The notes under the pieces were generated by a model that saw nothing but the letters and a program-made list of their open reading frames with translations, did not search any database and was not told where the DNA came from. From the NCBI GenBank assembly GCA_950097015.1, contig CATNEN010000014.1:558001-622000 (forward strand): 64,000 nt of DNA, read 5' to 3'. Numbering within the stretch: position 1 is the first letter of the stretch; each line of letters begins with the position of its first letter. The position numbers were made by a program, and so were the translations under genes. Source of the stretch: Macrostomum hystrix. Its lineage: Eukaryota; Animalia; Platyhelminthes. Below, one piece after another: positions 1 through 64,000 of the stretch.

Positions 1-1840
1 AGTGTCGGGCAAAGGTAGCTGAAGTCGCCCAGCGCTTCGGCCCACTTCTTCAGCAGCAGCTGCTTGTTCTCAGCATCGTTCCATTCCGTGTGCGACAGCT
101 GGAGAAACTTCATACCCGTGTCGTCTACCCGCGTCGGGAAGCGAGGATGGAATGGGAACTGCAGACGCAGGATCTGGATTAGAAAGTGGGTTTGCAGAAT
201 GAGATTCGCTATAAATATGAAAGTTTGAATGTACGAGCTAGTATTTAAAAAGTTTAAATGGAAGTTAATATTGTAGAAGTTTTGCAAAAACAGCTTGAGA
301 GAATTCAAAGCCTCTATACGAGTGTTTTGTGCATTCGCTAATTAATGAGGGAAATTTAAGAAAACTTGTTCAAATTACTATTTTTTTACTTTTTCCTCAC
401 CGATTTTCATTAAAAGTTTCTTAATTACTTAAAAAACTTGTCTGATAAGAACTCGGATCGAATGCTCCAAGCGTATAAAAGGTTCAGTAACTGGTCTTAC
501 TAATGATAATTATCTTATATACTGCAAAAAAACGCAGTAAAATGGTGCAATTGAACGCGCAAGATAAACGCTATAGTTTCCACATGTTCTTACATTCAGG
601 TTAAGTTTTTTGCCTACAACCAAAGAATATTACGAGCTTAAAACCTTCAACTAGGACCGAAACCTTAGTTCTGTTTGACATTTCTTCAATGCCAAAAGTA
701 TAGCAGCTTTATTTACGAAGCGCCACTCACTTCGTAGTACACGGTGCGGTTCATGATATCGATGGTCAGGTTCCTCGAGTTGAGCGAGTTCAGAGCAAAC
801 TCGATGCCCGAATCGGCCGTGACACCCATCAGGATGGTGACGTTCTTGCGACGCTCGCCCCAGCTGATGAGAGGGTCCAGATAGTTGAAGAACTCTCGGT
901 CCAGCACCGGCATAAACTCAAGGGTGGTGTAAAGCTTTTCATAGTTCTTCTGCTCCTCGATGAGCTTCTCAATCGAAACATCTTTCCTGACGCAGTCGAT
1001 CACCTCGGCCAGCTTACCGTCGCCTTTTGCACAGTCGAGCTGGATGTTCACAAACCGCTCGCTGATTTCTCTCACTGCGTTGATGTCGTTGGACCAGGCC
1101 AGGGGCATGAAGTGCGAGCCGCCCATCATCACTGCACGGGTCAGGGGAATGGAGCCAGCAGCAATGTGGAACCCGACGGACGCTGAGCCTGTGCCGTGAC
1201 CAGCCAGAGTGATTTTGTCCCGGTCTCCACCGAATGATCCAATCAGCTCTGTAATAGTCCTTAACGCCAGGCGTTGGTCCAGCAGACCGAAGTTTCCAGG
1301 CATCTCATTCGGGTCGAGATAAAGGAATCCAGTGACTCCGAGTCGGTAGTTGATGGTCACGAACACAATGTCCTGGTTTCGCAGTAGCGTCTCGCCCTGG
1401 TTCTCGGGCTCAGCAATGCCGCCAGTCTCAAAGCGGCCGCCATGTATGTAGACGAGAACAGGATACTTTGCACCGCCTGTGGTGTTAGGGGACCAGATGT
1501 TCATGTACAAGCAGTCTTCGCTGTAGGGTAGGCTCTTCGTGGAGTTGTCCTGGGGACACAGCGGTGGCTGATGCGTGGCGTCAATTGTGACGTCCTCAGC
1601 ATAACTCAGCGGGCTGGGCCTAGCGAAACGGCGATCGCCAGTTGGTGGCTGAGCGTAAGGGACTTTGAGAAATCTGTTGATCTCTTTCCACTCGGTTTGG
1701 GAAGTGACATTCACACGATGGCCATTGAACTTGTAGCCATCATGGGTCACCTGAACAGGTCCGATGACTGAGTCGGCATTGAAGCCGGCAGTCAGAGCCA
1801 GTAGCAGGACTGCTACTAGCGTGATTTTTAGCGGCCTCAT
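1..1840 (-). CDS. Cholinesterase-like (type-B carboxylesterase fold) non-catalytic protein, neuroligin-like. Exons 1840-731 and 173-<1; continues off the left edge.
   Basis: ATG at 1840 starts a signal peptide (MRPLKITLVAVLLLALTAG). Family motifs: PPTGDRRF, SEDCLYMNIW, YIHGG, INYRLG, GNFGLLDQ, FGGD. The nucleophile elbow reads GHGTG instead of GESAG. A phase-0 intron at 174-730 (GTGAGT...CAG) joins YYE to ILRLQF...ALGDFSYLCP, which carries the GDxxFxCP motif. Confidence 0.88.
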
Positions 1841-3603
1841 TTTCCCAACGGGTTCGAGGTCGCTCAGAAGATCAGATTTCGAGTGTGAGCTTGCGTCTGG
1901 GGCAACATTTATCAATTCCAGTTTTTACTTCAGTAGCGTTATCGATCTACCATGGCAACGGAACAACAAACAACCCATACAGAGATCTGGCAATCTCGCC
2001 GCTGCATGCCGTGAACCTCCCCAAGCCACGCGCAAAAAGTTAGTGAGAATCGCAGCACAGATAGCTAGTGCTACTGCTTCTTTTTGAGGGCTGATACAGC
2101 CCAGTTGCGACAATCAGCTCTGCCATTGCTGAATAATTTTATGCTGATAACGTCTGTAGCTTGAGGTCACTTGAGAGCCCTGATTATCAGCATTTTTAAG
2201 ATTGTCAGTTTTTATTTGAAAAGAAAGCCACTAGGTCTATAATCTTGGCCTGGGTTAACTTCAAGCTGTTGAAATAGTTTTATTGGCAATCGCTTCGCCG
2301 TTTGAAGCCAGTGAGCATAGGCGTTGGATTTCGTAAAAAACGGTTCGTGAATCACACTGCGAATTCAGTCCTTGCAACTCCACTTGAAAATAGTGGAGCC
2401 CATTTGCAGCTGGTATGCGTGGCTGGCAGCTGCGATCAGCTTAGCTTAGCACTGAATTTGCATTGCTCTAGACAGTCATAAACTTTCATACCTGCCTGCG
2501 TATTGTCTGGAGATTACATTAGACATTCTGTGACCTTTCAAATAATTAGCTTAATCATTCAGCTCAATATAGATCTTTAGAATCAAAGCATAGTCAAAGC
2601 ATCACTGATAAAAATGCTTAGCTGTACATGTGACGTGCACGTCTGTGATATTCAGGAATAGCATACGCTGCGCTCTTAACGCAAGCTTTACATTATATAA
2701 CTAAACTTTGCACTGATATATTTTTTATATAAAAAGGCGTACAACTATTTAGCATCTTTTACTAAATTTTAGCATGATTCGAATGTCTTTGCATACAAAC
2801 CCGCTTGTTGCCTAGGCGTTGCCTAGGTTTTAACTGACTGACGCTCTGTGACTGAAGACAGCTTGATTGGTACAATTTATTTAACAATTTTAGTTGAAAT
2901 CTTAGTTGAAATCTGCAGCAGAAAAACCACTCGAAAGTGAATTTTTCAGCAGCAGTTGATTCGGCATGGTAACTATAAGCTTATCAGCAGAATGATTAGC
3001 TTCACTGTAATTCTCACACAAGGTAGCTCTCGAATCTCATCTAAAGAGAGTGAGTGCCTTAGAAACTGATAATTTTTAAGTTTTCGAGCTTACTTACGCT
3101 CGACATTTGATTCGGAGCAACCCGTGCAGACACAACATATGACGTATTTGCTGCGTATAGCATAGATATGGGCGAACACAAGACCACTTTTTTATTATGC
3201 TCCTCTGAAACTGGCCGAACCAATAATTGGAAGGTACCAAAGCATTTACTACGATCCGCTAGCCCACACAAAATCTAAAAAAACGTTTAGAATACGACGA
3301 GATCTTTGAGTCAACTTGGAGCAGAATAATCAATCACGAGAATCAATCAAGGTCAAGCGAAAATCAACAACAGCGCAAGTAAGGGCTTTCCACAAGCGTA
3401 AAAATATCAGTTCACGCATCGTCAGATAGCTCTCCTGCTCGTTTCAAACATTTTTCGAAAAGACAATCTCCACAAATTGATAGAGGGCACCATTCACTGC
3501 AAACAAATGGATCGTCTTTGTGGGTCTTACTATATTGGATATTAGTGTCAGTAACTTATTGTGTTTTTATTGGCGGCCCCTCATAGGGAGTTGACCGCCA
3601 CAA

Positions 3604-3865
3604 TACATGTTAATGGGGTGGTGCCACCACATGCTTGGGGTGGCGCCAACACGTTTGGGTGGCGCCAACATGTTTGGGGTGGCGCCAACATGTTTGGGGT
3701 GGCGCCAACATGTTTGGGTGGCGCCAACATGTTTGGGGTGGCGCCAACATGTTTGGGTGGCGCCAACATGTTTGGGGTGGCGCCAACATGTTTTGGGTGG
3801 CGCCAACATGTTTGGGTGGCGCTAACAAGTTTGGGGCGGCCCCAACATGTTTGGGGTAGCGCCAA
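3604..3865. repeat. 19/20-bp minisatellite (TTTGG(G)GTGGCGCCAACATG), ~12 copies.
   Basis: Direct reading. Each unit holds palindromes TGGCGCCA and AACATGTT. Confidence 0.95.
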
Positions 3866-4847
3866 ATGGAATTTCTGCCAGTTTGCGGTGCGAATTTCGC
3901 TTTTTGTCAGTTTTCACCCGTGATTCCCGTGTCCTCGGCTCGCCTATCCCAATGATTATTCAAGTTCACTTGCTCCTTTCGGCTCGATAAACTTCGTCCT
4001 TTCAGTTGCCATAGTTTAATTTTTGTGTCAGCCACAACTGGCGCAATTATAATCTATAAGTAGCTGAGCTACTCATGCGAGCTGGGCATGGCAAATTGAG
4101 TCACTGTTTATTAAAGATTCGATAAAAGAGAGGCTTGGAGTTTAATCGCTTCTCACTTTAAACTGAAAACCTGTAAAAGAATTGCGAATCCTTACTCCTG
4201 TGGAATACGTGCTATTAATGCCGCAAATGAATTATTGAACGGTATGTATAATTCATTAAAAAGCTGCAGTCTCGGACCCAACGCCCAAGACTCTCAATCG
4301 GGTACTCTTGGTTAAGGATTGGGTCTATTTTACAATTGCATTATCCGAAACTATTTAGGTTTGGTAGCATTCTTATTTAGCTTCAGTTGTCCTTACAAGA
4401 CCGCTAGATACTTACAGGTTTGCAATGTAAAAATGTACAGCTGCCCGCAACTGCATGTACATTCACGCACATATTTCGTCTACATTTACTACAATTATTA
4501 TCTTGCGCCCAGTAGAACGCAGTAGTGACTTTGACATTTTGAAGCTAAGCAAAATTATTACGAACTTGTAAATCAAAACTCCGATGTATTGCGTGTATAA
4601 CAAACTGAGAATTATGCTTAGGAACTGCAATATAGAAAGCACTTACGTATATTTTCCTTTTTGAATACTAATATTTTCTTGATGTCTTTAATATGATAAG
4701 AATGCTTTTCATACCGCCCAAAATTGAGTCACTACTCTTTTTTAATAAAAACGGATGATACTGATACCTCGTACTGTTAACTGAAACGAATGAAAACTTT
4801 TTAAGGATATATTTGCTTTGGCACCATCTTTTAAAAACATTTTCAAA

Positions 4848-8112
<3,265 letters not shown>

Positions 8113-9074
8113 CAGCTGTCATAGCGCTGAGATGGTTATTTGTATCAGTTAAGCACAGGAATTTCTAGCCCTTTGTTTTCTTACTTTTCAGCTTTAACAT
8201 AGAATTGCTGCAAGTTTTTGCTGTCTCTGTCGGTAATCTCTTCATTTTACTTTTGAAATATTTTGCTCAACTATTTTTAAAGTGGATTCGAATCTCTGAA
8301 TAATTATTTCTATTGCTAAAGCTGAAATTCGGCTCGATTGAGCAGCAGCTGCATTTTGTTTTGTGGCAAAAATTGCGTTCAGAGAGTGCTATAATTGGTC
8401 TCTTTCTTGGGCTTGTTGCGATTTTCACTGTGATCACTATTTTGTTAGCATTAGTAATATTTTACTTGTTCCATGAATTCATTTTCGAATAAATGCAACC
8501 CGAAACGCACATTTTATGAGCAACGCATACACAATCTCTACAATACGTGCCCTGCTCTAGAGTGTCTTGTTTTGGCACAGCCAAGAAAAATCCGGAGAAA
8601 GCTAAGCTAAAACTCGGCCAGGGCTGCCCTGTGAGCAAGAGAGCACTGACAAATGTGCACACTTCGGCGCTAAATTGCCCTCGTGGCAGAGAGCCATCGC
8701 GGTCTGCCCAGCGGGGTCGAGCTGTAGTGTTCTCTGCCCTCTGGCCTTTAGCCAAATGCTGCCCAGGCTGGAACGAGCCGCAGCTTTCTATTCTTAGCAT
8801 GAAAGCAATATGCAAACTTGGGGCAGATGAGTCATAAAAATTCATGCGACCAGTTTCAGCCCGACCAGTACAGGTCGAATGGGAGCCGAGGCAGCCAGAG
8901 TTTGCTGCTCGAAACCTTTTCAAACAATTGTCTTTTGTTCTCCAGCAACTTTGCGTGTGGCATCAACTGGTTGGAAATCGGGAGCTTTCAGCTGTGAGGA
9001 CTGGGTCATACGCTCATAGGGTATGAGCTGTGCTGGAGCTACAACTGATGACGCTTGTGAGAACTGGGTCATAA

Positions 9075-9310
9075 TATTTATTGCAGGAGGGCTGCAGGCA
9101 ATGGCCCATCATTTGGTGGCACTAGACCTGCAGCCATGCAGCGAGGAGGCAATTCTGCCCATCTCGTTGACTCCTGAGCACACACGCATACAGATACCGT
9201 ACGCAGGCACTCGCTCACACAGGTGGGTACATTGCCCTGAATTTCTCATCGTCAGGCAGTGTACACTTCACTGTGCCTTGGAGGTTGGCCCTCAAGGGCG
9301 CAAATTGTAT
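9075..9310 (-). mobile_element. 5'-truncated copy of the same SINE-like family.
   Basis: The reverse complement aligns by eye over ~220 bp with 27858-28075. Confidence 0.75.
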
Positions 9311-9510
9311 GAGCTATGCTGGAACTTCAACTGATGGCGGCTGTGAGGATTGTCCATGCGGTATGAGCTATGCTGGAACTTCAACTGATGATGGCTGTGA
9401 GGATTGTCCATGCGGTATGAGCTATGCTGGAACTTCAACTGATGGCTGCTGTGAGGATTGTCCATGCGGTATGAGTTATGCTGGAACTTCAACTGATGGC
9501 GGCTGTGAGG
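9306..9510. repeat. 54-bp tandem repeat, ~4 copies.
   Basis: TATGAG recurs at 9308, 9362, 9416 and 9470. Confidence 0.95.
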
Positions 9511-9811
9511 AAAGGTTCAGTTATAGCAGGCAATTTGAGAACTGGTTTCAATGAATTTTTAGAGCAAAGCGTGTCTCAAATTAGAGTTCTCACGCGTATT
9601 GCACCACAGGTACTACTGACCACCAAGGCAGTAGCATAATTTGAGTCCTGAAATGTTCAAGCGACGTGAGCTGCAGTAAAAAAAGATGCAAACTCTTGTT
9701 TTCATATTGATGCTTTCTTATTTATGGCTGATGAAAATTCCTAACTGTGATTAGGCGTTTACTAATGCGTGCCTGAAAGCTATTCCTGCTTAGTTTAGTA
9801 GTTCAGAACCT

Positions 9812-10455
9812 GCAGAGTCAGGGGACAGCCTTGACTGCTGCTGCAATCACAGCAGGGAGAGTGGCGGCTGTGAGAGCTGCAGAGTCAGAGGACAGCCTTG
9901 ACTGCTGCTGCCATCACAGCAGGGAGAGGGGCGGCTGTGAGAGCTGCAGAGTCAGAGGACAGCCCGGACTGCTGCTGCCATCACAGCAGGGAGAGGGGCG
10001 GCTGTGAGAGCTGCAGAGTCAGAGGACAGCCTTGACTGCTGCTGCAATCACAGCAGGGAGAGTGGCGGCTGTGAGAGCTGCAGAGCCAGAGGACAGCCCG
10101 GACTGCTGCTGCCATCACAGCAGGGAGAGTGGCGGCTGTGAGAGCTGCAGAGTCAGAGGACAGCCTTGACTGCTGCTGCAATCACAGCAGGGAGAGTGGC
10201 GGCTGTGAGAGCTGCAGAGTCAGAGGACAGCCCGGACTGCTGCTGCCATCACAGCAGGGAGAGTGGCGGCTGTGAGAGCTGCAGAGTCAGAGGACAGCCC
10301 GGACTGCTGCTGCCATCACAGCAGGGAGAGGGGCGGCTGTGAGAGCTGCAGAGTAAGAGGACAGCCCGGACTGCTGCTGCCATCACAGCAGGGAGAGGGG
10401 CGGCTGTGAGAGCTGCAGAGTCAGAGGACAGCCCGGACTGCTGCTGCCATCACAG
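9812..10455. repeat. 67-bp tandem repeat, ~9.5 copies.
   Basis: TGAGAGCTGCAGAG recurs at 9871, 9938, 10005 and onward. Confidence 0.95.
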
Positions 10456-11266
10456 TTTTGTGCAGCCAGTCTTTACGCCCGCACTGAACTGTCAGGCCAT
10501 TCTCAATCGAGCTGCTTGGCACTGAGCGGAGGAGTACAGAATTGCAGGCGGTGTACAGGCTGCTGCTACTCACCCCCGGAGTTTCCTGCAGGACCAGCTA
10601 ACCGTCTTGCCATTTCCTAACAGCTTCTCTGTGGCAACAGGAGGCAGGGAAGCAGGGCGGAGGAGGAGCGGGGAACGGGGCAAGGGAAGGAGCGGAAAAC
10701 AATGCGAGCTGCCGCCTGGGGGAAAGGCGGGAAGGAACCTGAATTGTTTGCCTGCAAGACAGGTGAGCCAGTGTTAAATTTGTCCATAGAAACGGAGTGC
10801 GGCCCAGGTGGAGGGCGGGGAGCAGTTTGAACCGATTCAGCGGGGAGTGCAAAATTCCGCCAGTTTTGCGAGAAAAAATTTGCCCTGCCACTCAGCGGAG
10901 GCGGCCTGAAAGGGCAGGCGGTGTTTGGTCTCATTCAAGAGCCCCAATGCGAAAATGCGTTGAGCTTGGACACACATTGAGAGCAACCGAAACCCGGCAG
11001 CTCCAAGGCTGGCTGCACTTTGAATAACAATGACCTGCTGTCCAAAAGGTGGTTGAAGGATTCAGTAACAGCTCTTTCTGCCTAGTTAAACGCAACATAT
11101 TTAGCCGACTGTATTTTTGCAAGGTTTTTATACAACAGAAGAACAAAAATATTTTGCTTGCCCTGCGCGAGCGAACTGTGACGGAATGAACGTCAGACCG
11201 TAAACTGGGTGAACGTCACCTGGGTGGGGACCCACGAGGGGTGTTCTTGGCAGTGTCCCATAGACT

Positions 11267-11432
11267 CCGCTGGGTGATGGCCTTATCTCACAGACCCTGC
11301 TGGGTGATGGCCTTATCTCACAGACCCCGCTGGGTGATGGCCTTATCTCACAGACCCTGCTGGGTGATGGCCTTATCTCACAGACCCCGCTGGGTGATGG
11401 CCTTATCTCACAGACCCTGCTGGGTGATGGCT
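11267..11432. repeat. 30-bp tandem repeat, ~5.5 copies.
   Basis: TGGGTGATGG recurs every 30 bp from 11271. Confidence 0.95.
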
Positions 11433-11802
11433 GTGTCCCATACACGCTCGCTACGGTTACTGAGCGCAGAAGACTCAGGCCCAATAAAAGGTTAAAAAAA
11501 TAAGCAATCTGAAAAGCAGCAGACAAAATATATCAGCAGGAAAATATAACTCAGCACAATTACAGAGCACGGGGCGCTTTCAGTTCGCAGGTTGACGTAA
11601 GGCACTCTGGGGGCGCCCGTTTTGCAGGCTGCCGACCGACCAGAAGCCTTCAACGGACATTTCTCCAAGCCACACTATCAACTGCTTTGCAAACGGAATC
11701 AGAGTTAATTAGCAATAGAAGAGGGCTGCTGTTGGACTACTAAATAAGAAATCGACTGATCAACTGATCAACTGACTGTACCGATTAGAGCTGGTAGGCA
11801 GC

Positions 11803-12558
11803 TCACTGCTGTCTGTCGCTAGGCTTTACTTGGTACCAGCTGTGCATGATGACGAACGCGACGAGGCTTGCCGGGCAAGCCACGAGGCCAACGGCGGTGA
11901 CACCAATCATGGCTGTGCCTAGGCAGTTCGCGATGTCTAGCTGCGGAAACGTCAGGCACACCCAGCAAGCGTCCATCGTCAGGCAGCCGATCCAGACGCA
12001 GGAGACGCACACGATTGCGCGTCGACCAAAAACGCGTACGAAGGCTAGTAGCCCAGTTGCTATGGCAACAGCTAGGGAGGCGGCAAACACAGCGAACGAG
12101 CCGCCGAGCATGGGCGAGCAGCGCTTGCGCATCATCAGCACATCCAGCACCATGAGGGCCACGCTGTGCAGCAGGATCAGCACACCACACAGCAGCAGCT
12201 TGATGCGGTCCTGAAGCAACTCGCCGACCTCCGGAAGCGCGGCGTGGCTGCAGTCCGTCAGCGTTGCTTGACTCTTCATTCCCGTTGATGCGGCGAGGTC
12301 AGCGCCATCCGTGGCATCGCCGGCTAAGTCGGCAGCGGATGATATCACGCCGCCGTAGCCAGGAAAGTCATCGTACTCGAATTCATCGTCTTCAAAGTTG
12401 ACACTTGCGGCTGTTTGCGCCGGCGGTTGCACCGGAGTCGTCGCTGTTTCGGTCACCGCTGGTGACCCCTGATCAGCATGCAGGGCGAACATCGCTGCTC
12501 GGTCAGTCGTTGGTCTGTTATCGATCGCGATCGTCAGTGCCCGCCACTCCCATCGGGT
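11803..12558 (-). CDS. Hypothetical membrane protein with an acidic N-region and about 4 hydrophobic helices; terminal exon or single-exon gene.
   Basis: 229-aa ORF from ATG 12492 with GC3-rich codons, an acidic stretch (FEDDEFEYDDF) and four ~20-aa hydrophobic segments. The frame stays open upstream to a candidate acceptor (CCAG) near 12559. Family not recognised. Confidence 0.6.
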   Translation of the reverse strand, partial: TRWEWRALTIAIDNRPTTDRAAMFALHADQGSPAVTETATTPVQPPAQTAASVNFEDDEFEYDDFPGYGGVISSAADLAGDATDGADLAASTGMKSQATLTDCSHAALPEVGELLQDRIKLLLCGVLILLHSVALMVLDVLMMRKRCSPMLGGSFAVFAASLAVAIATGLLAFVRVFGRRAIVCVSCVWIGCLTMDACWVCLTFPQLDIANCLGTAMIGVTAVGLVACPASLVAFVIMHSWYQVKPSDRQQ

Positions 12559-12907
12559 CTGGCAGGCAGCAGCTCGGGCGGACGTTCAGCGGGGGAAGGG
12601 GGCCTCTCTGAGTTTCCTCGGGTGAGAAAAGGCCATCGAATGAGGGCCGCGCGTTCCTTATTTCTAGCTTTGCAGCCCCACCCTCCACCCTCTGTGCACC
12701 TAGGCAGTGGCTGTCTTGGCACTGGTTGGCTGCCTCAGTCAGAGACATGGCAGTCTAGCAGACCAGTTGTAGCCGTTTAAGGCTTTAGAGAATATGAAGG
12801 CAGCAGACTTCTATGAGGGCTGACGAACGGCTGGTTAAAGTTAAAATGAAGCTCCCCATCTACGCATTCTATCTACTAGCTCATCGTCATTTAATTTATC
12901 TCCTCCT

Positions 12908-15350
12908 TCGATGCTGTCTCTACCAGCTGTTCCCCAGCCTACTCGATGCTGTCTCTACCTGCTGTTCCCCAGCCTACTCGATGCTGTCTCTACCTGCTGT
13001 TCCTCAGCCTCCCTACTCGATGCTGTCTCTACCAGCTGTTCCCCAGCCTACTCGATGCTGTCTCTACCTGCTGTTCCCCAGCCTACTCGATGCTGTCTCT
13101 ACCTGCTGTTCCTCAGCCTCCCTACTCGATGCTGTCTCTACCTGCTGTTCCCCAGCCTCCCTACTCGATGCTGTCTCTACCAGCTGTTCCTCAGCCTTCC
13201 TACTCGATGCTGTCTCTACCAGCTGTTCCTCAGCCTCCCTACTCGATGCTGTCTCTACCTGCTGTTCCCCAGCCTCCCTACTCGATGCTGTCTCTACCAG
13301 CTGTTCCTCAGCCTCCCTACTCGATGCTGTCTCTACCAGCTGTTCCTCAGCCTCCCTACTCGATGCTGTCTCTACCTGCTGTTCCCCAGCCTCCCTACTC
13401 GATGCTGTCTCTACCAGCTGTTCCCCAGCCTACTCGATGCTGTCTCTACCTGCTGTTCCCCAGCCTACTCGATGCTGTCTCTACCTGCTGTTCCTCAGCC
13501 TCCCTACTCGATGCTGTCTCTACCTGCTGTTCCCCAGCCTCCCTACTCGATGCTGTCTCTACCAGCTGTTCCTCAGCCTTCCTACTCGATGCTGTCTCTA
13601 CCAGCTGTTCCTCAGCCTCCCTACTCGATGCTGTCTCTACCTGCTGTTCCCCAGCCTCCCTACTCGATGCTGTCTCTACCAGCTGTTCCTCAGCCTCCCT
13701 ACTCGATGCTGTCTCTACCAGCTGTTCCTCAGCCTCCCTACTCGATGCTGTCTCTACCTGCTGTTCCCCAGCCTCCCTACTCGATGCTGTCTCTACCAGC
13801 TGTTCCCCAGCCTACTCGATGCTGTCTCTACCTGCTGTTCCCCAGCCTACTCGATGCTGTCTCTACCAGCTGTTCCCCAGCCTACTCGATGCTGTCTCTA
13901 CCTGCTGTTCCTCAGCCTCCCTACTCGATGCTGTCTCTGCCTGCTGTTCCCCAGCCTACTCGATGCTGTCTCTACCTGCTGTTCCCCAGCCTCCCTACAC
14001 GATGCTGTCTCTACCAGTTGTTCCCCAGCCTCCCTACTCGATGCTGTCTCTACCAGCTGTTCCTCAGCCTTCCTACTCGATGCTGTCTCTACCAGCTGTT
14101 CCTCAGCCTCCCTACTCGATGCTGTCTCTACCTGCTGTTCCCCAGCCTCCCTACTCGATGCTGTCTCTACCTGCTGTTCCCCAGCCTCCCTACTCGATGC
14201 TGTCTCTACCTGCTGTTCCCCAGCCTCCCTACTCGATGCTGTCTCTACCTGCTGTTCCCCAGCCTCCCTACTCGATGCTGTCTCTACCAGCTGTTCCTCA
14301 GCCTCCCTACTCGATGCTGTCTCTACCAGCTGTTCCTCAGCCTCCCTACTCGATGCTGTCTCTACCTGCTGTTCCCCAGCCTCCCTACTCGATGCTGTCT
14401 CTACCAGCTGTTCCCCAGCCTACTCGATGCTGTCTCTACCTGCTGTTCCTCAGCCTACTCGATGCTGTCTCTACCTGCTGTTCCCCAGCCTCCCTACTCG
14501 ATGCTGTCTCTACCAGCTGTTCCCCAGCCTACTCGATGCTGTCTCTACCTGCTGTTCCCCAGCCTACTCGATGCTGTCTCTACCTGCTGTTCCCCAGCCT
14601 CCCTACTCGATGCTGTCTCTACCAGCTGTTCCTCAGCCTCCCTACTCGATGCTGTCTCTACCTGCTGTTCCCCAGCCTCCCTACTCGATGCTGTCTCTAC
14701 CAGCTGTTCCTCAGCCTCCCTACTCGATGCTGTCTCTACCTGCTGTTCCCCAGCCTCCCTACTCGATGCTGTCTCTACCAGCTGTTCCCCAGCCTACTCG
14801 ATGCTGTCTCTACCTGCTGTTCCCCAGCCTACTCGATGCTGTCTCTACCAGCTGTTCCCCAGCCTACTCGATGCTGTCTCTACCTGCTGTTCCTCAGCCT
14901 CCCTACTCGATGCTGTCTCTGCCTGCTGTTCCCCAGCCTACTCGATGCTGTCTCTACCTGCTGTTCCCCAGCCTCCCTACACGATGCTGTCTCTACCAGT
15001 TGTTCCCCAGCCTCCCACTCGATGGTGTCTCTACCAGCTGTTCCTCAGCCTCCCTACTCGATGCTGTCTCTACCTGCTGTTCCCCAGCCTCCCTACTCGA
15101 TGCTGTCTCTACCTGCTGTTCCCCAGCCTCCCTACACGATGCTGTCTCTACCAGCTGTTCCTCAGCCTCCCTACTCGATGCTGTCTCTACCAGCTGTTCC
15201 TCAGCCTCCCTACTCGATGCTGTCTCTACCTGCTGTTCCCCAGCCTACTCGATGCTGTCTCTACCAGCTGTTCCCCAGCCTCCCACTCGATGCTGTCTCT
15301 ACCAGCTGTTCCTCAGCCTCCCTACTCGATGCTGTCTCTACCAACTGTTC
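12908..15350. repeat. 35/39-bp minisatellite array (~2.4 kb) with higher-order structure.
   Basis: Unit CTACTCGATGCTGTCTCTACC(T/A)GCTGTTCC(C/T)CAGC(CTCC). It explains the 813-876-aa ORFs. Confidence 0.97.
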
Positions 15351-16280
15351 CAAGTCTCCTCATTCTCAGGTTCAGAGAGATTGTTAGTGTCAATTTGCTT
15401 CTATTAATTTCCGATGCACTTTTTCAACCAATCGAAGCAGAGCAGCGAAGAGCGTGCGGGTTCGGGCGATCGGATTTCGTTGAATCGCTCCGCCCACGCG
15501 CTGAGGCACGAAGCCTGTTTCTACCTGCCGCAGCGCATTAGCAGAGATCACAGTGCCTGAGCAAGTGGCCAGCTAAAGGGCTCTTCAGCAGTTCTGTGTC
15601 TACGGCTCCTGATGGCCTAATGCAATTAGCGGTCACTTCAGGCTGCCAGCGGCTTGAAAGCTGTTCTGAATCTGGGCTGGACACTGCAGTTCTAACTATA
15701 ATTGGAAGCAAGTTTCTGGTTCAGTGTCCACCATACACGTGCAGACATAGTACTGTCTGGGACGGGAAATAGAGGAACTCATAAGTGGGAAATACAACTG
15801 GGAAGGAGAGGAAACAGGGAAATTTTAGGGTTATGAACATTGCAGTTACTCTGCCTCTTTTCCACCTCTGCCGATTATTTTCCTCAACTCCTCCAACCCC
15901 TATAATCTTTCTCCTCTCAACCCTTCTCTTCCTTGTTCACCTTTCTCCTATATTCCTTCTCCCCCGATACTCCTCCCCATATTCCCCTTCTCCCCATTTA
16001 CCCCTTCTCCCATCTACCCCTTCTCCCCATTTACCCCTTCTCCCCATCTATCCCTATCCCAATACCTATTATTCTCGCTCGCCTATTTTGCTTTAAGGTC
16101 ATTCCGACCGCCCACCTGTACAGTTTTAAACACCAACTCTGCTTTTCTAACAGTCTGTGATCCATCATAATGTACTTGCTAAGGCTTTACACAATTGAGC
16201 TCTCTCTCTTTCTATAGATTTTTATCGGCAGTTAAAACTTTATACACAACCTATCACGCTAAATAAAAGTCGTTTTTTTA

Positions 16281-16319
16281 TTGCCCTGACGAAGAATTTT
16301 TAATTCGAAATATCGGCAA
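16281..16319 (+). ncRNA. Minimal type I hammerhead ribozyme of the kind found in Penelope-like retroelement pLTRs.
   Basis: Stem I TTGCC (16281-85) pairs with GGCAA (16315-19). Core CTGACGA, extra A, stem II GAATT-ttt-AATTC, GAAA, then palindromic minimal stem III ATAT and cleavage triplet ATC (cut after 16314). Confidence 0.7.
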
Positions 16320-16399
16320 AAATTAAATATAAAGTCAGCTTTACCTCTTTACCGCGTCGTTGCCTGGGATTGGAGGTGCTCTCCTCTCTCTCCCCCTCT

Positions 16400-17100
16400 C
16401 TCCGTTTTTCTTCCCTGTTCCCCTTTCTCCCCTATACTCCTTCTCCCCTGATACTCCTCCCCATCTACCCATTCTTCTCAATGCTCATTCTCTCCCCGAT
16501 ACTCCTCCCTATCTACCCCTTCTCCCCATCTACCCCTTCTCCCCATTTATCCCTTCTCCGATATACTCTTTCTCCCCCTTTACTCCTCCTCCCCCGATAC
16601 TCCTCACCCTATACTCCTTCTCACCCTATACTCCTCACCCTATACTCCTTCTCACCCTATACTCCTTCTCACCCTATACTCCTTCTCACCCTATACTCCT
16701 TCTCACCCTATACTCCTTCTCACCCTATACTCCTTCTCACCCTATACTCCTTCTCACCCTATACTCCTTCTCACCCTATACTCCTTCTCACCCTATACTC
16801 CTTCTCACCCTATACTCCTTCTCACCCTATACTCCTTCTCACCCTATACTCCTTCTCACCCTATACTCCTTCTCACCCTATACTCCTTCTCACCCTATAC
16901 TCCTTCTCACCCTATACTCCTTCTCACCCTATACTCCTTCTCACCCTATACTCCTTCTCACCCTATACTCCTTCTCACCCTATACTCCTTCTCACCCTAT
17001 ACTCCTTCTCACCCTATACTCCTTCTCACCCTATATTCCTTCTCACCCTATACTCCTTCTCACCCTATACCCCTCAACCCATCGCCACCCTCAACCCTAC
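16400..17100. repeat. Pyrimidine-rich region resolving into a 17-bp repeat (CCCTATACTCCTTCTCA) from ~16600 to 17075. A similar degenerate tract lies at 15880-16070.
   Basis: Direct reading; almost no G on the + strand. Confidence 0.95.
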
Positions 17101-17757
17101 TCTACTCATTGACTTCTATGGATCGCTAAGCTTATAACTCTCATTTACCCCCTACTCTTTCTCTGCACTTTCTATTTCCCAGTCTATCCCTGGCCTCACT
17201 CCAAACGGCCCCCGGCCAGCGGCAGACGCGACGCGACTTTTTCTCCTATTCAAATTTGCGGAACCGGGAAAGGAGAATTTGCATTCTCAGATCTAGACGG
17301 TAAAACACGCGCAGGTTTTTAACTGAGGAAAACTGAATAGTGACTGGGCTGTCATGACCACAGACTCTAGCGCTGTGAAACACTCCGCTGTCTGCAAACC
17401 GACTTTTTCTGCCTCTGCCATCAATTGCCGTCTTTTCCGATTTCTGTTGGCAAGTAATTTTCTCTGCAATGTGACCTGAATCACAAGGTTCCACAGAGGG
17501 CAAGCACAGTGTGGGGTGCAACAGTAAGCCTAATTTTTAGGAAATCAAGTTTCAAATTTTGCCTCTAGCAGTTAGCATTTGATGGTTTACTATCGCTGCA
17601 GCCACTGCACTAAAGCTGTGCGTTACCATTCTTGACAATAAGTCCAGGCTTGCCTCTACCCTTGACTTATTAAAGCGGACCTGACTCCCATGTCAGAGCG
17701 TCAGCTCACTCAAAGTAACTCAAGCGCTGTCAAAGCAGCTGTTCAAAATAATATAGT

Positions 17758-18503
17758 CTAAGAGCCGACTCCACGGTCGCCAGTGATGGTGGCGGCGCCG
17801 CGGTCGTCAATAACTTCTGTGGCGCCGGTGGTCGCGGCCATGCTAGTGCTGGAGCCGTCGGGAGCCGTTTCTTCGGGGAAGGCGAGCACGGCCCGCTCCT
17901 CGGCGCGGATGACCTGCATGACGCTGTCAAGCTGGGCGCGGCCTGCCTTGTGCAGCTGCTGGTTCTGCACCTCTTGCCAGCGCCGGTTGTGCTCCTCGGC
18001 AGCCGTGGCTGCAGCGGCTTCGTCCACCTCTATGAGATTGTGCGAAGAGCTGGACGTCTCGATGATCTGGTCGGAGTCGATTCGCTTGCTGTGCAGGTAG
18101 CGGGCGGTCAGGGCCGCCTGGCAGTAGCTGTACAGGCTGAGGTCGAAGCGGGACAGGAGCAGCTTGTACTCGGGCAGCAGGCTGTCCAGAGTCTCCTTGG
18201 CCAGCCCGAAGCGCCGCTTGAGTTCGTTGGTAGGCACTCCCTGGGCCTGCATGTCGCTGGCCAAGCGGCGCAAGAAGGCGTCTTTGTAGTCGCTGTCCAG
18301 CTCCTGCACTTCATCTCTCATCTCCTTCAATGACTGCCTCTGTTTCATGGTCTTGCGTCGGCTTCAAGCAAAGCTCCAGAGTGCACCTCTTAGGCTTCTC
18401 TATCTACCTTTTTGTAAAGAAGAAGGGCGCCCGTTTTAAAGCTGCTTATTTGCGCAAGTTTCTCGCTGGCTGACGCGCTAGCCAATTTGTCTATGGCTTT
18501 GAG
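17758..18503 (-). CDS. Hypothetical alpha-helical/coiled-coil protein. Exons ~18503-18405 and ~18351-17758.
   Basis: 196-aa ORF with strong GC3 bias and helical, charged composition. An upstream candidate exon ELKAIDK...LLYKK is bounded by CCAG and GTAGAT. It may connect to further exons near 17480 and 15560 and to the 4-TM exon; this is unresolved. Confidence 0.6.
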
Positions 18504-19202
18504 CTCCTGGAAGATTTGCACCCAGCACAAAGTCCCACCTACAGAAAATCTGTGCTCCCACCCTTGCTCAAAGCCAGTAGTTTTCAAAGTTTTCAATGCT
18601 CAAAGAGTTCTTTTCAGGCGTAATTGGTGGTTTTAAGCCATTGACTAATATGCAAAAGGGGAAGCAAACAAAAACCCGATGTCTGCAGACAGTTTTTGAA
18701 GTGCAGGTGAATAGTATGTATGATAAAAATTTTACAAATGTGTATCACACAACTGGCACGCGAATACTGTGTGGTCATCACTGATTGAGGTCTGGAGGTT
18801 AAAAAGTGCTCCTTTGAGATATGGATTTGAAAAAACCAGTGCATTTTATGCAGTGCATCGTACAAACAAACTGGTATTTGGTGTTACGGATACATGTGCC
18901 ACAGTACCTACAAATTGGTACTGTGATAAATCGACTGGAAATAATCATTTAGTTCAGTTGCTCGTCGATTTGAACTATGTGACTATAAGCTATTTTCAGT
19001 CTGCAATCGTTTAGGTCATGTTTTATAAAGATGTCGTCATTTTGATTTTTTAAACTGTTTTCCGCTACTTGCAGCTCTCACACCAGGTCGGATAAATTAG
19101 GAAGCCAAATCATCTTGGAGGAATTGCACTGGTAATTGCGTATAATTGACGCGTCTATGAATAACAAAAGGCTGATTCGGTATATTTGAGTTAAATCAAA
19201 CT

Positions 19203-19422
19203 AGGGTAATCACGGAAGGGTAATCATGGAAGGGTAATCACGGAAGGGTAATCACGGAAGGGTAATCACGGAAGGGTAATCACGGAAGGGTAATCACGGA
19301 AGGGTAATCACGGAAGGGTAATCACGGAAGGGTAATCACGGAAGGGTAATCACGGAAGGGTAATTACGGAAGGGTAATCACGGAAGGGTAATTACGGAAG
19401 GGTAATCACGGAAGGGTAATCA
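19203..19422. repeat. 14-bp repeat (CACGGAAGGGTAAT), ~15 copies.
   Basis: Direct reading. Confidence 0.95.
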
Positions 19423-20002
19423 ATTGGAAATGATGCGCATGGAAGTCGGGGCTACGAGCGTCTGGGAATGAGTTGAAGTCGACGCGAATTGAATAAATCT
19501 CGGCTAAAATTAAAAGACGGGCAGGCAGGCGGCCAGAGGAAGCAGGACATCTTGAGCAGCGAATTGGGCATGCGAAACTGATGGCGGCAGAAGGCCTGCC
19601 ATGTGATTATGCCTGTGGGCACCTTGAAAGTGCTCTGGCTAGCAACCAATATAGGCTTGATCAAGACATCGAATCCCACTCACGAGATCTTCTAATATGA
19701 AACTCGCAATTAAAAACTATCATTGACGTCAGCGAAATACTTAAGGCGATTATCAATAATTTTTATTTCGGAGGATAGATTTCAGTGTTTTGGTCGGGAA
19801 GTTAAAAAAAGAAATGAATATTGTTAGTGACAGTTGGTAAAAAGCGCATTGTTTTGAGTAAAAAAGTTTCTTTCCTATCATGATGGCAGTCTACAACGCA
19901 AAAACGCAGGTAAAATCACTATTGCCGCTGCAGCAGCTGCAAAAGCTTAATAAAAGAAAATTTTGCATCAATGCGAAGTCCCTCACACAGGCTGCTCGAG
20001 CC

Positions 20003-23000
20003 TCACACCTCCGAGTTCCTTGAACCGGCTTGAACTACTTTCACCTGGTCCTCCGCAGGTTCCTCCGAGTACTCGCTGCCGCTGGAATCGCCAGAGCCCG
20101 ATTCCGTTTCCGAGTCGGAGCTCGAAGCATCGTCGGTGGATTCTGTGGTAGCTGTCGATGCCTCCGCAGCAACCACCGCTGCCGATCCAACAGCTGCAGC
20201 CGCGTGAAGCTGCTGGAGCGACGCCTTTGCCGGCTTCGGGAGTCGTGGCGGTGGCATTGGAGGTGCTGGCTCCGGGGACGGTTGTGGCGTCGGCGTATTG
20301 GGTGTCGTTGGCTGGGATGGGGGCGTGGAGATCTGGGAGCGGCGCGCGGTCAGCAGAAGGTCCTGCAGCGGCTGGGTCTGGCTGTCGCCAGAGACCTCGG
20401 AGACGCCTGTTTTGATGAGGAAGGCAGTCGAGATGGGAATAGGGACATGAGGTGCGAATGGGAAACGAAATAGCTGGCAGGGAAGAGTGCAAGGAATTGC
20501 TGAAAGAGAGTAAAAGGAGTTAATGAGTGTGGTTGAGAGGCAGAATAGTTAACGCGTTTGCGTTATAGGTCCTTAACCTGATTCCGCGGCGAGGCCGCTT
20601 TCATTTGAGGCGTAGCAACGGACAGATGGCTTGAATACAATTTATGCCCTTGAGGATCCGAATCGAAAACAGATCGGCCTCATGACTTACGTGACAGCCG
20701 GAACTTGGAATCGAAATCTACAACGGAGAAATCACGGCAGTGGTGACAAGTGTTCAGGGCTCTGCAGCTTCAATAAGAGTTCGGGAGCAAAGAGTCTGTC
20801 CTTACCATCTGTACTGCCCCGCCGAATCTCCACTGGTGGGTCAGGCTGCGTTTCCTGAAAATTTTTACACATCAGTTTTGAAGCACTACAAATTATGGTC
20901 AAACCGGATCAGAGCGGGTAAAGTAGCACCCACCCTGTCGAGGCAGTCCGCTGTTGCGCGGGCCAGGCTGGACAGCCGCCTCAGCGAACTGTCAATCATC
21001 GCCGAATGAGGATGAGAAGCGCAACTTGCGCCGCTGCCGCTGTTTTTTAGCACTGGCAGAATGGTAGTCAGCGCAGTGCTGGCTTCAGCCATCAGCCGCC
21101 AGGCCAGCAGAATCTTCTCAGGCCGACTGGGCTGGTTCTCAGACTGCGACATCTGGGAAGGCAACGGCAGGCTCTAGCAGGGATTTAGTACTCAATGAAA
21201 AGTCTACCCAAGGCTACTCACCGCCTGCGCCTCCTGGCAGACCCGCATGTTCAAGCCTAGGGCCACTGGCAGCACCGTCTGCTGCTCACGGAGCGTCGCC
21301 TCCAACCGGGCCTGGTAGTCTGCGGCCAGGCCAGCTGACAGAGTGGCTGCCGCAGGTGAGGGCGGCAGCGTCTGCTGTGGCGACTGCGGAGCAGCTGGCT
21401 TCGGCGGCGGCGGCGGAGGAGGCGGTCGAGAAGCTTGGCCACCGGGCTCTTTTTCACCCTCTTTGTCTGGAATGATAAGCGAAAAATGATAATCGCAAAA
21501 TGCCCTCAAACCAGCCTCCCCGCCAGAGACGAGAGTGAGCTAACAAGAAATCGCCACCGCTTACCAGCAGGTACAGCCGCCTCACCCTCGGACTCATCGG
21601 TCGCTGCGGCCTCAGCTGCGTGTCGAGTCGCCGACGCCAGCAGGGAGGCGGGCGGCGGGCGCGGCACGTTGACGCCCGCCGAACTGTGCACACGTCGGTG
21701 CTCCACCAGGTGCTGGGCCGACTGCGGTTGCGACAGGCTCAGTAAGCTGCTGCCGACCCGCGAGGTGAGGTCGACCGCAGAGCCCGACAGACTGGCGTGG
21801 CGGTCCAGCAGACGCTGCGTCAGGCGGGGTGCCAGGCCGCGGATGCACTCCACGAAGTCGGTGGCCTGGCACTGCGTCTCTGTGGCGAAAAAGGGTAGGC
21901 GCGGCTTTTCCTGGCTCATACGGAACTCCAGCATCAGCGGCTTGACACGACCTGTACCGGAAGCCCCTGGCGCTCCCGCCGTCACCTGTGGAATCCGAGG
22001 GTTTAGATAAGATCAGATGGGAAGAAATCGGGATCAAATTCTATCTGGAATTAGGTCAGCATTTTTTACTGGTGAGAAGTTTCTAGATGTCTAGATTTCT
22101 AGATATGAGAAGATGATGCATCACGACATAAGAGGGTATAGATAGACATTTACGAGCGTAGACAAGGAGACGAAAACCTGATTCGAATAAACAAGATCGT
22201 TCCTTGGTATGACGACAGCGGCTTTAGAATCTCACCTGCTCGACAATGATGCGGAACTCGGCATCAACAACGCGGGATCCTGGCAGACGGCGCCGTGTCT
22301 CCGAGGCCGTGTCAAAGATGTGGACCACGCTGTCCATGGGAATCACAGGTGGGCAGTTGGTCTCAATCAGGTTGCCCATCTCTGATGACTGCGCCTGCGG
22401 CTGCGGCTGCGGCTGAGCCTGCTGCTGCTGCTGAGAGTCCACCGTCAGACTTGGCCCTAGAAACAATGCACTCGACTGTCATGATTCCAGCGACTGGCAC
22501 TTCCTGCGACTGTGTCACCTTGTGACTGCTACTCCAAGGAGCCACTCCCTAAAACGGTCACTTCACGCAAAAGGAATGGAGGGAATCGAGAATCTGGCAA
22601 GTTGCTTACCGAGCTGCTTGAGCAGCTGGTACTTGACTCCTCTGGCCTCATCCGTTTCAGAAATGACGAGCAGAAAGTCGGTGAAGACGAAGAGCCTCAG
22701 CCGGTAGCCCTCGAGTCCAGGCATGAACACCTCACGCGTCACGTGTAGCTCGCATGTGTGCAGGTGGGACACCTGATCTCGGAACCGGCCAATGCGGCTC
22801 TCATCCATAAGAGAGCGCTCCCAGAAATTGGAGAATGATTTGCTGAGCACCAGTTGTCTGCTCAGCTCTTTCAATTTGGTGCCGGTGTTGTTGCAGTATT
22901 CGCTGATGACCTTCGCCTTAGCTACGCATTTTTCCAGGTTTTCGGCGTCCTTGTCTAGAATGTGGAAAGCATGCAAGATTTATACGACTTGTGCATGTGC

Positions 23001-26000
23001 ACTAAATAGGGGCACATTATTCAATGCAAACATCTTGACTCTGCAAGCGCTTTGGTGGATTGAACACCGCTCCATCGATCACTGATTGGAATTCTCCTCA
23101 CTAAGCAAACATTCGCTCACATCCTGAATTCCGTTTCCCAAACCTTAGATATCAGGGCGCTCACCTGCGAACTCACAGGCCTCCTTGGCCTTCCTGGCTT
23201 TCCTGGCGGCAGTCTCGAGCAGGGTGACCATGCGCATGGTCTGCTGCATGTTGACGCTGTACAGATCGACGAAGCGGCGCTTGTTCATGGCGGGGTGCGC
23301 CTCGGCCCGCGCGAAGAACCGATTGAAGCTTGGGTCCTCGCGGCGCAGCCCAATGAGGCGCAGGATGATGTCATCCTCGTTGATGCTGGCGGTCTTTCTC
23401 CTCGTATTGACCTTGGCAAAGCCGAAGCTCAAGCCGAGCTGCTGGAATTTCAGCGCGTTGCCGCCCTCCGAGTACCAGTTCAGCAGGCGCTCACCGAATC
23501 GCTCAAGCCGACCAGAGCGCTTAAAGTCGTCCAAGTTGTCCCCGCCGCCGATGCAATTGTGCAGACTGCGGTACAGTGCAATGCACTCGGTCACAAAGTG
23601 CAACCCCAGCTGCTGCAGCATAGGTCGATTGGCCTGAGGCCAAGGCTGTACGAACAACAGGTCCAGCAGAGTGAGAGCTCGGAGGTGGCTCTGCGAGCTG
23701 AAGATCACCTGCAGGAAAATTCACTTCAAAAGTGAGCCAATAATTTTATTTCTAAAAGTCAAACCTTTCAGTGGGTAAACCTTCTACATTTAACAAAAAC
23801 CATGGGGTTTACTGAGAGAAATTTACTGTCGCTCTGAATAGGGGAAGTCAGCGATTGACTGGCTCGGAACAGACCTCGTGCAGGGCCAGCTGGTAATCGC
23901 GGAAGCGTTCGGCGTCTTTCTCAGAGCCGGAGGCCGGTCGCAGCTGGGCAAGGCATCCACCCAGGCCGGAGCTCTCAATGTAGCCCTGAAAGTCGGCCGG
24001 CACGCCGCCGATGTCCGGATGCTTCGACACCGCGTCATCCCGCACAGCTACCTCGGCGTACTGGAAGCGAGGGGTGAATTAAGGCCCAGCATTAATCTAT
24101 GGGCTTTTCCTTTGAGTCCCGCTGGCAGAATGCCAAGTCTACGGCAGCTCACCAGCTCTCCGCCCAAATCGTAGGGTGACAGCAAAGCGACATCCTGCCC
24201 AGAATCCACGCTGCCTCGGTGGCCCCCTGCGCCGCTGCCCACAACATCCAGGCTGATTTGCGGCATCGAGGCAATCTGCGGTGGAGGCGCTGTTGTGGAG
24301 TTGGACGGTGGAACGACTTCTGCATCAGCGGCGGCGCCGGCTGAGGCGACTGTGCTCAAGGAAGCGCTCGAGCCGAAGGACCTGGCTGGCGCTTTCGGCG
24401 CAGCTGGGAGAGTTGGCAGGAGGGTTGGCGACGCATTCAAGTGACAGATCCCTAAAATTTCTATCTGAAAAGTTAGCTCTAGTGAGCATGCACACTCCGT
24501 GCGTGTTCGGTGTGCCTGTTGTTATCATGCATGGAATGGATAGTGGCACTTTTCTGGCAATGTCATTCAGCTTTTGACACAAAAGCCGCACCAGAATGCT
24601 CAGAGACAATCCTCAGTGCTTAGTGGCACTTTTCTGGCAATGTCATTCAGCTTTTGACACAAAAGCCGCACCAGAATGCTCAGAGACAATCCTCAGTGCT
24701 TAGTGGCCCTTTTCTGGCAATGTCATTCAGCTTTTGACACAAAAGCCGCACCAGAATGCTCAGAGGCAATCCTCAGTGCTTAGTGGCCCTTTTCTGGCAA
24801 TGTCATTCAGCTTTTGACACAAAAGCCGCACCAGAATGCTCAGAGGCAATCCTCAGTGCTTAGTGGCCCTTTTCTGGCAATGTCATTCAGCTTTTGACAC
24901 AAAAGCCGCACCAGAATGCTCAGAGACAATCCTCAGTGCTTAGTGGCCCTTTTCTGGCAATGTCATTCAGCTTTTGACACAAAAGCCGCACCAGAATGCT
25001 CAGAGGCAATCCTCAGTGCTTAGTGGCCCTTTTCTGGCAATGTCATTCAGCTTTTGACACAAAAGCCGCACCAGAATGCTCAGAGGCAATCCTCAGTGCT
25101 TAGTGGCACTTTTCTGGCAATGTCATTCAGCTTTTGACACAAAAGCCGCACCAGAATGCTCAGAGGCAATCCTCAGTGCTTAGTGGCCCTTTTCTGGCAA
25201 TGTCATTCAGCTTTTGACACAAAAGCCGCACCAGAATGCTCAGAGGCAATCCTCAGTGCTTAGTGGCCCTTTTCTGGCAATGTCATTCAGCTTTTGACAC
25301 AAAAGCCGCACCAGAATGCTCAGAGGTAATCCTCAGTGCTCAGTGGCACTTTTCTGGCAATGTCATTCAGCTTTTGACACAAAAGCCGCACCAGAATGCT
25401 CAGAGACAATCCTCAGTGCTTAGTGGCACTTTTCTGGCAATGTCATTCAGCTTTTGACACAAAAGCCGCACCAGAATGCTCAGAGACAATCCTCAGTGCT
25501 CAGTGGCCCTTTTCTGGCAATGTCATTCAGCTTTTGACACAAAAGCCGCACCAGAATGCTCAGAGACAATCCTCAGTGCTTAGTGGCACTTTTCTGGCAA
25601 TGTCATTCAGCTTTTGACACAAAAGCCGCACCAGAATGCTCAGAGGCAATCCTCAGTGCTTAGTGGCCCTTTTCTGGCAATGTCATTCAGCTTTTGACAC
25701 AAAAGCCGCACCAGAATGCTCAGAGACAATCCTCAGTGCTTAGTGGCCCTTTTCTGGCAATGTCATTCAGCTTTTGACACAAAAGCCGCACCAGAATGCT
25801 CAGAGGCAATCCTCAGTGCTTAGTGGCCCTTTTCTGGCAATGTCATTCAGCTTTTGACACAAAAGCCGCACCAGAATGCTCAGAGGCAATCCTCAGTGCT
25901 TAGTGGCACTTTTCTGGCAATGTCATTCAGCTTTTGACACAAAAGCCGCACCAGAATGCTCAGAGACAATCCTCAGTGCTTAGTGGCCCTTTTCTGGCAA

Positions 26001-29000
26001 TGTCATTCAGCTTTTGACACAAAAGCCGCACCAGAATGCTCAGAGGCAATCCTCAGTGCTTAGTGGCCCTTTTCTGGCAATGTCATTCAGCTTTTGACAC
26101 AAAAGCCGCACCAGAATGCTCAGAGGCAATCCTCAGTGCTTAGTGGCCCTTTTCTGGCAATGTCATTCAGCTTTTGACACAAAAGCCGCACCAGAATGCT
26201 CAGAGGTAATCCTCAGTGCTCAGTGGCACTTTTCTGGCAATGTCATTCAGCTTTTGACACAAAAGCCGCACCAGAATGCTCAGAGACAATCCTCAGTGCT
26301 TAGTGGCACTTTTCTGGCAATGTCATTCAGCTTTTGACACAAAAGCCGCACCAGAATGCTCAGAGACAATCCTCAGTGCTCAGTGGCCCTTTTCTGGCAA
26401 TGTCATTCAGCTTTTGACACAAAAGCCGCACCAGAATGCTCAGAGACAATCCTCAGTGCTTAGTGGCACTTTTCTGGCAATGTCATTCAGCTTTTGACAC
26501 AAAAGCCGCACCAGAATGCTCAGAGGCAATCCTCAGTGCTTAGTGGCACTTTTCTGGCAATGTCATTCAGCTTTTGACACAAAAGCCGCACCAGAATGCT
26601 CAGAGACAATCCTCAGTGCTCAGTGCTAGTCGCATTGTATTCATATGCTTTTAAATTAGCTCTTATTCTTGATTGGTGCTAAGGCATTGTACTAGCTAGC
26701 AGCTTCATGGCCAAATCAGGCAGAGTGAATCACAGGGCAGAATGCATCTAATTTCTTTTATTTTCCGTTAGAAAAGTACAACTGAGGTAAAAACTTACCC
26801 AGCCACTTGGCTACAGATATTGTGAACTGCGGCACTTGATCATGGCATTGTGCGGGGTTTAACTGTACTGCTAATATTGAGCAAGTCTTAAATGCACTCT
26901 TCACATCTTACTACTAACTACACGGTTACTCACTGCGAGTACATTCTTCAGTTTCCTAAGATAATAATAAATACCATAAAAGTACAGGGTCAGCACGATG
27001 AATTAGTGAATCTGGTTTCTGTGAAACATAGTTCTGTGAATCTGGGTTCTGTGAATCTGGGTTCTGTGAATCTGGGTTCTGTGAATCTGCGTTCTGTGAA
27101 TCTGGGTTCTGTGAATCTGGGTTTTGAGAATCTGGGTTCTGTGAATCTGGTTTCTGTGAAACATAGTTCTGTGAATCTGGGTTCTGTGAATCTGGGTTCT
27201 GTGAATCTGGGTTCTGTGAATCTGGGTTCTGTGAATCTGGGTTCTGTGAATCTGGGTTTTGAGAATCTGGTTTCTGTGAAACATAGTTCTGTGAATCTGT
27301 GAAATGGCTTTCATGTAAATTGGGATCGGGCCATTGTTGGTCAGGCCTTTCGAGAAGTAAAAATATGGTATGTTCGTTATTTACATCTGAGTGTGGTATT
27401 GACCAATAAAATATTTTAGAAATAAATATATTGTAAGATCCTACTCTTAATAAAGAAAAACCATTGGTGCGGTTTTCCAAAAACAAAAGCTGGATCCAGA
27501 CAAAGGCACTGGACCCTGGCTTGTTTTCTGCTGAGCTGCGTGCTTTCTCTTACCTCGCCCGGAGGCCTGGGACCTCGGATCGGCGCTGGACTGGTAGGCG
27601 TGAGCTTCAAAGCGAAGTGACGACAGAATGTACTTTTAGTGCATCAACGCAAATGTACACTTAAGCTGCTTATTTATGTACATCAACTTTATAGAAGTTT
27701 GGGTAAAAGCAGAAACTGAGTGCCTCTCGAAATTTCAGGTAAAAAACTAATTAGGTATGCCAGGTGATCGCGTTTGCTTCTCGCACCACGGTCCCTGAGC
27801 TCGATTCAGCGGCGAGGCCACATTTATTTGGGGCCTTGTCGTGCAATCTATGACTGCGAGGGCCAACCTCCAAGGCACAGTGAAAGTGTACACTGCCTGA
27901 TGATGAGAAAGTCAGGGCAGATGTACACACCTGTGTGAGCGTATACCTGCGTACGGTATCTGTGTGCGTGTGTGCTCATGAGTCAGCGAAATGGGCAGAA
28001 GTGCCTCCTCGCTGACTAGGGTCTAGTGTCACTTAATGTTGTGCCATTGTCCGCAGACCTCCTGCATTTATTATTCTTCTTCACTGTGATCAGGTCTTCT
28101 TGGGGGCTTGACCGTCATACCCCAGGAGTCCTTCAAAGCCACATTAGGAACTGAGAAACGCATTCTCTGTAAAATTGTGATACTCTCGTGTGGGTCTTCT
28201 ACCGAATGCTAAATGTAGGCGGTGGTGGTGGAGAGAAAAGGGCAGTGAAAATCAAATGCCACATCAAACTCACCGCTGTCCTGCGTCTCGTCATTGTGGG
28301 CCCGCTTGATCAGGCCTGCGGCCGAGCTGCACGCGATCGGCTTCACACCGTCCAGGCAGCCTCCGTGTGACACGACCTGGCAGTCGCCAACTGAAAATTG
28401 TCATAGTAAAGTGCATTTGAGTAACTCATGATACGATCATCAATGAATCAAGACACTCACGAGACCATCATCAATGAATCAAGATACTCAGGACACCATC
28501 ATCAATGAATCAAGACACTGAGGAGACCATCATCAATGAACCAAGACACTCAGGACACCATCATCAATGAATCAAGACACTCAGGACACCATCATCAATG
28601 AATCAAGACACTCACGAGACCATCATCAATGAATCAAGACACTCACGAGACCATCATCAATGAATCAAGACACTCAGGAGACAATTATCAATGAATTAGT
28701 ACAACTAGGCTGAAACACTGACTTCTGCACCGCAATCCCTGAGGCCCGGGCCCACACAGAAGTTTGCCGCATGCTGAGCAGGCTCTGATCCGATCGAGCT
28801 CCACGGGCTTGAGTAGGTGTGTACCTCGCCGCTCAAAGCCCTTAAAGCCAAGAGCCCCTCCACTGCGTGGTCGCGGAACATTGAACTGCGGCAAGTCTGG
28901 TGGCAGTTCAGTTCGAATGCGTAGTCTGAAGAGCCGCTCCAGCAGCGACGCGAGGCAGCCGGCCTCCAGAGGTCCTCCAAACGGAGTCGACACCATGTAC

Positions 29001-29956
29001 TTGACATGGGCGAGCATCACGTTGCGGCACTGATCGATGAAGCGCTGCTGCCGCTCGTCCGACAGGTCTGGCCGCAATCCGTCCACGCCAGGCAAGATGT
29101 CCGATACGAATCCATCTCGCCGTTTTGTCTGAATCTCTGAGCTCACGGAGACTGTCAAGGCTTCCAGCGTCTGTTGAAGGTTCGCCTGAGCGTTTCCAAA
29201 GCCTGCCGCTATCCGCTCCAGCTGGCTGTCCATGGGTCGCTTCGCAAACAGCTGCGACATGATCTTGATCGGATCAACCAATGAAGGGCGGCCGAGGCCT
29301 AGGCCTGGATCCAGGGTGCGAGAGATGCCTTCCAGCGACAGCGGACCCTCACGGTTCAGGAAGGTGGAGTAAATGGCGAAGGCGGTCCGCTTCGACTGTT
29401 TGGGCTGCAGGCCGACGGTCTTCCAGTCGTCTGCCAGCCAGTCAAAGAACTGCGGGAGAAATCGGGTGGGACATCCACAATCACTTTGAGAAAGCCTATT
29501 TAAACAAATCAATAGAAACGATGCCGTCCCAATCTGCTCATAGCGGAGCTACTCACCACATAGTTGAGCGCCTTGTACCACTTGGCTTCCTTCCTGGCCA
29601 GCAGGCTGTGCAGGAAGACCAGCATGGCGGGCCGGAATCGCTTCATCTCAGCGTAGCTCGACAGGTAAGCCTTCAGAGTCTGCGGCATGGGGTGAAAATC
29701 AATGCAGCTCAAAATAAGGAATAGCGATAGGAACTCATGACCCTTGACTGAGAAGAGAAAAGAGACCTACGTTTAGCGCTTTTGTCATGCTCTGCGAGTC
29801 GGACGTTTCGCGGTTAAAATTGGGATCACCCGACATGAAAGATCCCATGCCGATCTCCGGCTCCTCCTCGTCATCTTCGTCCTCCTCTGTTGGGTGCAGG
29901 GGCCGTCCGCCTTCTGTCTGCAACTTCGAGTCGGTGGTGGCATTCGAACAATACAT
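20003..29956 (-). CDS. RhoGEF2: RGS-homology RhoGEF (RhoGEF2/LARG/p115 family): acidic motif, RH, C1, DH, PH, Pro-rich tail. Main exons ~29956-29771, 29679-29557, 29449-28721, 28390-28274, ~24440-24146, ~24060-23877, 23708-23165, 22954-22610, 22457-22236, 21985-21565, ~21466-21221, ~21152-20937, ~20850-20796, ~20408-20003.
   Basis: RH-like RPAMLVFLH...KRTAFAIYSTFLNREGPL. The C1 zinc finger H..CSAC..QGLRC..DC..SHGGC..C is completed across a phase-1 intron. DH-like HEVIFSSQSHLRALTLL...YCNN; PH-like LRLFVFTDFLLV. The 5' end and small internal exons between 24440 and 28274 are uncertain. Confidence 0.85.
20553..20657 (+). mobile_element. Degenerate head-only fragment of the same SINE-like family.
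   Basis: CGCGTTTGC...GGTCC...GATTCCGCGGCGAGGCC matches 27770-27820, and ATACAATTTATGCCCTTGAGG matches the 9290-9310 reverse complement. Confidence 0.5.
24538..26626. repeat. 80-bp tandem array, ~26 copies, in a RhoGEF intron.
   Basis: TAGTGGC(A/C)CT recurs every 80 bp from 24541. Confidence 0.97.
27008..27300. repeat. 15-bp repeat (TGTGAATCTGGGTTC).
   Basis: Direct reading. Confidence 0.95.
27762..28082 (+). mobile_element. SINE-like interspersed repeat, probably tRNA-derived, in a RhoGEF intron.
   Basis: The body matches 9075-9310 in reverse orientation (e.g. GAGGGCCAACCTCCAAGGCACAGTGAA, CCTGCGTACGGTATCTGT). It has a degenerate tRNA-like head with B-box-like GAGCTCGATTC at ~27797 and a simple-repeat tail TTATTATTCTTCTTC. 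Confidence 0.7.
28436..28695. repeat. 31-bp repeat, ~8 copies, in the intron that splits the C1 domain.
   Basis: CAATGAATCAAGA recurs every 31 bp. Confidence 0.95.
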
Positions 29957-30804
29957 TCTGCCATTCACATGAGAATGTGAACCAGACTCAGCTGACACTG
30001 AACGCCTGACCCATCAAAGTGACAAGTTCCGGATAACAAGAGCATAGCAAAAGTGCAAGAACTCACCACCGGAGCACTTCGCTGTTGCAACGACATGCTT
30101 CCGTCAGGCAGGACTGGGGCTGTACCAGAAGAACCAGGACACAGGAAGCAAGTTTATTAGACAGGCCAGTTATTACAAAACACAAATGCAGCAATTTCAG
30201 CGCTAACTTTTCAATTTTACGGCCGCCAGAGAAATTTGCAAGACATTGGAGAGAAAAGGAGAGGCAAGAGTCGGAGAAAAGAATGGAAGCAGTTCACTCA
30301 GCCAAAAACTGCAACGCACTGGGCTCTGTCTGCCTCCCTCCTCCCTCCCTCCCGGCCCAAGTACGCGGTGAAACAGTGGGGCCGGCAGTGGGGCTTGCGT
30401 GCTGGCTGATCAACACTGGCGGGGACGCGTACTTGCAGTGCTGGGCCATTCAAGTCCGCCCGGGGTGGCGGGTGACGCGCGGGCCAGCCACCTCTCCGCG
30501 CTGCACGTTGAAATTGCGACTGAGGTGGGCGCCCGGTTGTGGCCTGTCGCTCTGTCCCTGTCTCTCTGTAATTGCAGGACTGTCTCCTTGTCTCCTTCGC
30601 TTTGTCCAAACCAGCGGGCTCGCAGCAAACAGATTAGAAGGGTGCCAAGCCGCAGCAGAACCTTTCTAAGGCAATTTCGCAAGTCTGCATGTCTGCTTTC
30701 TGCTCAATTTACCCAGCTTTGCTAGCTGCATCTGGCCTCCAGATCACTGACTGACTGTGCAATCACAACCAAACAATGGATCTCCACTCACCTCTCTCAG
30801 TCAC

Positions 30805-32460
30805 TATCTCAGTCTCTCCCTCCTGCTCACTGTCTCTCACGGTCTCACCTACCTGCTCACTGTCTCTCACAGTCTCACCCTCCTGCTTACTGTCTCTCAC
30901 AGTCTCACCTACCTGCTCACTGTCTCTCACAGTCTCGCCTACCTGCTCACTGTCTCTCACAGTCTCACCTACCTGCTCACTATCTCTCACAGTCTCGCCC
31001 TCCTGCTCACTGTCTCACAGTCTCACCCTCCTGCTCACTGTCTCACAGTCTCACCTACCTGCTCACTGTCTCTCACAGTCTCACCCTCCTGCTCACTGTC
31101 TCTCACAGTCTCACCCTCCTGCTCACTGTCTCTCACAGTCTCACCCTCCTGCTCACTGTCTCTCACAGTCTCACCTACCTGCTCACTGTCTCTCACAGTC
31201 TCACCTACCTGCTCACTGTCTCTCACAGTCTCACCTACCTGCTCACTGTCTCTCACAGTCTCGCCTACCTGCTCACTGTCTCTCACAGTCTCACCTACCT
31301 GCTCACTATCTCTCACAGTCTCGCCCTCCTGCTCACTGTCTCACAGTCTCACCCTCCTGCTCACTGTCTCACAGTCTCACCTACCTGCTCACTGTCTCTC
31401 ACAGTCTCACCCTCCTGCTCACTGTCTCTCACAGTCTCACCCTCCTGCTCACTGTCTCTCACAGTCTCACCTACCTGCTCACTGTCTCTCACAGTCTCGC
31501 CCTCCTGCTCACTGTCTCACAGTCTCACCCTCCTGCTCACTGTCTCACAGTCTCACCTACCTGCTCACTGTCTCTCACAGTCTCACCCTCCTGCTCACTG
31601 TCTCTCACAGTCTCACCCTCCTGCTCACTGTCTCTCACAGTCTCACCTACCTGCTCACTGTCTCTCACAGTCTCACCTACCTGCTCACTGTCTCTCACAG
31701 TCTCACCTACCTGCTCACTGTCTCTCACAGTCTCGCCTACCTGCTCACTGTCTCTCACAGTCTCACCTACCTGCTCACTATCTCTCACAGTCTCGCCCTC
31801 CTGCTCACTGTCTCACAGTCTCACCCTCCTGCTCACTGTCTCACAGTCTCACCTACCTGCTCACTGTCTCTCACAGTCTCACCCTCCTGCTCACTGTCTC
31901 TCACAGTCTCACCCTCCTGCTCACTGTCTCTCACAGTCTCACCCTCCTGCTCACTGTCTCTCACAGTCTCACCTACCTGCTCACTGTCTCTCACAGTCTC
32001 ACCTACCTGCTCACTGTCTCTCACAGTCTCACCTACCTGCTCACTGTCTCTCACAGTCTCGCCTACCTGCTCACTGTCTCTCACAGTCTCACCTACCTGC
32101 TCACTATCTCTCACAGTCTCGCCCTCCTGCTCACTGTCTCACAGTCTCACCCTCCTGCTCACTGTCTCACAGTCTCACCTACCTGCTCACTGTCTCTCAC
32201 AGTCTCACCCTCCTGCTCACTGTCTCTCACAGTCTCACCCTCCTGCTCACTGTCTCTCACAGTCTCACCTACCTGCTCACTGTCTCTCACAGTCTCACCT
32301 ACCTGCTCACTGTCTCTCACAGTCTCACCCTCCTGCTCACTGTCTCACAGTGTCACCCACGTGCTCACTGTCTGACAGTCTCACCTACCTGCTCACTGTC
32401 TCTCACAGTGTCACCCACGTGCTCACTGTCTCACAGTCTCACCCACCTGCTCACTGTATC
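30805..32460. repeat. 28/30-bp minisatellite array with a 798-bp higher-order duplication.
   Basis: Unit AGTCTCACC(CT/TA)CCTGCTCACTGTC(TC)TCAC. Confidence 0.97.
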
Positions 32461-33103
32461 TCCATCTCATGCTTTAAGGGTTTGAGTGTGGATTCTAAAT
32501 TTCGATAATCCATCGGTTTCACCAGAGCCCAGGGCCTGTGTCTCAGTTGTCAAGGAGCAATTCCAGGTGTTCACCGTAATTGCTTCATATCCGGAACAAA
32601 AGCCGGCTAAATGAAGATGGATCGCACACTCACATCGGTGTGAACAAAGGCGGGCCGCTCTCATGGCCCAGTCGGTCAGTTTTGCACAAAAGCTTGCGAT
32701 AGCGTAAAGAGGCTGAATCCAAACCAATCTGCGACCATTCAGATCTAGCGAGTCACCCAGTGCGCAAGTGTAATCTCTGAAGGTGATCGGCTGTGAAATT
32801 TCACTGATTAGAAATCTGATCGGATGATTCGGCAGCTTTGCCACATTGTCCGCGCTCAGTCGGCCGTGATCGCGGGTTCGATATCAGGCCGAGCGCAGCA
32901 ACGCCCCGGCGCTGAAGACGGCTCCGCAGCGCTTCAGCCCGTTGAGCTCCGCGAAGCCCGACCCCACCACTTTTTCCAAGAGCTCTTTTGCAGGAACAAT
33001 ATCTGAGGCCTGGTTGAAAAGCGAATCTGGGAGACCGCAGCCGGCAAGCAACTCATCCTCGCAGCTCTGAGTTTCTTCAACTAGCAGCGCATTCTCTGAG
33101 GCC

Positions 33104-33531
33104 ATGAAGACTTCGGCAGGCCGGGTGCTGCTCCTGCTGCTTCTGTGCGCGGCGGTCAGGCTGACGCCAGGCCAAGCTCCGCCAACGTCGATGGCCTCCT
33201 CTATGGTTGCGTCGGCTGCTGTAGGCCGGAAGTCTGCTCCCCCACTGGCGGCTGGTGACCTGCAAGATGCCGCTCCGTCCCAATGGGACGAAGAAGATTC
33301 TGAAGACGCCGAAGTTGGGGAAACAATCGACGCTGATAGTGAAGACGATCTGGACCGGCTGCGTCGCCGCGAATCTCCATCACCGTCAGCAAAGAGCGCC
33401 AGCGGCTGCGAGCTGTTGGCAGGCCGCAGTGTGAGACGCCGAATGTCTCGTGCGCAGCTGCGTCGCCTTCTGAGCCGCCTGGTGAAGGACCATCATGCCT
33501 TTCACCTGCCCGGCAAGCGATTTGGCGATAT

Positions 33532-33571
<40 letters not shown>

Positions 33572-33706
33572 AGCCGTCAGCTCTGTCGATACGGCAAGCG
33601 TGGCCAGTGGCGTCCATGCAGTCTGCACTACAAGCGGCTGCAGGGCCGGCGGCCCTACGCCTACCACTGGCCCATCATGAACATTCTGGGCGGTGCGCTG
33701 GGCTAG
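33104..33706 (+). CDS. Single-exon secreted neuropeptide/prohormone precursor (200 aa).
   Basis: Signal peptide (MKTSAGRVLLLLLLCAAVRL), acidic spacer, basic cleavage sites (RRR, RRR, KR, RR) and two GKR amidation/cleavage signals (HHAFHLP-GKR; LCRY-GKR). Confidence 0.8.
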
Positions 33707-33934
33707 CCACCGCATGGCTATCGTGTACCAACTGCGGATATGGTTTCCCGCTCCGAACTGAGCACCCTCCAGAACCATCTCATTGAAGGCTGATTAACGC
33801 TGATTCTCCAGCTCCGATTTTGATTTTGCATGGCCTATTCTCTACTTTGAGTTGCAAATTCAATCAATTGAATTTATTTATTTCTGAATGCCTCTTTTTT
33901 GATACCCAGATACCACTGCACTTGGAACCGAAAA

Positions 33935-34900
33935 ACCTCTGGAACTGATCCAACTTCTCTGGGACTGATCCAACCTCTCTGGAACTGATCCAACCTCTCT
34001 GGGATTGATCCAACCTCTCTGGGATTGATCCAACCTCTCTGGGACTGATCCAACCTCTCTGGGACTGATCCAACCTCTCTGGGACTGATCCAACCTCTCT
34101 GGAACTGATCCAACCCTTCTGGGACTGATCCAACCCTTCTGGGACTGATCCAACCTCTCTGCATGGGATTGATCCAACCTCTCTGGGATTGATCCAACCT
34201 CTCTGGGACTGATCCAACCTCTCTGGGACTGATCCAACCTCTCTGGGACTGATCCAACCTCTCTGGGACTGATCCAACCTCTCTGGAACTGATCCAACCT
34301 CTCTGGAACTGATCCAACCTCTCTGGGACTGATCCAACCCTTCTGGGACTGATCCAACCTCTCTGCATGGGATTGATCCAACCTCTCTGGGATTGATCCA
34401 ACCTCTCTGGGACTGATCCAACCTCTCTGGGACTGATCCAACCTCTCTGGGACTGATCCAACCTCTCTGGGACTGATCCAACCTCTCTGGGACTGATCCA
34501 ACCTCTCTGGGACTGATCCAACCTCTCTGGGACTGATCCAACCTCTCTGGGACTGATCCAACCTCTCTGGGACTGATCCAACCTCTCTGGGACTGATCCA
34601 ACCTCTCTGGGACTGATCCAACCTCTCTGGGACTGATCCAACCTCTCTGGGACTGATCCAACCTCTCTGGGACTGATCCAACCTCTCTGGGACTGATCCA
34701 ACCTCTCTGGGACTGATCCAACCTCTCTGGGACTGATCCAACCTCTCTGGGACTGATCCAACCTCTCTGGGACTGATCCGACCCTTTGGAACTGATCCAA
34801 CCTCTCTGGAACTGATCCAACCTCTCTGGAACTGATCTAACCCTTTGGAACTGATTCAACCTCTCTGGAACTGATCTAACCCTTTGGAACTGATTCAACC
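33935..34900. repeat. 20-bp repeat (GGGACTGATCCAACCTCTCT).
   Basis: Direct reading. Confidence 0.97.
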
Positions 34901-35199
34901 TTCGGGACGCAAATTGCAAAAACTGATCCTATAGCCTCAGCCTCAAGCATCTGTTCGAATAGTTGACAACACGTATCGCGATTCAAACCTGAGCAGAGGG
35001 GGCCCAAAATAGCAAAAACAATTTCAGCAAATGTACTGGCCTCACAAAAAGCAATAAGTGGCCACCGCAAAGCTTGATGGCATTGCTGAGTCGAATGTCT
35101 TCTAATTTTTTGTCTTTTATGAATTCACGTTAAAATTAGCTGCAGTTCAGAAGCATCCACTGCAGCTTGGGTGATGCACTCACTACCCTTATAGGCATA

Positions 35200-36135
35200 G
35201 ATCCCTGCTGTCCCAATACCGCATTCCCTGCTGTCCCAATACCGCATTCCCTGCTGTCACAGTACCGCATTCCCTGCTGTCCCAATACCGCATTCCCTGC
35301 TGTCACAGTACCGCATTCCCTGCTGTCACAGTACCGCATTCCCTGCTGTCACAGTACCGCATTCCCTGCTGTCACAGTACCGCATTCCCTGCTGTCCCAA
35401 TACCGCATTCCCTGCTGTCACAGTACCGCATTCCCTGCTGTCCCAATACCGCATTCCCTGCTGTCACAGTACCGCATTCCCTGCTGTCACAGTACCGCAT
35501 TCCCTGCTGTCACAGTACCGCATTCCCTGCTGTCACAGTACCGCATTCCCTGCTGTCCGAGCACACACACCCTGCTGTCACAGTACACATTCCCTGCTGT
35601 CACAGTACACATTCCCTGCTGTCCCAGTACCGCATTCCCTGCTGTCCGAGCACACACACCCTGCTGTCACAGTACACATTCCCTGCTGTCACAGTACACA
35701 TTCCCTGCTGTCCCAGTACCGCATTCCCTGCTGTCCCAATACCGCATTCCCTGCTGTCACAGTACCGCATTCCCTGCTGTCCGAGCACACACACCCTGCT
35801 GTCACAGTACACATTCCCTGCTGTCCCAGAACACATACCCTGCTGTCCGAGTACACATTCCCTGCTGTCCGAGTACACATACCCTGCTGTCCGAGTACAC
35901 ATTCCCTGCTGTCCGAGTACACATACCCTGCTGTCCGAGTACACATACCCTGCTGTCCGAGTACACATACCCTGCTGTCCCAGTACACATACCCTGCTGT
36001 CCGAGTACACATAACCTGCTGTCCGAGTACACATACCCTGCTGTCCCAGTACACATACCCTGCTGTCCGAGTACACATACCCTGCTGTCCGAGTACGGCA
36101 TTCCCTGCTATCCCAGTAATACATACCCTGCTTTC
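35200..36135. repeat. 23-bp repeat (CCCTGCTGTCACAGTACCGCATT and variants).
   Basis: Direct reading; the variant type changes gradually along the array. Confidence 0.95.
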
Positions 36136-36699
36136 ACAATTCCAGCAGAGATTCGCAAAAAAAAGAAAAAAGAAGCAACGCGGTGACACGTGGCGCTGTC
36201 CCGTGTTTATGGGAGTGCTGAGGCACTGATATGCCTATAATGCTGCTCCAATATTCATTAGCTATGATAAAACTGCTTCTATTAAGATGAGATTCCACGA
36301 AAAGTTAGGCGGTTGCAGTGCGTGCGTAATGGTTACTCAGTATTTGAATAGTGCTTATAATTACTGATACTAACAACTTTAATAAACAGTCAATCAACAG
36401 AAGCTATGGTGGACAAAATACCGCGAATGTGACGTTTAACTGACAAAGGTATGCTGTTCGTTGTAATGCAGTACAGCCTACGACTAGATAGGTGAATAAT
36501 AATAAGGAATAGAGTTTAACAATAGATAGTAAAAAGAATACAAGTGTTGATATAATCAAACCGATACACGCATGTAGCATTGGACCTAAATAACTTAGAC
36601 ATAGCTAATCAAACAGCTACGAGATTTCAAGCTATACCGAATGGAGGAATGCTATGGTCCGGCTCGTTGGGACTTGCTCTTTTGAGTCTATTTGACTGC

Positions 36700-38300
36700 T
36701 CAACATCCTGACCCAATCTATTGCTCATGAACTGAACTGTGACACGAGTGCCCAACATCCTGACCCAATCTATTGCTCATGAACTGAACTGTGACACGAG
36801 TGCCCAACATTCTGACCCAATCTATTGCTCATGAACTGAACTGTGACACGAGTGCTCAACATTCTGACCCAATCTATTGCTCATGAACTGAACTGTGACA
36901 CGAGTGCCCAACATCCTGACCCAATCTATTGCTCATGAACTGAACTGTGACACGAGTGCCCAACATTCTGACCCAATCTATTGCTCATGAACTGAACTGT
37001 GACACGAGTGCTCAACATTCTGACCCAATCTATTGCTCATGAACTGAACTGTGACACGAGTGCCCAACATTCTGACCCAATCTATTGCTCATGAACTGAA
37101 CTGTGACACGAGTGCCCAACATCCTGACTCAATCTATTGCTCATGAACTGAACTGTGACACGAGTGCCCAACATTCTGACCCAATCTATAGCTCATGAAC
37201 TGAACTGTGACACGAGTGCTCAACATCCTGACCCAATCTATTGCTCATGAACTGAACTGTGACACGAGTGCCCAACATTCTGACCCAATCTATTGCTCAT
37301 GAACTGAACTGTGACACGAGTGCCCAACATTCTGACCCAATCTATAGCTCATGAACTGAACTGTGACACGAGTGCTCAACATCCTGACCCAATCTATTGC
37401 TCATGAACTGAACTGTGACACGAGTGCCCAACATTCTGACCCAATCTATTGCTCATGAACTGAACTGTGACACGAGTGCCCAACATTCTGACCCAATCTA
37501 TTGCTCATGAACTGAACTGTGACACGAGTGCCCAACATCCTGACCCAATCCCAGGCTCATGAACTGAACTGTGACACGAGTGCTCAACATCCTGACCCAA
37601 TCTATTGCTCATGAACTGAACTGTGACACGAGTGCCCAACATTCTGACCCAATCTATTGCTCATGAACTGAACTGTGACACGAGTGCCCAACATCCTGAC
37701 CCAATCTATTGCTCATGAACTGAACTGTGACACGAGTGCCCAACATCCTGACCCAATCTATTGCTCATGAACTGAACTGTGACACGAGTGCCCAACATCC
37801 TGACCCAATCCCAGGCTCATGAACTGAACTGTGACACGAGTGCCCAACATCCTGACCCAATCTATTGCTCATGAACTGAACTGTGACACGAGTGCCCAAC
37901 ATCCTGACCCAATCCCAGGCTCATGAACTGAACTGTGACACGAGTGCCCAACATCCTGACCCAATCCCAGGCTCATGAACTGAACTGTGACACGAGTGCT
38001 CAACATCCTGACCCAATCTATTGCTCATGAACTGAACTGTGACACGAGTGCCCAACATTCTGACCCAATCTATTGCTCATGAACTGAACTGTGACACGAG
38101 TGCCCAACATCCTGACCCAATCTATTGCTCATGAACTGAACTGTGACACGAGTGCCCAACATCCTGACCCAATCTATTGCTCATGAACTGAACTGTGACA
38201 CGAGTGCCCAACATCCTGACCCAATCCCAGGCTCATGAACTGAACTGTGACACGAGTGCCCAACATCCTGACCCAGTCCCAGGCTGATGAACTGAACTGT
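36700..38300. repeat. 52-bp tandem array, ~31 copies.
   Basis: TTGCTCATGAACTGAACTGTGACACGAGTG recurs at 36721, 36773 and onward. Confidence 0.97.
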
Positions 38301-39148
38301 GATAGGGAAAAGCCCCAGTATGCATTGTTTAAATTTCATAGCAGTATAAGTGGACATGAGCCAGTGTAAAGCAGAGATAGTCTGAATCTCAGCATAGCTT
38401 GTGCACAAAAGTGCAAGAATTAATCGAGTGCGCATAAGTGAAAAGTTTGGGCTGGTGACCAGGTATTATGCAGATTATGCGGTGAGTGCGGCCCGTTGCC
38501 TGTGGATATTAGTCAACGGGCAAGCGAGAAATACCTGAATTGACTCAAACGGCTCTGCGGCCAGCGAATAAAAATCTGACGCTGTCATCAGGCCGGAGAC
38601 GTCGAGAATCACAAAAATTGAACAAGCTAACAAAAAACGGAAAAAAACGGCGACTAGAGAGGAATCGACTAAAGGGAGGGGACAGACAGACACAAGACAG
38701 GCAGACACAGGGCGGCGGCTTTGTCTATGGAGGAAAGGCTAGCTGTGCTCAAAAGCTGAGGCAGACTGCAAATAAAGACATAAGCTAATCAACAGGCAGG
38801 CAGTGACGGGAATGTCAGCTACCAACATTATGAATAATCGCTATTACAAGCGGCCTGAGGTGGTAGTGGCCGATAAATTCAGAAAAACGCGCCTAAAAGG
38901 AAAAACCTAGCCTCACTAATGACTAGATAAAAAATATAGCAAAAGTCTAAAGCAGCGATTTTTCAGCTAAACTAGAGCAGATCCCATCTGTGCTACACTG
39001 GAGACAGAAAATCCAATTGCCCCATTGAAATTCTCAGTTGTCACAACATATCCATTATCCCGCCGGCACAAACAGTCAATCATTAAAAGGGCTGCCACCA
39101 AATCTATGGCCGGACAGTTGCTGCTTCAACATACAGGCTCAGCTCCGC

Positions 39149-42100
39149 TCAGTAGGCCGGCGGCTGGAACTGGCCAGCGCCGCCGCCCATGTCGCCAGCG
39201 GCACCGAAGGGCGCCTGCTGGAAGCCTCCGGCGCCCGGAGCTCCGCCGCCCATGCCGCCGGTGGCCGAGTTGGCGCCGCCGCTGCCATCAGCTCCGCCGA
39301 TCTGGCTCTCGATCTGGCAGTACAGGGAAGCCCAGCGTTTTGCAGCTGCAATCTTTGGCTTCTAGCTGGTCTCCTAGTCCTTGATCCTCCAGCTAACAAC
39401 CTCGGATCCTCCAGCTAACAACCTCGGATCCTCCAGCTAACAACCTCGGATCCTCCAGCTAACAACCTCTGATCCTCCAGCTTAACAACCTCTGATCCTC
39501 CAGCTAACAACCTCTGATCCCCCAGCTAACAACCTCTGATGCTCCAGCTAACAACCTCTGATCCTCCAGACACCAACTCATGATCCTCCAGCCACCTAAT
39601 CATGATCCTCCAGCCACCAACTCATGATCCTCCAGCCATCTAATCATGATCCTCCAGCCACCAACTCATGATCCTCCAGCCACCAACTCATGATCCTCCA
39701 GCCACCAACTCATGATCCTCCAGCCACCAACTCATGATCCTCCAGCCACCAATTCATGATCCTCCAGCCACCTAATCATGATCCTTCAGCCACCAATTCA
39801 TGATCGTCCAGCCACCAAATCATGATCCTTCAGCCACCAATTCATGATCCTCCAGCCACCTAATCATGATCCTTCAGCCACCAATTCATGATCCTTCAGC
39901 CACCAAATCATGATCCTCCAGCCACCAATTCATGATCCTTCAGCCACCAATTCATGATCCTTCAGCCACCAATTCATGATCCTTCAGCCACCAATTCATG
40001 ATCCTTCAGCCACCAAATCATGATCCTCTACTCCTATTAGAGTGGCTCTAATCCTATTGCCACTACCCCCAGCTCAAGAAACTGACGGCTCAAACCTGGT
40101 CGGAGGTCTGGAAGGCGCCCTGAGCGCCCTGGCGGAACTTCTGGAAAGCAAAGAAGGCGAGGGCGGCGAAGCTGGCGATTGAGAAGAAGGAGAAGGCGAT
40201 GCTGGCGCGCACATTGGAGGCCTGCCAGGGCTTGACGTCGTACTCGTCAAAGAAGTCCTGCGAGGTGGTGGTCCACTTGTTAGTCAGGTAGCAGAAGGCC
40301 ACAAAGTAGAAAAAAGCCCAGGCGACTGCGGGATTTTATGTTTGAAGCAGACTACTAGATCAGTAGCGCAAATGGAGATTCATTAACAGAAGGAGTTAAA
40401 ACAAATTTTGCGGAGTCAATGTGCATTAACAAAGATAAATTTCGGCACGAAATCCAAACTCATTTGGAGGCTCAGACCTTGCAGTGATCAAATCAGATTT
40501 TTGTAACCCCTGAAATGCACAAACAGAGCCAGCCAGGCTCGCAGTGCCCAATTGTGGGCTGCTCACCTGAGAAGCCGAGGTCACCAATGACCAAATATTT
40601 GCGGTGCTGCACAGATGACAACTTTTCGAACAGCACGTCGCCTAGTAAGAACAGCAGGCAGGCAATGAAGGCAAACACGCCAACGAAGATGCCAAAGCCG
40701 CAGGCATTCTTGTCGCCATTCATAATGCATTTCTGCTCCACATAGCCACCGCTACTGATGCAGCCAAAGACAATCACGGCAAAGAACTGCAGTGAGGGAT
40801 CAGGCAGCTGGGTTAAAGGAGATATATCAAAACAAAATAAACAAACTTGAGTCAAAGAGAAGCCAAAAGCAATTGATTGTCTCAATAAGTCCATTACTAG
40901 AAGCTGTCTTTTGCTATATTATATATCAAAAATATATCCCTCTAATACCAAACACTTAGCTACTTAATCGTTATACCCATAGTTGCCACTGGCAAGCAAT
41001 GAAATATTAGCGCTGGATGAAAAACTTAGCGCAGCATTAGATAAATTGTTTAAAAAGTGAATAAACGGTAAAATTTATAAGCAGTAACCACAATTCCACA
41101 AAGCCCAGAGTTATCTTTCTTATTTAGCCAGTCTTTGTCCCATTTTGTGGCTCGGCCTTGTTGGTTTGGCTTCCACTTAGGCTTTGCTTTGGAACTCATG
41201 CCGGGTGCAAGCATCTATTCAATTAAATGGTCTCTTCTGTTGCTTTGGTTACTTTGTTGAAAAACAAGTTCTCTGTTCAAGTGATTAAATAAAGAGCTTT
41301 AGCGGGGCCATTTGGGTAGGACTGCAATTGGGCCAGGGGTGACCCTAGGCCTATATATACATTGAGGGTTTTGGCTTAGTCTCACCCTAGCCCAGGGAGG
41401 CATGGCATGACTAGGGTGAGATATATAGCGAGAGAGGTGGAGGTACAGAGCACAAGAGAGCACAAGAGGGGAAAGGGGAAAGGTTTGAAGTCAAACTGAT
41501 AAGGAGTAGCCACCTTGGGTAGAGGGACAGATAGACAAAGCAGTTATTAATAAATAACATGTAATGATGTTTACAGTGTATGTGTACTGTCCTTTTCGGT
41601 AATTCATTTCCTTCCCTTCCCTGGCTATTCTACATGAGATGAGTCTGAGGAAAGGAACTAATGTGAAATATACAATTTTGTATCATTTAGCGTACCATAG
41701 TCCGGATCATGCTGGACTTACGCCGGAGGAAAAATCCAACATTTTTTGGCACTTACGCCAGACTTACGCCAACCAAAAAAAGGTCCCTCTGACTTACGCC
41801 ACCCAAAAAAAGGTCCTTCACAATTCTTGTTAATCGGTGATTAATTATATTCAGAAGTTGCAACTGTTTAAAAATCTCACAAGTTACAAATTCTGAATCA
41901 AGTATCAAAGTAAGCATCTTAAAGCTAAAAAAACTTTTGCTATCCTACAATAGATATTCTGCTATCTCATTTATACGAACTGCAATATTTTAATGAACCT
42001 TGTTTTAATGCTGCTCCTTAACATCATAATTAACGCAAATGTGTTATGTTCTATAGTGATACATTTGATCGTGAATGATCTCATTTGTGCTAACATTTAC

Positions 42101-43005
42101 GCCACTTGATTTATGCCATGTACTTACGCCAAGCACTTACGCCAAGGCACATTTTGGCCTATACTTACGCCAAGCACTTATGCCAGCCTCCAATCCCAAA
42201 CCAGATTTACGCCGGAGATCTCCGGCGTAAACGACATGATCCGGACTATGGTTAGCGTAGGATTTACTATATTTTACAAATCTAGCGCAATAGTGCACCT
42301 AAAACAACATAGCACAATAGCGCTAAAATCGTGCAGGTGTGGCAACTATGGTTATATCCAAGTTTTAATGTACTTAAAATAAAATAATAAAGCTGTTTAC
42401 AGAGGGTTGTTTAAATTCCAAAGAAAAAACTTAAGTTCTCAAAACAATTTTTAGGCCTACACAAAATAGCAAAGAATAAAGACAATTGCTTGTGGAAAAA
42501 CTGATGATAGTCGAATCTCGATTGTAATAGTTACTAAACTAGCAACAAATAAACCAAAAATTTATTTAAAGCAAAAACACAGGACAGCTGCATTGATTGT
42601 CATTCTCACAACAAAAATTTAAGTGACCAAAATGAAAATGATTTAATAAGGCTAGCTCTTAAATGGGGTCTTTTAAATAATGAATTGACACAGAACTTTC
42701 AAATATACAATATATATAGATATATGTATTGCATTCTTAAAATACAGCCGTCATTTATTCAAGTGACAAGAGTCGAATTTATACTTTAGGTCATTAGTAT
42801 AATCATGATTTTATTTATAAATTAGTGAAAAAAAGTATTCTTAAAAACTGAAAATAGAAAGAAATGAGCATTCAATGATTCTTACCCATGAAACAAGACG
42901 GAGAATTGTAATTGGCCGCTTTACAAACTCCAAAGGATCAAAACTAAAGCCGAAACCCTGAGCCTTTCCGGCACCATAAGCACCACCAGTTCCAGATGAA
43001 TCCAT
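39149..43005 (-). CDS. SYNGR: Synaptogyrin (MARVEL tetraspan vesicle protein). Exons 43005-42886, 40786-40567, 40325-40096, 39313-39149.
   Basis: N-terminal GGAYGAGKA...FDPLEFVKRP.TILRLVSW, then FAVIVFGCI, NACGFGIFVGV, DLGFSG, AFCYLTNKW, RASIAFSFFSI, and a C-terminal QQAPF...FQPPAY. All introns are GT-AG and in frame. Confidence 0.95.
39383..40030. repeat. 22-bp repeat (CATGATCCTCCAGCCACCAACT) in the last synaptogyrin intron.
   Basis: Direct reading; it is the reverse complement of the 45605-46465 array. Confidence 0.95.
41695..42251. mobile_element. Non-autonomous DNA transposon (MITE), 557 bp, in synaptogyrin intron 1.
   Basis: Perfect 17-bp TIR CCATAGTCCGGATCATG at both ends. 8-bp direct TSD TTAGCGTA (41687-94 and 42252-59). 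Many subterminal TTACGCC repeats. Confidence 0.9.
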
Positions 43006-43996
43006 GGAGCAATTAATTCTTGAGCTTTGTATCTAAATGTAACCCTTTTTATATTTTAAGAACGATTTGCTTATATTTGACTTAGATTTTAATTAAAACT
43101 TGTTTTATAAACAAAATAATTGACTCTTTCCAAGCAACAAAAATATTTTTAGTGCAATTTCCAGGTATTATGTATATTAAATAGTTATTGCTTTCTTTTT
43201 AAGCAGTAAAACACATAATATTTAAAAAAAATCTTACTTCGTATGCAGTTAGAAATTGCATTGCTCCACAAAAAAGTAACAACTTTGTTTCTAAGCAAAA
43301 AGATAACAAGCAACCATAAAAAAGCTGCATTTTTAATAACAAAAATTTAACGTCGCAACAACACACGATTTCTAAAGCCCCTATGGCCCTATTTGAGATG
43401 TCGGCAACGGATGTCTTCTGCTATCTATGAAACAACAACTACGACATGGAAGACATGGAGCTAGTAATTAACGTGATGTGTCAAACAAGCAATCCTTTGA
43501 ACTATATAATATTTTCACACTAATTTCACAATACATACATTCAGTGACTAGTCGCAGAAGGTTAAAATGATCTGTGTCAGATTTAACTGTACTGTATATA
43601 TGCAGTAAAGCATTCCTATATTTCATGCAACAGAACCTTAAATAAAATACCTTTCAAATACTATGTGTTTTTCATATTTTATTTTTGCTTATTAATATAT
43701 TTCATTGCTTCTTATTTTTTTTAAGTAAAACTATTTAAGTACAAACACAGTCATCTAAACATTTTGTATAAAAAATTTACAACTAAAAATGTTTCTTTCT
43801 TGAACAAATGTGAAAGTTTTAACTATATTAAATATTCCTATAAATTTTGATTTCCTACAATTTTGATTGTCACTTGAAACTCAGATGTTAATTTTTATTC
43901 ATTTGTTTTCTAAAAAACTGTTATTAATAATAATAGGTTAAACTGAGTAGGACATCAAATGCTTTTTTCACTCCAGCTGTGCATGCTACAACAAAA

Positions 43997-46900
43997 ATGC
44001 TTCGCAAAGTTTCTGAGATTCTGCTAGACATGCCCTGCGGAACCCAGCAGGCCGAGATGCAGCTATGCCTTGGAGACATTACAAAAATTGAGCCTGGTGG
44101 CCAGCCATATGATGTCATCATGCTTTCTGCATTTGCTGGTGAGCTTAAAGAAAGGAACTACTTACTAGCTACCTCTGCAACAAAGTGAGTTTTGAGTAGA
44201 TTTTATGCAGCTGGGTATGTTGTGCACTCTTGCTCCCCACAGCTGACTACTCAGCAGTGCCATCAACTCTCATTGGCGCCCTCACACACCCCACAGCTGA
44301 CTACTCAGCAGTGCCATCAACTCTCATTGGCGCCCTCAAACACCAGTTCAACCTGAGCGTGCGCGACCTGGCCAAGAACAAGGCCGAAGATCTGCGCAGC
44401 AACTTCAACTGTTGGATCTCAAAGCCCCTGCCGCCTGAACTTCCCTACAAGTGAGACAACTGTACAAGCCCTGCTATTGATTGCTGATGTTTTACTAATC
44501 AGGGGTAACTAGAATTCCCTCTACTGCTGCGCAGGCGAGTTCTGTGTTTCGAGCAGCACGTGATTTCGGGTCGAGAGCGCAGCCCTGAGAAGGCTGTTGG
44601 CGAAATCTTCCGCGCCATGTTCACGGTGTTCGCTGACAACATGAGTGTGATCAGCCCGCTGCTGGCCACTGGCTGCCAGCGGGCCTCCAAGTCGCGCATC
44701 ATGCACGCCCTGGTCACGGCCTGGCACACCTGGATCAGCATCGGCCTGCCCATGAGGCGCTACACTCTCGTCATCTACACCTCCAAGCTGGCCGTAGAGA
44801 GCCTCTCCGAGGACGACCGGAAGGCTGTGCAGGAGTTTCAGCGGCTCAAATCAGCCTTTGAAAGTCGGCACAAGAAGCATGCGGTGAGATCCTGATCTTG
44901 CATTTCGCTTGCACTTCAGAACCTTCAGCCGGACCCTGAACTCCTCGCTATGTAAAACCCGCAGCCTGTGCCCATCGAGACGGACCTGCTTGTATTCTGC
45001 TGCGAGAAGGACCTCCAGTTCCTGGAGCGGGCAACCCGCAGCCTGAAAGCCCGCGAGAAAAGTCTGCGCTGCCGCAAGGTCGTCCATTCTGACGACAGCA
45101 GCAGCAGTGGGGGCGGCTCCTCAGGCGACGAGGCCGCTGAAAGCGCAATGGCCACATCTGCCATCGACGCTCGCCGCTCCGAGATGCTGGGCAGCCGCCT
45201 CGTGGTCTGCCTCCTGTCGCAGGCTTTCCTGGCGAGTCGCACCTGCGTCGAGGACTTTAACGTGGCGATGTGCCTGGCGCACACCCGTCGGCACCCCTTC
45301 ATGCCCGTCTGCCTGGAGCGGCTGGCAAGCCTGCCCACCTACATGTCCCTCATCCAATGGATCGACTGTCGGCCGAAGCCAAGCGATGAACCAGGCCTGG
45401 ACAAACTGCAGGCGGCCATCGGGGAGATCGGCAGCCGGCTTGAACAGCTCAACATTGCAGGTGAGCGGCCAGCCGTCACCATCTGAAATCTGAAAGGCTG
45501 CCTTCGTTTTCATAGCTACCAGTTCATAGCTGTCATAGCTGAGGTTGATAAAGAGCTGCTTGTTTCATTGGTAACGGTAAGATCAGGGAGAGGGGTCGTT
45601 GCTTGGAAGATCAAGAGTTGGTGGCTGAAGGATCAGGAGTTGGTGGCTGGAGGATGATCATTCGGTGGCTGGAGGATCAAGAGTTGGTGGCTGGAGGATC
45701 ATGAGTTGGTGGCTGGAGGATCATGATTTAGTGGCTGGAGGATCATGATTTGGTGGCTATAGGATCAGGAGTTGGTGGCTGGAGGATCATGATTTGGTCG
45801 GCTGGAGGATCAGGAGTGTTTGGCTGGAGGATCAGGAGTTGGTGGCTGGAGGATCATGATTCGGTGGCTGGAGGATCAGGAGTTGTTGGCTGGAGAATCA
45901 GGAGTTGGTGGCTGGAAGATCATGATTCGGTGGCTGGAGGATCAGGAGTTGGTGGCTGGAGGATCAGGAGTTGGTGGCTGGAGGATCATGATTTGGTGGC
46001 TGGAGGATCATGATTTGGTGGCTGGAGGATTATGATTTGGTGGCTGGAGGATCAAGAGTTGGTGGCTGGAGGATCAGGAGTTGGTGGCTGGAGGATCATG
46101 ATTCGGTGGCTATATGATCAGGAGTTGGTGGCTGGAGGCTCATGATTTGGTCGGCTGGAGGATCAGGAGTGTTTGGCTGGAGGATCAGGAGTTGGTGGCT
46201 GGAGGATCATGATTCGGTGGCTGGAGGATCAGGAGTTGTTGGCTGGAGGATCAGGAGTTGGTGGCTGGAAGATCATGATTCGGTGGCTGGAGGATCAGGA
46301 GTTGGTGGCTGGAGGATCATGAATTGGTGGCTGGAGGATCATGATTTGGTGGCTGGGGGATCATGAGTTGGTGGCTGGAGGATCATGAATTGGTGGCTGG
46401 AGGATCATGATTTGGTGGCTGGGGGATCATGAGTTGGTGGCTGGAGGATCATGAGGTGGTGGCTGAAACTTGGCGCCTTTCCTCATCAGACGCATTCAAG
46501 ATGTAACTCTTTCCAACTCGCCCGCTTTAAAGGCGCAAACGACGGGCCATCCAAGCAGCGCTCGAGTGTTTCTGCGGTGTCTGGCAGAGGAGGCAGTGGC
46601 TACGACATCTTCATCTCGTACTCGCACCGCAACTCTGCAGCGGTAGAGCCGTTCCTCGCCGAACTGCGCCTCGCCTGTCGTGGCCTGCGCATCTTCTTTG
46701 ACAAGCAGGGCATCCAGACTGGCTTCTCCTGGATGGAGACCATCTACTCAGCCGTTAGCGGCAGCCGCCTCATCATCGCCTTCGTGACGCCCGATTACGC
46801 CAAGTCGTCAGTCTGCCTGGAAGAGTTTGGCGTCGCTTCCCTGCTGCATCGCAGTGACCATCACCAATCTTTGCTGCTGCCTATTTGCCTGGAGCCTCTG

Positions 46901-49868
46901 GGGCCCGCCTGCCCACCCATGCTGCAGTCCGTGGCCCGCTGGATTAACGCCACCACTGCTAGGGAGCAGGCCGTCAAGCGGGTGGCCGCGGCTGTTGCAA
47001 AAGTGATGACGGCCAGGTCTGGGGACAAAAAGGCCGCCCACCTCAAGGAACAGCTGTTTCCCGACTGTCACGTGAGCTGTTACCTGTCTTTCAAGTAAGC
47101 TATTCCCAAACTGTCACGTGAGCTGTTCCCCGACAGTCACACGAGCTGTTCCCCGACAGTCACATGAGCTGTTCCCTGACAGTCACATGAGCTGTTACCT
47201 GTCTTTCAAGTAAGCTATTCCCAAACTGTCACGTGAGCTGTTCCCCGACAGTCACACGAGCTGTTCCCCGACAGTCACATGAGCTGTTCCCTGACAGTCA
47301 CATGAGCTGTTCCCTGACAGTCACATGAGCTGTTCCCTGACAGTCACATGAGCTGTCCCCCGACAGTCACATGAGCTGTTCCCTGACAGTCACATGAGCT
47401 GTCCCCCGACAGTCACGTGAGCTGTTCCCCGACAGTCACATGAGCTGTTCCCTGACAGTCACATGAGCTGTTCCCTGACAGTCACATGAGCTGTTCCCTG
47501 ACAGTCACATGAGCTGTTCCCTGACAGTCACATGAGCTGTTCCCTGACAGTCACATGAGCTGTTCCCTGACAGTCACATGAGCTGTTCCCTGACAGTCAC
47601 ATGAGCTGTTCCCTGACAGTCACATGAGCTGTTTCCTGACAGTCACATGAGCTGTTCCCTGACAGTCACATGAGCTGTTCCCCGACAGTCACATGAGCTG
47701 TTCCCCGACAGTCACGTGAGCTGTTCCCCGACAGTCACATGAGCTGTTCCCCGACAGTCACATGAGCTGTTCCCCGACAGTCACATGAGCTGTTCCCCGA
47801 CAGTCACGTGAGCTGTTCCCCGACAGTCACATGAGCTGTTCCCCGACAGTCACATGAGCTGTTCCCCGACAGTCACATGAGCTGTTCCCCGACAGTCACA
47901 TGAGCTGTTCCCCGACAGTCACATGAGCTGTTCCCCGACAGTCACATGAGCTGTTCCCCGACAGTCACATGAGCTGTTCCCCGACAGTCACATGAGCTGT
48001 TCCCCGACAGTCACATGAGCTGTTCCCCGACAGTCACATGAGCTGTTCCCCGACAGTCACATGAGCTGTTCCCCGACAGTCACGTGAGCTGTTCCCTGAC
48101 AGTCACATGAGCTGTTCCCCGACAGTAACGTGAGCTTTTCCCCGACTAGCTATTCACTGACTTTTGATGCCTTCATAGATTGGCCTATCTCAATAAATCA
48201 CTGTCCGCACCCACAGAACCTGTCCCAGTTGATGTCCCAGGTGGACAAGCTGCGTCAGTCTCTGCTGGGCACGAAGCTGTCACTGCTGAGCGCTGCCAGC
48301 TTCGGCGCTTTTCGCAAGGCGGCCGCTGCTGCAGCGGAGGCGAGGCCGCTGGCAGTCGTGGACCTCTGTCACGTGGCCCTGGTGTGCCACCCAGATGAGC
48401 GGGAGCCGCTGGTTGAGGCGGTTCGCCTGCAAGCCGAAGCTTTCGCACCTGACCTGCAGGTGCGCTGCCTGGATTCCGACGAGGCGCATGACGACCTTGA
48501 GGCTCTGGAGCAGGTGGGCCATCGCTGCTGCTGGCTTTCCCGCAGCTCTGCTTCCTCCACAAATCCATTCAGCACTTCTCAGCATAAAATTGCTATCCAA
48601 AAACCCTTTGTCAGGCTAGTGTTGTGGTCCTGTTCCTGTCGCCGGTGTTCCTGACCTCTGCTCGCCTCAGCGGCCTGCTCTACCTGGCTCTGTGCCGCAA
48701 GCGGGCCCGCTCGGGCAACGTGCTGCTGTTCTGCCTGAACCCACTGCCACGCCATCCCGCCTTCCTGAGCCTCCTGCCAATCAGTGCCAGCATGGAGGAC
48801 ATCAAGGTGAGAACCTGTATTGAAGTTAAAGCTCTGATGAGTTCAACTGGAAGCTGAACTCAATGATAAAATGTGTGATTAAGAATATTTTAATGTTCGG
48901 TTTTCACCGAACCTGCTTTTCATTGAAGCCTGCCAAATTAAATGATGGCAGTTTTCTTCTGAGTTGAATGTGAGCAGTTTCCGTCTGAGTTGAATGTGAG
49001 CAGTTTCCGTCTGAGTTGAATGTGAGCAGTTTCCGTCTGAGTTGAATGTGAGCAGTTTCCGTCTGAGTTGAATGTGAGCAGTTTCCGTCTGAGTTGAATG
49101 TGAGCAGTTTCCGTCTGAGTTGAATGTGAGCAGTTTTCTTCTGAGTTGAATGTGAGCAGTTTCCGTCTGAGTTGAATGTGAGCAGTTTCCGTCTGAGTTG
49201 AATGTGAGCAGTTTTCTTCTGAGTTGAATGTGAGCAGTTTCCGTCTGAGTTGAATGTGAGCAGTTTTCTTCTGAGTTGAATGTGAGCAGTTTCCGTCTGA
49301 GTTGAATGTGAGCAGTTTCCGTCTGAGTTGAATGTGAGCAGTTTCCGTCTGAGTTGAATGTGAGCAGTTTCCATCTTGAGTTGAATGTTGAACGTCAAGC
49401 TCGATTCCTCGAACCCGCAGCTCCTTGCCGCGCAGTACAACAGCCACCAGAAGGAGCTGCAGGAATACATTGGCGAGGCCGCTCGCAAGCAGTTCTACAA
49501 GCTAACACACGCCGAGTGCGTCTTTGCCATCTGTTGCGCTCGGGCCATCGTTGAGCGCCTTTTTGGGTGAGGCCACAGGCGACTCTGGGACAGCTCTCTC
49601 TCTGTGCTCTGTTATCTCTGTGTGCCTTCAGCGATTTCCCCAGAGCCCCAATTATCGCCGCTGTGACTCCCCCGCAGGCTGCCTGAGAGCTTGGCCACCA
49701 CCCCGGCGGTGCTGGTGTCACTGTCGGAGCTGGCCTCCTGTGCCTACCTGACGAATCCAGATAAGCCGAAGCCGTGGAAGCAGGTGAGCACTGCGGCTTA
49801 TCTGATCAGACATTCTGTGTCACTAAAGCCCTTTTACCTAACCTTTGTAGGCAATGGAGCCTATCTAA
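43997..49868 (+). CDS. Macro-like domain + three TIR domains, ~790-810 aa. Exons 43997-44138, 44243(or 44297)-44450, 44535-44883, 44965-45460, 46533-47002, 48217-48513, 48615-48806, 49421-49566, 49678-49783, 49851-49868.
   Basis: Macro-like motifs LCLGDITK, DVIMLSAF and SVISPLLATG. TIR1 DLLVFCCEKD...LSQAFLASRTCVEDF; TIR2 YDIFISYSHRN...IFFD..GIQTG.SW...TPDYAKSSVCLEEF; TIR3 HVALVCHPDE...VVLFLSPVFLTS. Ten GT-AG-bounded exons join in one frame. The exon 5 donor and the last exons are less sure. Confidence 0.85.
45605..46465. repeat. ~22-bp repeat (AGTTGGTGGCTGGAGGATC(A/C)..) in Macro-TIR intron 4.
   Basis: Direct reading. Confidence 0.95.
47055..48127. repeat. 23-bp repeat (GAGCTGTTCCCCGACAGTCACAT) in Macro-TIR intron 5.
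   Basis: Direct reading. Confidence 0.97.
48945..49390. repeat. 26-bp repeat (TCTGAGTTGAATGTGAGCAGTTTCCG) in Macro-TIR intron 7.
   Basis: Direct reading. Confidence 0.97.
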
Positions 49869-51781
49869 GCCTTCCAAAGCGCGACTTAAAACAACTGAAC
49901 TCAGCTGCAGATGGAAGAAGAACTCTAGTAAGGGAAATTGTTTCCTCATTCGCACTGTCATGACTTTGGTTTAAGATGGACATTTAAATAGCTTTAATTT
50001 TTCTGTCTTGTGTAAACGCTAATGCTTTGATCAGTCGATTAGCGGCAGAGAGACCACCGGTGGTTTTCAAATACCTATTTTCCCTTTATCTCCTAAACTC
50101 GCCATGAAAATACTGAACACGTGCTAAAAATTTCTCCGCTCCATCCGATTAAACAGCTTCCAGAATCCTAAAATATCGGCATCGTCAAGATATTCAACGA
50201 TTCTCGTCGGTGTGATGCATATTTTTGCTCAGAAAATGTCATCATGCAGTTATGTCAGCTATTATTGTTGACTAGTTTAGATTGAATTTTTTAGCCGATA
50301 TGGATTCGCCATTGAGGTTTATATTGAGCAATGTTAGTTGTCCTTGTCACCAGAGACTCCGACAAGAATCGCTGAATATCTCGACGGTGCTGACTCGTGA
50401 GGACTTTCAAGAAAAAGGTCATTCGGTTTGGGAGCAATCGTGAAGTAGGCAGTTGGTATTTGAAATACCCCTGCGGTTTTTCCCCAGAGGAAAAATAGCT
50501 TGTTCAGTCTATTGCACCCAGCATATTTTGGTATATGTGAATTTCAAGTTTATGCTGTCTGGCGTGCTCAAAGGAGTTTTCAGTCTCGTTTAACTCCGAG
50601 TGCAAGATTGGCAATCTCACACGCTTAGTCGTGGATAAATCATTGTCTATGGCAAAACATCGCTGATTCAGCAACGCCAATTCCATGCTTCCATGGCAAA
50701 AGCACTCGTGCGCGACATTAGCGTTCCAGAATGTTTCCAGTATTTTTAGAAAGACTTGACTAAAAATGTTTGCAGTGCACAAGTACCTGACTTGCATGGT
50801 TATTGGTTATGTACTTTTGCTTTTTTAGAATGACATAGGCTGTGTATCAATGTTCACTTTTCGAATATATATTTTTCAGGCTTGTAAAATGTTTTGTTTC
50901 ACTTATTTGCTCCCTCCAAGATCAAATATTTACAATCGACTACATAACTTAACGAGCGTACATAAGATGAGTAAATGCTACCGTTCATTTCCTGATTGGA
51001 ATGAGAAAACTTTCTTTTCTGATTTGATCTTTGCTCCAGTGAGGTAATTCTTCGCTTAATTTCTGTCTTTTTCTTTGCAGTTCTTTGCAATTAACGAGCT
51101 TCCGCATGTATCCGGAATCGTATAGAAAGCAGAGGCTAAAACTGCGGCTGTACTTATGGCCCAAATGGTTAAGTATAAATGCTTCTGGATAAAAGCAATA
51201 CAAGACTGCCTTGTAACAACTATGAGGATAACCGAGACACAAAAAACAGCCAGCCCAGGTTTTTTGGGCTGGCTCTCTTGAATACAAACGTGAGCCTGCT
51301 TGATGGTTTCAGCAACCACTATTTGCCCTGTGAATTGGCAATAACTAGCTAACTCCTAGCTTCGCTGGTTTGGACTCATATTCAGCTCAAACCTACTCGA
51401 TCAGGCTATATGACTGCCTTCTGCCAAGAATGATGTGGTCGTACAGACTTATCAAAACTGTTGTCAACGATACTCCGTCTATTGTGCTTTACAATATACG
51501 GAGTCAAAGCATTGTTTTCGTAAGCTGTGAATGTCGAAAGAAGTCAATGCGACAAAGCCAATTACATCTATCAAAATCGAAGGGAATAATTAACAAGAGC
51601 TTGTTTGAGACGCAAAGACCCACACACCCTAGATGAGAAGTTGTCATAGCAACATGTTTAGCCAACCGTGCGGATAAAAATATCATCGTCGTTCCCTTGG
51701 TCTTGAGATAAGAACTGCACCGACAATGTACGATTCTTCATGAAACCACTGGCTTTGTTTCTATCACTTACATTCTAAGAC

Positions 51782-53956
51782 ATGGCAGGTGTAAGTACCA
51801 TCAATACCAACTTTTTTCCGGAAGTGTCACTGATAAAGCAAGCAGAAAAGAAACTCCATTCAGGTCAAGAAACACTAGTATAACTATATAGTTACAATAT
51901 AGTTATATAGTTATGCTATATAAAACTAAGTATTTAGTTGGCCTTGATTTAGATATTAGGCGCCATTGGAACATTCACTCAAAACAATTCGATATAAAAG
52001 AGCGTAAATGTAATTGCTGCCTGTAGTATTTTTATCGAACGAAAACTACAATAGAAAACTAAACATGGCAGGATAAACAACGCTTGAGTAATATATTCTA
52101 GGCACAATATACAAGCACGTATATATCAACAGTGAAAACATGCTTAAGGAATTTTAAAAACTTTTCAGAACGACGAAGGCACCCAAAATAGAGCGGATGA
52201 GCAGTTTAAGAGCAAAAGTATCATTTTATCACGGATTCTGGTAGCGGCAGCAAGCGAGACCACAGCCCACGGTCTGAGCAGGCTCGCCGGTCAGAGGCCT
52301 CTCTATGTCAAGATCTGCTGGCTGCTGGCCTTCCTGGCTCTCCTGGCAGTCTTCATCTTCAGCATGTTCGGATTCACAAGCAAGCTGATCAGAGGCGAGG
52401 TCAGCACTTCCTACGAGGCCGAGTCCGTGGACTTCCAGTTTCCTGACGTCTACTTCTGCAACAATGTCCAGGTGTCTGGCACCTACTCAGTGACTCTCAC
52501 CGATTCGGTTGTTGCCGACATCAACGGCCGGATGAACGGCACGTTCGCCACGTTCGACTCTGCGATGCAGCGGCTGCTGAACTCGTCGCTTGCGAACGCC
52601 ACAACGGCTCAGATCGATCAGATGAAGCTCAACAGACTGAAGGCCGTCATTCAGTCAATGCCGTACAGCCTGCTGGTGGACCAGCTCGCGCACAAGGAGC
52701 AGCAGACGGTGCTGAAGAATGACAGCAAGCTCGGCGTCTCGCTGAGCCCGTTCTATCATCCGAACCACCTCAAATGTCTGAAGGTCGACCTCACCGAGCA
52801 GAGACGCGCCGAGATGAGTAAAGTCAACTCGGAGATCAGCTTCCAGTTCATTCTCGATCCGTACTTTACTGACTTTTTAGTGCCCTTGAGAACATACAGC
52901 TTTCAGCAGGTGAACAGTGTGGTCGTGTCTTTGTACAACAACCTCGCTACTTTTGTGTACGACTGGGATCTGGACACTCCGTATGAGATCGACAGACCGA
53001 CGGGCATGAGGCTGTACCTGGCTCCGAGAGGAGAGTACCCGAGCAGGTTCGTGACCAACTTCCTGCTCGCTCCAGGCAGATCGTACAGCATCGGACTCAG
53101 CATGCAGAACGTAAAGAAGGATCCGGAAGCTTACGCCGGTCAGTGCTTGACCGAGGCTCCCGACGTGCAGTTCTTCAATCCGTACGATGGCTCGGCGTAC
53201 ACATTTCGCTACAGCAACAGCTTCTGCTACTTCTCAGAGTTTGCTCGTCAGCTGTCTCTGAACGGTTGCACACCCTACGTGAACCCGCTTCCATGGGAGT
53301 TCAGGAACTTGGCCTTCTGCCTGAATGTGAGCGGTCTGGACGAGTCTCGCATAGAGTCGAATCTCATGCAGGCCTTCATGGCCGACACAGCCTCGCTGAA
53401 CGACTTCCAGCAGCTGTGCCAGAGCAGGCAGCTGTGCCTGACACGGCAGTACGAAACCAGCGTCTCTAGCGCGAACTGGCCAAATGAGAACGGGCAGATT
53501 CGAGTTATAACTGATCTAATGAAACAAGTCTTAGATGCGACGCCCACTGTACCAAGGCCAGCTTGGACGGCCTCGTACCGCCTTGTTGAATCCTATCTTG
53601 CTAGACCAAATAATATGATTGCTGCTGAGAACTTTTCGATTAAGTTCTTCTCTCGTTCGGGCTTGAAGGTGACGCTGCGTGCCGACGAGTCTCGCAGCTC
53701 CCAGATCCGGCTGTCTTCGGGGTACTCCTTGCAAACGTACATCGCTGATGTTGGTGGCACTGCGGGCATCTACCTTGGCTGCAGCTTGCTCAGCCTTTGT
53801 GAGCTCATCGAGCTGCTCTACAATGTTATCAGTGCGATGAAGAGTCGCCAAGTGGGCAGTAATGTCTCAAGTGTGTCGAGCTCTCATGTCAGTACTGTTC
53901 AGATTGAAGCTGCTTTCGATTCGTCATGTAACTCTTTGTCCGAGAGCAATTTTTGA
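51782..53956 (+). CDS. DEG/ENaC (ASIC-like) sodium channel subunit, copy A. Micro-exon 51782-51790 (MAG) plus exon 52169-53956.
   Basis: HG gating motif (TTAHGLSRL), TM1 (ICWLLAFLALLAVFIFSMF), FPDVYFCN, Cys-rich thumb, and TM2 with GxS filter (IADVGGTAGIYLGCSLLSLCE). ATG GCA GGT|GTAAGT splices in phase 0 to TTTTCAG|AAC. Confidence 0.9.
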
Positions 53957-55812
53957 TTTGTGTCAAAGTCAGTTCGCTTCGACGACCGGCGTTTCAGGTT
54001 GTACGGGTGAGCAGCTGAGGTGTTTAATTGGAACGTGTTTATGTTATATGTTATGTTATACTTTACTTTCTGTATGTGTCTTTGGACCCTTTTTATTACT
54101 TAGTTATAATTAATAACAATAACTACTCTTACTCTACCTACCTTTACAGTTATTTCTACAGAATCGAACAAATCCTTTACGATGGTTTTAAGTGCTTAGC
54201 CAGCGCCTTGGCTTAGGAAAATTATATATAAAATATCTTAGCAAGTCAAGTTTTTTAGACGCTTTTTGCGCATTTTGGCTTTAAATCTAAAATAATGTAA
54301 ATACATAGTAAACCACTACACGAATACACGAATTCCGACTGTCTGAACAACATGCCAGCCATTGTAGCTCTGCTAATCAGAGCACTGAGCACATATAAAT
54401 GCTAAGTTTTCTATCACGGACTACTCAAGTAGATCCTATCTACTAGTGGTCCTTGTTTTCTATTTATCTTTACATCCAAAACACTTCGAAAACATGTCCC
54501 CAAATAACACATACATATTACATACTGCATATGAAAACTGAACGTTCCACAGGTTTTCTTGTCCAACGCTCTGTGATGGCCTGAGGTGAAGTTTTGTCAA
54601 TAGGTAATCACTTGCAGCACTAATAGGCCCAAAACAGAAAGGCAATGCGGCCTCTGCCATTCAGCACGCATGTTGAGAGATGTGCATCTGCATGACCGGA
54701 AATTCTCTGCATGAACTCTTTGCAACCACATTGAAAGGCACATTGCAGGAATGTAAACTTTAGACCATTTGACCATAACGGGTGTTGCGAGACATTATCT
54801 TACAGTATTATACGCAAATGCTCTATGAATATCTTCTTGACTTAGCTGCAGGGCGGTCCCAAAGAGTGATCTATGAATATCAGATGACAGATTAAAATTT
54901 TCTGCTCAGATAAATCTAATATATCACTCTTTGGAGTCCCAACATTTAGCAGTCTCGCTGTTGGTTTTCTGTCTGCTGAAAGCATTGTTACAATAGGGCA
55001 ATATACTGGCAATAGCGATAGTCATTAAAAATAGGCTAAAAAATGATTGTGCATGTCACAGGTTCTATTTTTGATATTTGCATCAGTAGTGCTCAAGTAA
55101 TTTAATTTCGACCTCAGCTCGTACACATCTCCACAGGAGATAAGAAATCGAAAGTAATGCTTAAATGCTTAAATCTGTCGCCTTTTTGGAGTTTTGTGAG
55201 TCCGGAAAGCTCAGGATATTTAAAATATAACATGAGTACAGAAAATTTTCGTCTACATGACAAAGAAACGCAGCTCTACCTACATTTCTGTATCAGCTCT
55301 AAGTTTGACACATTTGCATTGTTATATTAGAACTGTTTTATTGGCGACATTTATAAAACTCAAATTACTGAACTTGCGAGGCAGCTCTATTATGGCATAT
55401 TTGAATGTCAAAGCTGCTCTAACATTTGCTTAAGCTTTGGATTCAGAACTGCAAAGACAGGAAACTTCAGTGAGGTGGGCAACGCTGCGGGCTGCTCCCG
55501 CGGGCAAGAGCAGAGCAGGACAATGAATAACGAACTGAGCATACAGTTCCATACAGAACAGTACTGTACACGGCTTGAGAAGGGTAGAGTTTTTGATCTC
55601 AAGCCATTCAAGTGTACTCACTGCACCTTTGTGCAGTCCGAAACAGATAAAGCGCAGCAGTGTGCTGACTGGGTAAACAGTTGGATACAGGGCGGCAACA
55701 AGATACGACTAAAGACTAAAGAGTTAAGCCAGTTGACGCAATGTCACCAGCTTCACTCGGATGCCACCCTCACTGGCGTCGCATGCGAGGCGAAACCGAG
55801 GAGGCAAGTGCG

Positions 55813-57315
55813 ATGGACACGGAACTGACTGGCCTTCTGTCAGGAGGTTATGGCGTCGAGATCGCGGATGTAGATGGCGCAACAGCCAGATGTTCGACAG
55901 CTGATGAAGGCGTTCAAACTGAAAAGGCAGACACGGCACAAGTTCCTACTCGGAGCCGTAAGGCACGATTTGGCCGGAGGCTGGCGAGGAGTGCCAGGAA
56001 AAAGGTGAACCTGAGAGCAAAGCGGTGCCACCTTGCGATGGGATCTAACTCACAGCCCGTACGTAGACATTCCCAATATGATCCCCAGAAATCTGTTTTG
56101 ATTCAATTCGAAATATCTTTACCTAGACCCTGAGAACGCTACTTGAATTAATTCCAATTCTACTCATAATATCAAAAACCCTAATCCACTTAAACTTGAC
56201 CCTAAAACTCTTAAACATTAATCCACTTGACCTAGACCCTTAATCACTTCAACTAGACACTAATCCACTTGACTTAGACCCTTGATCACTTGAACTAGAC
56301 ACTAATCCACTTGACTTAGACCCTTGATCACTTGAACTACACTAATCCACTTGACTTAGACCCTTGATCACTTGAACTAGATACTAATCCACTTGACTTA
56401 GACCCTTGATCACTTGAACTAGACACTAATCCACTTGACTTAGACCCTTGATCACTTGAACTAGATACTAATCCACTTGACTTAGACCCTTGATCACTTG
56501 AACTAGATACTAATCCACTTGACTTAGACCCTTGATCACTTGAACTACACTAATCCACTTGACTTAGACCCTTGATCACCTGAACTAGACACTAATCCAC
56601 TTGACTTAGACCCTTGATCACTTGAACTACACTAATCCACTTGACTTAGACCCTTGATCACTTGAACTAGATACTAATCCACTTGACTTAGACCCTTGAT
56701 CACTTGAACTAGACACTAATCCACTTGACTTAGACCCTTGATCACTTGAACTAGACACTAATCCACTTGACTTAGACCCTTGATCACTTGAACTAGACAC
56801 TAATCCACTTGACTTAGACCCTTGATCACTTGAACTAGACACTAATCCACTTGACTTAGACCCTTGATCACTTGAACTAGACACTAATCCACTTGACTTA
56901 GACCCTTGATCACTTGAACTAGACACTAATCCACTTGACGTAGACCCTTGATCACTTGAACTATACACTAATCCACTTAATAAAGACTCTATTACACTTG
57001 GAATAGACCCCAAAACGCTTGAAAAAACCGATTCCTGACCCACTTGAAATAGGACCCTTACCCACTTGAAATAGGACCCCTAACCACTAGACAGGTAATA
57101 GAAATAGACAGGTAAAAGCAGGTTTGACTAAGTCTTTCGCATCCTTCAAACAGCTCACCCGCATATTTCGAAGCCTGTGGCGCGGCCTGCGAAAGTCGGC
57201 TACCTCGAGAGGCCCGCTGAGCGGCCAGGACTGGCTGCTGGGCATGGAGTGGCTGGCATCGCTCCCCGCCTCAGGCATGTCAACTGGCTGGACTCAGCAG
57301 AGCTCTAAGGATTAA
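55813..57315 (+). CDS. Possible small basic protein (135 aa) between the two channels. Exons 55813-56058 and 57154-57315.
   Basis: Two GC-richer islands joined by a phase-0 GTACGT...AAACAG intron that contains the 42-bp array. Arg-rich middle (RSRKARFGRRLARSARKK). No family recognised. Confidence 0.35.
56220..56985. repeat. 42-bp repeat, ~18 copies.
   Basis: Unit ACTAATCCACTTGACTTAGACCCTTGATCACTTGAACTAGAC. Confidence 0.97.
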
Positions 57316-57339
57316 ATGGCGATCAGACTCACATATATC

Positions 57340-57342
<3 letters not shown>

Positions 57343-57373
<31 letters not shown>
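57343..57373. repeat. (TA)n microsatellite.
   Basis: Direct reading. Confidence 0.95.
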
Positions 57374-57378
<5 letters not shown>

Positions 57379-57994
57379 TCACATATATACATATAGCGCT
57401 CATATATCATAAAATGTACTTGTACATATTATTTATTATATCCTATACATGTCATGCACCTATCAATTAAAGCGAAGTATAATTAATAACTAACAAGGCC
57501 GTGTCAAATCAGGCACTGGATTGGAGCCGGTATAAAACACTCGCAATAATTCCCTGTAGACAATAACATCCGATGTTACTACAGGATACTCGTTGTTAAG
57601 GCTATATAAGGCAATAATTTCTCCCCAACTTGTAGATGAAAATAAATTTATCTCCCGGTTTCAACTTTTGAATGAAATAAACAGCTACCAGAATTTTTGT
57701 AAAGTCCGTTGCCTTCCTCATACACACTTGTTGGTGATACTCTTCCGTCTCAGTCCAATCTTGAAGCCCGGTCTGAACTTATGACAAAATCATTTGTCCT
57801 GACCAAAATCCGATTGAGGAAAATATTTCAACACCGAAACAAAGTTAATTAGACATTGGTTTGTATTGATTATTTGTACAGGTGAATTCTCGACAACGCA
57901 AACGCACGGGACGGTGGGATTGCGGATTATTGAGCTATAAGGCCACATTTTGACGTACAGAAGAATTAGTCGACATCCAATGCCAAAATTTGCA

Positions 57995-59791
57995 CTACTC
58001 ATCAGTTTCCATCGAATGAACACGCAGCTCTACATCGGCCATGACAGATATTGAAGTGGTGACAGTCGAGGAAGCCAAGTTGACGTGAATGACTTTCGTG
58101 TCGGATACGGGCGGCCTCCGGGCCCGGGTAAGCAGGCTGTAGAGCAACTCAAGGAGCTCGCAGAGGCTCAGCAAACTGCAGCCCAGGTAGATGCCTGCTG
58201 TACCACCAAGGTCGGAAATGTACGATTGGAAAGAATATCCGGATGAGAGACGAATCTGAGAGCTGCGAGACTCGAGAGTGCGGAGCGTGACCTTCAGCCC
58301 GGCGCGGGCGAAGAACTTTCCGGCATAGAATTCAGCTGAAGAGATCTCGAATTCTGTGCTTTCATAAAGTGAAACCATGCGATTCGTGGCATACCAGGCT
58401 GGTCTATAAACAGAAGGAGTCGAGTCTAGGATTTCTTTCATGAGGCCGGTTATTAGGCGAACCTGTCCGTTCTCATTTGGCCAGTTCGCACTAGAGACGC
58501 TGGTTTCGTACTGCCGTGTCAGGCACAGCTGCCTGCTCTGGCACAGCTGCTGGAAGTCGTTCAGCGAGGCTGTGTCGGCCATGAAGGCCTGCATGAGATT
58601 CGACTCTATGCGAGACTCGTCCAGACCGCTCACATTCAGGCAGAAGGCCAAGTTCCTGAACTCCCATGGAAGCGGGTTCACGTAGGGTGTGCAACCGTTC
58701 AGAGACAGCTGACGAGCAAACTCTGAGAAGTAGCAGAAGCTGTTGCTGTAGCGAAATGTGTACGCCGAGCCATCGTACGGATTGAAGAACTGCACGTCGG
58801 GAGCCTCGGTCAAGCACTGACCGGCGTAAGCTTCCGGATCCTTCTTTACGTTCTGCATGCTGAGTCCGATGCTGTACGATCTGCCTGGAGCGAGCAGGAA
58901 GTTGGTCACGAACCTGCTCGGGTACTCTCCTCTCGGAGCCAGGTACAGCCTCATGCCCGTCGGTCTGTCGATCTCATACGGAGTGTCCAGATCCCAGTCG
59001 TACACAAAAGTAGCGAGGTTGTTGTACAAAGACACGACCACACTGTTCACCTGCTGAAAGCTGTATGTTCTCAAGGGCACTAAAAAGTCAGTAAAGTACG
59101 GATCGAGAATGAACTGGAAGCTGATCTCCGAGTTGACTTTACTCATCTCGGCGCGTCTCTGCTCGGTGAGGTCGACCTTCAGACATTTGAGGTGGTTCGG
59201 ATGATAGAACGGGCTCAGCGAGACGCCGAGCTTGCTGTCATTCTTCAGCACCGTCTGCTGCTCCTTGTGCGCGAGCTGGTCCACCAGCAGGCTGTACGGC
59301 ATTGACTGAATGACGGCCTTCAGTCTGTTGAGCTTCATCTGATCGATCTGAGCCTTTGTGGCGTTCGCAAGCGACGAGTTCAGCAGCCGCTGCATCGCAG
59401 AGTCGAACGTGGCGAACGTGCCGTTCATCCGGCCGTTGATGTCGGCAACAACCGAATCGGTGAGAGTCACTGAGTAGGTGCCAGACACCTGGACATTGTT
59501 GCAGAAGTAGACGTCAGGAAACTGGAAGTCCACGGACTCGGCCTCGTAGGAAGTGCTGACCTCGCCTCTGATCAGCTTGCTTGTGAATCCGAACATGCTG
59601 AAGATGAAGACTGCCAGGAGAGCCAGGAAGGCCAGCAGCCAGCAGATCTTGACATAGAGAGGCCTCTGACCGGCGAGCCTGCTCAGACCGTGGGCTGTGG
59701 TCTCGCTTGCTGCCGTTAGCAGAATCTGCGATGCTTGAAGCCGGGCACTTTCTGGTTGTCCAGCTGCTATCGGAGCCGCGTTTTCTCTCAT
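57995..59791 (-). CDS. DEG/ENaC sodium channel subunit, copy B; intronless as seen.
   Basis: Same motifs as copy A, with TM2 ISDLGGTAGIYLGCSLLSLCE. First ATG at 59791 (the ORF track's 59866 start is a TTG). Confidence 0.9.
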   Translation of the reverse strand: MRENAAPIAAGQPESARLQASQILLTAASETTAHGLSRLAGQRPLYVKICWLLAFLALLAVFIFSMFGFTSKLIRGEVSTSYEAESVDFQFPDVYFCNNVQVSGTYSVTLTDSVVADINGRMNGTFATFDSAMQRLLNSSLANATKAQIDQMKLNRLKAVIQSMPYSLLVDQLAHKEQQTVLKNDSKLGVSLSPFYHPNHLKCLKVDLTEQRRAEMSKVNSEISFQFILDPYFTDFLVPLRTYSFQQVNSVVVSLYNNLATFVYDWDLDTPYEIDRPTGMRLYLAPRGEYPSRFVTNFLLAPGRSYSIGLSMQNVKKDPEAYAGQCLTEAPDVQFFNPYDGSAYTFRYSNSFCYFSEFARQLSLNGCTPYVNPLPWEFRNLAFCLNVSGLDESRIESNLMQAFMADTASLNDFQQLCQSRQLCLTRQYETSVSSANWPNENGQVRLITGLMKEILDSTPSVYRPAWYATNRMVSLYESTEFEISSAEFYAGKFFARAGLKVTLRTLESRSSQIRLSSGYSFQSYISDLGGTAGIYLGCSLLSLCELLELLYSLLTRARRPPVSDTKVIHVNLASSTVTTSISVMADVELRVHSMETDE

Positions 59792-60058
59792 TTTCAGCGG
59801 GTGCAGCCTCAGCTTGGAATGATTTGCTCTTGTGGTTAGAGACCGAAGTGCATTGCTTATAATCAAGTTTTTACATGAGTATTACGTGGCAGCAATGGTT
59901 CCATCATGATAATTGCCATATTTCTTGGTGCTAAGTTAATTAGGATTAGGATAATCCAATTAGGATGTCAGAGCAGGTGAGTGCTGCTAACAATTTAGCA
60001 AAACGACATTCATTATGCCTTCCCAGCTCTAATCGCTTGACTAATATTTTCGGCAGCT

Positions 60059-60240
60059 TTGTGCAATTCAATAATCTAATTGCATTTAGTACACCCCATT
60101 TTAGGGAAGTAGACGCTAATTACAATTAATTGCTCATCGCTAGGTTCGTTGTGCAATTCAATAATCTAATTGCTTTTAGTACACCCCATTTTAGGGAAGT
60201 AGACGCTAATTACAATTAATTGCTCATTGCTAGGTTCGTT
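60059..60240. repeat. 90-bp tandem duplication (2 copies).
   Basis: GTGCAATTCAATAATCTAATTGC at 60061 and 60151. Confidence 0.95.
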
Positions 60241-60284
60241 GGCATGCTGTGACAATTTAGAATCTAGATGTTCTTTGCACTGAA

Positions 60285-61790
60285 CACCCGTACTATACTA
60301 CATCACCCGTACTAGGCTACAATCACCCGTACCAGACTACATCACCCGTACTAGACTACATCACCCGTACTAGATTACATCACCCGTACTAGACTACAAT
60401 CGCCCGTACTAGAGTACAATCGCCCGTACTAGACTACATCACCCGTACTAGACTACATCACCCGTACTAGACTACAATCGCCCGTACTAGATTACATCAC
60501 CCGTACTAGACTACAATCGCCCGTACTAGACTACATCACCCGTACTAGGCTACAATCACCCGTACCAGACTACATCACCCGTACTAGACTACAATCGCCC
60601 GTACTAGACTACATCACCCGTACTAGGCTACAATCACCCGTACCAGACTACATCACCCGTACTAGACTACAATCGCCCGTACTAGACTACATCACCCGTA
60701 CTAGGCTACAATCACCCGTACCAGACTACATCACCCGTACTAGATTACATCACCCGTACTAGACTACAATCGCCTGTACTAGACTACAATCGCCCGTACT
60801 AGATTACATCACCCGTACTAGACTACATCACCCGTACTAGATTACATCACCCGTACTAGACTACAATCGCCCGTACTAGATTACATCACCCGTACTAGAT
60901 TACATCACCCGTACTAGATTACATCACCCGTACTAGACTACAATCGCCCGTACTAGACTACAATCGCCCGTACTAGATTACATCACCCGTACTAGACTAC
61001 AATCACCCGTACTAGACTACAATCGCCCGTACTAGACTACAATCACCCGTACTAGACTACAATCACCCGTACTAGACTACATCACCCGTACTAGACTACA
61101 TCACCCGTACTAGACTACAATCACCCGTACTAGACTACAATCACCCGTACTAGACTACAATCGCCCGTACTAGACTACAATCACCCGTACTAGACTACAA
61201 TCGCCCGTACTAGACTACAATCACCCGTACTAGACTACAATCACCCGTACTAGACTACATCACCCGTACTAGACTACATCACCCGTACTAGACTACAATC
61301 GCCCGTACTAGACTACAATCACCCGTACTAGACTACAATCGCCCGTACTAGACTACAATCGCCCGTACTAGACTACAATCACCCGTACTAGACTACAATC
61401 GCCCGTACTAGACTACAATCACCCGTACTAGACTACAATCACCCGTACTAGACTACATCACCCGTACTAGACTACAATCGCCCGTACTAGACTACAATCA
61501 CCCGTACTAGACTACAATCGCCCGTACTAGACTACAATCACCCGTACTAGACTACAATCGCCCGTACTAGACTACATCACCCGTACTAGACTACATCACC
61601 CGTACTAGACTACAATCGCCCGTACTAGACTACATCACCCGTACTAGACTACATCACCCGTACTAGACTACATCACCCGTACTAGACTACATCACCCGTA
61701 CTAGACTACAATCACCCGTACTAGACTACAATCACCCGTACTAGACTACATCACCCGTACTAGACTACAATCGCCCGTACTAGACTACAT
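60285..61790. repeat. 19/20-bp repeat (CCCGTACTAGACTACA(ATCG/ATCA/TCA)), ~1.5 kb.
   Basis: Direct reading. Confidence 0.97.
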
Positions 61791-62357
61791 CAAATATCAA
61801 ATATCAAATATTTGCCAGGAAGAACTGGCAAATATATCTTGTGAAGTAGATAAAATATACCCTAAGCAAGCCGACCACATGGGCATTGGGTGTCTGCTGA
61901 ACTAGTTTATTATGGCCTTATAAATTGATTGACTTTAAATTGAAAAAAGCGGTTGGCGCAAATGCTCAGAGTTAAATAAACGTTTACAAAAGTTAGCGAG
62001 CAGTAAAGCAGCGAAATGCAGCACCAACAATATTGCACTTGAAAAGCAGTTATAGCAAGCACAAGCCAGAGCATCAGTGCAATGAGAGACTGTGAGATGC
62101 GGAGCTACATACGAGTACAAGTCAAAATTCGGGGCGAAAATAGAATAACTGGACTGAACAAAAAGCATTTTGGTAAGCTCTATATACGAGCTATGATACT
62201 AGAAGTAGCAGAATTAACAACTGCAGTCGTGATAAATTTGCGAAAAAAGAGCGAAAGCAGAGAAAGTGCAAATAAATGAATATTTGAATGAACCGACTTA
62301 AAAAGCAAATCGCAGTGGTGAGTTGCTGACCATGAGCCATGGTCACAATTTTCATAC

Positions 62358-62748
62358 CCAGATTGGTCTGACACACTGACACAGATTGGTCTGACACACT
62401 GACACAGATTTGTCTGACACACTGACACAGATTGGTCTGACACACTGACACAGATTGGTCTGACACACTCACCCAGATTGGTCTGACACACTGACACAGA
62501 TTGGTCTGACACACTGACACAGATTGGTCTGACACACTGACACAGATTGGTCTGACACACTGACACAGATTGGTCTGACACACTCACCCAGATTGGTCTG
62601 ACACACTGACACAGATTGGTCTGACACACTGACACAGATTTGTCTGACACTCACCCAGATTGGTCTGACACTCACCCAGATTGGTCTGACACTCACCCAG
62701 ATTGGTCTGACACTCACCCAGATTGGTCTGACACTCACCCAGATTGGT
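62358..62748. repeat. 23-bp then 21-bp repeat (CAGATTGGTCTGACAC...) just downstream of CDC45.
   Basis: Direct reading. Confidence 0.95.
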
Positions 62749-62897
62749 ATGCAGGGGTGCAGAGTTTCGGCCCAGCGCTGATTTATAAGCAGCAGCGATC
62801 TGTAACCCACACGGATATTCAATTTGAATTTAACCAATCAAAGCGAACGCAGAACAAGAACGTGGAGGGCCTATCTGGGAGGCAAGACTGTCCCAGG

Positions 62898-64000
62898 TCA
62901 GGACATGATGTTGACCAGGGCGTCGCAGAATTTCCTGGCGTCCTCGCGGTGCAGCCGCACGGCGTGACCATCGAACTCGGCTTCGCCGAGAGCGCGGCAG
63001 CCGCGGGCGGCCTCCAGCATGGCGACGCGGAAAACGTTGCGCGAGTCCTCGGCGCCCACAGGCGGCAGGCCGAGGAACACGGCGTTGAACTCGGCGGCCA
63101 CAGCTGGCCCCGGCATCTGGCAGGTAGCGAGCAGCGGCAGCTGGCTGGCCTTCCGGAACTTGGCCAGGCTGACGAAGCCCCTCTGCACCAAGCTGGCCAA
63201 CAGGTACAGCGCAGCCGGGCCCGCCTGTTCGGGCAGCGACACGAATAGGAAGGGGCCGAGGTTCACCACCGAGCCCTGGTCCAGCAGCGCTTGCACCTGC
63301 TCGGTCTGGGGTCGAAGGGGCCGCGCCAGCGTTGAGTTTTTCCCTCATGGATTATTAAGGCAAGCTCAGGTGTCCCTCAACAGCCAGCCCTGCAGCCTCA
63401 CCTGTCCGCTAAGCCAGTCGCGCACGAGGACGAGGTCGCGGCACATGGCCTCGCTGCACTCGATGCTGACGCAGTCGATGCCGGCGCAGAACTCGCCCCG
63501 GGTGAGGTGGCAGGCACAGAGCAGGGCGCAGTCAGTTGCCACCAGGGTCGGCCGGAAGGCGGCTTTGGCGGTGAAGGTGGGCAGGAAGAGCCGCTCCGGT
63601 TCCAGGTGGAACTTTTCTGCAAACGAGTTGTTGAAAAAAACTAAGTCTGAAATCGGCAACCAATCAGAATCCGAATAAACGGGAGCATTCAACAGCAGAA
63701 AAAGAAGCAGAATCCGCAGGAAGCAAGCAGGGGCAAGGCTACAGACCTGCCAGTCGGCTGAAGGTGCTCTCCAGGCCAGTCTGCAGCTGCAAGGCCATGC
63801 AGTCGAACGGCTGACGAGCTTCGCGCTGGGCGATGCCAGCGTCGGCCAGAAACTGCAACAGCCGCTGCCTGCCGCGGGAACCAAACAGCTGCAGCGTGCA
63901 GGCAGTGTGCGGACTGCAGCGCATGCAGTCCTCCAGGCACCAGTGGCGCAGCAGCCACAGGTTCAGGCAGCGGCTGAACTGCAGCTCAGCGGGGGACGAG
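62898..64000 (-). CDS. CDC45: Cell division control protein 45, 3' exons >64000-63747, 63616-63402, 63305-62898.
   Basis: LLRHWCLEDCM...GRQRLLQFLADAGI..REARQPF matches CDC45 HWSL...GQKRLQEFLADMG. Also VVNLGPFLFVSL, LPLL and GLPP...RNVF, with terminal KFCDALVNIMS against KFLDALISLLS. Confidence 0.92.

What the first reader, a model, noticed from the sequence alone, without database searches (positions are those of the whole stretch)
43997..49868. Macro-TIR-TIR-TIR protein: possible Thoeris-like NAD+/ADP-ribose signal writer and reader fused in one animal gene
Seen: ten exons splice into a ~800-aa protein with an N-terminal macro-like fold (GDIT, DVIMLSAF, PLLATG) and three TIR domains, with no LRR, ARM, SAM, death or TM segment visible. 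TIR2 is a bacterial-style TIR_2 (YDIFISYSH...CLEEF). Established: many TIR domains are Glu-dependent NADases that make ADPR-derived messengers, macro domains bind ADPR, and in type II Thoeris a TIR enzyme makes His-ADPR that a macro-domain effector senses. Inference: this could be a self-contained or feedback-regulated innate-immune or stress-signalling module. The macro motif has S-A-F where hydrolytic macrodomains have N-A-A-N, which suggests a reader. I do not know of a characterised animal protein with this architecture, but I cannot search to confirm that.
Basis: partly seen in the sequence, partly recalled or inferred. Interest (0 to 1): 0.88.

Follow-up and report, generated by a model that had tools for sequence, protein, structure and literature searches.

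The report
Macro domain fused to three TIRs
A real, expressed flatworm gene joins a macro (ADP-ribose-binding type) domain to three TIR domains, only one of which keeps the enzyme's key glutamate; it belongs to an old, untested family found in many invertebrates and, as a shorter form, in bacteria, and may be a self-regulating NAD-cleaving immune switch.

Summary
Ten GT-AG coding exons (43997-49868, + strand) give an 812-aa protein. RNA contigs confirm the joints of exons 1 to 5 and carry the Macrostomum lignano spliced leader at 43976, so the N-terminus is complete.

- **Macro domain:** residues 1-196 model confidently as a macro fold. The nearest solved structures are macroH2A and PARP9/14 (Z about 14); Thoeris ThsA macro is further away (Z 11). 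Pfam's Macro and ThsA_Macro models do not match.
- **TIR domains:** three are real. At the catalytic position TIR2 has Glu478, TIR1 has Asp312 and TIR3 has Leu680.
- **Family:** the gene is not unique. Macro-TIR-TIR-TIR orthologues, all uncharacterised, occur in molluscs, brachiopod, nemertean, echinoderms, hemichordates and a placozoan. A roughly 340-aa Macro-TIR protein occurs in at least 72 prokaryotic species as a stand-alone gene that nearly always keeps the Glu.
- **Prior record:** a 2026 preprint's supplementary table lists the Macrostomum paralogue with a MACRO domain. It was neither tested nor discussed.

Best reading, which is inference: the macro domain senses an ADP-ribose-type ligand and gates a TIR NADase, and the two glutamate-less TIRs act as scaffolds. 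A specifically Thoeris type II (His-ADPR) relationship is not supported.

The parts
43975..43976 (+). AG acceptor for the spliced leader (trans-splice site); the mRNA body starts here
   Evidence: RNA contigs carry 21 non-genomic letters before 43976. These letters are absent from the window and equal the 3' end of the 35-nt M. lignano spliced leader given in PMC8629364.
43997..44138 (+). coding exon 1 (aa 1-47 plus 1 nt): start codon, macro strands, GDIT with Asp27 (44075-44077)
44297..44450 (+). coding exon 2 (macro loop 1 and the conserved hairpin with D79-L80-R81 and C86-W87-x-S89)
   Evidence: Joint read in RNA contigs; conserved columns.
44535..44883 (+). coding exon 3 (macro core: C103-F104-E105, F124-R125, loop 2 PLLATGCQR with Gly145)
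44965..45460 (+). coding exon 4 = TIR1 (aa 222-372), with Asp312 (45253-45255) at the catalytic position and a Ser/Gly-rich insert
   Evidence: Pfam TIR_2 35.0 bits against a cut-off of 28; alignment; the preprint table gives ASP for the paralogue.
46533..47071 (+). coding exon 5 = linker plus the whole of TIR2 (aa 403-540), with Glu478 (46823-46825) in CLEEF
   Evidence: Pfam TIR_2 67.3 bits, E 2.3e-18. CLEEF aligns with CLEEL of Roq1, CLDEL of AT1G72930 and CWDEL of Cat1. The acceptor at 46533 is read in RNA.
48217..48513 (+). coding exon 6: helical linker and first half of TIR3
48615..48806 (+). coding exon 7: second half of TIR3, with Leu680 (48675-48677) at the catalytic position
   Evidence: the preprint table gives LEU for the paralogue.
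49421..49566 (+). coding exon 8: C-terminal tail, no recognised domain
49678..49783 (+). coding exon 9: C-terminal tail
49851..49868 (+). coding exon 10: last five codons (AMEPI) and the stop codon
   Evidence: the paralogue protein also ends in MEPI.

Best explanation
The locus is a spliced-leader trans-spliced, expressed gene of a Macrostomum flatworm. It encodes a soluble 89-kDa protein of the form macro domain + TIR1 + TIR2 + TIR3 + a short tail.

Most likely mechanism (inferred, not shown): the macro domain is a non-hydrolytic pocket for an ADP-ribose-type nucleotide. Ligand binding controls the packing of the TIR domains and so the NAD+-cleaving or cyclising activity of TIR2, the only TIR with the catalytic Glu (E478). 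TIR1 (Asp) and TIR3 (Leu) would serve as built-in non-catalytic partners for the TIR-TIR contacts that active TIR enzymes need. Because TIR enzymes make ADPR-type products, the macro domain could read the product of its own or a neighbouring molecule, giving feedback.

The module descends from a stand-alone prokaryotic Macro-TIR protein, in which a conserved macro pocket sits next to a Glu-bearing TIR. That places it with other sensor-fused TIR effectors.
For: Shown:
- Gene model and expression. The N-terminus is complete because of the spliced leader.
- Macro fold: AF2 pLDDT 85.5, pTM 0.81. 182 PDB matches at E<=1e-3; the 50 listed are macro domains or macro-fusion constructs. Z 14.2 to the ADPR-bound macroH2A macrodomain of Capsaspora (7ny7).
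- A family profile weakly aligns GDIT with GDIT of Af1521, and PLLATGnqG with the loop FPAVSAGIYG of Af1521 and PLLSTG of alphavirus nsP3.
- The window's protein keeps 33 of 37 macro columns that are at least 85% conserved.
- TIR2 has Glu in the column of the plant and CRISPR TIRs Roq1, AT1G72930 and Cat1.
- There are three TIRs in this protein and in all full-length orthologues.
- 72 prokaryotic loci encode Macro-TIR with no conserved neighbour, and Glu is kept in 54 of 57.
- The same macro type is also fused to NUDIX, to a ThsB-like TIR, to FHA and to a protein annotated as an ADP-ribosyltransferase, which points to NAD/ADPR chemistry.
- Metazoan macro domains form one clade nested among prokaryotic ones.

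From the literature: ThsA macro domains bind ADPR or imidazole adenine dinucleotide and then oligomerise (PMC11204291).

From my own knowledge: the need of TIR NADases for TIR-TIR assembly, and sensor-gated TIRs such as SARM1 and TIR-STING.
Against: - No biochemical data exist for any member.
- Pfam Macro and ThsA_Macro HMMs do not match, so ligand binding is inferred from fold and two motifs only.
- In this species loop 2 reads GCQR where the family has GNQG, and loop 1 has PST where the family has PGT.
- The Macrostomum branch is long (1.16 changes per site). TIR3 has lost the Glu that most orthologues keep, so this copy may be relaxed or may work differently from its relatives.
- A Glu at the right column does not guarantee activity; the 2026 preprint notes Glu-bearing TIRs without activity.
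- I could not inspect coordinates to see whether the pocket is open or closed.
Confidence: 0.45

Rival explanations
1. The macro domain is an enzyme (eraser), not a sensor. It would hydrolyse the TIR product or remove ADP-ribose from a target, making the protein a self-limiting writer/eraser pair. This is how macro domains act beside sirtuin or ART toxins.
For: - Macro domains fused to or paired with NAD+-using enzymes are often hydrolases (PMC9503650).
- The same macro type is fused to a protein annotated as an ADP-ribosyltransferase and to NUDIX.
- Several invariant polar residues (D79, R81, E105, R125, Q147) could form a new active site.
Against: - The MacroD-type Asn and triple-Gly loop are replaced by S-A-F-(P/A) and P-(G/S)-T. 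This reading rests on my own motif alignment and the DSSP of the model, because the HMMER alignment stops before this segment.
- The nearest structures are macroH2A and PARP9/14 macro domains.
Confidence: 0.2
2. The protein is a non-enzymatic adaptor. The TIRs would act only as protein-protein docking modules in Toll/IL-1-like signalling, and the macro domain would tether the protein to ADP-ribosylated proteins or poly-ADP-ribose.
For: - Two of three TIRs lack Glu here, and TIR1 has Gln in most orthologues.
- Conserved invertebrate TIR families have been proposed as adaptors (PMC6321704).
- Half of the orthologues end in a CaaX-like box, which suggests membrane docking.
Against: Glu is kept in TIR2 in all 12 metazoan members aligned and in 54 of 57 prokaryotic members. 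That argues for selection on catalysis. The prokaryotic forms have no Toll pathway to plug into.
Confidence: 0.2
3. The gene is a strict type II Thoeris analogue. A TIR would make His-ADPR and the macro domain, a ThsA-type reader, would bind it within the same chain.
For: - A language-model feature search of exon 3 put ThsA_Macro clusters first (score 0.92).
- One metagenomic relative has a ThsB-like TIR in front of the Macro-TIR pair.
Against: - No Pfam ThsA_Macro hit in any member.
- ThsA macro structures rank at Z 11.1-11.2, below some 45 other macro domains.
- There is no TM effector part.
- The hairpin insert lies at a different place in the fold from the ThsA beta6-beta7 hairpin as described in PMC11204291.
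Confidence: 0.05
4. This copy is a decaying duplicate in a polyploid genome and has little function of its own.
For: - M. lignano is a hidden polyploid (PMC10468722 abstract), and a 78% identical paralogue exists.
- The branch is long, the TIR3 Glu is lost, and loop 2 has changed.
Against: - The 812-codon frame across ten exons is intact, and the gene is expressed and correctly spliced.
- 33 of 37 highly conserved macro columns are kept.
- The same Asp and Leu states occur in the paralogue, so these changes predate the duplication.
Confidence: 0.07

Closest known systems
Type II Thoeris (ThsB TIR + ThsA TM-macro)
   Same: It pairs a TIR enzyme with a macro domain that reads an ADPR-derived molecule. 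Ligand-bound ThsA macro domains oligomerise (PMC11204291).
   Different: Thoeris uses two proteins in an operon. There the macro domain sits on a membrane effector, not on the TIR. Here there is one chain and no TM segment, the macro domain belongs to another subfamily (no PF20016 hit, Z 11 against 14 for macroH2A), and the prokaryotic relatives have no partner gene.
Sensor-fused TIR NADases: SARM1 (ARM-SAM-TIR), TIR-STING, TIR-SAVED, TIR-SLOG
   Same: A small-molecule-binding domain in the same chain as a Glu-bearing TIR, with sensor and effector in one protein. This is the working model adopted here, and it rests on my own knowledge of these systems.
   Different: The sensor is a macro domain. 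There are three tandem TIRs, two of them without Glu. No SAM or other oligomerisation domain is present.
macroH2A1.1 and PARP9/PARP14 macro domains
   Same: These are the nearest solved folds (Z 13.4-14.2). The Asp after the first strand and the Gly loop are shared.
   Different: Sequence identity is only 11-14%. This family has its own invariant hairpin (D-L-R ... C-W-x-S) and a C-F-E strand, and it is fused to TIRs.
Prokaryotic stand-alone Macro-TIR proteins (about 340 aa, uncharacterised)
   Same: Direct homologues over the macro domain and the adjacent TIR (30-40% identity), with the same invariant columns.
   Different: They have a single TIR that keeps Glu, and some carry extra NUDIX, ThsB-like TIR or FHA domains. 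The animal form has tripled the TIR and usually has Gln in the macro-adjacent one.
Conserved invertebrate TIR families ('ecTIR-DC', Gerdol et al. 2017)
   Same: Invertebrate-wide cytosolic TIR proteins that seem to be absent from vertebrates (PMC6321704).
   Different: I could not read the defining paper, so whether this family is one of the numbered classes is unknown.

Membership tests
TIR domain (Pfam TIR_2, PF13676) | Score above the Pfam gathering threshold (28 bits) | tested here: met
   TIR2 scores 67.3 bits and TIR1 35.0 bits. TIR3 of the Macrostomum paralogue scores only 15.7 bits, but 5 of 10 orthologue TIR3s pass, and hhalign of TIR3 against the bacterial TIR gives 99.2%, E 3.6e-19.
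Catalytic TIR (NADase/cyclase) | Glu at the conserved position of the helix after the third strand (C-x-x-E) | tested here: met
   Met for TIR2 only: E478 aligns with the Glu column of Roq1, AT1G72930 and Cat1. TIR1 has D312 and TIR3 has L680.
Catalytic TIR (NADase/cyclase) | Measured NAD+ cleavage or cADPR-isomer production | not testable with these tools
   The family is marked as not tested in Table S3 of bioRxiv 10.64898/2026.04.20.719644.
Macro domain (clan MACRO) | Macro fold | tested here: met
   AF2 model pLDDT 85.5; Foldseek E 8.9e-8 to macroH2A1.1, with 182 hits at E<=1e-3; Z 14.2.
Macro domain (clan MACRO) | Sequence match to Pfam Macro (PF01661) above its threshold | tested here: not met
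   No hit in 29 family members at E<=0.01. The best is one bacterial member at 17.4 bits against a cut-off of 22.
Macro domain (clan MACRO) | Adenine-contacting Asp after strand 1 and a Gly-containing phosphate loop | tested here: inconclusive
   G26-D27 and G145 are invariant in the family and align with GDIT and the SAGIYG loop of Af1521, but the profile E-values are only 0.008-0.3. No coordinates were available to inspect.
ThsA_Macro (PF20016) / type II Thoeris | Match to the PF20016 model | tested here: not met
   No hit. There is only a language-model resemblance of 0.92.
ThsA_Macro (PF20016) / type II Thoeris | Macro domain joined to N-terminal TM helices, encoded next to a thsB TIR gene | tested here: not met
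   No TM segment: the maximum KD19 of 1.77 lies in a TIR core strand. There is no conserved neighbour in 72 prokaryotic loci.
MacroD-type hydrolase | N-A-A-N Asn and the G-G-G loop | tested here: not met
   The equivalent segment reads S-A-F-A-A-D-Y...V-P-S-T here, and S-A-F-P-G-D-Y...P-G-T in the family. The equivalence is my own motif alignment, and the motif itself is recalled from knowledge of Af1521/MacroD.

The most novel reading that the evidence does not exclude
Macro-TIR is an undescribed single-gene immune switch that runs from prokaryotes to animals. The macro domain would bind the ADPR-type product of TIR catalysis and thereby recruit or activate further copies. That would give a self-amplifying, all-or-none NAD+ collapse or signal burst from one polypeptide. 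In animals the tripled TIR would hard-wire the enzyme's partner contacts.
Probability: 0.2. Interest if true: 0.8.

Novelty: new variant of a known kind. Interest (0 to 1): 0.55.

Why it matters
TIR enzymes that make ADPR-based signals are established in bacteria and plants and are only now being reported in animals. What reads such signals in animals is open. This family puts a candidate reader (macro) and a candidate writer (Glu-bearing TIR) in one chain. It is conserved from placozoans to hemichordates, and it has a simple stand-alone prokaryotic counterpart that could be tested for phage defence in E. coli. That makes it a tractable entry point. Three things limit the value of this particular locus: the family is already listed in a 2026 data table, this species' copy is among the more diverged, and no function has been shown.

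Tried and rejected
- Acceptor at 46490 for exon 5: wrong phase. 46533 fits, and it is the one read in RNA.
- Searching for the 21-nt 5' leader as an upstream exon in the window: absent. It is the spliced leader.
- Pfam on single exons of the N-terminus, and on whole N-terminal domains at E up to 10: no macro-clan hit beyond one sub-threshold match.
- PADLOC: only generic TIR models hit the TIR half of the bacterial homologues, and nothing hits the macro half.
The scan with P0030 alone found nothing. A three-sequence alignment worked.
- Conserved operon partner: none.
- TIR-domain tree to find which animal TIR matches the bacterial one: TIR3 is a clade (100), but the rest is unresolved and troubled by long branches; TIR1 monophyly gave p-AU 0.024. 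I draw no conclusion from it.
- The TIR3 structure model is weak overall (pLDDT 59.9), so it is used only as supporting evidence.
- Literature: no paper contains 'macro-TIR' or its variants. Gerdol et al. 2017 is not held.
- A 54-aa ORF upstream on the minus strand (42841-43005) had no Pfam hit.
Full report
**1. The gene is real.**
Translating the + strand between 43997 and 49868 with canonical GT-AG introns gives one open frame of 2,439 nt, or 812 aa, in ten coding exons. My first choice of acceptor for exon 5 (46490) broke the frame; 46533 restores it.

Logan contigs from three runs of one study were laid on 43950-45590. They lack exactly the three predicted introns, each with GT..AG ends. 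They continue after 45460 with the letters that begin at 46533, and they are 2.67-2.72 kb long. The model predicts 2,481 nt up to the stop codon, so this leaves a 3' UTR of about 200 nt.

They are supported indirectly:
- the frame is continuous across them;
- the paralogue's protein model runs across the equivalents of joints 6/7 and 7/8;
- the same runs hold 0.51-0.52 of the sampled words of 48217-49868, where exons make up 46% of the letters and a 26-nt tandem array makes the intron poor in distinct words.

**2. Organism and 5' end.**
The contigs carry 21 letters before 43976 that occur nowhere in the window. Together with the G at 43976, they equal the last 22 nt of the 35-nt Macrostomum lignano spliced leader printed in PMC8629364. 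The best database relative (P0001, UniRef A0A1I8IEA3, 78% identical over aa 1-417) is from M. lignano.

So this is a Macrostomum gene whose mRNA is trans-spliced at the AG at 43975-43976. The first in-frame ATG is 43997. No signal peptide, TM segment or further domain can lie upstream.

**3. The N-terminal domain.**
Pfam finds nothing in the N-terminal exons. A full HMMER scan of 1.8 billion representatives with exon 3 gave 46 relatives. Most are 720-910 aa long and carry the match at residues of about 100-210.

A 28-sequence alignment (A2) shows a well-conserved domain of about 200 aa. G26, D27, S44, W87, C103, G145, G169 and V178 are invariant, and about 19 more columns are nearly so. AlphaFold2 on the paralogue's residues 1-212 with A2 gave pLDDT 85.5 and pTM 0.81.
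- Foldseek against the PDB returned 182 matches at E<=1e-3. The 50 listed are macro domains or proteins crystallised as macro-domain fusions. The best is macroH2A1.1 with ADPR, at E 8.9e-8.
- The second aligner gave Z 14.2-13.4 for macroH2A and for PARP9 and PARP14 macro 2, Z 12-12.7 for Af1521 and MacroD, and Z 11.1-11.2 for the two Thoeris ThsA macro structures.
- A profile search of PDB sequences gave only weak but consistent macro hits (E 0.008-0.3). It aligned GDIT with GDIT of Af1521, and the family loop PLLATGnqG with PLLSTG of an alphavirus nsP3 macro domain and FPAVSAGIYG of Af1521.

The window's own protein keeps 33 of the 37 columns that are at least 85% conserved in the family. Its loop 2 reads GCQR where the family has GNQG.

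A strongly conserved hairpin (aa 76-89, D-L-R...C-W-x-S) is specific to the family. I could not inspect coordinates to see whether it covers the pocket.

No member reaches Pfam's Macro or ThsA_Macro thresholds. This is therefore a macro-fold subfamily that Pfam does not model.

**4. Three TIRs.**

| Domain | Residues | Evidence that it is a TIR | Residue at the catalytic position |
|---|---|---|---|
| TIR1 | 222-372 | Pfam TIR_2 35.0 bits | D312 in CVEDF; most orthologues have Gln |
| TIR2 | 403-540 | Pfam TIR_2 67.3 bits, E 2.3e-18 | E478 in CLEEF, aligned to CLEEL of Roq1; Glu in all 12 animal TIR2s aligned |
| TIR3 | about 610-720 | see below | L680; most orthologues keep Glu |

TIR3 is diverged. 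Pfam gives only 15.7 bits for the paralogue, but five of ten orthologue TIR3s pass the threshold. Profile-profile comparison of the TIR3 alignment with the bacterial TIRs gives 99.2%, E 3.6e-19. A modest AF2 model (pLDDT 59.9, core 70-83) matches almost only TIR structures.

Table S2 of bioRxiv 10.64898/2026.04.20.719644 independently lists ASP296 and LEU554 for the paralogue.

No TM helix is present: the most hydrophobic 19-mer is a TIR3 core strand. The last 90 aa have no recognised domain.

**5. The family.**
- **Animals.** Proteins with the same Macro-TIR-TIR-TIR order, all named 'uncharacterized', 'hypothetical' or 'TIR domain-containing', or carrying an automatic enzyme name, come from these taxa:
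  - gastropods Haliotis, Lottia, Batillaria and Candidula;
  - bivalves Pinctada and Solemya;
  - Octopus;
  - Lingula (brachiopod);
  - Tubulanus (nemertean);
  - echinoderms Lytechinus, Antedon and Amphiura;
  - hemichordates Saccoglossus, Ptychodera and Glandiceps;
  - Trichoplax (placozoan, matched by fold only).
- **Haptophyte.** One haptophyte protein also belongs.
- **Prokaryotes.** A scan of species-representative genomes found 72 loci encoding a Macro-TIR protein of about 340 aa. They span Cyanobacteria, Chloroflexota, Planctomycetota, Bacteroidota, Myxococcota, Pseudomonadota, Actinomycetota, Acidobacteriota, Gemmatimonadota and Verrucomicrobiota, plus two Methanotrichaceae archaea.
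  - Clustering all ORFs within 4 kb found no conserved neighbour; the best recurring family is in 5 of 72 loci.
  - 54 of 57 keep the catalytic Glu, and they share the macro invariants of the animal proteins.
  - PADLOC models hit only the TIR half.
  - Variants add NUDIX, a ThsB-like TIR, or TIR+FHA in front of the Macro-TIR pair. AlphaFold DB shows the same macro type in a protein annotated as an ADP-ribosyltransferase.
  - A separate bacterial cluster fuses a Pfam-recognised Macro domain to TIR_2.
- **Tree.** In a macro-domain tree the 16 animal sequences form one clade (SH-aLRT 98). They are joined by the haptophyte (95) and nested among prokaryotic sequences, whose order does not follow taxonomy. 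The tree was built by a quick search and rooted at the midpoint only for drawing, so no direction of transfer is shown. The Macrostomum branch is long.

**6. Mechanism.**
What is shown is the anatomy: a conserved macro pocket immediately upstream of a Glu-bearing TIR, as a stand-alone gene in prokaryotes, and the same pair plus two more TIRs in animals.

I infer that the macro domain is a nucleotide sensor that gates TIR assembly and catalysis, for four reasons:
- the hydrolase motifs are absent, and the nearest folds are macroH2A and PARP9/14 macro domains;
- the fusion partners are all NAD/ADPR enzymes;
- ThsA macro domains oligomerise on binding ADPR or IAD (PMC11204291);
- other TIR effectors are gated by sensor domains in the same chain (my own knowledge of SARM1 and TIR-STING).

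The Glu-less TIRs would be structural partners. Feedback through the enzyme's own product is possible but untested.

Rival readings are an eraser macro domain, a pure adaptor, a strict His-ADPR Thoeris analogue, and a decaying duplicate. They are scored in their own sections.

**7. Comparison with what is known, and novelty.**
I found no paper that describes or tests this architecture. The literal terms for it return nothing, and the papers on animal and bacterial TIRs that I read do not discuss it.

It is, however, catalogued. Table S2 of the 2026 preprint gives 'MACRO 18-184' as the additional domain of the Macrostomum paralogue, and Table S3 marks it and the Trichoplax and Lottia members as not tested.

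Another note from this scan (s1-084962, unchecked by me) reports a TIR-TIR-SLOG gene in the same genome that belongs to a family covered by a 2026 preprint. Fusions of TIRs with Thoeris-type reader domains in this animal are therefore not isolated.

Whether the family is one of the 'ecTIR-DC' classes of Gerdol et al. 2017 I could not check.

I class the finding as a new variant of a known kind (sensor-fused TIR proteins). Interest is moderate: it is a good, testable candidate, but it is neither unique nor unlisted.

Noticed in passing
window 44235-44344: A 54-bp tandem duplication (2.0 copies, 98% identical) repeats the acceptor and first 46 nt of coding exon 2. Using the upstream AG would add 18 in-frame residues that duplicate macro loop 1. 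The RNA contigs use only the downstream acceptor at 44297.
   Followed up: partly
window 45604-46465, 47052-48147, 48948-49388: Three introns are largely filled by minisatellites: 22-nt unit x39, 23-nt unit x48, and 26-nt unit x17. The 23-nt array starts inside the end of exon 5 and repeats its donor-like CACGTGAGC motif many times.
   Followed up: no
window 43975-43999: The spliced leader ends in ATG. That ATG is out of frame with the main start at 43997, and reading on by eye it reaches a stop about 17 codons later, which would give a short upstream ORF.
   Followed up: partly
orthologues P0005, P0008, P0009, P0012, P0020, P0021, P0042 (C-termini): Seven of 14 full-length animal orthologues end in a CaaX-like box with Leu or Ile last (for example SCVLI, SCSLL, TCKIL). 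This suggests geranylgeranylation and membrane anchoring. The Macrostomum protein ends in AMEPI and has no such box.
   Followed up: partly
P0037/P0057, P0033, P0039 (metagenomic relatives): The Macro-TIR pair also occurs behind a NUDIX domain, behind a ThsB-like TIR, and behind TIR+FHA in single polypeptides.
   Followed up: partly
L007 and L053 (Methanotrichaceae): Two methanogenic archaea carry Macro-TIR genes that are 46-52% identical to the bacterial query. This is consistent with horizontal spread.
   Followed up: no
P0034 residues about 380-463: One bacterial Macro-TIR has a C-terminal extension that looks, by eye only, like the effector-associated adaptor domains of STAND-NTPase conflict systems. 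Pfam found no such domain. In L001 another Macro-TIR gene lies 1.3 kb from a DUF4062-AAA_16-WD40 gene.
   Followed up: partly
P0001 (UniRef A0A1I8IEA3): The UniRef name 'VLIG-type G domain-containing protein' finds no support: Pfam reports only TIR_2 on this protein. Its gene model also skips most of TIR2 and part of the C-terminal tail compared with the window's gene.
   Followed up: partly
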